Part shown: positions 1-64,000 of the stretch, piece after piece
Layout of the letters: every line of letters starts with the position of its first letter
Numbering within the stretch: the first letter of the stretch is position 1
Assembly: GCA_037379345.1 (NCBI GenBank)
Contig: CM074514.1
Span: forward strand, 19,778,001-19,842,000
DNA length: 64,000 nucleotides
From: Perna viridis
Taxonomy: Eukaryota
Reading direction: 5' to 3'
Notes under the pieces: generated by a model
Database searches by the model: none
What the model was told of the DNA's origin: nothing
The model's input: the letters and a program-made list of their open reading frames with translations, nothing else
Translations under genes and position numbers: made by a program

Positions 1-960
1 TCAAAATACAAAATCATTAAATCCTATGATTGTTTAACTCTTTATACTTCTATTATAATCCTGACTCAAAAACTTGATACATTGTTGTTACTCAAAAAAA
101 GATCGTACACCTAGATGCAGATATGTAGTACTTGTTTGATTCTTCATACTTTGTAAAAACACCAAATTCCAAATCATCTTCAAGTATATTGAAGATGTTT
201 TCAAAATGATGAAATTTTTGATTGACAACATATTTGTCCAGTGTGGTGGATGCATTTTCCGACAAATGGTTGGAATTCCATTGGGAACAAGTTGTGCTCC
301 TCTACTCGATGACTTGTTCTTTTGCTTATGAGGCTGACTGTATAGCGGATCTGATTGAAAGGAAGGATCATCGTTTAGCCAGATTCTCTGATCTCAGTTT
401 CCGCTATATAGATAATATTTTATCATTAAACAATCCTTGTGTCTTGAATATTATAGATAAGATTTTATCATTAAACAATCCTCGTTTCTTGAATATTATA
501 TATCGTATCTACCCCTAAGAACTTGAGATAAAGGCACGATGTGTGGCAACATCCCATCAACACCTGCGTATGGAGTTTTCATATCACAACTCGTACGTTA
601 TGCCAGATTTTGCCATATCTTCACAGACTTTTTGTACTACCCTAGACTTCTAGCAATTAGGCTTATGGAACAGGGTTATGTTGAGATTGAAGTTATCACT
701 ATAGAAGTTTTAAAGTTGTCATCATGAATTGTTACGGTGTATCCATCTGCACATGATAACTGATTTGTTCCACATGTGATGTCATAGTTTTTCTTTCTTC
801 TTTAGCCTACCCTGGATTTGACTTTTTATGAGCAACTTGGGGGTGTTTCTAGTAAAGCATAGAACCTTTACCCATCTGGTGCACCTGGTCCATGTTCCCA
901 TGTTAAGTGGAGTTTGAGTTGCTCATTTCCTTTTGTTGCTTTGTACACATTATTTTGGTT
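1..960 (+). mobile_element. Decayed Penelope-like retroelement, reverse transcriptase fragment plus 3' region
   Basis: Frameshifted motifs IKSYDCLTLYTSI (from 16), IDNIFVQCGGCIFRQMVGIPLGTSCAPLL (from 221), SFRYIDNILSLNNP (YIDD mutated), IYP*ELEIK, and CGNIPSTPAYGVFISQLVRYAR. Stops, a deletion and a ~45 bp internal duplication are present. Confidence 0.82.
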
Positions 961-1479
961 ACTTTATGTTCTTTTTTATGTTCTCTCCTGTTTTTATGCA
1001 CTAAGTTTACTTGCAAGAGATATTTTTTTATGCTTATTTGACATAAATTTAACATAAACACCACCATAACTTTCTTCTAAGCATTTCTGTTTGTAATATG
1101 CGAGCTCTTTCACTTACAGTACAACGTCCCTTAAATCTCTAGATGGATCACTCAGGAATAGTAAAAGTATATATAATTTGAATTAGGAACTGGTAATTAT
1201 TTTTAGTAAATTTCAAACAGTCTATTCGCTTTCAAGATTTTAATTAGAAGAAACCTTGTTTGGTAGTACAGACCAATGCTGTAAACAGAAGAGTGTTTTA
1301 TGATGCAAGAAGTGACTAAAACACTTGTCTGTTTGCCGAATTGGTATGTAAATTGTATACTTAAAAGTGCATCAGGATTTCTTGTTTTTATAAGTTAGAA
1401 ATACTATTTACAAAAATCTGGAAAAAGTGTGTTTAAGAATATTGAACATTCATTATTTTAGAAAATGTTATGATTGGTT

Positions 1480-2500
1480 TGATTTTAGCTCTGTTAAGAG
1501 ATAATTTATAACACTGAGTTGTTGCTGTGGGGCATTTTCAAGTTTGTTAGGATGTCTGCCACAAATGATAAGTGATCAGAAACACTAGAAATTTAGAGTT
1601 GTTGGAATGAAATCCTTGATTTGTTCGAAACTTAAAGTGATCTTCTCAAAATGTATGACTAATGGGCCACTTGCCAAAATGTTCCTAAGGGTATTTTTAA
1701 CAATTATTTTTCTGGCAAAAAACATGGCCACTGTTACTAAAAAAAGGACCATAGATGTCAAATTGCAAAATTTTGCAAATAACTCGGAAACAGTTGGGTT
1801 TAGCAAAAATCTGGATGGGAGTAAAATTGTACAGCATAGTGGGATGGACCTATGCCAAAATTTTTGGAAAGCTCTGTTGATGAATGAATGACTTATGGAT
1901 CTTGAAATGTATTTTTTTCCCCAATTTTAAACTTCCAATTTTAAAAATTTCTCTAAAACTACCGGATGAATTGAAACAAAACTTTGCATGAATATTATGT
2001 AGAACTTGTTTAACAATCTGTACATGGGGGTTTTTGATCTTGCGAAAAACATGGCATCTGTTTCTAAAAATAGACCTTAGGGGTCAAATTGTAGAATTAT
2101 GCAAAAACAGTTGGGTTTGCCTAAAATCTGGCAGGGATTAAAACTGTTCAGCATGATGGGATTGAACTATGCTGAAATTTTCAGAAAGATCTGTTAATGA
2201 ATGAATTGAGTTATGGGTCCTAAAATGGATTTTTTTTTTTTTTTTTTTTTTTTAATCTGAGTCAACTTGTAGGATGGATGGATTGTAACAAAACATGGTA
2301 TGAATGTTTGTTAGGATGTCCTCAACAATTTTTTATCTGTTGAAAACATGGCCACCACTACTAAAAATTGAGGACTTGTTGAAATTACTTGAAAACCAAT
2401 GGGTTTAGCCAAATTTTCTAGGAGAAAAAATTCATCAGAATGGTGAAATTTTTAGAAATATCTGTTGCTCAGATTTATTGCCCTTGATGAGTCAAAGAGA
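1480..2500 (+). mobile_element. Degenerate Helentron/HINE-like non-autonomous element with ~3 internal ~300-330 bp repeats
   Basis: Motif aaaacatggc..ctgttactaaaaa...ttgggtttagc..aaat recurs near 1720, 2047 and 2344 and matches the internal repeat of the 15260-16057 element. Confidence 0.6.
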
Positions 2501-2959
2501 GATTTATTTTATAACTAGGTGGATAACTAAGGTGCTCTGTATTGATTAAATGATTCTTGTGATAACATACCGGCCAACTTCTGAAAATTCCCATGGGGTT
2601 TTTAGGCAGGACAACGAGCAAACTGCATGGGTTTTACTGTAGTAATATAAGAATGAGACAACAACTATAGTATTAATGGGCCTTTTTTCAGTTGAACAAC
2701 CTGCATGCACTGTTACAGATTGAAGTTTGTAAGCCCCTTTTTTTGTGGTGGATTCCTCCAAATTAAATTAAATTCTGAAGTTATGATTAAAAAAAAAATT
2801 ATGAGAAAACTTATATTTTCATTCAATCGATATTTCTTCCACTTTACAACACACTGAGCTCATCTTTCCATCAATGTCATTTGATGGGAAATAATGGTAG
2901 AAAGAAAATTACTGAACAATTATCCGATTCATAATCAAGTCCAAGTCCAAACTATATTT

Positions 2960-3565
2960 GGCAAAATAGATATTACACCACTGGAGCAGCTGGTACTGCA
3001 ATGGTCCTGACTTGGTACCGGCACTTCAAATGAAATGGTGGGTTAAATCTAGGTTTTACAGAGCACTAAACCTCCCTCTTCCATTGCGGCATGACTAAAC
3101 CAGTGGTGATTAAAAAGCATTTGCATGCTATTGTCATAATTGGTAAATCAGCATTCACATCAACACAAAGAACAATTTACAAAAAACAATCATTACTCAT
3201 TGTTTTTGAAGAACTGAGTATTTTTCTACCAAGGGCTGATATTTAAAAAAAAAGTTGGTAAGAGACCTTTTTTAGACGCATTTCCTCATACCATTGATTA
3301 GTCTGTTATGCAGATATTTATGGCATTCAAGGAAAGCAGAGTACTTGCTCTAGCGTAGAAGAAGGGTTGTTGATGTACAATACATCAATATATCTGTATG
3401 TAAAGTTAAAGGATTTAGCATCTTTTAAATTTTTGTTTGTTCTTTACGAGGTTCTGAAGAAATTCAGTCTTGTATGATTATAAAAGAAAATCGGCTAGGA
3501 GAGGTGCACAGTTGGTGCCCTTTGTAATGCCAATTTTTTGTTGATAAATAGCTCTTCCAAAGTCA
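2960..3565 (-). mobile_element. Second decayed Penelope-like RT fragment (diverged relative of the element at 1-960)
   Basis: Reverse strand reads DFGRAIYQQKIGITKGTNCAPLLADFLL*SYKTEFLQNL...SFNFTYRYIDVLYINNP, then a GYEEMRLKRSLTNFF-like C-terminal segment. Confidence 0.78.
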
Positions 3566-4420
3566 GTATGCAAGTGGGAATTTATACAGGTTCGGTCTCA
3601 ACTGATCTTTTTTTTTTTTTATCTTTAATGTCTCATCTGATCTCTGACTTAATACGCACATCCTGTCATAGGAATATGCTGAATTGTGTAACTTGGGCAA
3701 CTTTTTCTTTTCATTAAATGCATGAGGTAAAGAATATGAGGAAATATAACAAATACTCAAGAATGTTACTACCAAATTTATAAAACCATCACTATTTAGG
3801 GGAGGTAACTCATTTTGTATAAACAATGGTAATTTTATAATTTATTTACAAATTTTAGACCTGTTTAATTGACCTTATTTGTGAAATTAATTGTGGAGTA
3901 GACATTAATTTCAAGAAAATGATTGGCTGTTCATTAAATAGTCATAGATCAGTAGGGATTCATTTCCTAATTGTTAATCATCAATTACCCCAGATCTGAT
4001 TGCTCCATTGAGATTGTAAAACATACACTTACCTTTTTAGACAGCAATTTATACCTTTAGTCAGATTTATGACTCCTCTAATCAAAGAAATGTTATTGAA
4101 ACACAAAGTTAAGGGTTTGGATTTGGAGTTTTTTAGGTAATTTTGACAAAATCAGATTTTAGTACAAATTTGACTTGTGAAATGGTGTTAGTTCTAGATT
4201 CATTATAGCTTCTAATGAAAATAAAGGAAATGTGTACAGGAGGCTGTCTTATTAGTGCACATTATGGAAGATCCTTTAAGTCCTATAGTCGGTGATAAAC
4301 TTTGTATACCTGTATTGACATACCATATAGCATGTTATGTTAGGAGGGTGCTGATTTTGTTCATTATAGCAAGTATTTAGTACACCACTTAGCATCTGCC
4401 AAAATTAGAATTGGCAATAT

Positions 4421-4695
4421 TTATACCCCACGCAACAAAGTTGCAAAGGGTCTAATGTTTTTGACCCCTCCATCAGTCCATCTTCAGTTTTCCGGACCTT
4501 TTTTTAAACGCTTGCAGATATTGACATGATTTTTGATATACAAGTTCACCATGATAAATTACGGGTTAATTTTAACTTTCGTTCCGCTCCAATGATTTTT
4601 ACTGAAATTACAGGCCTTGAACTTAGCAAAATTCACAGAAAAAAAAAGTTTTCCAGACTTTCTTTCTAAACGCTTGCAGATATTGACATGAATTT
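4421..4695 (+). mobile_element. Fragment of a non-autonomous repeat (HINE-like 5' end, ~162 bp internal repeat)
   Basis: ttatacccca-cgcaacaaagttgc hairpin start; aacgcttgcagatattgacatga repeated at ~4507 and ~4669. Confidence 0.5.
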
Positions 4696-6540
4696 TTTTG
4701 GCCCTCAGCTAGCAATATTGGACTTCGGCTATGCCTCAGTCCAATATGGCTAGCCTCAGACCAATAACTCGGCCAATATGGAAAACCTTACGTAATAATA
4801 CTACAATATTGACAAAAAATTATTTGATTGGTAAGTAGCAGTCTATAAATATCAGATGGGAGATGATACATGCATGTTAAAAACTGAGAAAACGCACTTC
4901 AGTTTCTAATTAAAAAACTGTGATAGACCATATAACCTGCCTCAGTTTGTCATTTGATTATTGCACTCTTGAGATGAATATTAAAAAGAATATACACAGG
5001 CAAAACTTCTTTCCAGTAAATTTATGTAAAGTGCAAAAACACAATTGTTTTTAAAAAAACTGTATTCTTCTTAATCTACAAAGAGTCATTGAAATACTCA
5101 GTGCATGTACATGTAGTACACATTCCAATTCAAATAAAACCCCAAAAAATGTACCTTTGTGGTTACAAGTTATTTGTGTGACAAATTCATGTTTATTCCT
5201 TTTTATTTGATCTATACATTTAATTTATTTAATAACTGCATCTTTTTCATAATGCGACTTTTTTTTCGATTTGGTTGGAAAACTTTTTTTATCTCATTGT
5301 ACTAGTGCACTTGATTGGTTGTATCAGTTTGTAAAGGGAATTACACAATAGAGCTTTGACAGTCATTGTTGATATTGAATTTTTCAGGTATTATTATAGC
5401 AAGTGGATTACACTTTAGAGGATTATGGGTAAAGTCATTGTAATCATTTCATGCTGACAATTTTGAAAAGAATTTAATATCTTGTTTTATATTTATTTTT
5501 CCCTTATGTGTGAAATAAGTCTTTTATTTAATGTCAAATAAGGAGTTTTTATAATTTTCTTTTTTAAGGTTTTCAACAAACACTTAAATTGCCCCTTTGG
5601 TTAATTAATAACTATAACAGACAAGTGCAAATGAGTGAGCAAGAATTAAGATAAGTTTGACTTCGTTGAACAGTTTTCATTCAATTGGCCTGTGCTCAAA
5701 GAAGAGAATTTATCCTAAGCCTTTCATTATATTATAGGTATTACTGGACAGGGTTATTGATTTATGTAGAAAGTGTTTGACAACTTCAGGATTTACTTTG
5801 CCAGAACTGAAGCACCTGTCATTTCATTCCATGGAGTTCTTGCTTTACCTGGATACTGATTCTCTAGACAGGTAAATTGATTAGTCTTTATTTCTTTGTT
5901 ATTCTTCCTGGTTCAGTATATTGATTGGTCCCATGATTGTGATTTGGACAAGTACTCCAACAATGACAACCCTGCAGCAAATTTGGTAAAATCTTATTTG
6001 ACTCAACTGTTGATGGTTTCAAATTACTGTACATATCCTTTGTCAGTATTGAACTTCATGATTTAATCATAGCTAAATTTGCATTTACGCCAATTTCTAC
6101 TGGCTGGTTAAGCAAAGCAAGCAAAATCAACTGCAAAAAAGTATTAAAACTGTATTCAAATATTCGGTTTTTTTTTCAACCAGACAGACATAACTTCTGT
6201 AATTCTCTTTTCAGTGTCTTTTACTTTCTTCAAACTTGAAAGGGACTAGTTTTTCCTACAACCTTTTTGCACAAAAATGATTCACATTTAAGGTTTGTCT
6301 TGACTTTTTCAGTGAAAAGTTGGTGGGGGAGTACAAAGTATGGTAGCATGAATAAAAGTTTATAAAAAAAATGTATCTGTATTTAAAATTTACAAAAAAG
6401 ATACATGATTATAAGGAGGACTTGAATTACTGTAAAGGTTTAAAATTTTTGTGGAGTACAAATTTTTCGTATTTTTGCCTACGACAGTTAAACTCGAAAA
6501 TTAGTATCTGCTAAATAGAACTTTAAAACTATGAAACACT

Positions 6541-7013
6541 AACCCTGTCTGATGCAAAGTGAGGGGTATATAGGGCTGTCCATCTGCCCCTCCATCTGTA
6601 CTTCCTTCCATTCCACAGGGGGGTACCCATTTCTTATCTGTTATTCTTCTACATCGCTAGATGGAATTAATAAAATTTTCACAGATTCTTTATTTCATGT
6701 ACACATTGTGCACCTCCTGTTTTAGATTTTGATCCAGATCAATTTTGGTGTCACATAGCAAAACATGGACTTCATCATTTTTGAATGTGAGAAAATGGGA
6801 GAGGGACCTATCTTTAATCTGTTACTTCTCATCCACTGCTGATTGGAATTCAATGTTACTTTCACAGAATCTTTATTATGTATGAATATTGTGATTGTGC
6901 ACCTTCTATTTTAGATTTTGATCAGAATCGATTTGGAGGTCAAAAGATGCATGTTATCAAATGTGGGAATGGGGGTATGAATTTAGTGAGCATTGCTCAC
7001 AGTTTTTCTAGTT
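6541..7013 (+). mobile_element. HINE/Helentron-like non-autonomous element with two ~180 bp internal repeats
   Basis: 5' (tcca/tcct)-like microsatellite; internal repeats at ~6637 and ~6818; 3' hairpin gtgagc-att-gctcac (6986-7000) followed by ttctagtt. The same 3' end recurs at 52437-52460. Confidence 0.6.
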
Positions 7014-7126
7014 AAACCATGAAAATTGGTACCCTTGGTACCCACAAATATGTTCACATGAGAAAATATCCCAAAATTTATATGCTTGCTTCTACTTTAT
7101 TGTTACATTCATGCAGTTTGAAATTT

Positions 7127-7245
7127 TCCATTCTTATACAGACATCTGTTTTTTATACATGGATGTGACAGTATTATTGAGAATTCTCCATTCTTATACA
7201 GACATCTGTTTTTTATACATGGATGTGACAGTATTACTGAGAATT
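7127..7245. repeat. 60 bp tandem duplication (2 copies)
   Basis: tccattcttatacagacatctg...gagaatt repeated with 1 mismatch. Confidence 0.9.
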
Positions 7246-10200
7246 TGAATGCTACATGTATTTTCAGAAAATATGGGTGATGATGATGATGGTTTTGGAT
7301 TGTGATATCTTACTTAGTTTTTTTACATTAAAAACAAAGATGAGTATAGGAATAGTCCATTGACAAAGAAAAAATTTTTTAAATGTATTTAATAATATAC
7401 AGATAACATCCTGAAGCTTTCTATCTAAAGATCAATTACTCGAAGCCTGTTCATGGAATATAATACCCATACATGAATAACTCCCATTGAAATTGAGTTG
7501 CATTTATAACCATGTGGTGCTCCATTCAATAATTATGGATTTCCATAAAATGAAATTTCTGTTTTCTTTGTGATTGAACAATTTTCTCAAGCAAACATAC
7601 TGAACATGTTACTTTCATTGTAACATCATTGTAAAATCAATGTAATTCACCACAGTTATCGATAGTCAAGTTTTGCTCCCTTTGTTAGCTACTTGCATGT
7701 TTGCACACACATGCTTACACATGCATAATAACTAGGTAAATTAATCAATCTACTTTCTAGGGGATAATTTTACATGATAAATTGGGGATCACCTGTGTAA
7801 AACAGTTATTATTAAATATAAAATTGGATTTTTATGCACATGTGAGAAGATATTGTTGTCTAATGGTATTATTTTGATAACCTTGGAGCTTTGATCAGTT
7901 CTTAATTAGGGCAAACTACTGGCAACAATATATTTTTATAGTTAAGCAAAATCATTTCATAATTTAATTTTTTTAAATGTTGAGTCTCAGATGTAATAAA
8001 ATATGATTTGTAACCTCACTCCTTTGAAATAGTCTCCACTTCTATAACTTATGGGTTATCCTTTAATTTCTAAAATATTATTAAGTATAACAATTAGCTA
8101 CTTAGTTTAGAAGAATTTAGAAGTTATGTGTTTCCACTTAAAACTGAATGGAGAAATGTATTCATTTGAGTCACCTTCCTTTTTTATAAGATATACCTGA
8201 AGCTTTAGCAATTGTTGAAAACTAGTTTGAATAAGATGCTTATGTTTTATTTTATTAACAATTTTTTAATGATAAATTGGGTGCTGTAGGACATTTTCTT
8301 CATTAATTAACAGAGGTTACCATTGGTTTTAGTGTTTTTACCTAAAAAAAATTACATGTGTATGTTACAGTATTAAATTAGTGTGGGTATAAGGCTCGGA
8401 CCTTCAGCTTCTGTAACAGAACTTTAGTAATTAATATTAAGCTGTACTGAGAACCTTTTGTTTTCCGCAAGTAAACCTTTCATTCCAAATTTTATAAGGT
8501 CCTTGGCCTTCTAATCTTAATATTTCAACTCCTGCGTTTTCATGTAAACTTTTAATAAATACATTTTTGAAGTCTTTCTTTCGATACTTGTTTGTGGTAA
8601 TCACATCATAAGATAATCACCATGTGACCTTTAGTGTGAAACTAAAAGCCCCAGTAGTGTCCTAGAGTTTTAGTCATTTCAGCTTTAGCAGAGCCTAATC
8701 TAGACATTGGTGACAAGAGGAAGTTTTAGTAAATTCTTTTTGAAAAATAACAATACTGACATTCTTGTCTATGTAATCTATTTCAAAAACTTTCCCTTTC
8801 AAAGACAAATTTGGAGAAGTGAGCACAAACAAGAATTTTTCGCTCTCATTTCTCCCTCTAGATTAGGCTCTGGTTTAGCGTGATATTTTATTTTCCCACA
8901 ATGGAAATTAGCCTGTTAAATTAACAAATGTAACTTCTTGGGCTAAATTTCACTTGTTCTGGATGAGAGGGGATGGTATTGTAGAGCTCTTACCTGTCTG
9001 TAAAGGTCAGGTATTGAGTGAAACAATTGGGAGCAACACTTCCATCATTTGTGTCATCATTGTTAAAGAGTAATGATCATATTTGCGTCTTTTTTTTTGG
9101 TGAATTGAGTACCAAAATAAGTTACTTGAATTGCACTTGTAAATAAAGAACTTGGAGGTTTATAACTTTAAGTTTAAGAGGTCAGCAATAAATTTGGATT
9201 TTCCTCAAATGATTTCTCACCACAAATTTCCACCAAACAGATCACTTGAAATTGAAGATTTGAGGAAATTCTCTACTTGAGATTTTTCTTATTAAACTCA
9301 GCCCTGATGTTAATGCAGACCATTGACAATTATTGTCAAATAGTGTGTATTTGGTTGATTTTGGTTTTACATTTTACAATTTAGACTGAGTCTTATCAAC
9401 TCTTCAGCTGAAACATTAATAAGGAATAAGAATGATTGATACATTTCACTAATAGTTATTTATCAGAAATTTAAATTTTCTCATGAACTTGAATCATATT
9501 GACAAGTATACAGAGATATGCTTGGTAAAACCTGCCTTTAATAGAATTAAAAAAATTTTTTAAAAATCTACAGAAATTTTCAATATAGATGCGATTCAGT
9601 GTATTTGTCAGGTACAATATTTTCCCATGACATTGAATTAGATATTTACATAGAAAGAGTATGGGTGGATGTCTTTTTTCAACAATCCAAATTTATACTA
9701 GAGATAAATGTTTTATGTTTTCTTTTTAGATAATCTATATACATATCTTTACTTTCACTTCACTGAATTTCTATACTGTCCATATATTGTATTAAATAGT
9801 TCACAATGTCAACATCAGGTTTGATCATTTCATTACATTAATATTACAGAGGATAATCAATATACATGTACCAGGTATAAAATTAGCTCTTTTCACCCAT
9901 TTAAAGGTTGATCAGAATGATTTATTTCCTTTCTTAATTTAAAGTGTCTGGATTCCAATTATTTCACCTTCATGTTTCAAATGTGTATTTAAAACAATCA
10001 AAATAAACCATGTGACAAGTAGACACTGAAATTTAATCGTGATTATTAACCCATGAAGAGAACAGAGAAAAACTTGTAATATAAGTATATGGCCTGTCGA
10101 CCATGTTGAATTCCTTGTATTGTTATTTAAATGTTCGGAAGCCAGTATGATTACCTGTATTAGTTAAAGTCTGTTGATAAGGCCTCTCTCACTTTTGGAT

Positions 10201-13200
10201 TTTAATATTTCTTGATATTTCTGCATCTGGATTATTTTCGTGCATTTTCATTTGGATTAATTTCTTTATTTTTTGTCCTATATGGTAAGATTGATTTATG
10301 TTTTGAAAATAATTTTTATGAGTGGAATTTGAAAATTATGAAACCTAATTCTACCTGTTCAGTTAAATTTGTTATGACACCTGTAATCAGCAGGCTAATT
10401 ATAAGAGTTAATCAATGGTTTTACTTCTGCTGTAGTACATAGAACAACTAGAAAGTGTTGAATGTTTGCAAGATATAACTTTATTTCATTACTTTAATTG
10501 ATATGGAATTCTAATGAATTTAAATGAATTTTTAGCTTTCAAATTTGATTTTGAATCGGCAGGTGTGGCCTTTAAATTTTTTGTAGTCAAGTTTTCATAT
10601 TAAACTATTGAGGTATGACAACATAGTTTAAAGGAAATGTCAGATACTTGCTAATCTTTACTATTGTTCAAAGGCTTGAAAACTACATAACAGTACATAA
10701 TAGTGAAGAAAATTACATGATCACCTTTCTCTTTCATTTCTTTCTCCCAAAATAATATTGTCATGTTCCTTTCATGATATATAATCTGAAGTCTTGGTTA
10801 ACTCATTAATAAAGAACCAGTTTGAAGGAAACTTACTTTTTGTTGTCTTTATTTTCAAGTAAAAATGCCATGAAAGTTATGTTGGGTAAGTGAGTTTAAG
10901 GAAGTAGATATCTATTAGTATATATATGTACTTCCAAAATCTGTGCAGAATATATTTCTAGGTAGGAAGAATTGATTTTTCTGGTAAGGAGAGAATTAAA
11001 GTCTTCATTGTGATATGCATTTTGTAAACCACATTATTTGTGATTACTTCATTTACAAAAGGTTTACTTTGTAGTTTTAAGTGAGTTCCAGGTAGTTCCT
11101 CTTGGTAACAACTTTATATTCACATTTAGGAATGATTAAACCTTTTAGATTGTTTTGAACTTGGTTTTGTTATTTTGACACCCCTGCAAATAAGCAAAAA
11201 ATAATTTGCTTGCATACTAAGTTTTCATTGAAGTCTCAGGAAGTCTACCTTTCCATATGTAGCAGAAAAGAATGCAGTTTGTTATAAAACATTCAAGATG
11301 TAACTAAAAGTTTTATATAACACTGGAATCAATTTCTAAGCAATAATTCATAAATTTGTGAAGATGGAGTTGTAAGGGGATGATGTTTATTGCTTGAATT
11401 GAAGTTGTTTTGAAACAAGCATATCTTATAAGCAAGTTGAATATAAAATAACTGTGACATAGTCTATCATCATCAAAGTTACATCTAGAAAATGGCTATG
11501 TTGTTATTTAATTTCTTGCGCTGAAAGATACATGTAACATTTAGTGATTTGGTGAAGTATGCTGTTGACTCCTACAAAAGCCTTAAATGTTTTCTCCCTC
11601 TTTTATGCTTGATGATCAGATGATGAAATCTGACAAGTAGTGATCTGGGTTTAATGACTATCATAAAGAAATTTGGATGACCTTCTTTGATTACTTAGTC
11701 AATTTATTGTGACATTGTCATTAAAAGTTCTTTGATAAAAATCTATGTTTTTATATTTGTAGATGTAACTGATACAAGGAGAAATGGACATGATTGACAA
11801 GCACCTGTATCCAATCTACAGGTAAAAAACAGGTAAGATATAATTTGCTTTGACAGTGATTTGAAAAATTGTCCATGCTTACTATTAAAAAAGGAAAATT
11901 TTCCCAAAAATGTGAAAAAAATAATCTTTGATGAAAATGAACAAGAGGAAAGGCATGCCAATGACGACAAATAAGGAGTGATGATAGAGACGACACATCC
12001 TGTCAAACACATCCTCTCACGGTAGGAATTTTATACTTGGTGTATCATGAAAAATAATGTTGTATATGATCATGTTCTGATAAATTGTGGCTTTGTTTTG
12101 TTGACATATGCAGAAACTTTTTTCCATTTCTCATTTCCTGCTGCATAGACTATAATTAGGATATGAGTGTTCCAGGTTTTAGATTATGCAACTATTAAGA
12201 TGCATAAAGTATATTTGAAAGTCATGCTGTTAAATCACTATTTAAAACCTCACCCTTTGCCAAACCCATGAATTCAACTAGTGGAAACATTCTTGTGGCT
12301 TTCAAGATCTTTTTAAGTAGCAGCAATCTTTAATGTTTGCATTTTTAGATAAACCAGGTTCTTACAGTTTTTAATCCTGTAATGTGATTGATCTTTGCCT
12401 GATACATCATGTATATTTTGCTGAGTAATCATATATTTGACATTTCACAATGAAAAGGTCATATATTATGATATTTGCCTAATTATGCTTAGTTATCAAC
12501 CTTAGTGTCAGTTTTGTCTTCTTTAGGTCATTCCGCAGCAATAGTTTTGCTTATAAATATTTATGATCAATGTGCTTGTTTGTAAACTTGGCATCTTGCT
12601 CACTGTATGATTGTTTACTATATGTATAGAGTATCCTCTTATCACTACTTGATACAAAATATGTCTACTGATTACATTCTGTACAGTATTTATCAGAGCA
12701 GAAATACCCCTATCAACTTCTAATGGATGGTCTTGATTTTATAAAATTAACCAAATAGATTTATTACAATTCCCAACTTGTGGACCAACATTTTGTCAAC
12801 ATTTACCTCCCTTTGGAGCAGGTGTCTAGTCGGAACATGTAAGGTTTTCCATGCGATATCGATGATACTTTAGAAAATCTCGAAAGTCAAAAGGGAATTT
12901 TTTGTTCTACTGACCCTGCCATCAATTTTCTTTACCCGGGATACAAATGAAAATCATCCTTATGTTACCTACCAACAAAATGAAACACCCTGTAAATTTT
13001 AGAAACACCGTTGTGTTTGTCTGGTGGGGATTCCATTTTCATTCGAGTTACCTCTTTTTTCTGCACCCGAATCCGAACATCGGTTAGAGACTTTGAAATT
13101 ATACCTGCTCTTACGGGAGGTAACTCGGCAAAAACAGGATAAAATATGGCTGCATCCTGAGCTCTGCAAGTAGGGAATAGTTGCTTTTTGCAAATGTTGT

Positions 13201-13546
13201 CTTGTCTTGTCAGCTATTAGGACAAAAAAAAAGTCCAAGACTCTGAACTGGTATATTTTGTATTTATTATTCTGATCCAACCATTCAATATTTGAGACAG
13301 TTAGGCAAATTTTATTTTTTTATTTTTATCAATATTAGTGAAAAATACTGTCAATTTTTAAGCAATTCACCTTAATTGGACAAAAATTCAAAATAATTCT
13401 TTTTGAGGCAGCTGAAAAAATCAGGTGCAGAGGGAATCAGAATCTTGGATACTTTTTATTTTGGTCTCAATGTCTGTTCTATCTGCCTCTGTAAAAAGTA
13501 CAATCATAATTCTTTGGTATGCTTCCCTTGTTTTTGCTGATTTGAT

Positions 13547-13932
13547 CATCTAGTTAGGTTGTCACACTTTTGGAAGAACATCTAGTGAGGTTGTCACACT
13601 TTTGGAAGAACATCTAGTGAGGCTGTCATACTTTTGGAAGAACATCTAGTGAGGCTGTCATACTTTTGGAAGAACATCTAGTTGAGGCTGTCATACTTTT
13701 GGAAGTACATCTTGTCTAGTGAGGCTGTCATACTTTTGGAAGTACATCTTGTCTAGTGAGGCTGTCATACTTTTGGAAGAACATCTAGTGAGGCTGTCAT
13801 ACTTTTGGAAGAACATCTAGTGAGGCTGTCATACTTTTGGAAGAACATCTAGTGAGGCTGTCATACTTTTGGAATAACATCTAGTGAGGCTGTCATACTT
13901 TTGGAAGAACATCTTGTCTAGTGATGTTGTCA
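13547..13932. repeat. Minisatellite, 32 bp unit (37 bp variant), ~11-12 copies
   Basis: catctagtgaggctgtcatacttttggaagaa repeated. Confidence 0.95.
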
Positions 13933-14729
13933 AACACCCATGATTCTTTTCACATCTACTTCTTTCATTCCGTATCATTAGATGAATTAATCAGCCAATT
14001 TACAAAGTAAGAATATGGAATCAATATCTTCCAAAGAATTATATTTTATTTCACATTTTTATGTATGAAGCCATTAAAATTAGATTAATTTGTCTAAATA
14101 TTTTTTTGAAAAACTAGTTGGTACATGTTGGAATTTAAATGACATATATATATATCCCTGGTGGATTATTAGATCATACAATTCTTTTTAAAAAACTACC
14201 ACATTTTCTTAATTAAGATTACATGTACCTGCACAGTTATGTCATAGAAAGTTTAGTTCACATTTAGAATGTACAAAAGGGGGTGATTAAGTCATTTATT
14301 TTAAATGGTCAGTTTTAAACATTGTATTACAATAATTAATATCTTAACAAGTTGTAAAGTTGAAGCATGTGTTATATATAGATTAAATACTAGATTGTAT
14401 TGAATAACTGTTGTCTTTTTCCTTATCTCTACTCTACAATAAAAAAAAAGGATTTATCTTTAATAGAACTTTTCTAAAAAGGTAGTATTCAATAAGAGAA
14501 TGATTTCACATCATGAGTTACTCATACTGTAGTTTTATTTGTTATTCTTTGAGAGTGGGACTTATACATATACTTATAGATGAAAACTTAATGATGTAGA
14601 CTTAAAAAGTAAGTACATTCACTATGGTATCAGATGATTGTCTACCTAGCATAAGTTCATCATCTCACTCCAACATATTTGTAGAATTTTCTGGTTACTT
14701 TCTGTTGCCATTTTTGTTTTTTTCATCTT

Positions 14730-15235
14730 GTGTATTCTATCAACTGTTGCCCTATTTGTTGTTATATGGTATCAACCATTTTTATGGTTTTTTACACTAT
14801 CAACCATACTGCCCTGTTTGGCTTTTTCTGTGTAATGTATTAATCTTGCAGCTCTATTTGGTTCTCTTGTGTATTGTGTCAGCCATGTTGCCCTATTTTG
14901 CTTTGCTTGTGTATTGTGTCAACCATGTTGTCCTATTTGGCTTTTTGTGTGTATTGTATTAATCTTGCAGCTATGTTTGGTTCTCCTGTGTTTTGTATCT
15001 GCCATGTTGCTCTCTTTTGCTTTGCTAACTAGTAGATTGTATCAGCCATGTTGCCATATTTTGCTTTGCTGTTATATTGTATCAGCCATGTGGCCCTATT
15101 TTGCTTTGCTATTATATTGTGTCAGCCATATTGCCCTATTCTGCTTTGCTAGTAGATTGCTTGTTGCCATATTTTGCTTGTGTCAGCCATGTTGCCCAGT
15201 TTGTGTTTTCTGTGTATTGTATCAACCATTCTATT
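14730..15235. repeat. Old degenerate minisatellite, ~37 bp unit
   Basis: tattgt(a/g)tcagccatgttgccctattttgctttgct recurs; explains the Cys/Leu-rich spurious ORFs 14624..14962 and 14869..15240. Confidence 0.85.
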
Positions 15236-15259
15236 ATTAATATCAAGGAAATATGATTT

Positions 15260-16057
15260 TTAGCTCACCTGGCCATAGGCCATGTGAGCTATTGCCATCA
15301 CTTGGCATTCGTCGTCGTCTGTTGACATCATTAACAATTTTTCAAAACTCTTCTCCTCGGAAACTACTGGACCAATAAGAACCAAACTTGGTATGAATGT
15401 TTGTTGGGGTATCGTACATAGAACGTAGGGGTCAGAGAGTAGTTTTTCGCATATATTTCCAAAACCATAACGTTTAGCCAAATTCTGACATGGTGTTAAA
15501 CGAGGTCTATCTGTGGTCAAATTTTCATTTTAATCTGTTAAGCCATGTTTGAGTTATTGCCCTTTTTCAACGTTTTTTGTTGTTTTTAATGTTATCCCTT
15601 TCAAAAATCTTCTCCTCTGTCAATACTTGACCAATTGGAACCAAACTTGGTATGAACCTTCCTTGGTATCCTGCATAGAACGGATGTGGGAATATTTGAT
15701 CTGTCAAAAAATCATGGCTGCTGTTACTAAAAATAGAACATAGAAGTCAGACAGTAGTTTTTTGCATATGTCTCTAATACTGTTAGGTTTAGCCAAATTG
15801 TGACAGTGGGTAAAAGTGCTCAGCATGATGAGATCTATCTGGTCAAATTTTCATTATTATCTGTTAAGCTATGTTGGAGTTATTGCCCTTTTTCGACATT
15901 TTTTTTGCAAGAAACTTTCTATTGCTAAAATGACCCATGACAGTCCTACCAAAATCTTCTGGAGTTAAAATTGTTGGACAACTCCTTGTTAAATTTATTG
16001 CCCTTGAAAGACAACCTTTAACAGGTGAGCGTTTCAGGCTCCTGGGAGCCTCTTGTT
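15260..16057 (+). mobile_element. Apparently complete HINE/Helentron-type non-autonomous element
   Basis: Starts in a T run. 5' subTIR agctcacctg (15262) with hairpin partner gtgagct, (gtc)n microsatellite, two long internal repeats, 3' subTIR caggtgagc (16022), terminal hairpin aggctcc-tg-ggagcct (16036-16051), then cttgtt. Confidence 0.8.
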
Positions 16058-17034
16058 TTAGAAGTGAAGGAAATATTTTCTTAAATCCTGAATCTATATG
16101 CGTAATTAGGGATGATGTAATTTTACCTGATGTTTTTTTTGTTTCAATCTTATTACCATGTACTTCTGTTTTCTACAGACATGTAAGTAAACAGTGACAA
16201 ATAACAGCTTGCATTCAATTGAACAGTAATATCTAATAAAAATTTAAACTTCTTACAGAAAAAATTCAATATTCCGTTTGATGGACTTTAGCTTGACATA
16301 ACAGAATATCTAGATCAACATTGGACTAGCTATCATATGTACATATCTCTGATGAAAACCACTGTATTTAAAAATCTTCAGTGTCAATACACTAGAAATA
16401 TCAACATTGGTATTCTATTAATTTGTGTTTACACAAACAAACATTTTTACTAGGGATATGAAAGTAATTATTGATAAGAAAACTTCAGCTGACACTTTGT
16501 TAAAATAACTTTATATTGATTGTTAGGTTTGAAATCATCATTTCAATGTCGTGTTATTACTACAATGTGGTTAAGAGAAGTGCATAAAAGAGCCGAGCCT
16601 TGATGCAACCACAAGATCTATTTGACATATTGGACAATTATTATTGCGTAGTACTGAATATAAACACAAATTCCTTTTGACAAAATGAGGTTGTTCTTAA
16701 TTTCTAAATTTTAAATTTTATGACATGTAAATAAGACATATCCTGTTGATTTATGGTTTGTTGTGGTGGATTTTTTATTTGTAATAACATGTTTTGCATA
16801 TTTACATTTGCTAGAACGAGACCGAAACAGGAGGTTCTTTTAAGTTTTTTGGTGCATGTAAGTTCTCATATGATTACTGTGGTCTTTCAGTCCCAGGCTG
16901 TAGATGGTCCTTAGGCTGGTAGCTTAGTCTTCACTTCCAACTTATCTATGAATTATGTTTCTCTTTATTCAATATTTATATTTCCAGGTTAGTTATATTT
17001 TTAAGGTTTTTTTTTTGCCTTGTTTAAAAAAAAA

Positions 17035-17218
17035 TCTTTTTAAGCAGTTAATCATATTTAGTATTTGAATTTCGTTAGAAGGAACTTTAGGAATCTATCA
17101 TGGATGTAAAGGTTGTAAAATGAGTTTCTTTTTAAGCAGTTAATCATATTTAGTATTTGAATTTCGTTAGAAGGAACTTTAGGAATCTATCATGGATGTA
17201 AAGGTTGTAAAATGAGTT
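17035..17218. repeat. 92 bp tandem duplication (2 apparently identical copies)
   Basis: tctttttaagcagttaatc...aaaatgagtt at 17035 and 17127. Confidence 0.92.
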
Positions 17219-19976
17219 TACTGATGAAATTAGAGTGCAGTATTTATTTGCAATTTTTAAATCAAGATTAATCAAGATTGATGACATTGAATCTTTAAAT
17301 ATGATTTCTCTATTCTGTTAATATATCTGGAATATATCGGTGAAAATTGCAATACCTCTCAGAGGTAGTGTTTAACTGTAAATCTTCAGTGACCTTAACT
17401 GACCTTTAGTTATGCCACAAAAACTTTGTCATAAACTTCGAACGCTGAGAATGTGTCCTCAAATACTGTAAAGACATTGTCTTTTAATGACAAAGAAGTC
17501 ATGGATGTACTGATGAATGCATGTGAGACAGGATTGCTAGATCTTTGCTACATAACAAAAAGGGGGAAAGTTGACCATGTACCTAGGAAGAATTGAAAAT
17601 GAAGTAACAGAATATAATGTTTCTTAAATGTTTTTAAACCTTTATACTTTGACACCTTGCAGTATTTACAGAGCTGGATCAATACCAAAACTTGGAATGG
17701 ATTCAAATCTGTCTTATTATCTTGGGACTGTTGGCATGATTTGGCATATCTATTACCTAGGATGAAGTAGATAGTTGAAGTTTATTTCCTATTTGTATGC
17801 AGTAAAGACTTGATAAGGAGTTGAATAAGTACCATGATTGCTTTGCAAATATTGCATAAAGAGACCTCTGCATGTACAGCAGGCATTAATATATTGCTCC
17901 ACCCTGTTTAGCTACTATTTTTTGCCTTTAGTACTTAGTAGTCTTTCTGTGTATGTATGTGGTAAAAGATGGAGGTTTATCAGATATAAAGCAAAAGTAA
18001 TTAATGCTACCAATGTAGATGAACTTAAACGGGTGTAAGTTTTTGTGGTATGGCAAAAATCTTGAGTTGTCATTCCAAGTATTTGTCACTTTAATATATA
18101 ACATCTTCACATGTAGAACACTGTTTGTATGTTAACCCTTTCCTGTTGTCTGTGCAATAGAATAAGTAATAATTCAGTGTTTGATTTGAAGAATTTGAAA
18201 ATTTTATCACGAGAATGACTTGTGATAAAAGTAGAAAAGTCTGATTATGAGCATAGTGAAAACAAATTTTGGTTTTCTTTACTGTTTTGGTATTTTTTAT
18301 TTTTTTTTTGTCTCTAAACACATTCCTCATTCCACTTTTATCTCGAACTACCCACCCTTAACTTCCTGTCTGCTTTGCTCCCTTTTTGAGCATAAGGTCA
18401 ACATATGGTCACTTCTGCTTACTCCATGTCATTCTCAACTCTTTTAACATATTTCAAACATTCCTCAGCCATATTGTTTTTGGTCAGCCTTTTTGTCTTT
18501 TACCTTACCATATAAGGACTGTTTCTTTGATGTCTGAACTTTGCACTCTCAGATTAGTTTGATTTCTTGTATAACTTTTATAGACCATTTTGGCTCAATT
18601 TCAAATTAAATTCTTTCCATGTAGGATTTGGTCAATGTTCCATCTATAAGACAGACAGATAAAACAGTTGACAGAGTGATACATGCAGGGTATGAACATT
18701 AAAGGTTGTCCTATAACCCAGACTGCTAACATTTGTAAATAGGTAACTTAAATTGTGCTGGTAGAAAAGCAACCTGAATATATGATCAATTTTCAATTCA
18801 GATACATTCAGGATAAGCTTATATTATTTTTGGTAATTAAAGTTTTTATATACTTGCCCAACAGGAAAAATTTTACTAAAACTTTCTCATTAATATTGAG
18901 TGGAACTTGGTTTGTAGATAGCATTCATTGAAGTATATGGACCTTAATGCACTTATATAATTTGACCATATAACTTTGAAACATGATGCAGATGGTTGCA
19001 GTTTTGATCTACATGATTTATGCAGATGTATTAAGTAATATTTTAAATAATGAAAACTTTTATAAATCTATTTATGAATACTTTTTAGGTTCTAACTCTA
19101 CAGGGTAACTTGGTGTATTGCAATAGAAAACTTCATAGCCTTGCATGTGTAGAAACTATTTGATCTCTTTAACAATAGTTATAAATTTCTCCAACACTAA
19201 GGTCACTGGTTCTATAAATTATTCACAATTTATTTCCTAAATTTAAATACCATAGCTGAATGAAGACTTATTTATTGTCTAGTAACTACTTGTTGTACTT
19301 GTGTTGAGAAGTTTTCCTGTGAAATGAACTGATCGTTGGCTCTGTCTCGGCAATCAATGACTATACCAGTTTATGCTGACTACTTCCATACAGAACTTGT
19401 ATTACAATGATTGTAAAAGGTTACAATTGACCCACTTACGGTGGAAGTTATATTGATCATTGATTAGAGCCTGTTTTGTTCATTGATTGATTAATTATAA
19501 AGTGACTTTATTGATGTGAACTACAATTACAGTGTTCTTTATGAGTTTAGGTTGATAACTTGATTAACAGCTTCAGTGTTTCATGAAGTATCCAATATTT
19601 TCAACCAATTTTACCATGTTTACTATATTGCAGTATCTCTATAAGGAAATAGCAAAATCTTGAAAAATTCACAACTTTAAGACCTGTCAGAATTGTGGCT
19701 TGTATTTATGTTCAAGGATGTTTGAATGATGCTTAGTGCAATAATACTGTAAAGGTACATTTTTATTACATGTTGTTTTTTTGTGGTTTGGTCAAACAAA
19801 ACAACATAACCAGAAAACTGAGCTTCTACAAATCATGAAAATTAAAACATGTCAATAAAAGTGCCGACATACAAGAATCTTTTGTTAGCCATTGGATAGA
19901 ATTACATCTGATAGTGTTACACCAAAATGGGTTATCAGCTCACTCTTACAGATGTAACCTTTCTCCTAATGTGTCA

Positions 19977-20495
19977 GCCCCGTGCAGGTCCGGGTGTCAA
20001 AAGAGTAGACCTGCAGCAGCGCTAGGCTTGTCGTAAAAGGCGACTAAATAGTGTTCAGAACCCTAGCCGGGGGCTATGGCGCTCTGCCCACAGAGCAACT
20101 GGAATGTGTGCCCCAGGTGGTGGAATGGGGTACCCCTGGTGTGTAACATGCTGGGGTTGTCAGGCTATAATACGGAAAACCTGACCGCAAACCATAGTGG
20201 TGCACTGTGTTGGGAAAGATACCACGTTCCTCGCACGTTAAAGAACCCTACTGTGGTATTCTCCCGGAGTACGAACCATAGGGCTCCGCCACAGGAGGCT
20301 AAATTGCCCGATCCTACCCACCTCTCCCTATTTCCAGTGGCAATCAAAATTTGTCGACCCCATTGTCCTTGTGTCCCATCCCTTTTTTATTTCATCATTT
20401 CATGTTCATTTTATCGTCAATTTCATGTTCATCGTCTGAATATAGCTGAAATATTGCTGCTCAGACGTTAAACCCCAACAAACAAACAAACAAAA
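19977..20495 (+). mobile_element. SINE-like retroposon, 519 bp, with (CAAA)n tail and 12 bp TSD
   Basis: TSD cctaatgtgtca (19965-19976) / cctaatgggtca (20496-20507). GC- and CpG-rich relative to flanks. Internal gcacgttaaagaaccc. 3' end gctgaaatattgctg...gacgttaaacccc(aaca)n. Confidence 0.85.
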
Positions 20496-22501
20496 CCTAA
20501 TGGGTCATGATTCTCTGATGTTTAAATGATACAGCCATCATTTCTAATCTGATTCCAGATATGCCAATCATTTTGATATGGTCTTACAAATTTCTTTAGA
20601 AAAGGTGGTCTAAAGATATATTCTGTTTGTTGCACCATCTGTTTCTGAAATGGTGGATGAACTAAGTGATTTTAGCTGCTGGTCTATTTCTTAGTTACTG
20701 TTTCTTTTGGATACATGTACATGTTTATTGTATTATAGTTTTTTGCTAATTTATCATAACTGTTTAAATGACTTAGAATCTGTTTTATGGGTTTAACTGA
20801 GTCATCCAAACATTTTGTATGTATCTATGGGAAGAATCTGTTGAGAAAACGCCTAAACCTTTTTTGAGTATGATACCACTTGTAGAATAGTAAGAAATTA
20901 ATTTGTAATGGTTTTAACATTGCCATATAATGAGAAATAGTGCACGATTGATAATGCCATCTGCAGCGGTGCAGTAAAGTAATTTACAAGTGGGCGGAAT
21001 AGGATTATAACGTACTTACATACTTATTTATTGATGTGAGGTGGTGGCCCATCCAGGATTTACTTTCGCTAGTAAGGATAACATTTATTTTCCCAGCATA
21101 CAATTTTCCTTATTATTTATCAGTGTTAGACTGTTAAAATTTCAGATTTTTTTTTCTCAGTGTAGTTTGTGCTTATACTTTAAAAGAGTTAAGAGTGTCA
21201 TAAACTTGGCTGCTTTTTGGTATTTTATAGGTACACTCTTCATTATTTTAACTCTAGGATTCCTACCACTCAATGAGAGTTTTTCATGGTCTTTTTATCT
21301 TCCTGAAAGAAACTCTAGATCTTCAATAAAACCTTTTAAACTTAATTAAAACAATGAATAGCCTGATAACTTAGCATTTCAACCACGACTTTAGTCATTG
21401 ATGACTATTCTAATCCCATTTCCACCCAAACAGAGTTTTAATTACTACCAGGTATTTTTGTTTAATTAGTGAAGACGGCTCTCTTCTGTTAATATACTAT
21501 TGAGATGTTTTATGTCCATAATAGTTGGGACAGACTGAGTTTCAGTATCAACTGATTTCATCATGCCGGTATATCGCTTTTTTTTTTATTTTTTTTTTAT
21601 AAAGTTCATTATAATCTATACAAAATACAGGCCAAAAGGATTATATTTTAAATAGTCCTCAAAGTTTTGTATCACTCAAAATCTCATTATGCACATTATG
21701 TATGATTTAGGAGAATACAGGAGAACTCCACCCAATTTGCTGCATTCTATTTTAGGGAACAAGAGTGGGCTAAACTTGTCCTTCTGGTACCACTGAAAGG
21801 TTAATAGTTAGACTGTTCAGAATTAAATTACCTGACCTCCTTATTTAAAAATAAATATTTGGGTAAAATTTGAAACACAACATAACGAATGGTATCATGT
21901 TGAAGTATTTTCTGTTAATTTGAGCATTACATATATGAATAGATTTGTTAGGATGAGTTTTAAAAAAGAAATATGTTATCAGTTAATTACTAATTGATGA
22001 ACCAGTGTCTAAGTAGTGCAAGGAGTAAAAGTTTAAAGGTTCTACAAAAAAATCATAGAAATATTACCTTGTCAGTTCAGTTATATACAGATCTTAAAGA
22101 GGCATCTATATTATTGTTAGCCATTAACAAGAGGTTAAGGGTTTCTCACAACAGAGAAAAATTGATCACTTTTGTAAATGAATAATTTTTTTTCTTAGTG
22201 ATATTGCTTTGAACATTGAAGTCTGGTTTAAGGAAGGCTAAACTTCATAATTGTAAGAGTATTTAATTGAACAGAGTCTAGGATTGCTTTATATTTAAAA
22301 ATGTAGCCAACATAGAAAAATTGCGTAATGGAAGTCCTCTTAAGTTGATATAAACTATGAATAAAGTAATTTTTCCTTTTGAAACTAATAAATCTTTATG
22401 AAATGTCAGGTATATATGATATAAAAACTACAGTGATACAACTATACTCTGCAAAGCTTTTTTTTTGTCATTGCAGATAAATAAACAAAGGTGCTGTAAA
22501 G

Positions 22502-22563
22502 ATGGAGGACAGGGATCGTAGGGGTGACCCTGAAAGAGGGGTCGAGGATATGATAAACCTCAG
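22502..22563 (+). CDS. MYO15: Myosin XV coding exon 1 (exon starts 22477; [20 protein letters not shown])
   Basis: Acceptor ttttgtcattgcag ends at 22476. In-frame TAA at 22478-22480 precedes ATG 22502. Donor ag|gtgagt. Confidence 0.88.
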
Positions 22564-25500
22564 GTGAGTAAATAAAAGGATTGCAGGGGTGGCCTTGAAA
22601 GAGGGTTGGAGGATATGATAAATCTCAGGTGAGGTCATCATGGGATAGGAGTGTTCACAAAGGTGGCTCTGACAAAGGGTTTAAGATATGAGAATTCTCA
22701 TGTGAATCTAATGTCATTTAGTTGTCTCCTATAAATGAAAGTCTTATAAAGTGTCTGATTCTTGTAAGCCACCATTTATGATTTGTGATCAGATCTTCAA
22801 AAGCCTTAAACACAACAATGATAGTATGGCAGTCTCAAATATTTTGTATTGTGTCACTACCTATAATTTGATTTCTTGTAAATTTGACTATTATCTTCTT
22901 TACTTAGTTACACATTCAGTAAAATTTAAATAAATTATGAAATATAAATTTGATATGCAATGCCAGATTTGATCATTTGCAAAACAACACAACAAAAAAA
23001 CATAAGTATAACAATTAAAAAAAAAAATGGACAGGCAGTTTTTGTTAGTATTTAATATACACATTGCAGGCTGTTCAGCCATTGTATTGTTGTAAACATA
23101 TTGTAATGGTGAAAGTGGCAGATAATTATATAGCACTGTGAACAGTTAAAATTAAGTCTTCAAAGACCTGCAAAAAGTCTATTTATTAGCTAATACTTTG
23201 TAAAGTTGTGGTTTTATACTGATTATAGACATATTATTTGCTCAGATTATATATATTACATAATACCCTATATCATTTCAACAATCGTACTCTGTATTTA
23301 AGGACTTGGTTTTATGAATAATAAGTTTGCACCCTGTTAAGATAGGAATTTTAGTTTGTTTGAATAGTACGTGCTAGGAGAATGTATATTTAAAGATAAC
23401 ATTTTCATCATTTAAATGACCTTCCTGGTTTTTAATTACTGTTTTTACCCCTGAAAGATACATTTAAGCCTTTATCCTAGGAAGCATTAGCAGATGGCTG
23501 AAATCCTATTTCAACTTGAGAAATGTGTTTACTGATTAAAGTCTTGAAGATAACCCCCAAGAATATGAAAACAAAAAGGCAATGAATGAACAGACAAATA
23601 GACCAACAAACAGACTGACAACTTAAAATCCCTTTCGGCAAAGCTGATATTAGCAAGGCACCGTTTTGCTCTCAATTTACCGGTATTGTGAAGACGGCTA
23701 CGAAAGACAAACTTGTCTTTGCTCAAAAAGGAAGTTATTTCAAAATACTAGTTACAATAGCCAATTTAACTGGTGCATCTTTGATACATCTGTCATCACC
23801 ATGTTGTCTCCTGAAATAACATTATGATTTTTTCACATATGAATGTAGTGTTGGTAATGTATTGTCTGTCTGTCTGTTGGTAACCATATTAACTTAGATG
23901 AAATTGATTTTCGAAGAATCTGTTGAATTGGACCCTCTTTCAGCAGGGAGACTTGCTTAAAAATCAAAGACATATGCTATTTGCTTGAATAAAGCCTTCG
24001 TTTCTTGTTTCATTCTTGAATACATCTATTCAGGGCAAATAAAATGGGGGACACAATTATAATTCAGGTATTAACAGATTTTTCACCAGTGAAGTCAAGT
24101 ATTCATGTGAAATATCTTACCCTTAGTAGTAAAATCTGACTGACATGTATTTGTGAGTCATCCAGTTTGGTCTTTATTCAATGCCGTAAGCTTCTTATTG
24201 ACAATAGATCTAATAATATGACATAAGAGTGTATTATGGTTCTTGGTGATAACGAAAGTTGTAAGGCAGGATTAGGTATAAGAATTGTATTAGATGGATT
24301 AATACTGACCCATTTTAAGATGTGTTACTCACACCATTAGTGCATTGAATTACTTAAATGGTCCCTCGTTAGAGAAAGTAGACCAGCATTTAATGTATTC
24401 TTCAAAAGATTTTAATATTTTTCAAGCACTTAACATTTTAAAAGATGAGATGTGCTTATTTGAAAATTAAATGCCTGGCCAAGGAATTCAGGAAGATATT
24501 TTAATGCATTGATTTGATTGGAAGTTACATTCAAGGATTCAAAAGCATTTATGTTATGCTGTCTGTCTGTCTGTTTTTGCATGACTACATCAGATTTAAT
24601 ACAAAAATTTCTGATCAGTGATTTCTATTATGTCATTGTTGAATCTGGCCTTAAATTTGTGGAGGAATGGTCTTATGCCATATGTCCTAAAACTTGGCAG
24701 ATATTTATGTTTTTCTTTTGAATAGAGCAAACTTATCATAAAGCATTTTCGTGCTTAGGCTTTAATTTTCTCTGCAATATGAACTGGTTTTGACCTAAGA
24801 GCTGTAAGCCTAGATTGAATATTTATAGACATGAATTATGTGTTGTTATGTAATACAAGTAACAACATTAGTCTTCTCAAATGAACAAAAGAATATTACC
24901 TGCACACAATTCTATTATTTAGGAAAACATTACATGGTACTGATATTAAGTTCAACCTTGAAAAATTGAACTTCTTAACAGACTTGTTTCTTTGTTGTGG
25001 TATTGTGCACGTAAGAAATCAACCTTCGTACTGCAAAAAAATTGTATATGCTTGTTTTATTGAAACAAGAGAATGCATAGTTTTCTAAAAAAAATCTGAC
25101 TAGCCCTGATCAGTATTCCACTCAAATCATGAATGAAATGGATAAATACATGTACATACAGAGAAACGTATTTGTAGGTGCTGCATAATAACTTTATATG
25201 CTTTTGTACCACTTGCTTCAATTGTCTCTTTTTTTTTTTATAGGAATGGTAGAACTTAAATTAAGTGTATTCCTGGATTAATTTGTACATGGTCCTTCTC
25301 TCTGCATGGTTCTTTTTTTTGAGTTTGGTCTTCATATGTTTAGGATATTCTCCATAAGGCTGTATTTGATACATATCTTTTTGACAATATTATTCTGAGT
25401 TTTAGTCTTCAAAACCAAATTATAAACCAACCGTGCAGAGTTGAAATCAGAATTATGCTTGGATGAATTCAAATTTCATGCTACTTATTGAAAAAAAGTT

Positions 25501-28500
25501 AAATAATGTCATTTGTAAAAGTTTATAAGCTGATTTGTAAATGAGGTAACTGCTTCAGTAAATATGTTAAAAAGTTTTTGCTTATAGAAATGAATCTAAT
25601 TAAGTGTTCTTAAATTGTTGGTTTTTCATACTAGGATTATTACTGTCAGGTACTTTAAACATGTCTGTAAAGACCATATATTCTATTTATATGTATGATT
25701 TCTCAGTAAATTAATCCATTTTTATCAGAATCAGCTTTGAAGAATACACTCGCATTAGTGAATTTTGTTTAACTGTGCATGTAATTTATTTCAGTATAAA
25801 CCCTTATCTTTTGAGCTTGAGCTGAAACATTATTTAGGTTCCAGACAGCCATATTGTGTCAGTCTTTTATTTTTTTGCCTTTTTTGACAGTCCCAATTTT
25901 TGAAGCCTTTAGTCCATGTTGACCCAGCCATTGTCCATAGGAGATGATAACAGTCATTTCTCTTCACTTTTTCTAGTCCATGTTGATATGATGAAATAAC
26001 TTATGATTGTTTTGTTTCAGCTTGTTGGATGAAGAAGTTATACTGAGGAACATTAAATCCAGATATGAAAGGGAACTCATATATGTAAGTTCTGGCTTGG
26101 TGGTCACAGGGCAGTGTGCTTATCTCATAGGTTCAATCTCCAGCCGAGTCATACCAAAAAACTTTTAAAATTTGGTAGCCACTGCTTCTCCGCTAAGCAG
26201 GCAGTATTTAGGGAAAAGAGTGATGACTGGATGGCTCAGAGTGTGTGGGGTGACATGCTTATCTGCTTGCTGTTGCTGCTGTGAGAAGTTATTCTTTATG
26301 GGGTATTAGTTTTCTCATTACTGGGCAAAGTATGTTGTTTGGGGGTTTCAGGATATACATGTGTATAAACATCATATCATATCATCTGTGGAATGTCAAT
26401 ATCATAAAAGATAATAAATGGTTTGATTAAACAACAAAACCGAAGATAGTATACCCCAAAAGAAATTGTGCATGTCTTATCAATGTTGTAGACATTTTTA
26501 ACAAATTCAGTAATACAATAGAGTGATTTATCTGTTGGGTTTGTTAAAACTTTGAATTTTGTATAGAACTGCCTACAGAAAAAAAAAAACGTTAGAAACA
26601 ACATACTTCTCAATGTATGGTTACTTATATTGGTTTGCATTCAATTTACCCATGTTCTCAATGTAGTGTTAATTTTGTGGAATAAGTTTTACAGTTTTGA
26701 AACTACTATGATACAGTATATGCTCATCAGACTGAAATCCTCCCCTTGAGACCGTCTTCAATATTACACTATCTCTGTTTTAAATGCATTATATCTTTGA
26801 TGGTTTGATGAAGCACACAAAATCAACAAAGTATGCAAAACATTTTATGTCTTAAGTTCAGGGTTTGACACTAACTTCATTTGTTTGGTGGTCAACAGGA
26901 CTACCTCAGAGGTAAAACAGGTAGTCCGCAGATGGTAATGACTGTTCTGTTCTTAGATCTTATGAAAAATAAGGCAAAAGTTAGATATCCCATAGGACTA
27001 CCATGAAAATTTTTCAAGTAGTCCTCTCCAAAATTAGGGTGGCACAGAATTACTGAACTACTGTTAGTATCAATCCCTTCTGTCTACAATTTTTTATCTT
27101 TGAGTGAACATCCAGATCATTGTCTCAGTGGTCAAATTTTGAAAATAAAGATTAAAGACCCATGGATGGCTTTGAGCTGACATTTTTCATCCCCCTGGGG
27201 TTCTTGTCTCTTTGTTATATTCAACATATCCATTCTTGTTGTATATATAAAAAAGACTATATCTCACGTGTTCAAACTGTCGATAAACAAGTCAGAAAGT
27301 AATTCTAATAAAGAAAAAAAAAATCAGCCATTTTGTGCTTGTAACTGACTTTAGTTTACATTACATTAATTTACCTATAAAATGTACAAAGTTGTTTTAA
27401 TACAAATCTTCATGCCAATGTTACATTAGTTTTTGTGTTAATATTTGTATTTTTAAGCTATTCTATGTTTTAATGGTAAACAGTTTATAAAGTTAGATGT
27501 TTGGTAACACATTAATATCCATTTTCTTTCTGACAACAACAGATGAAAATTTATGTTTTTTGTGTACTTTGTTCTTATAGTTCAAAATGCTATTGATGTT
27601 TTTTTTAAGGTGTCTGTTTATAGTAAGGTTAGGATGATGATGGTAATCTAAATCACCAAAACATAATATACAATAAGTTAGATATTACAGGTAGCTAAAG
27701 CAGATAATTGTATTTTCTTTTAATTTACCATTTCTATTTTTAGACATTTACTGGGAGTATTTTGGTGTCTGTCAACCCGTACAAGATGTTTAACATCTAT
27801 GGGCTGGATATGGTTAAGAAATATGAGGGACAAGCTCTTGGTGCTCTCCCACCGTAAGTAGTCGATTCTCAAGCTTGTTATTGTTATTCTTGAGTTTCGT
27901 CAAGCTTATTCAATTCTTCACGTTATTTGTCATCATGTGTTCTTGATTCTCCCGTCACTCTAATTACTCTTTTTTCAACTTTGTGATCGCAAGTTCAACA
28001 CGTATTTGATTCTCTGGCTTGTCACTATAACTTAGCCATAAGTACTCATTTCACAATCTTGTCACCGTAAGTACACCATAAGTACTTGATACTCATACTT
28101 GTTACCCTAAGTACACAATTTTCCAGCTAGTCAACATAAGTACACCATGAGTACACCATAGTACTTGATTATCAAGCTTGTCACTGTAAGTACACCTTGA
28201 GTGCAACATAATTTCTCTATTCTTAAGTTTGTCACGGTAAGAAATTAATTATTAAGCTTGTGTAGAGATGAGGAATGAAGAACTGTATAAGTCATATATC
28301 AAGGAGAAAAATCTGTCTGGATGTCATTGTAAAGAAAGAATCCTTATAGATGAATGCAACGGACAGCAATGTTTCCCGTAGGTTGTGAGTGCTGTTAATA
28401 TGTTTTGCTTAAACACACTCTTCTCCCTAATAATGAGAGCTAAGATTTTTGATTAGAATTTTCGGCTATGTATTTTAGGCTTATGATTTAATGAAATTTT

Positions 28501-31500
28501 ATGAAAGAAGTAAAGAAGGTCTACTTGTTTTATGGCCTTTATCTGTCATTACTTCAAAGAATACATAGAAGTTTGTAATGCTGATAAAACATCTCTATCA
28601 TTTGAACATTTCAGTTTAGTTACTTTTTCTCCAGGCCTTTGAAGTTATCTAGGGGTAATATCTGTTAAACTTAAATTCAACAATTCACTGTTAAAGAATG
28701 TTAAATTAAAAATTTATTACCCTTAAAAGTGATAAAAATCAAAAGTTTTCACTAGTTTACTAAAGATTTAATTAGTTTGAACTGTTTGTACCTTAGCTCT
28801 GTCTGTTACAATCTGTAAAATTGTTATTGAATTAGTGTTAGGTTTTAATGAAGTATTATGAGTATTTAAAATATAAAGTTACAGGTTTCGTAAAAATTTT
28901 ATTCTTTCTTATTCTTTGACTTGTAGTGGCATTCTCTCTTTTTTTTTTTTAAATAAAATTTAATTGTATTTTTGTTATATAAATTTCTTTATGTTCATTC
29001 AACATTCATATGTAAATCTAGGATCATTTTGTATGGTCACAAATAGTTTTCAACAATTTATAGTAGTTAACAGTGTGCCCTTCAATAGCTTTAATTATGC
29101 CCTTATCGTTTGGACACTATCCATCCCACTGTTCTATTTCACACCCAAGTTGTTCAGTTTGGCTTGATGAAATGAGTTTCTTGCAACATGGTTGATTTTA
29201 TGTCCACTGCAGAATTATAAATAAAAAAAGTGCAGCCATGGAAGACAAAAATGACAATTCAGTCTCAAGTTAAAAAAGAACCAGAACAAAAAAAAAACAA
29301 AGAAAACAACCTCTGTTTTGAAGGAAATTTAAAATTTTGTATTTCCTATGGTACTTGTTCTTAAGCTGTCTAGAAAGATTTTTGCCAGGATGTTTTACAC
29401 TTTAAAAAAAAAAATCATAATTAATGACCTAAATAAAACTGACTTCCCTGTCTCAAGACAAACTAATGTGGTGAGAGTAGATTCAGCAGATATTTAAAAA
29501 TATCATTCTAAATGCTAGGCAAAACTTAATTTCAAAGAAATGTACTGTAAAACTTCTCATTCTAAAATTAAAATTGGCTTCATGACTTTGCATTATGCAA
29601 ATCTTGTTTCATTAGTGTCAAAAATAGGGCAGGATTAAGGATGGTATGTAAGACAGATGATAGCTGCATAGAATTTTAAGTTCTGTAATCCATAAATCAA
29701 CTGACTGAAGCTTCTGTATGAAAATAAAAAAAAACAGCATTTGTTTTAAATAAGAATTGTTTTACTTATATATTTTCTACTATGACAGGGTGTACCTTCT
29801 CTTCATTGACGTTCTGATTTAAACTGCTCAGTACTGGTACTGTGAATTTTCTTTTATCCATGTGTATCAATTTTGTGGTTAATTGAAATTTCCTTAGTTC
29901 ATTGAAATTTTTGAATTTGTTTATTTCAGTAGAAAGTGTGCATTTATCAGAAACTTTTCATTTTGTTTGGAAATAGAATTGTTGTTTTGAGCAAACATGA
30001 TATTCACATTTATGGATGTTAAAATTTCTATTGCTATGCTTGTTATTGATTCCATTAATTTTTCTTTATCAGCATCATTCCTCTCCATGGTCCATGTTAC
30101 CTATATATGTAGAAATATGTGACCTCTTGTACATGTATTTAGTGTGTATAATATTTCTGACCCTTCAATCTTTCTTTTGGTGGACAACAGTGACCTGTTT
30201 CTCCAACAAGTCCTGGGCTTTATTTTTCACATTCCTTTGTATGTTTTCCCCACTATAAGATGTGCAGCATTATATGACTTTTGGCCTTTGGTAGTAAAAA
30301 CAACAGTTTGTGTTGACAAAGTTCCATTTGGTTTTCCTTTGTCAACACAAAATGACATTAACCAGATGTTGAATGTTTAGAAGCTAAGCAATGTCTTTCT
30401 CTGGATGTTTGTGTTGTGACAGTTCAATAGGTTTTTTATTAAGATTTACAATGGCCGAGATTATTAAAAGTGTTGTTTACTTTACACTGAAAATGGTTCT
30501 GCACAGCAACTGAAATATCGCAGCAACAAATATTCTGTTCTTGCCATTGAAGAATTTATTGTTTGATAAAATACAATCTTTTAAAATGTCAAAGTGACTG
30601 AAAAAGTGTTTTATACTTAGTGTTCAAACAACATAGGTATAAAACTGCATGTATTATAAAATATTTATTATTGTTAAGTAATTTATAGTCATTTATTCAT
30701 AACCTGTCTTGATATTATAGCATTAGGGTCTTTTATAACAAAACTTTTGTCACTTAATTTGTGGACTTTATAACAATTTTGTTATTTATTTATATGATTT
30801 TAAGATACATGTATTTAACTTGGATAACAGTTCATGGAGGAAAGAGAAAAAATTATTTACAGATTTAATAACTTTAAATTGGGTTGATATACAAACTTTA
30901 AATTGGGTTGATTACATATTTTAAAACAAATGAATTAAGTTTTTAGAAAATAAGAAACATCTAAGATGTTATATATTGATTTTCTGGTTTCTACTACAAG
31001 TTCAAAACACTGATCTCCCACATACTACTGACATTATAGTGCGAGGTTCATAGCAATTAAAAAAATTTACAGACCATATAATATAAACTATAGCTAATAA
31101 AACATGGACCTATAATCTAGAAACTTAAGTCTATATTTGGTTATTTTATGTTCTTTATTACTTACATCTATTTTCCTTATCTAGTCATTTTCCTTGGAAT
31201 ATATTCTTTTGATTTCTGCTTACTAACTCCAGATAACCAGGACATGATACTGCTTACTAACTCCAGATAACTGGGGCATGATACTGCTTACTAACTCCAG
31301 ATAACCGTGACATGATACTGCTTACTAACTCCAGATAACCGTGACATGATACTGCTTACTAACTCCAGATAACCGGGGCATGATACTGCTTACTAACTCC
31401 AGATAACTGTGACATGATACTGCTTACTAACTCCAGATGACCATGGCATGATATCATTCCAGTAGCGACAGTGAAAAAAGGTTTATCCCCAAACAAAGTT

Positions 31501-34500
31501 AGCAGCAACTACCACTTACCTTATACCGTAAATAATTGTTCCCATTGTTTCAGAATCAAGATTTCTAATGTTTTTGTTGTTAAGTTTGTTTTACTATATC
31601 TAATGTTACTCTTTTCCAAAATTCATTATTGCTGGTTTTTTCCAGACATTTGTTTGCCATTGGTAGTTCCTCTTATAGTAAGATGATAAAAGATCAAGAG
31701 AACCAGGTTCTTGTCATCAGGTAAGTCTTACAATTATGGATACTGGATAAACAGGAAAAATTACAATGTTTGTGGGATGAATTGGCCAAAAATTGACACA
31801 AATTGGTTGAGCCAAATTTGTCATGGGACAAGTTGACCAGACATTTGCTAAAAACATACAGAAAAAGTTGTGTTTTATGTTGGCATATTTACATTCTTAA
31901 TGAATAAAGCCTACTTAGAATAGTGATTGCTCTGTGAAATAATGGAAAAATGGAAAAGATACTTAAATTGTCATTCAAAGAAATATAGAAACATTGTTAA
32001 ATGATAATATAGATGTAATGTCTGAAGAAACTATCAGCTGTAGGACAACTATTACTGCCAGAGAACAATATTCTGAGTTTCAAGTCACATTGAAATTACA
32101 GCTAGTTCCTGTTTGATCGATTACTTGGTACCTTAGGTATTTCATTTATTGTTCATAAACATTGATAAAGTATTTTAGTCAACAATCAAATTAATCTTTT
32201 ATGTTATCATTGGAGATGATGATACAAATTTTATCTTTGAGTGGTCGCCATTTCCTGCTTCCAATTCAAGTACCCAGACAATCCAACTACTTTTAGCAAC
32301 ACAGTTGTGTAGATATCTTTGAAAACTACTGTATGGTTATCTGTGAAATAGTTCTGTCATTCAGACTTAATCTCTATTTTCTGTGAATTCAGTGCCACAA
32401 AGTCTGGTGTCCATCAGTCTATGGACATTTTATATCATCTTGTTATTCAGTTCTTTATGAAGATAATGGACTCATACAGATGTCAATTTGTCAATAAGTT
32501 TTTTTTAGGGTAGTTTCCAAATTTCACTTTTTATTGGAAAGACAGTTGAGTTGATGTTGTCTATGTTTCTATAAGATTATTTGGTTATTTATTACTTGAT
32601 CGGGTGGTATATTAGAATCACCTTGTCCTTCTTTCATCCTGTCCATCTGTCCGTCCTAATCTTGGCTCCAAATGGATGGATTTATTTTCAATTTGATGTG
32701 TGGTTTCAAATAGATGAGGCATTTGTTTTGAGTGATTTTGGTTGCTGTTTGATGTTAACTTGTAGGACCATGTATGCAACGTAATGCTTTTTAGGTCAGC
32801 ATGGAAATTTTTCGTTTTTACACTAGTTCAGTTATAAAAAAATGTTTAAAAGTACACTGTATTTGAATCATGATTTTTTTAGTACTTTCCTAAAATGCTG
32901 TATTAATTCATATAAGTATGTTTTTGAATTATTTAAATTTGTTTAAGAAATCCCTGAGGCAAAAATGTAAACTGATGTAAAATACCAGATAATGTAAATG
33001 ATTACAAATTACTCTGAATTACTTCAAGATCTGCAGGAAAAGGGGCATCTAGAAAATCTTTTAAGAAATAAGAAGTAAATCAGAGAGAAAAATCTAAAGT
33101 AAAACTTTACATTACTTGTGGTTCTACACATGTAGCAGTGCCCCCATTCTATGCCAATTAGTGGGCACAACCCCTTATGTGATACATAACTTAATTTAAT
33201 TGAGAACATGTTTTCATCATATTATAAACTTGAAGGTTTTCGATCAATTTATTTGAATCTCTTTTCATAAAAGTCTGACTAATGCCTTGATATTTGAAAG
33301 AAGGTTAAAACATAAAAGAAAACATTATTTGTCCTCCCATGGATTATCTTTGTCAGATAAGCCCTCAAAGACGTTGGTGGTCTGGTCTTGGTTATATCAA
33401 ATCTTTTTTATTTAATAAAACTCAATAAATAGAATTGTTCCATTGTCATGTTCCTTTTATTAATGTAACAATTGTAATTTGATTCAGTATGTGGTGCGTA
33501 GAACTACAATTTTTTGTAACAATTGCAAATTTTCTGCTGATATTGTGATCTTTTTTTGTGGTGGCTATTTAGTATTAAAGCATTGCAAAACCTTGTTTGA
33601 TAGACTGTAATGAGTTAGTCTGCCCTTTAAATTGATTTCCATATTAAATAAGTTATTTCAATGTCTAATGGCTCCAAAATGGTTAATCTTGAATTTATTT
33701 GGAATAATATAACCTTTTTACTGTGATTGTATGGCTTCTGATCTACATTGAAAGTATAAAGTATGGGGCGACAATTCCACACCATAGGAATTAGCAGAAA
33801 AACAAGGTTTCATTCATGTTGATGTGTTTGTTTGTGTTTGGTGATATCAAAACATTGGCAAAAGTCCAACATTTGAAAAGAAACATTTAAACTTTTCTTG
33901 GTCTTTATTATACAAAATGTTATCTATCTTTAGGATTAGCCATGAGACTGTCTTTGATTGACAAAAATGCCCAATTCATATCTTGTGTATTAATGACTTG
34001 TCCCAAAATAGGTGTAATCCTTTACCTTTGATGTTTTGTACTGGAACAAAACAATCAATAAATAAATTCTATTTATTTTCAATAAATATATTTTTACTCT
34101 AATATGCATTTATTTATTCAAAAAAAGTGTGTGAAAATGTAAAAACCTAAATAATCCTTAATTGCTTCATGTCAAAATTATCCAAAAGTTATGCTGTGTT
34201 TATATTATTGGTTTCAATTTTTCTTAAAAAAAAATCTAATAAGAAAATAAAAATATGTGTTGTTTGGTTATTTGTATAAAACAGTTTTGATGTTAAACTG
34301 AAGAAAGTCTGGTTCAGTTTTGACATGTAGAAGCTGTTTCATTGAAAACTGCTACAGGACAGATAAAAAGAACATTCTAACGCATATTGTAGTCGATATT
34401 TAACGGCTGTTCATGTAACCAACATTTTCTCTCCTGTATTACTGCAGTGCTTATTAAAAGTAGTTACAAAATATATCTTTTGTTGCTTAGTTCAGAATGT

Positions 34501-37500
34501 ATTCTGCAGTCAAAGCAGATATTTGGAAGCAAAATTTTCCAAGCAAGACACCTGTTTAAGTAATTTAAACCAATGTTTTAAAAAAAAAGTTTATTTGTCC
34601 CTAACATTACTAAAAGTTATGAATTCTTTTATATTTCCATTTAGTTTGAACCCCTAAAAGACAATAGATGTTAAATCTGATGTTTTATATTGTATCTTCA
34701 GTGGAGAGAGTGGATCGGGGAAGACAGAGGCTACCAAGTTGGTGATGCAGTATCTTGCTGCTGTTAATAAGAATGGTAACCAGCTCATCACAGAACAAAT
34801 CCTCGAGGCCAACCCATTGTTAGAATCCTTTGGTAACGCCAAGACAATACGCAATGACAATTCTAGTAGATTTGGCAAATACATTGAAGTCTTTTTTAAG
34901 AGGTAATGATTAAAAGGATAATGACTTGCTAGTATGGTTTTATGATATAAAATTCAGAATTTTTTTTCTGGGTACAAAATCTTTGTTTTAAGAATACAAT
35001 GTAAACAGAAATAATGTACTGGTATGTATTTTGTCTTCTCCATAGAAGTTTAATATTCCATTAGGTTAATGCTGATCAATTTTTAACAAGGTACTTTTTA
35101 CAGGTAATAGTAACAGAAGCCTATCAAATAAAGCAATTTTATGATATTCAGCTTTTTGGTTGTTCTGGGCTTTTTTTTTTTTGCCTCGTGAATTTCAAAA
35201 AGTCTTAATGACTGAACAACTGTTGTCTCTTTGACATACTCACCATATCCATCTCCTTATATTATGTTATAAATCACAATATGCCTGATGGTTGACAAAA
35301 CTCACTATATCATACTGAAAAAATGTATAGTAGAAAATAACATTGTTGAATATAACCACATGGACACTTATCCATATGTAAACAAAGCTTTCACATAAGA
35401 TTTACATTGTCATTGTATGTAATAATGGGACCACCTGAAATACTTAGATAGTCACTGAAAGAATAACAATAACAGAGATATAATTGTATAATGACAATGA
35501 GAGATTCTTATTGTTTATAATTACACTGTGAACTTGGTGCTTCATTATTTCTCAATAGAATGACACAACAATATTTCTTTTATGTACAAACTGTTTGTTT
35601 TAAACTTGTAGGAAATATTCAATTACCTGACTGGCTATGTTAACAAGAAGATCAAATATCATTTAAATAGGGGTATAAAATAGAGCTAAATTCTTTGGTA
35701 AGATCAGTGGAGATAACTGTCCTGTCAGAAAGTGTTATCCAATCTATTTACACAATGTACTTCTTATTGTAAACAGTTATAGACATCAATTGCTAAAAAT
35801 TGTTTTGAAATATTTCTTGATGCATTCACAAGACTAAAGTGAGGCTTCATGCTGAAATTGTGACATTTTTATTTCATTCCTTCAAATACTAGGGTATCTG
35901 TTAACATCTAATCAACTTCCTTTAGTAAGCAATCTAAATTTAAAATTTCCATCTCATATCAGAGGCCTGGTAAAGAGATCACAAGTATGATATATAAGTA
36001 CTGCACTCATTGGTGGATATCAAAGTACCTCTTGGTATGGGATATATCATTTGTATTCTGCATGCATAACCAATGTACTTTAGGAACAAGCGTGTCATTT
36101 CATTTAGTATGTCAAGTATGCTAGATGTTAAATTAACTTTCCCTGTGTGGGATGAGATAAGCCTCAGATGTTGATTTTAGTTTGACATTTGAAATTTGAA
36201 TTAAAAGAAGAAGATATTTTTAGGAATTGGTCTGTGACTAAATGTGTTTCCTTCATAAAAAATAAGGATCGACTTAAACTAGGGCATTGAATTTTTGCTA
36301 TGTTAGCGATGTTACAAGCATATATTAAAATCAGTATGCATTGTAGATTTCAGGTTTTTATAAAGGGATAGATGTCCTTAGATATTTTCTAATTGTATGG
36401 TTCCTAGACAATACTCTGGTAAATATCATATTGTTTAATGTTGAATCTTGTCCAAAATCCGTTTACTAATCACACAATATCTCTTTTTACAGTGGGTCAA
36501 TGGTAGGGGCAAGGACTTCAGAATATCTCCTTGAGAAGTCACGCATCGTTACTCAGGTTTGTATAAACTAGTTGCTCCACAGGACACAGCTTTACAATAG
36601 TTAAATCCTCGATCAATGATACAGTGTCATCGTTTATGTAAGATAAAAAAACAGGGCAATGATACGAAAAAGATATAAATAATACTTTATGTTTAAATGA
36701 GGTTGAGATATTCCAAAGATGTCAACATTTATACAAAACTAATAATCATAGGACAATAATACAAACAGTACCTGAACAGATACTTTAAAATTCCAACCAT
36801 ATAAAGAGCAAGGAGGCCCTCTTATAAAGATATTCCAGAAATGTTTTGTACTTCATGCAAATCCCTTTTGTACAAATTTCAGTGTTTAGGGGGAAATGCA
36901 AATTATTGATCTTTGAGATTAGATTTAATTTCAATTTAACTTACATTTTGCACAAATTGTAAATTCTAATTCTGCTTTTAAACAACTTACCTAAGGGTTG
37001 AATAAAAATTGAAAATATGATGAAACAAATTTGAACTGTGAATATTACACAGAAATCAACACTTTTCACCCAGTAGGATCATATAGATGTTGGTCGTGAT
37101 ACATTATGACATCCAGTAATATCTTTAGATTGTCAAATTTGGCAGGTAATATGAGAAATAATAATCACATATTGTTAAGAGCATAAATATAGCCTAAAAA
37201 ACATTTAAAGTCAACCATAGACCTATTTCAATTAGGTTTGGTTTTTATAACCATTGTAACTAATAGTTCTGTATGTTATCAATGGGATGTAAAATTTCTA
37301 AAATTTACATAGAACCAGGGATCTAGTTTTTCTCTACAATTAAAACAACATGGAAAATGTGACCTAAATCCATGTTTAAGTTGGAATATTTGTGTTTTCA
37401 TGATGACGAGAAAGTTTTTCTTATGTAAATCTTTGAAATGACCTTTAGAAAGTTGAAAAGCTGTCTGTAATAAGATATAAAAATAGATATTAAATATGGA

Positions 37501-40500
37501 TTGATAGGTAGGGACAGATTTTATGGGAGAAATTTTTGAAGGTTGATTTGCTTTCTGTTCATGTGGAAAAAAAGACATAACCAGTTACATCCTTCACAAG
37601 TTGTAGAACATTTTGTTAAAGTAAACATTTTACTTTTTCCTGTTGTGGTACGTCTGGGAAATCAATGGGGTTTACCTTCATTGGGAAAACAAACTTGATT
37701 ACATGATAAGTAATACTACTGAGTAGTAGTCTCTATTGAGAAAGTAAGCTATTTGGTTGTGTAGGACTGAAAAGGAAAAAAAAATTGAAAAAAAAGGATA
37801 TTTTGCGATTCATTTCTCTTCAATTTCATTAATATCAGGAATTGAAACATTCAAGATACTTTTATGCATTCATATTACTCATGTTCACCATCAGATATAT
37901 TAATTTTGTGAATGCGCTATCATATTAAACTGCTATTACCCACCAAATTTTAACTTAAAATTTCAAATTTTACAATATAATCTGGTCAGCCACTGTGTAT
38001 GAACCACTGTTATTTATTGTAATGTTGTAGTGAAGTCATAACTTACAGCATTAAAAAAAAATTTAGCAGTAAGTTCTACCTTTTCTGGTCCTATTTAAAG
38101 TGTTTATAGCCATTCTAACAGTTCATGGCTAAATTTTATGATCTTTGCGCATATAAGGCATTTACTTTTCATTGAACAAAACAGTATGTGGAAGTATTTT
38201 TCTTTTAATCATTTATTCAACAAAATTGAATTTACAAAAGTTGGTTAAAAAAGTTGAATTATTGATCACTGCCTCAGTGAACATTTTAACCTGAAGGTGT
38301 GAAGTTGGGAAGTGTTTATGACACAATGCCTGTGAAATTTGACCTAACTAATGGTCCTTTTAACTGATACTATCTGAACACATTCTATTTTATTGAATAT
38401 GTTATACAGTAAATACCATTAGTTTTACAATAAATGAATAATACAGTGAAATTCAGTTAAGATTGACTGTTGTATGATGAAAATCCAGTTCAGTATGTGT
38501 TTTTTCATGCACAATATGAGTTTAAAAATTGTTTTTATTAGAGGTTTTGTAATTTGCTCCAATAACAATCCAGCTGTAGTTATAAAAATTATTTTTTGAT
38601 TCTCATACAGTAAAATCATAATAGTAACCTGGGTAAATCTGATATCTTATACAGTCCCATCATATCAGTATCAATATTTTTTGAACCGATGGAAATGAAG
38701 CACCATGTAAAGATTTTGTTTACATTGTGAATTTAAATGCATATTTTTTATGTATGGCTGAATAAATCGATATGAACTTATAAAAATATAGCTGTTTAAT
38801 ACAAATGTTCTTGCTGGTACATTTGTAATTGATGAAAATTGTTAAATCTAATATATTTTAAGCCATCACAAGTATGTCAAAGTTTACAAATAACTGTTTT
38901 TTTCTGTATAAATACATTTTTAAGCTTGTTACTGATATTAGGCTTGCTAAGCAGTTAAAATACTCCATAGATAATTTCATTACTTCATCTGTCTTTTCAT
39001 GTTCTCATTCACACCATAAAAAAGTTCAACTTCTTTGATGTAATGCCATTTATGTGAAATTCATACTTCATTCTTATAAAAGTAGCATAAGTAAACTTGA
39101 TATTGCCAAATGACTACCAATATTCTTAAAAACTTGCTTTTGTTCAGGCTTTTAAGTTTTGATGTACAATTTATCTGCAACTTCATTGTTCTTCCTGCCT
39201 GATATCTTAGGCTATAAGATATTTGAAATTTTCAATGACAACATTATATCAAATTGAATGTGACGTTGTCAATGAACAGAATCACACCAGTTTTAAACAT
39301 CTTGACAGAACATAAAATCTTGCCATAGCATGCTGACAGTTATATTTTCCATCTCATCTTCAAAACTAAGAATTTTGTATGTACACACTCTGGTTGATTT
39401 TCTTTGTACAACTCTCTTTTGGTAAACTGCTGTCTGTCCTTTTACAAGTCACATGGTAACACAAACATGTTTTTTTTTTTTGGGGTGTGATTTTTAAAGT
39501 TTCCTTTCATTTTTCATGGTATTTTATATTTTTTTACTTCACATTTGTGAGACTATTACTAACTACAAAATGGGTGGACAGGTGTATTATGTGTTTTGGC
39601 ACAGATGTTTTGAAATCAGAAATAAAATCCAAGCACCTTGTTTTTTGTAGGCAACTGATGAGAGAAATTACCATGTGTTCTATGAAATGTTGGCTGGTAT
39701 GACAGATGAAGAAAGAAAAAAATATGGTCTACAGACAGCTCAAAAATACTTCTATCTTAACCAGGTACGTCCTCAGTTGGTGAAGTAGGTGGTGGCTGAG
39801 TATAGATCAAATACACTCACACGCATTTAATTTGAAAGGTTTAAAAGACTGTTGTACTACTTGCCCTTGTATAAGATAAGCAATATTACTTGAGAGAAAT
39901 ACACCTAAGCTACATCAGCGACAGGGTCATGACCATAAAATAAAGGTAAAATTCACCTTTACAAACTGAAGCTCAAGTTCTTCTGACTGAAACATTCATG
40001 ATTGGAGTGGCTCATGTTTCTTAAATAAAAACAAATAATTCCTAAGTTGAGTCCAAAATATGGTGAGTACATTCCCCTTTGGAAAAAATTTCCATAGGAT
40101 TTACCTTTAAAAAATCCTACAGATGTTGCTTTAAGTGCCGAACATCAAGTTTTTAATGATGTTTTGAGTTAAACTGTTTATTTTATTTTATTCTTTCAGG
40201 GAGGTAGTTGTGACATTTCAACACGAGATGATGCTGAGAACTATCGTGTGTTGACTGGTGCTTTTCATGTGTTGAACTTTGAAGGGAATGAGAAAGAAAC
40301 AATTAACAAGATTCTAGCTGCCGTTTTACATATTGGAAATATATATTTTAAAAGAGTGCATGACTCTTCCCATGATACTGTGTTGCTTGGCAACGATGCA
40401 GAGATCAAGTGGATATCACATTTATTACAATTGTCGGAGGACTGGCTGAAACAGGCTCTGACTAGTAAAGTCACTGTAAGTTTAACCATGTTTAAAAAAT

Positions 40501-43500
40501 TAAATATAAAGGTTTTTGGAAGTGACATTTAGAAGTGTAATTTCTTAAGCATTTGTTCATAACCCAGATACAGTTACATTAAAAGCTATGAAATAATCAA
40601 ACATTGACAAGTCTGGATGAGTATCCATAACATATATTTAGAAAGAATTAAAAATTAAAAAGTCAAATTAAATACTTTAATACGAAATATATGTATCATT
40701 TTCTGCTATTTAGGAGTGATTTATACAATTTAAAATTATTTCTTTTAACAGGAAACAAGAGGAGATAGAGTAGTCTCCCCTTACAATATTGATCAGGCTC
40801 TGGATTCTAGGTAATGTTTAATGATAATACCTATATTCATGAACATATAATGATCTTTTCAAACATGGCAAATTATGTCTGTGTCTGTCTGTCAATAACT
40901 TTTTTGTTGAACAATAAATTGGGTATCATCAGTTAGATCTCTAAATCCAGCCTTTTCTTTTTGATCATGTTAAAACTTTCCTTAACGAAAGTCAAGCCTA
41001 TATTTGGCTCAGTAATAATATAAATATAATTTTCATGTCAAATGAGTAAGATACAGACATTTCTATTACATAGTGTTGTACTTGAAAATAAATACAAAGG
41101 AAAAATATAGAAAGCATTAGAAATATTTTGAACAATTGTTATCAGCTACATTTGTATTGCTACTAATTTTGAACTTGCAGAGATGCCATTGCTAAAGCTC
41201 TGTACAGTCGATTATTTACATGGCTGGTAGAGAGAATTAACTTAATCACATGTCGATCAGAGAGAGAGAAATCATCTTCACTGGCATTATTAGATATATT
41301 TGGATTTGAGGTATGTGTTATTTTATATATATATTTGGATCATAGGTAGCTGTTATTTGTTGAGATATTTTACTTTTTAGGAAGTTGTTATATATGCTGA
41401 GATTACCTTAATTTCATTGTCATTCACGATGATTTTTGAGTGATTTGAATTTGCTGATACAAATTTATCATATATTTTTTTCAATAAATAATTTCTATTG
41501 GAGGTCATCATCAAAGTTTTTTTGCAATGTATGTTCTTTAACTTGTAGCAGTAAGTTATCTATACAATTAAGTTTAATTCTGTCAACATTATATCAATTA
41601 CCATATGATGGTATATCAAACCATACTACAAACTTTACTAATATATCTGCAATTTGATTTGTATTTCTTCAGTATTGTGAAAGTAAAGTAATACATTGTA
41701 ATCGGTATTTTCTATTTCAGGATTTCCATACCAACAGTTTTGAGCAGCTTAACATTAACTATGCAAATGAGACAATGCAGTTCTTTTTTAATCAACACAT
41801 ATTTAGGATAGAACAGAATGAATATTCTAAAGAGAATATAGACTGGCGCCATATAGAATTCCAAGATAATCAACCAGTTATAGACTTACTAGCCAGTAAA
41901 CCAGCTGGTATATTGTGTATTTTGGACGATGAGTGTAGTTTCCCACAAGCTACAGACAATTCATTTTTAGAAAAGTGTCATTTTCATCATGCAAACAATC
42001 CGTTATATGATAAACCAAGGATGTCAGATCCTGAATTTTTTGTTCGTCACTACGCAGGAAAAATCAAATATAATGTAAGTCAAATGATTTGTTATCAGAT
42101 TTCACAAAATATTCTAGACTCTAAGATACTATGATGATACTTTTTGGTTGCAATTGAAATTCAACTTTTTGTTGGAAATTACAGTTTGTGGTTTAGCTGA
42201 TTCACCAAATCATGAAAATTCAATTCCTTAGGAGTGTTTATACTAAACAACTATATAATATCAATATAAGATTGGAAAATAAAAAAAAATACATAGGAGA
42301 AAAAGCATATTAAAAGACTATAATTATATTTCCATCATGGCTAGCGGAAATAAAGGGTATAAAGAGTAGAGGGTTTTTTTTTTTAATTTGTGGACATTTA
42401 AAATGTTTGTTAATGTGAAGTATACATTTAGGTTGACTAGACCTAGAACAGATGTATGGTAATTTGTTGACTCTTTTATTAACTATAGGCATTGACAATG
42501 TGGACTATTTCTATAACATTTCTATGCTATTGTTGACAATGTGGACTATTTCTATAACATTTATATGCTATTGTTGACAATGTGGACTATTTCTATAACA
42601 TTTCTATGCTATTGTTGACAATGTGGACTATTTCTATAACATTTATATGCTATTGTTGACAATGTGGACTATTTCTATAACATTTATATGCTATTGTTGA
42701 CAATGTGGACTATTTCTATAACATTTATATGCTATTGTTGACAATGTGGACTATTTCTATAACATTTATATGCTATTGTTGACAATGTGGACTATTTCTA
42801 TAACATTTCTATGCTATTGTTGACAATGTGGACTATTTCTATAACATTTATATGCTATTGTTGACAATGTGGACTATTTCTATAACATTTATATGCTATT
42901 GTTGACAGGTTCAGCAATTTTTAGATAAAAACAAAGATACACTGAGGAGTGATGTTGTAGAACTATTATGTGAGAGCAAAAATAGGGTAAGTATTAAGTA
43001 TAAACTGTGGGAAAATAAAGCAGTAACTTTTAAAATGCAGGAAAATTTTGAATAATTACCGGTATTTTAATGTGTAGATCCAAAGTCACTGATCAAAGTA
43101 AACCACAAATGAACAGAGTTATGTCCCTTCTTATGGGATGACATTAGGTTTCATCCATAATTATAGAACTTGATGAAATAGTAGAGGAACAAGATAGTGT
43201 TTCAACTTACTAAGCTATATGAACTCTGCTTATATTTTTGAAATAAAAAAAGAAATGTTTTGTTTACAGACTATAGCCCAGATGTTTAAGGAAATGAGAG
43301 ATCGATTTATAACTAAAACATTAAGTAAAACTACAGGAAGATATGTTACTGTAAAACCCAGAACACCTACAGTGGCAGCTGGCTTCACAGAATCTTTGTT
43401 GTCACTGATTGACAGTATGTCTAAGTAAGTGTGGACAAATTAGTTATCAAATTATGTCCTGTTTCTTAAAAATACATCTTGAGAAAAGAAACATGAATTC

Positions 43501-46500
43501 TTGAAAGTGTATGGACAATTTATGCATTCTTTATTTGCTTATGAATGATAATTGTAGTAAAGAAATGTTAAAGTATAAAAAGCCATGAAAAGTTCATTGA
43601 TGAACCACAAAAGGCAATGTCTTTACCAAGAAAGTATGTCATTTTTTTAGAGTTTAACATTTGTCTTATTCTGAATGTTTTTTCCAGTTTTTTTTCCATT
43701 GTTATGATGTAACTAGTATATTATCTGTTAACATTTCATTAATTGATTTTGTGAGAGAGAGAGAGAGAGAGAGAAACTATGATTTGACATAAAAAATGAG
43801 TTGATCAAGTGTTGATTATCTCACATTGTCATTTCTACATTTTAGGTGTAACCCATTTTTTGTGAGGTGTCTGAAGCCCAACAACCACAAAGCCCCAATG
43901 GTCTTTGAATCTACAGTAGTGTTAGATCAGCTGAGATACACTGGAATGTTGGAGACTATTAAAATTAGGAAGATGGGTTACCCAATTAGGGTCAGATTCC
44001 CTGCCTTCATTGATAGGTGAGACTAATACTTACTCCATCACCTTGCCCAATGAAAGTCAGATCCCCTGCCTTCATTGATAGATGAGAATATTACTTATTG
44101 TCCCCCACCTTGCCCAATTAGGGTCAGATTCCCTGCCTTCATTGGTAGGTGATTCCCCTGCCTTGCCCAGTCAGAGTCAGATTCTCTGCCTTCATTGGTA
44201 GGTGATTCCCCAGCCTTGCCCAGTCAGAGTCAGATTCTCTGCCATCATTGGTAGGTGATTCCCCTGCCTTGCCCAATCGGAGTCAGATTCCCTGCCTTCA
44301 TTGGTAGGTGATTTCCCAGCCTTGCCCAATCAGAGTCAGGTTCCCTGCCTTCATTGGTAGGTGATTCTCCAGCCTTGCCCAATCACAGTCAGATTCCCTG
44401 CCTGCATTGGTAGGTGATTCCCCAGCCTTGCCCAGTCAGAGTCAGATTCTCTGCCTTCATTGATAGATGGGACTATCAGAAGCCTGAATTAAGCAATATT
44501 TGTCCTTTGTTACAAAATGTTTTTTCATATTCTCTGTACTGTTATTGTTCTGAATTTGCAATTTTCAATGAAATACATCATTCATGTTGAAAGGAATTAC
44601 AGTCATTGCTAATGCTTCTAAGTCCCATTTCTCACAATAATAAAAATATAGCAATAAGTTTGGAATAAACACTAATCAAAATTGTTATCTTTGAATATGA
44701 TCGGGGATTTATCTTTGAATATGATCAGGGATTTGCTTTAGGGTTTTTTTTTTATAGTGGTGATGGATATAAAACAAGACACAATCCTCTATTAATTTGT
44801 ATTTTAAATGTCCATACTCAGAAGCCAGTCCCACCTGCACCACTTTATTTTGTACACTGTTTGCTTAGCACTTAGTACGTGTTTGCAGTAATTCAGCTTT
44901 TGATATTAATAGCAATCATACCAAAAACTTTTTCTTCTGATTTCTTAAACTGAGGTAGCTGTATTTATTTTTTTTTTTTGCCACAATTGACTATGACAAT
45001 GCATTCTTTCCAAATAAGAAAAAAAGGTGTAGTCATTGTTTATAGTCAAGTCATATACACTAATAATCAATGTGGAAAGGGTAAAGTTTAAAATGCACTG
45101 AATTATTTAGCAATCAAATCAATTAACTTCAGATCAGTTAGTAAAAAAAAAAAATAGGAAACTGTGTACTGCTAATATACTTTATTAATCTGAAGAATCA
45201 GATATAATTTTTTTTGTTTTGACAACAGGTATAGGTTCTTGTTACAAGGACAGAAGATAAGCACCCATCTTCTGCCTAATGATGTTTGTGCCACGATATT
45301 GAAGACACAGGGCACTGCTTTTATTGACCAGTACAGACTTGGGGCAACAAAGGTAACATTGTTTTGTTTCATATTGGATACTTTTTTTAAAAATATATGA
45401 AAAAATAAATGACCTTCCTTTCCTCTATCAGATCACCGATATATATAATTAACTACCAAGTGGTCAGATTGAATACTTTTGTAAACCAAAAATAAAAAAT
45501 TTATGAAGTAAATTTTTACTTTGAGTTTGTATCTCTGTTTTCTTTTTATTTGGTACACAAGGAAAAACATCAAAACAATGGGAGTAGAGTATGTTGATGT
45601 TAATGATTGCTTCATCGTCCATTGTAAACAGAATCGCTGTTGTTCTATTATTTCTACTGAACTTTGAAGCCAAAATAAATTCATAAATAATTGATGTTTT
45701 AGGTGTTCATGAAGGAAACTTTTGAACAGAGACTTGATGAAGTATGTGGAAAGATCAAGTTAGATTCTGTTTTGATACTACAAAAATCAATCAGGACTTT
45801 CCTGGCTAGAAGAACATTCTTACGTACACTAGAATCTACAAGGAAAATACAGGCGGCTCTGCTCAGGTGGAGGGAAAGGTAAAGTATTTAAGTGTTACAT
45901 TTTCTTTTTGTTTTTTTTTTTAATTTCCCTCAATATGGAGGCATAGTGAAAGGTGTCATGTAGATATGTATCTTCAGTTTTTGTCTGTCTGTTGTGAGAA
46001 CCTCGTCCTGATATAAAATAATTTTAACTCAATTATAAATGTATTTTTGTATAGTTCCTCTTCAGCCATATATTGGGGATACACATTAATAGAAATATTC
46101 TTGTCTGTCCATCTGTTTATCTATGTTCCTTGTATGTGCAACTCTTCCTAAATTGTTTGATGGATTTTGATGAAACTTAATATGTAGGCATTAAATGTTT
46201 TGTGTATGAAGCTAAATAATCATTGCCAGGTTCTCTGAAAGGGAGATAATCTAACTTAAGCAGGATTGTGTCATTAAGTGAGTTTTGAAACATTTGACTA
46301 GAATATTGAAAACAATATTTTTTCCAAATACACCATTTCGATAATCCCCCCAATTAATCTTGGGTAGTCAGTGGCTTTCAATAAACTAGGCTTCTTATTA
46401 ATGAACTAATTGGTACTACCTAATTTGAATGAATCCATGAACTAAGCCATATTCCATCACATTTAAACAAAATTCTGATTTTATAATTTTTAATTTGCAA

Positions 46501-49500
46501 ATGCATGTTAACTTTTTAAGTGAATACTGTGTTGTAATTAGCTGTTAAGGAGCTGATGAAATCTTTCATGATGAAAAATTTTCACTTAAAGTCTATGGTC
46601 GCTTAAATGGCTAATGAATTCATTTACATTAAAGTGCACACCATGCTTCAGTTATATAACTATATATTTGGGCAGAAAAAAAACGTTTAAAAGCATAACT
46701 GACATTCCAATGTTTAAAGCACCTGTTAAAAGATGATAATAAAAATATGGACAGATATTTTAAGTATACAATTTAATGTACTTGTTATTTTCATTTGTAC
46801 CCTGTAAACATTGGCTTCAAGGAAATAGATACATCTCTGTGATCTTGGCTTTCTTAATCCCCATCAGACATTCAGGTAATATCAAGCGTAAATGTCCATA
46901 TCAATATGTTTACTATGAATAAACTCTTTTTTTTACTTTAATTGATGGTCATACATTAACTGTGCCCATTCTTCCATAAATAGTTAACAAAATAAATTAC
47001 TGTCACAACAAGATATACATAGGAATTAGCCTGTTTGTCTGTTCATTTGTTTACTGTTCACATTTCTTGTAGTATGATTTCTCCTCAACTGCTCAAGGGA
47101 TTTTGATAAAATTTTGTTGGAAAGTTGGGCATTGCATATGCATGAAAACATATAATTACTGTTGAATGGCACTGAGTGGAGATGTTTCACTTGTTAAAGC
47201 ATTGTAAGGGCAACTCCATTTTAACCACTTTAGGGTTTTTTAATGAAATTATAAAGAAAGGGTTTGCATCATGATAAATGGACATGGAGGATTATAATTA
47301 CTGACAGAGGATTCCCAAAGGAAGACAATTCAACTGAAGGGATGGCACTCTTTACGAGCTTGCTCATAGTTTATCTAGTTTCAGCCGTTGTCAAAATTTC
47401 TCAGTAATAGACTTAGTGGATGATTGCATACTCTTCTTGAACAGACAGGCAAATTGCCTCTTCCTTTAATGAAATATAGATGTACATATTACACCACCAT
47501 GTTGCTGGAACAAGTTTTTGTAGTTTTGATCATAGGTAACTTCTAATCATGTTCATTTTGTTATTGGCATAGTAAAAATACAAAACCTTTTACCCATATC
47601 AAAACAAAAGATTTTTTTTTCTCAGAAAAATGTAATATAATAACTGTATTGAATTCAGAAAATTTGAGCTTATCAATTTTGACAACTAAAGCAAAATGTA
47701 TGATACCTCTAATCTGTAATTTATATCTCTGTCATTGTTTCTTTATGATATAAATCTACAAATCCATTGTTTTCTCTGTGAAAATGGAAGATAAATTTTT
47801 ATCCTTGTCAAGTTAAGAAGTTCTGACAATAAAGTTTTCAGTCTTTTTTCCCTTTAAATATGGTTTGATATTGGGATAAAACAGTTTAAACTTCAATCTT
47901 TCTTTCTGATTTTTTTTTCTGATTTGTTCACTTCATTAAGTTAATGGTATAACTTGTAAGTGCAAGACATTTAAACACAATAAAAATAAAATGCCAAGAT
48001 GCATCTAACAATAGTTATTAGCTTACAATTTATTACAGAATATATGTGATAAATGAAGCTCTGAATACTAATGTCAAGTGTTGCCTCGAACAAAGTTTTA
48101 GAAGTTAAATGGATCACCTCACAAAGCTTTTATAGAGAAAAATAATATCTCTTAAAAATTCGGCCAGTGCTCTTGGGCAGTGTTTACATTGTGTCAGTAC
48201 GGAGGAATCAGACTTGCTTTGAACTATTGGTAAATCTTAACTTGCTAGAAACACTGCCTGAGGTTAGAAAGTTTTCTGTTTAATTCAAAGTAATGGTGAA
48301 TGTTGCTAGAATCAATTCCTTAGGTTAGGATGTTTTTGTTAACTCCAAACCTCTGACTTCTTCATTTTTGTGATTACAGGAAGAGGTTCCTTGCAGTGAA
48401 AAATGGAATCGTTAAGTTCCAGGCTAAGTACCGCATGTATCGACAGCGTAGATACTATCGAAAGGTTAGTTCAATTTTTTTAAAAGATGTCTTTATCTCT
48501 GAGTATCATTATACGCCAACTCAATAAATGTGTTGTTTATCTGAATCACGTCTGTCTGCCTAAATTTTGACTCCCAATGGATGGATTGATAAAATATATG
48601 AAGCATGAGAATGAACGTGCATATGGCCATTGTTTAAGGAGTGAAAAACTGCACAAAATCTTGTGTTTTCCAGCCTTTTTAACAGATTTTCCAATTTCTA
48701 CCAAGTTTGAAGCGTATTTATGTTCAAATTAATATTATAAACCAATTAAATCAGCTATATAAACACATTAAAGAGTTGGAGAAACATCATAAAATTTTCT
48801 TCATGTTGACTGCTTTTTAGGCTAAATTTTGCCATTACCGAAACCAACTTCTTTGGTGTATGGCCTTATATTGGTAGATTTTGCTCGCTGTCAAAAATCA
48901 ATTTCCTGTATGAGTTGTGTACACTTAGCATGACAAAGCATGCAACTCCATGTCTATTTTCCCGGTAATTTATTCATTAATGGTAGAAGCTACATTTACC
49001 TCTTCAACATAATCAGAAGTATTAAACAATCCTTTGCTAGCCTTGTAATCAACAGTGTTTTATGTTTTTATTGTAAAAGTCATTTGCTTGTGTTTCTCTG
49101 TAAAGTTTCGGTCACAATTTTTGATGATAAAACTGTTACATCAGGCCAGTATAACTTCATTAAATTATTGCATCAGGCCAGTATAACTTCATTTTTCAGT
49201 TCCTGTTCCTTATTAACAATTGCTGCCTCAGATTTGTCATGGGTTGTATCATAGTGTACTACTGTCTGTTTGTCCAAACCTCTTGTGCTTATAAAAGGTT
49301 TATAATAACTTATACTATATGTCTGGTAGGAAGGACCTCCTTTGTTATTCTTTGTTAATTAATAGAAACCTTTTTTTATCTGATCCAGACTTGACTCATA
49401 GTTGTTCATATGTATGTTCAATTATTGTTAAGCCATACATAACTTGGAAGCTTGGGTAATATTTTCATTCCACAAGTTTCTCTCAAATATAACCCTGGGT

Positions 49501-52500
49501 CACTAGTGACGTTTTCTGTCTTTTGATTGGCTGAGCAAATTTAACATTATTTTATTTACTTTTATGCATTTTAATACATGTATTCAAATTTTAAGTAAAA
49601 TGAGTTTTAAATATTTTTTTCAAATTACTTATATTATCTTTTGATATAAATGCACAATTACAAAATTAATTAATTTAATATGATGATCCACATGTCAAAT
49701 TGTCTGTCTGTCTGTCCATCATACATATGATTTCAGGATGATAATGTAAGAACAATGGGTGCTCAACCAAATCTCTTTTTGAACTATGACGTAAGGTTGT
49801 GAACCATAACATACAGGTCAAATATGATTATGATGCATATTGTGTTTATCCTTTAAGAGTTATGGTCCTTTTCCATCTCAGAAGATGGAATGTTGGGTAT
49901 CTGTTTTCACATGTTCAGCTTACTCTACTTTTATAAAATTGCTTTTGCTCTTAATTTAAATCACAAAAAAATGAAATCCTCCACCCAATCTTCATGATGA
50001 ACCAGTAATCTTAAGCCTGTGAAAATGTTGTTGGGCCATTTACTGGTGGGCCAATAAATTTTCCATTCAAGACCAATAACATCTGTATGAAAAATTCTTC
50101 TAAATATTGTTTGGGCTTGTGGATCAAAAAGTTTACCATGAAGACTTCCATCCAGCAGCCCTTTGTTAAAGGAAAGATTTAATGGAAATCTACCAACTAC
50201 CTCAGATGACCAATTAAATTTTCAACAAATATATTTTATGGCTAAGGTCTGACAATGTTTTGTGTGGAAAACTATGATAGGTCATCATTTGCTTGTTGTT
50301 TTTGTTTTTGTCTTTGTTTTTTATGATGCATTTGATGTCCCCACATTTTATCACGTCACTGCATGATACTTTGTTATGCCTAAAGCCACACTACTTGATA
50401 AGGAACACTAGTTACATGTACCAATTGCGAAGTCTGTGCAGTTCTACATTCAACCCCTATAATGAATTAACTACTATAATATATATAACCTCTGTAATAA
50501 TTGAATTTCTCCCTTGAAATACTGTTTAACTTGAATTTATGGTGTTCATCTCATCAAGTCTATTACATTTTTTTCTTTAAGACAGGATAAATCATTCTAA
50601 CACCTTGAAATAGATATCACTAAACCTTGTAAAGTTGGTGTTGATGAGACCATTGGTCCAAGTTAATATATATCATATGTCTTGTTAAATGAACTTGTCT
50701 TTTCCACCCATTGGTGACCTGAGGCTAAAGACGTGGTTAGCAAGAGATATCAAATATTAATCATTTCATCAAAATATTATACACCCTAGCCTAACCATAT
50801 TATCTGGTTGCTATTCCTTCCATTTTAGTCAATAAAACTTTACCTAGAATTAAAAATAAGATTTATTATTTGTAAATCAAAATAGTAATTACTTTTTCAT
50901 TGATAGAAATGAGTGTAATCAATCACTCAGGTAATTTGTACTTGTTATGATATAATTGGCTGTCGATATTACATTGTATTTCTTTGATTGACAAATTGTT
51001 CCGCTTCATTAATTTCACATTGTTTTGTCTGGGTCCCTGTATGTTTTGAGGTGATGTGATGGATGGAGGTTCCAATCTATTGATGAATGACAATATTATC
51101 TCCCAAATACATATGTATCAATGCTGGACTCCTGAATAATTATATTTATGACATATTTTAATCTCTTTAGTGCCAAAATTTAAGAAATATCATATGATGT
51201 TAATGCAAACAGGCTTTGATTCATTGGATACTGAATATGCTTCTAGCGAAGCATCATCATGTGCTGCAGAAATCAGGTTTTATTTCTTACAGGAAATACG
51301 GGAGAAATTAGAAAGAGAAAGGAAAGAAAAAGAGAGAAGAGAGCAGGAACTAAGAAAGGAAAAAGAAGAAAAGGTAAAGTTAGATTTGTAATTCCTTGTA
51401 TAGAAGCCAGTTATACTACTATTGTGTCTTACATGTTGCTATCTTAGTCTTTCATAGTACAACCTTATCCATCTTTTTTCTTTTATGGAAATCTAAAAAC
51501 CCTTTAATTTTCCATCATAAATCAAAAAATCTGGATCTAATAACAGTTTTTTTGTTACAGGTATAACATGAATATGTATTTTCTTGTTAATGGCCTTGTT
51601 TAACACATTTAAGTATTAGAAAATCGGTCACATATACCTTACAGTAACACCTTACAAATGATTTATGTATAAACTTAGTCTCTTTGAAGTTACTTATAAC
51701 TACTATTGAGACAACAGTCCATCAGAGGACCACATTGCCTTGTCTCTACTGTCCATCAGAGGACCACATTGCCTTGTCTCTATTGTCCATCAAAGCATAA
51801 TTATGATAGGTTTACTGGGCCTTGCTTGTCAAAGTTTCTAGCCTGAACATAATAAGAAATCTTTGGTTAAGAAAGCAAATGTTACAAACATTGGAATGCT
51901 ACTGCAGTCATTTTTATGGCACTTAAAAGCTGATTTTTTTCATACATGTGTATGCTTTCCTTTGTACTATATCGTAGGTCTGTGTAGAAAGGGTAACTGT
52001 ATTTGTCTGTAACATTCAATATAACAAAAAATGTTTCATTATAAACAAAAGTTACAGGGCATATAGGAATCTGTCTGTCTGTCTGTCTTACCATCAGTCT
52101 ACATGACATGTAAATAAAGACATTATGTAAATGTACAAGAAGCAAAATAATGTCGGGGCACTCTAAGGGAAGATAATCCAGCTGAAGAGTTTTACATGTG
52201 AAAACTTTGTAAGCACGACTCCTCCCAAACAGCTCATCCATTTTGTTGTTTGTTTGTTAGCCTGTCACCAGTTCTAATCAGCAAGTCTTCTCAAGCCTCT
52301 GCATGGAATTTGATGAAACTTTCACACTGTTCGTATCACATTATGCCATTTTGCTCTTTTTTTGGGGGGATTTTTCCATCTGAATAACTTTTATGGGATT
52401 TCCTATATGGTTCCGAGGGAACAGGTGTATCACAGAGTGAGCATTGCTCACACTTTTCTAATCTGTTTTGTCTTTGGTTTTCCAATGCTAGGTTTTCAAA

Positions 52501-55500
52501 ATTATTTTAACCCTATTTCCATTAATTTTACTTCATGAAGTCAATATAACTTATGCATCACATTAGTTTTGTAGTCATAAGCTATAACTTCTAGCACACC
52601 CATTTAGATTTAGATCTATCTTTTTTTATCAGATTCATCCAATACTTGTAATAAGAATATAATACAGGAAACCATTACATTGTTTATCTATCATTATTTT
52701 TAATAGCTAAGTATTGGAAAATAGATTGTTCATGGCATTATGTCAATACAATATTAAAAGCTCTAGCTGTAAGGCATGTAGTTTTCTGAAGTGTATATGC
52801 ATTGTTTACTGGAGTATATATGGGTAATTATTTCGTTGTACCTGTGTTTAATATTGTTTTGGGGCCAGCTGCAGCTTGCCCTGAGGTGTGAGGGTTTCCT
52901 CGTCATTCAGTGAAAACCAATGGATGGCCTTAAGCCAACAATTTGCATACCAGTATGGGTGGGGCTGTTTAACATATTCACTTTACTTTCATTCTCCTTA
53001 TATCATTTGTTACTTGTATGTATTCAGGTATTAACCGATAGGTTTTTCTTATTACATATTTATTTTTTACTATATCTTATTACAATAGATGCAGTTTCCT
53101 CTAAACTAATTATTTTATTTTAGGAACTTTTGAAATTGACCTGTATTCTACATAGGAACATGTAATGTTCAAAATGGTCTCTACTAATTAATGTTTTGTT
53201 ATAAATTTTTGACCATTTAAGGCTAATATAATTTAATTTTACCTTCCATTTATATTTGTATCCATTTTTATACAAATACAAAAAAAATTATTCAGTCATA
53301 TAATGGTATTCCCCTGTCCTTGTTGTCGTCATCGGTGTCTATTAACTTTCCTTTACATACGATAACTTGAACATTTTGCCATCTCCCTTTTTTTTTTTAC
53401 CATAATGTGGCAATGTATCGTTTAATGTTCCGTTAATGACTTTTTTTGTGGGTCTGTCAAACCATGAATTTGAATTCTTCATAAAACATAAAACTTTCAT
53501 TTAATTTGTAAAAATTAAATCAGTTTAAGGCATGAAAAACAAACCAACTTCTAATGACAGGGTGATCACAAAAATTTAATTTCACAGTAATATGGAAAAT
53601 CTGTAATATTATACATGTGCTCTATATTGGTATAACCTGGTCTGTCCATTCTTCTGTCCCTCCATCCTTACTTAATCCAAATTATCTCAACTCCCAATGA
53701 ATGGATTAATTCCAAATTTTGTATGTGGCTTTATATAAAATGGTATCATAGTTACTATCTGTTTTCAACCTCTTGTAGTTAGTGGGGGGTGTACTTAGCA
53801 GGACAACTTCACATTTTACAGCTTTTCTTTGTACAGCTTACATAATTCACATGACTTGGGTGATTTAGGCTTTCGTTTTGCCCTCAATATTGATATTAAT
53901 TAACTTAACAAGATTTATATCAAATAAAATGAATGTAATGGACAGTGTAGACATTAACAAACTAGAGTTATTGCACGTCTGTCAATCAAATTTACAGATA
54001 GACATGTTACAGGAATTTATAACTGTCATTATCTGTCAATCTTATATTTGTTTTTATGATAATTTTTTACTTAGAACTTTTTTTTCAGTATTTTTATGTA
54101 CAATAAGGTATCATACAGACCAAAGTTAAAGGTCGTTTATCGGTCATAGTCCAGTTTTGGAAACCTCAGTTTGAAAACTAATTTATCAATTATGGAATGA
54201 TAAAAATGGTATCTTCATTTATTTGTTTTCTTTCTCCATCATTTCACATTTGCTAGAATGTGATCTAAAGCTACAATATTCTTCTCTTTGAAAATGGCTT
54301 AATACCAAAAATCTTTGCTGTTGCACTGAATGAGTTTACTGGAACATATTCTTTATTTTCTCACTGTATGTACATTTTCATTTCATTTTATACAATAATA
54401 TGCAGCAAATATATTGCTACATTGTTTTCAAATAAGTTTCATATGATAATCACATAAATTGAACAAATATGTTTTGAAATTGTGCTAAAATTTGAATTTT
54501 TGGTATGTTTATATAAATTCATGTGAAGTGAATTTTTATTGAAAAGGGATATTTATTTCATATGAATCTTCAAGATTTTTTTTAGCAAATTATTTAATTT
54601 GTCAAATATAAACAGAATCTTCTATGTCTTTGATCTGAATTACAATGTACTTTGGGAAAACCATATATTTATTAGGAAAAAAAACAATGCTTTTCGCCAT
54701 TAAAAAATATGAACAGTTGGATTTTCTGATCAGAGCCATAAAGTTTCTTTTCCACCACTTCCTTCAGTTTTTATCACTATCCATCCACGATAAATTTATT
54801 TCTTTCTCCAACTAAGTTGTAACTTGAATTCTGTAAAGCTACCATCAGTTCCTCCATTGACCAAATTTTCATAGATAATCTCTATGTTGTACATGTAATA
54901 TTGATCATAAGTTATGACATCATAATACAAAAACATGTAGTGACATTTTTACTTACAATCTACTACAATTAAGACTTTATGTTAAATTGATCACTAAAAT
55001 CCCAGTCAAAGGTCATAAGAACTTACAAATTCATGTTAATTTGTTTACATGGCAAGGGGAGACAAATCTTGCATTTCCTTATTGTGTTTTTGTCAATGAA
55101 TGAACTATGTTGGATAGCTTGAGATACTACTTTTCATTTTCTGTATCCAAAATTGACTTGAATCTTCAGCTTTTTGACATAAACAATTTTTCTAAGTTAC
55201 TTTATTATCAGATTTCAGACATTTTAGAACATTCTTCCTCTTCTATTCCTGTAATTTATAGGCTTTTAATATATCAGGTTTTATAAACATAAATAGAGAA
55301 CATAGAGATAAATTCTTCTGGGTAAATCTTTTTAAGGTTAAATTTCATCTTTTATATAATTGTATATTTATAATGAATACTGAATGGTTGTTTCTATAGT
55401 ATTTGATTTTCTATATGGCTATTATTTTCTTTGGTCAACTTTTACAGTACAAATACTGTATAAAAGAGTTCAAATGATCAATACTTTAGAAGGAATACCA

Positions 55501-58500
55501 TTTTCTCCTTGCTTGATATTGTGCTTTTTGTAACATGGCTAAACACCAGTCATTTATCAGTCACCTACCCCAAGGGGATGACTTGGACGCCTTAAACTTA
55601 AATAGGCTGACCTAAGGTTAAAACAATTGAACTACTTGAAGTGAAAATGTTACAAGAGGTTGAAACAACTAAAATCTATGTACAAGTATAGGTAATTTTG
55701 TACTATAAAATCCAACAAAAGCCTTAAAATTTACAGTTTAACAGCTCAGTGATTAAAACAGTAGTTACTAATTGGTTTTTCAGAATGTTATGTATTGAGT
55801 TCAATGGGAATTTGAATTTAAACTTATTTGAAGTAAAATTGCAAAGATTAACAACAAAGTTAAACATTATTTCTCACAATTTAAACTAATTTGAAGTAAC
55901 ATGTAAAAACTGAAAGGATAAACAACAAAGTTAAGCATTATTTCTCATCTTTTTTCATATTCAGTTACTTAAATGCCAGGATGAATCCTAATTCAACTTC
56001 ATAAATGTAATGATTTCTGTCTAGAATATAGACAGCTAGCCTAATGCATCACATATTTTATTATAAGATACACAATATTTCAGTTTCTTTTGTCAAAAGA
56101 GACAAGGAAGTTGAATTTTAAAACTGTATCAAATGTGCACCACAGTAAATGGCATTGACTTTCTACATGTATTTACATAATAATGGGAAAAAAGTTGTAT
56201 CAAAGAAAAATAATCTGTCATAAAGTCTGAAGGGGTGCATGTCATCAGTGGGGTATTCAAGAACATGGGATAAAAATTACCACAAAACCATTTAAATTTA
56301 AAACAGTTTATTTATGTAATAAGTAAACATTGAAGGTAAGCTTTGTGAATACTAATGTAAAGTTATGCTTCATGTACCTAAATAATATTTTTAATACCAT
56401 TTAAAAATTTCTTAAATTGAAAAGGAATTTCAGTCAACTATTTTCTATTAAAGTGTCAATAGATCAAGGCAGCAAAATGGTGAACCTTGTCCCTCAGAGA
56501 ATTTTGGTATTTTATTTAATATTTCTACTGTTTGGATGCATGATATACATATATATAATGGAAGTTATAGAGACAGCCAGCTCAAGAATGGGCATTTTGT
56601 GCTTTATTCTGAAATGTTTATGTATAGGTTTAGTCCTTCACTTCTTTCAGATATACTTCATTTTTACAGTTTTGATCAATTTGTTTTTATTTTCTTTACT
56701 TATTTCAAAATGTACTAACAGATAGTGGCAATGTTCCCTGATGTGTTATGATTCTGTTTTTGTGCTGATTTCAACATCATGGCTGAAGATGAACATGAAC
56801 ATTTAAATTCTTTTTTTCATTGTGGAATAAAACTTGTTAGTTGTTCTATTTTAGGAGAGGAGAACAAGGGCCATGGCAATGATTGCCAATCTGGATATTC
56901 CTGGTCAGCTTGCATTTGTTTACAACAAACTTGATGGTATGTTATCGTCATTTTTATTTGGGTCATTTTACTGGTTTTTGCTGAATGTTCTTCCTTTAAA
57001 TGTATTTTAAATTTGTACAAATCCTGAAACAAGATTGAAGCTGATCTGTTTTCCTGAAAAGCAATATTTTTCTTCTGAACTATGTGGGGATGGGACACTT
57101 TAAATGAGTTAGGGCAAAACCACTGATTATTAATTTTAAAAACAATTCTGATATTATTCTAACTATTTTATAACTGCCACATGTTCTTGATATTGCTGCA
57201 CCCAATGCATATTTGCTGCTTCAAATTGTCAGGTAATGTTTTTTTTTTCTTTGCAGCTTTTAATACTTAATTAATTGAATGATGCTACCTTTTTATTTTA
57301 AGACTGGCAATGTATCCACTCAGACAGACAGATAGTAGCTATTGATGGCCACGTAACTCCCTTAGATTTGAAATACAACCTTCCAGAGGACATCAACTCT
57401 TATCCATTCAGCAAGTTTACCAATATTTACTTTAAGGTGAGAAAACAATGACCAAATTGAAGTGTTTTTATTATCCCAGGTTTGCCAGGTTAAACATACC
57501 TGAATATCTCTGCATATTTTGCATTTGCAGTTTTTAAAAGAATACAGAAAAAGCAATAACAACATCTCTCTGGCTTGTTCTTTTTATTTTATGATGTAAG
57601 AACGTTCAAATTTTACATTTTTCTCAGCAACTTTTTCAACAGTTTTTTTCTTGATAAAGGCAAAGTTGTATTTGAAAGCTGCCTTGACATTCCAGACGTA
57701 AACAAGTATGAAAAGTCAAGGCTGAATTTGAGACATTGAGTGTATTAATAGGATTATCTGATCAACAATTAACTGATACCATAACAGATATAGGAAAGGA
57801 CAGGCCATGACTCCATAATGTCGCTAAATGTCAAGATAGCAATCGGAAACTTCCATTGGTCAACCACATAATCTGATAACAAAAGCCACATTCTTTCATA
57901 TTAAGGACAATAATTTTTATCTTAATGTTTAATTATGATTTTAATTGCTCATCAATTTATAGTTTTTATGATCAGATATAGTAATGTAAAAACAATGAGA
58001 GAATTTATTCTTGGTGCATATGAAATGTTGTCTCAATTATGATTTGTAACCCCCTACCAGAGTGTTTACAATCATCACCACCACTTTTTAACTTCAGTAT
58101 CGGTTGTACAAGCAATTTTTCATATACTTGAAATTTTCTTTTTTTAGAAATTCAAACTCTTTTCTTTTAATTATAGGATCAGAATTGGGGTGTTACCTTT
58201 GAACCCATCAAATCACCCCTAACAACCTATGTTACTGGAGAGGAGAATGCAAGACAGGCAACTTCCGTCTTTAAATTGGTTAGTCTACACTTCGTTAGTA
58301 ACCAAAAAAAAAAATATGCTCATTCAGTTATTACTGAGGATATTGTCCATTATACTAATGAATATATGATATAATATAAGCAAACAGAATGCACAGAATA
58401 GACTTTCTCAGAAATCCCTTAATATGGTGATCACCTTTTAGTAACAATGACTTTTTGGTTCCGAGGGTTTCAGCAGATCAGGTTCCTAACAACTTTAGTA

Positions 58501-61500
58501 TAACAACAGATAGGCTTAAAAATTTATTGAATCTGTTTGACCGGCATGCATGGCAGCCTCTTTTGTACGAAGAAAAGAAAAAATATATGTAAGAAAACCT
58601 TACTGCTATTTTATTTTAAATTTTATGTTATTTTTTTTTGTTTTTTATTTTACATAAATTTATGTTTTAAATTATATATTATGTGAATGAACTTTATTTG
58701 TACTGTCTGCAGATCTTACGCTACATGAATGACCAGACTTTGAGCACCAAGAAAGAGAAGGCTTTGGCTGACTACATAGTACAAATGGTAAGTAATGTGG
58801 TAGGAAAAGGAAAGTTTACCTTGAGAAAGGTTTTAATGTAACTAACATGAGCTAAATAGAGTGTTTTCATTTGTAATTGATCAAATCTTTGTTATGATAC
58901 TTTTTTAATAGTTTTGATTTTTTCCTTCTACAGGGTTTACAAAATGAGCACATCAGAGATGAGATCTACAGCCAGATAGCCAATCAGATTTGGAACAATC
59001 AAAGAGTTACTGCCCTTGACAGAGGATGGACATTGATGGCAGCCTGTCTCAGTGCTTTTCCTCCCAGTGAAAAAATATTCAAGTATCTTCTCAAGTAAGT
59101 TAAATACTTTTTTTTGTAAATATATAATTATAAATGAACACATAAGTTGTAATTAAAATTTCCCGAGGTTCGTAGAATAGCGGGAAATACTTGTATAAAC
59201 GTTGCATAGGAATATTTTAGTTTTTGGTCACATGTTCTATTAGAAAATGCGAGAAAATTTTTCTGTTAAAGTCACTCTCTACCCGACAAACTGTGTCAAG
59301 TTTCTGTTTGCATGGGTTCTGGACACAGGTTTGCAATTTCTGTTTAATATCAATAGTTTTCAAGGTTTTTCCTGGCCGGCAAAGTCGCCTGTGACAGAGG
59401 TTCGTTCCCTTTTAATTGGTTATTAATTGGACCCATTTGGATTTTTTCCATTTCATGTAACATTGACATATATTATCTGTTAATCGATCATGGTATTATA
59501 TGTAAGATTGTGAATTTATACTGAGAATAAATCCGGTGTCCACTAGCTGTCAGGGTTATGGGCAATACGATATATTGTTTTTTCATTATGTCTTTAGTAA
59601 GAAAGATTTAGAAGGTTAGCCTTATACTATGTAGTAACACTAGTCAATGCCTTTGTCCACTTATAAGAAGGCAAGGACTTGTAAAAGTTGGTCCAGGAAA
59701 AATTTACAGGAATTTGTTGTTTGCTATGGCAAAGTAGCAAAATAGCATTTGTTGCTTTTCAGTATAACTATAATGAATTTTGTTGAAAAGTTTAATTGTA
59801 ACTGAACACTCACCTGTTGGTATGTTTTTGATACATTGTTAATGGAATAATAATCATAGTGCACATATCATTTTAGGTTTGTGTCTGACATAGGTCATGA
59901 AAAGAAGTTCCAGATTCTCTGCCAACACAAAGCATTGCAATGTGCCAAGATAGAAGCCCAGTTATGTCGAGTCTATCCACCATGTCTGCTAGAGTGGAGA
60001 GCTATACAACAGCACTGCAATATGGCTCTCCCAGTCTCATTTGCTGATGGTATGTTGAATTTTACAATTACTATATGAATAAAACCTCTATGCTGTATCC
60101 TGAATAGTTCTGGCAGGTGAAGATTGTTTATGGGTTTTGTGGAAGAAAGCAGTAAATGCTACAGAAAATGACTTCAACAAATGTTTTGCAGGGTAAAATG
60201 GTTTTTACCTGTCTGCCAGTCTGTCCTGTTCTTGTCATCACTTCTACTCTAAAACTTGGTATATGTAAAGGACAAAATATGAAGATAAGCATATTAACAG
60301 TATTTGATCAGATTTATTTGCCAGGAGTTATGACAAATTTTCTAAATTTTCGTTCTAAATTCTGTCCATTCAAATAAAGATTCATATTTGTAAAGGTATC
60401 TGGTTACTAAATCATTTAATAAGATTGTTCACTACTTTATGTTGAATATTTTAATTTAAAGTGACCTATTTCCAATTCCATGACCTGCTGTTGAAATGTA
60501 TATGCATGTTTAAAATTTATTATATCTTTTTTAAGACAATGTATATTTTATCAATTACAATAAGCAGTCAGCACATTTTCTAAATCTTACTGTTCATCTG
60601 CTAACTAAAAGTAGTCATCTATATACATGTACTAAGATAACTGTTGTCAATATCTCAAGATGTTTGGAGTATAAAATTTGTCATAAGACATGACTTGACA
60701 ATGTTGTTTTCTATGATGATGTCATTACTAAGGATTAGTTTTACAACTCCAACTTTTTGTGAAATTGTCTTTTGATCTTGGTTGTGAAAATTACCACCTA
60801 GATGATGGTTCTTCATCAGTATTCCTGCTTTTTGAACCTCCTTAGCAGTACCAGTTTGTTTAAATGAGCTTTATATCTTATTTTATCAAGCAACATACAA
60901 ACATTATGACTTTTTTCATACACTGATTGTTGATTTTATGTACATCTTAATTAAAATACATTGGGGAATTTCTTTAGAGAAATATGATTTTACTGCGGTT
61001 CGCTCCTACTTTCAGGTACAGTTCAATGTTCAACAAGTTCAGAACATGTAAAAATTTGTAAGAATGTTGTTAGATCTTGTCTTTCCTCATAAACTGTTGT
61101 TGAGGCTGTGTTATGGACATGAACCTATTAATTATAAGGATGATTCAGACCACTTTACGTCTGAACACATTATGTCTTTGATGATTTTCATCATGCTATG
61201 ACGATCCTGGTTACATTTTACATGCAATTTCTTGTGCATCAATTTTTTTAATAATTTGATTTATTGATCTTGTAATTTGATAAACACACATGATTTTTAG
61301 TTTTAAGTTAGTTGTGGTCTTCTGCATTTTTTGGCCATGTATTTTGGATCTGGTTTTTTTTATTAGATGTTTGACAGAGAAGTCACATTTTTGCCACATG
61401 TTTCTGTAGTTTTTTGCCCATTTTAAACTGGTACCCATGTTACAACATGAAACTGTTGTTAAGTAATAAATTGTATATCAGTTATATACAATTTCAGGGG

Positions 61501-64000
61501 TAGTAATATAAAAGTTGTTGGTTTCAATTAACAGTAAGATAACTCTATACAATATTAAGTACAGTAAAACCTATCTAATCTGAACCTCTCGTCAATCGAG
61601 TTTGTTTAGACAGGTTCAAAATACATTTAAACTGATATATAGGGACTTAAAAAGTGTCTGGTTTAAACAGGTTTATTCAGGGTTCAGTATAGATATTTTT
61701 CACTGTACTAAATGTAAATGAAAATGAAAGCATAACAGTGTTCCTATTTAGCTAGGCAAACCCATTGTACATCACTCTGTCATTTGATCAGTGTGTATCT
61801 CTTTAAAAGTAAATGAACAAAAATACACTACTCCATTAAACTTTTCTGGCTTTAACAGTTTTTTTTTCAACTCAGATTAAAGAAAAAAAAGTCATAGTGA
61901 AAGTCACAAGCCAAAAAATGACGAGTGTGAAGAATAAGGTCCTAACTCTAGACTGATAATCATTTATAAGTAGATAATTCGTCTTGTTTCTATCATTGTT
62001 TAAAATGTACTCTAATTTTTGCTTCATGAAAAGCTTAGTAAGTTTGGTGTAATGTTATTTTTGCTTGTTAATGAACTATTTTGAAACCATGACATGTTTT
62101 CATCCAAAATGAAAGATTTAAGTGTTATATATGTAGTTTGATTTGAGTAGTAGAAATAAACAGCATGAGGACAGTTAGATCTTATAATTATATAGGGGAA
62201 TACAAATAAGTATTGTGGGCATTCAAGCAAAATTAAAATTATCACCTTTAAGTATTGAAGAAAAAAAGATAGATTTATTAAAACACTAAAGTATTTTTAT
62301 CTTAAACTGAATGTTTTTCTTGTATTTCAGGGAGGAAATTGATTGGTCCAGTAGAATCATGGACAACAGCTGAGTTGTTTACAAGTCATTTACTGAATAC
62401 CAGGTATTTAAAGTTTTACCTCCGAGCCAAAAGAAGTAGTTGTTCTGTGATCTGTCACTTATCTAAGTCAGTTCAGCCCATGAAAATAATCACTTTAATA
62501 GATAAATTTAATAAAATAGCAATTACTCTTAAGATTTGTCTAGGTAGAGGTGATTGTAACTGATATCATTTGGGTTATTGTTATTGATACAGTTGTTTAT
62601 ATATCCTATATTGTTTCTTGTGAACACATATACATGGATGTTTGGATTCTTTATACTTTTCTTCATCTTTAAAGGTAACTGCACTTAGTTAATATTATGA
62701 AAGTAGCTGCTATTGTCATGGGAAAATTTTCACTTACACAAACTATTGCCTTTAGGACAAATATATTTCATTCTTTTTCCTTAACTACATTGTCTGTCAT
62801 GAAATATTGTATGCAAATTGATTGATAAAATCTCAATTTGAGTTTTTACTTCATTCATAAGTATTTGTTCATATTTTCTACGGTAAGATAAACAACAGGA
62901 AACTATAATGATAATAGAAATAATCAGAAATGATGTTACAAGATGCTAATTCCATTTGTTTTGTCAGCCACAGGTGTTAAATAGTCTTAACGTTATTGTT
63001 TACATGAGGTACTCACCTCATAAATGTCTTTTAAAACATTATAGTCAGGAGATAGAAAAACCACAAATGCTTGAGGACTTGTACGAATTACAATTTATAT
63101 TTTCTGAGTGTTTTAGTTACATTGTTTTTATTTTGATATTTTTAACCAATGGTTATCTACACCCATTAAAAGTTTGAGAAAGTGTGTACCATATTCATGC
63201 TGGTTTTACCTGTCAACATGTAGCAAGTCTCATAATTGCCTCTAGAACCAAATGATAAAGTGCCGAAACTTACATGGCATTAGTCATACCTGGTACCAAG
63301 CAGTTTCATTAGCTTTCTGTTAAGATTGTTAAGATGTCATTCTGTCGTTTACTCTGATTTTCGGATTATTCTAGGGGACTGAAAGAGAACAGTTTTGGTT
63401 GGACACTCCAACTACAAGAAGATGTTGATTATTATGAATTAATGGGATATGAGTATGTCCTTGATCTTTTGAGTGAAATGGAGATTCCTCCTGGATTCCC
63501 TGTCTGTAGATCTTACAATCTGGTATCTTCTGATAGAACCAGAGACCCATCACAATCAATCAGAAAAGCCTACAAAGATACGTAAGTTCAAATTTGTTTT
63601 CTTTGACTACTAAGTTCTTCAATAACTTTTTCCTCATATTGAGAATGAAAGCACATAATTCTTTTAGCATAAATTTTTGAAGTTACATTTTGCAGACAAG
63701 AAGATGTGAATCATTGTTTTGAAATAGAATGATTTTCATTTTTTTTTTTTTATAAATCTTAAAAGCACTCAGGATGATGAATTTAAATTAAGTTTATTAA
63801 AATGGTGACTTTTTTTTTCACTTTTTCATATTTCATTCTTCTGAAGAATGATAAAATGATATACTGTATAAAATATTTGTAGACCACACAACACAGATGC
63901 CCCACGTTACATGACTTTACCTGGAAAACTTCCAGAACCATTCAAAGTAGTTTCTAAGAGACTAGAAGAGAGATCATTCTCTCCAAGGACTAAAGAAGCT
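22502..64000 (+). CDS. MYO15: Unconventional myosin class XV (MYO15-like), spliced, 27 coding exons in window, 3' partial
   Basis: Manual exon joining gives a continuous frame with GVEDMINL, P-loop GESGSGKTE, switch [10 protein letters not shown], switch II DIFGFE, loop-2 region [17 protein letters not shown] (typical of invertebrate myosin XV), 3 IQ motifs, LDIPGQLAF, MyTH4 (ILRYMND...[11 protein letters not shown]...[16 protein letters not shown]) and VESWTT. All introns are GT-AG with matching phases. Confidence 0.93.
26021..26084 (+). CDS. MYO15: Myosin XV exon 2 ([21 protein letters not shown])
   Basis: tttcag| ... |gtaagt; conserved motor N-terminal motif. Confidence 0.92.
26093..26285 (+). 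mobile_element. Degenerate tRNA-headed SINE fragment immediately after the exon 2 donor
   Basis: A-box-like tggcttggtgg and B-box-like ggttcaatctcc (~26130), then ccgagtcataccaaa...ctgcttctccgctaagca body resembling molluscan SINEs (from memory). Confidence 0.6.
26859..27079. mobile_element. Degenerate MITE, hAT-like ends
   Basis: TIR cagggtttgacactaac vs gttagtatcaatccctt (14/17 complementary); internal ggactac/gtagtcc inverted motifs; no clear TSD. Confidence 0.45.
27744..27853 (+). CDS. MYO15: Myosin XV exon 3 ([37 protein letters not shown])
   Basis: ttttag| ... |gtaagt; SILVSVNPY motif. Confidence 0.95.
31216..31453 (+). repeat. Minisatellite, 34 bp x 7, containing TACTAAC
   Basis: ctgcttactaactccagataacNNNNNcatgata repeated, with variation mostly in the central block. 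Confidence 0.95.
31646..31720 (+). CDS. MYO15: Myosin XV exon 4 ([25 protein letters not shown])
   Basis: tttccag| ... |gtaagt; completes PPHLFAI. Confidence 0.94.
34702..34902 (+). CDS. MYO15: Myosin XV exon 5, P-loop and switch I
   Basis: [19 protein letters not shown]...[29 protein letters not shown]; cttcag| ... |gtaatg. Confidence 0.97.
36493..36556 (+). CDS. MYO15: Myosin XV exon 6 ([21 protein letters not shown])
   Basis: tttacag| ... |gtttgt; YLLEKSR motif. Confidence 0.95.
39651..39764 (+). CDS. MYO15: Myosin XV exon 7 ([16 protein letters not shown]...YFYLNQ)
   Basis: ttgtag| ... |gtacgt; ERNYHVFY motif. Confidence 0.96.
40200..40475 (+). CDS. MYO15: Myosin XV exon 8 (GGSCDI...[13 protein letters not shown]...ALTSKVT)
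   Basis: tttcag| ... |gtaagt; overlaps ORF 40248..40532. Confidence 0.95.
40752..40810 (+). CDS. MYO15: Myosin XV exon 9 ([19 protein letters not shown])
   Basis: taacag| ... |gtaatg; cardiomyopathy loop with Asp at the TEDS position. Confidence 0.93.
41181..41310 (+). CDS. MYO15: Myosin XV exon 10 ([20 protein letters not shown]...LLDIFGFE), switch II
   Basis: ttgcag| ... |gtatgt. Confidence 0.96.
41721..42074 (+). CDS. MYO15: Myosin XV exon 11 ([17 protein letters not shown]...[10 protein letters not shown]), relay region
   Basis: tttcag| ... |gtaagt; overlaps ORF 41775..42134. Confidence 0.96.
42492..42907 (+). repeat. Minisatellite, 41 bp x 10, abutting the exon 12 acceptor
   Basis: ttgacaatgtggactatttctataacattt(a/c)tatgctattg repeated. 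Confidence 0.97.
42909..42986 (+). CDS. MYO15: Myosin XV exon 12 ([26 protein letters not shown])
   Basis: gttgacag| ... |gtaagt; FLDKNKD motif. Confidence 0.95.
43270..43424 (+). CDS. MYO15: Myosin XV exon 13 (TIAQMF...[29 protein letters not shown]), loop 2
   Basis: tttacag| ... |gtaagt. Confidence 0.94.
43752..43774. repeat. (GA)n microsatellite
   Basis: gagagaga run of ~11 units. Confidence 0.9.
43846..44016 (+). CDS. MYO15: Myosin XV exon 14 ([12 protein letters not shown]...[29 protein letters not shown])
   Basis: ttttag| ... |gtgaga. Confidence 0.96.
43981..44474 (+). repeat. Exon 14-derived tandem array (original plus 8 copies, mostly 53 bp)
   Basis: ccca(a/g)t...gtcagattc(c/t)ctgccttcattg(a/g)tag(g/a)tg at 43981, 44046, 44113, 44166, 44219, 44272, 44325, 44378 and 44431. 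Confidence 0.95.
45229..45352 (+). CDS. MYO15: Myosin XV exon 15, converter (YRFLLQG...QYRLGATK)
   Basis: caacag| ... |gtaaca. Confidence 0.93.
45703..45878 (+). CDS. MYO15: Myosin XV exon 16 (VFMKE...; IQ1 [15 protein letters not shown]2 [12 protein letters not shown])
   Basis: ttttag| ... |gtaaag. Confidence 0.92.
48380..48464 (+). CDS. MYO15: Myosin XV exon 17 ([28 protein letters not shown]), IQ3
   Basis: attacag| ... |gttagt; phase matches both neighbours. Confidence 0.9.
51293..51373 (+). CDS. MYO15: Myosin XV exon 18 ([27 protein letters not shown]), charged helix
   Basis: cttacag| ... |gtaaag; phase 0-0, purine-rich. Confidence 0.85.
51716..51792. repeat. 33 bp tandem duplication
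   Basis: gtccatcagaggaccacattgccttgtctcta repeated ~2.3 times. Confidence 0.85.
52250..52460 (+). mobile_element. HINE-like fragment (3' end)
   Basis: gatgaaactttcacac internal motif; terminal hairpin gtgagcattgctcac (52437-52451) identical to 6986-7000. Confidence 0.45.
52860..52995 (+). mobile_element. Degenerate SINE-like repeat fragment; related pieces at ~27150-27240 and ~35220-35260
   Basis: Shares an a(c)c(c/a)atggatggc motif with ~27160; the 27150 and 35220 pieces share ttgtctctttg...catatccat. Confidence 0.35.
56855..56936 (+). CDS. MYO15: Myosin XV exon 19 ([27 protein letters not shown])
   Basis: ttttag| ... |gtatgt; resembles the LEIPAELA motif of myosin XV tails. Confidence 0.88.
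57303..57436 (+). CDS. MYO15: Myosin XV exon 20 ([11 protein letters not shown]...[19 protein letters not shown])
   Basis: ttttaag| (AAG acceptor) ... |gtgaga. Confidence 0.88.
58177..58278 (+). CDS. MYO15: Myosin XV exon 21 ([17 protein letters not shown]...ATSVFKL)
   Basis: ttatag| ... |gttagt; start of the MyTH4 region. Confidence 0.9.
58713..58787 (+). CDS. MYO15: Myosin XV exon 22 ([25 protein letters not shown]), MyTH4
   Basis: ctgcag| ... |gtaagt. Confidence 0.93.
58934..59094 (+). CDS. MYO15: Myosin XV exon 23 ([18 protein letters not shown]...[24 protein letters not shown]), MyTH4 core
   Basis: ctacag| ... |gtaagt. Confidence 0.95.
59877..60049 (+). CDS. MYO15: Myosin XV exon 24 (FVSDIGHEK...[13 protein letters not shown]...MALPVSFAD), MyTH4 end
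   Basis: ttttag| ... |gtatgt; R..PP..LEW motif. Confidence 0.93.
61562..61705. mobile_element. Tc1/mariner-type MITE, 144 bp
   Basis: 25 bp TIRs cagtaaaacctatctaatctgaacc / ggttcagtatagatatttttcactg (20/25 complementary), flanked by TA on both sides. Confidence 0.7.
62331..62403 (+). CDS. MYO15: Myosin XV exon 25 ([23 protein letters not shown]), start of FERM-like region
   Basis: tttcag| ... |gtattt. Confidence 0.88.
63375..63581 (+). CDS. MYO15: Myosin XV exon 26 ([14 protein letters not shown]...[22 protein letters not shown]...)
   Basis: ttctag| ... |gtaagt; GW...YVLDL..E motif. Confidence 0.9.
63883..64000 (+). CDS. MYO15: Myosin XV exon 27, truncated by the window end ([39 protein letters not shown])
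   Basis: tttgtag acceptor; open in the phase expected from exon 26. Confidence 0.75.

Follow-up and report, generated by a model that had tools for sequence, protein, structure and literature searches.

The stretch of DNA analysed here (the window) comprises 64,000 nucleotides of the Perna viridis genome, with a GC content of about 30–33%. When the window and 150 kb downstream of it were searched with tblastn, a myosin gene was found to run from 22.5 to 92.6 kb with no visible break. A Mytilus coruscus myosin (P0001) is 94% identical to the exon at 41721–42074, and the named protein hits among the homologues are 'myosin-XV-like'. The full-length homologue P0024 (2697 amino acids) harbours motor, IQ, MyTH4, SH3 and FERM-type domains. 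By sequence likeness, the host gene is a myosin XV-like unconventional myosin of the MyTH4/SH3/FERM type. Its spliced homology model contains 49 introns, and two junctions stay unresolved. The match to Mytilus P0001 (568 amino acids) ends within exon 13, while P0020 (814 amino acids) reaches exon 17; both are far shorter than P0024 and look like split annotations.

The feature under study lies at the 3′ end of coding exon 14 (43846–44016, forward strand, 171 nt), which encodes the end of the motor domain. This exon, whose number in the homology model is that given in the original prediction, was located by tblastn with P0020, P0022 and P0024, by the spliced model, by RNA joints and by Pfam (Myosin_head match, 1.7e-16). 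It is followed by intron 14 (1212 nt) and coding exon 15 (45229–45352, forward strand), the acceptor partner of exon 14 in both the spliced model and RNA. The authentic donor, TAG/GTGAGA (the slash marks the splice site), is located at 44017–44022 on the forward strand, is in phase 2 and has its GT at 44017–44018. As translation confirmed, an in-frame TGA at 44018–44020 directly follows the splice site, 5′ of all the copies described below, and use of any downstream donor would therefore introduce a premature stop. The position of intron 14 recurs in several distant homologues, e.g. at the loci L002, L004, L005, L007 and L029.

The array across the exon 14/intron 14 boundary

The end of exon 14 and its donor are repeated eight times in the intron, as originally predicted, although we corrected the start of the unit to 43978 and the end of the last copy to 44475. 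In total, nine units in register, the exon end itself and eight degenerate copies, occupy 43978–44475. They start at 43978, 44043, 44110, 44163, 44216, 44269, 44322, 44375 and 44428, and are thus spaced head-to-tail by 65, 67 and then six times 53 nt. TRF detected the array with scores of 249 and 595, far above chance, with a period of 53, 6.9 copies and 91% identity. The repeated part of the exon had been put at the last 36 nt; these are indeed repeated, but the repeat extends to 39 nt, the first three with one mismatch. Over 40 nt, copies 1 to 8 share 34, 38, 34, 33, 35, 35, 34 and 34 positions with the exon end.

In the alignment, unit 0 (43978–44042, forward strand, as are all units) is the template of the array and consists of the last 39 nt of the exon and the first 26 nt of the intron. 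Copy 1 (44043–44109, 67 nt) has lost the GT and reads TAG/ATG at 44082. Copies 2 to 7 (44110–44427, delimited by TRF and alignment) form a homogenised core of six 53-nt units, each with two pseudo-donors, TTG/GTAGGT and TAG/GTGATT (44145 and 44149 in the first of these units, 44410 and 44414 in the last). The first of the two arises 4 nt upstream of the other through a single A>G change. Copy 2 is identical to the exon over 32 nt. Copy 8 (44428–44475) is a boundary unit that has likewise lost the GT (TAG/ATG at 44467), and is a hybrid whose 5′ half resembles copy 3 and whose 3′ half resembles unit 0 and copy 1. The GT is thus retained in six of the eight copies. The donor readings of the copies and the 32-nt match of copy 2 had been part of the original prediction and held in our alignment.

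Copies 2 to 7 have one shortening of 12–14 nt and one A>G in common. Because the loss of the +5 G is bound to this shortening, it represents one inherited event and not six. Judged from the alignment, the eight altered donors trace to two or three events, namely a G>A that occurred once or twice and a deletion that occurred once. The 17-nt spacer of unit 0 (44026–44042) has no second match on either strand of the window with up to four mismatches. Coding use of the copies was rejected, as every reading frame closes within the array.

Three further observations were made in and around the array. Just 3′ of the real donor, the 8 nt at 44026–44033 match the usual donor consensus in reverse complement, possibly by chance; they could pair back on the donor, although the predicted folds favour another partner. 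At the end of the array, 44462–44481 forms a perfect 6-bp hairpin with the dead donor of copy 8 in its loop, and may mark where the ancestral intron began, as well as the breakpoint of the initial duplication. Further downstream, about 40 nt at 44621–44661 are a fragment of a dispersed repeat, to which loose-ended contigs of other loci were drawn in each of the four DNA runs.

Donor strength and splicing of exon 14

To score the donors, a matrix was built from 39 other donors of the same gene (49 predicted, of which nine were dropped because of a weak margin and one was the focal donor). The real donor scored 6.91, with 11 of the 39 gene donors lower, and ranked first among all GT sites between 43846 and 45228. 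The pseudo-donors TAG/GTGATT and TTG/GTAGGT scored 4.81 and 3.93, with three of the 39 gene donors below each, whereas copies 1 and 8 scored −0.35 and −5.32. The scoring thus placed all copies below the real donor, but with a small matrix from a single gene and not the species-trained model that had been proposed. The gained TTG/GTAGGT is of background grade, because 37 of the 39 other introns of the gene contain sites scoring at least 3.93 within 460 nt of their donor. A crude duplex estimate with the U1 5′ end motif gave −9.6 for TTG/GTAGGT and −9.5 for the real donor.

Splicing was assessed in RNA data covering 43001–46000, namely, out of 24 runs, three raw RNA runs from one study (X21–X23) and one RNA-like contig set. 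From each raw run 19–25% of the reads were used, joints with fewer than three reads in a run were left out, and NMD was active in the animals. All 31 reads of the exon 14–exon 15 joint (4, 17 and 10 in X21, X22 and X23) connect 44016 to 45229, which is also the joint found in one RNA contig and which confirms the predicted true donor. The joint 43424–43846 was supported by 3, 4 and 7 reads and that between exons 15 and 16 by 4 reads in each of the three runs. Neither the three raw runs nor the contig set showed other joints or loose ends at the exon 15 acceptor, and no A>G at the exon 14 end was seen in RNA reads. Over copies 2 to 8 the RNA depth was zero in all six bins between 44101 and 44700, in the three runs and in the contig set. 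The depth in the bin 44001–44100 (0.73, 2.78 and 1.58) is that expected from its 16 exon bases alone. In the reads seen, which are steady-state RNA of low depth from one study, the original donor is used exclusively.

It had been proposed that the array could be a copy-number-dependent unproductive-splicing or NMD element. In such a scheme, the 12 GT-bearing pseudo-donors would send a small share of transcripts to NMD and so tune the dosage of the myosin. Any downstream donor would retain the TGA, and dozens of junctions follow further downstream. In addition, TTG/GTAGGT equals the real donor in the crude U1 estimate, the unit sequence varies among animals (see below), and repeat length is reported to influence how the transcripts of thousands of human loci are spliced (PMC10078293). 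However, the joints from the copies to 45229 that this proposal predicts were searched for in the three raw runs and none was found among the 31 reads. At this low depth and with NMD active, the pooled reads limit copy use to at most 9.2% (95% upper bound) of steady-state mRNA, and a larger share could be concealed by NMD. Moreover, the pseudo-donors fall in the bottom tenth of the gene's donors, no conservation was found in 20 distant homologous loci, and the variation seen is in the sequence of the units. Among the features of alternative splicing coupled to NMD, the premature stop is present, conditional on use of a downstream site, while the unproductive isoform is absent from the steady-state RNA seen. 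We therefore consider a dosage-tuning role very unlikely.

The scores raise another possibility, also voiced in the original prediction as selection against competing donors. Copies with a full-strength donor would be harmful, as they would add the stop, and only alleles with weakened donors would have spread. The array would then be functionless, and its sequence would record purifying selection. This would fit the finding that all eight copies score below the real donor and that copies 2 to 7 lack the +5 G, which is present in 31 of the 39 gene donors. Only two or three independent events are involved, however, each with a chance of 0.2–0.3 at the observed divergence; for the GT of copy 1, a hit has a chance of about 0.29 given about ten random changes. 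Furthermore, a second GT arose in the unit that expanded, its hexamer GTAGGT recurs as the predicted donor of a later exon in the same gene, and the finding was selected for showing this very pattern. We regard such a filter as possible but doubtful; further evidence on it is given in the next section.

Presence in the genome and other arrays of the gene

When 43960–44480 was compared to the genome (723 Mb, 46 contigs) in a search that skips common words, the only match was the locus itself, and a dispersed element or second locus was rejected. An assembly artefact was likewise rejected, as the array is present in the contigs of all four DNA runs, which represent four samples from three studies (one run, X1, may be the source sample). 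The region of the real donor and copy 1 (43983–44142) showed no differences across these contigs, and the end of copy 8 with its flank was recovered from all four runs. That the GT losses of copies 1 and 8 are common to all four DNA runs is in line with a filter on strong copies. Two variants were found in the inner units: X6 carries 44170 G>A at a depth of 48 out of 48, and X3 carries 44392 G>A at 7.7 out of 7.7. The polymorphism seen among animals is thus one of sequence, in contigs built from short words that cannot count units and among which no joint was listed. Contig cover has holes at 44240–44329 in X6 and at 44330–44419 in X4, and no contig bridges either. Estimation of copy number from contig depth was dropped; the holes would fit shorter alleles but prove nothing.

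Only distant homologues were returned by the metagenome scan, the best hit having 77% protein identity. In the 20 distant homologous loci checked, out of 80 fetched, no copies of the exon end were found downstream of it.

Furthermore, we searched the 70-kb gene for non-coding arrays with a period of at least 20. TRF reported 11, of which three touch splice sites, compared to 0.56 expected from random placement. The probability of at least three contacts is 0.015, and that of at least two after removal of the focal array is 0.08, with a test defined post hoc. A gene of this kind should thus contain some junction-touching arrays, and there is at most a hint of an excess.

The first of the two other arrays (42492–42908; ten units of 41 nt, 98% alike) ends exactly at the acceptor of exon 12. 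Each unit repeats the end of the intron as far as the A of its AG, leaving 415 nt without an AG, which again would suit a filter on duplicated splice signals. On the acceptor side, this array is the mirror image of the exon 14 donor array. The second (two units of 51 nt, L083:6319–6420) duplicates the donor of a 51-nt myosin exon predicted from its likeness to P0024 (L083:6279–6420, i.e. 80279–80420 from the window start). Its single copy comprises the last 11 nt of the exon, the donor AGG/GTAGGT and 40 nt of the intron, with four changes including the +5 G, and the donor score drops from 5.41 in the template to 1.47 in the copy. This second donor duplication without a +5 G also favours a filter, while the tolerance of identical copies in human F7 (PMC1557585; see below) speaks against the need for one.

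The region of the window is rich in tandem repeats in general. More minisatellites and an exact 92-nt duplication were found at 13547–13932, 14798–15159, 31216–31453 and 17035–17219. A 2.4-kb array of 30/60-nt units closely follows the myosin gene (about 95173–97580 from the window start, L085).

Origin of the array and junction-spanning repeats in other animals

We propose, with a probability of about 0.78, that the array is a minisatellite whose first unit lies across the exon 14/intron 14 boundary and whose copies are likely passive, without a regulatory job. This agrees with the neutral expansion considered in the original prediction. A slippage or repair event would first have duplicated a stretch of about 65 nt that spans the junction. 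A single derived unit of 53 nt, with one deletion and one A>G, would then have expanded and been homogenised, while the two border copies would have escaped homogenisation. The array was probably tolerated because the donor that flanks the exon is the most upstream one and would be chosen first; no other GT of exon and intron scores as high. Weak purifying selection may have filtered out strong copies, though the pattern does not require it. On the other hand, all eight copies and the single L083 copy are weaker than their templates and three of the 11 arrays touch splice sites, which hints that drift may not be the whole explanation. In human CBS and 6-16, moreover, the nearest pseudo-sites are used (cited in PMC1557585), which counts against a passive view.

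The changes in the copies might have a mutational cause that is compatible with the passive minisatellite. The end of the exon forms an imperfect palindrome. Template switching during replication, a mechanism already known (PMC8794818), could have written a number of the changes seen in the copies, among them the A>G behind the new GT; the altered donors would then be by-products of DNA structure. In copy 1, three changes lie close together and complete a perfect 7-bp hairpin stem. The A>G was the most stabilising of the single changes tried in the sense RNA fold (−6.5 kcal/mol), in which it is predicted to close a stem over both pseudo-donors. With DNA parameters, 14 changes had a mean class-matched percentile of 0.31–0.34. 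However, among random sets, 11 of 169 were as extreme for DNA minus, 12 of 162 for DNA plus and 37 of 155 for sense RNA, the bias was absent for sense RNA, whole-copy tests were mostly null, and the idea was conceived post hoc. Hairpin-biased mutation was therefore dropped as a result, its nominal p of 0.008–0.018 having become 11/169 and 12/162 after calibration by simulation. The modelled bias is a hint of template switching and not a result, and we think it unlikely, if conceivable, that this mechanism shaped the copies.

Selective masking of the copies, and not of the real donor, by RNA structure was also rejected, since the mean unpaired probability of the copy GTs (0.16–0.31) shows no contrast with that of the real donor (0.25). 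The fold z-scores of the units range from −0.95 to −2.65 for copies 1 to 7, with +0.23 for copy 8. A combined scheme can be imagined in which the hairpin-prone exon end seeded a minisatellite whose 53-nt unit has two hairpin-masked donors downstream of the in-frame stop, and array length sets the share of transcripts sent to NMD. If true, array length would be a heritable dosage dial for the myosin in the mussel, hidden in steady-state RNA; we find this scheme hardly credible.

By contrast, the passive minisatellite has close counterparts. Borensztajn et al. (2006; PMC1557585) described a 37-bp VNTR in intron 7 of human F7. As in the mussel, the first unit crosses the exon-intron boundary and the donor is reiterated downstream, there four to eight times, with the most upstream donor alone used, a choice shown by experiment for F7. 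The F7 copies match the real donor exactly and hold 4 nt of the exon, whereas the mussel units hold 39 and the donor of every copy is altered. Unlike the F7 repeat as described there, the mussel array changed its unit length, from 65–67 to 53 nt. In addition, the pseudo-sites of F7 proved functional, being activated once the first site was mutated, while those of the mussel are predicted donors. Similar junction-spanning repeats reiterate the donor in human CBS intron 13, 6-16 (IFI6) intron 2, LMNB2 and PDGF intron 4; in LMNB2 and PDGF the real site alone is used (cited in PMC1557585). In human segmental duplications, repeats at exon-intron boundaries are reported to be frequent (PMC2812944).

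Among invertebrates, the amphioxus 'mirage' minisatellites of Adh3 (work cited in PMC3087553) and of the globin genes BflGb6 and BflGb9 (PMC3087553) are likewise tandem duplications of 5′ or 3′ exon-intron boundaries. According to that report, many copies have kept GT or AG while others have not, and regular splicing is undisturbed. The inner units evolve in concert with the border units excluded (PMC3087553), as proposed for the mussel array. The 'mirages' belong to a different phylum and show length instability between haplotypes, whereas in the mussel array variants of unit sequence alone were seen. The literature searched held no example of a junction-spanning minisatellite in a mollusc, which is weak evidence of absence.

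The exon 14 array consists of head-to-tail units within the 10–160 nt of these repeats, with the real boundary in the first unit and a reiterated splice signal. By its structure and its first-site usage, seen at low depth with NMD active, it fits the F7-type or 'mirage' class. Junction-spanning minisatellites now extend to a mussel, and the reads are direct evidence that the first donor prevails in this animal as well. Three arrays of one gene touch splice sites, all with disarmed copies. Taken alone, the array matters little, and single human loci cannot measure selection on duplicated splice signals. A repeat-rich bivalve genome, on the other hand, could give enough cases to measure whether selection erodes them.
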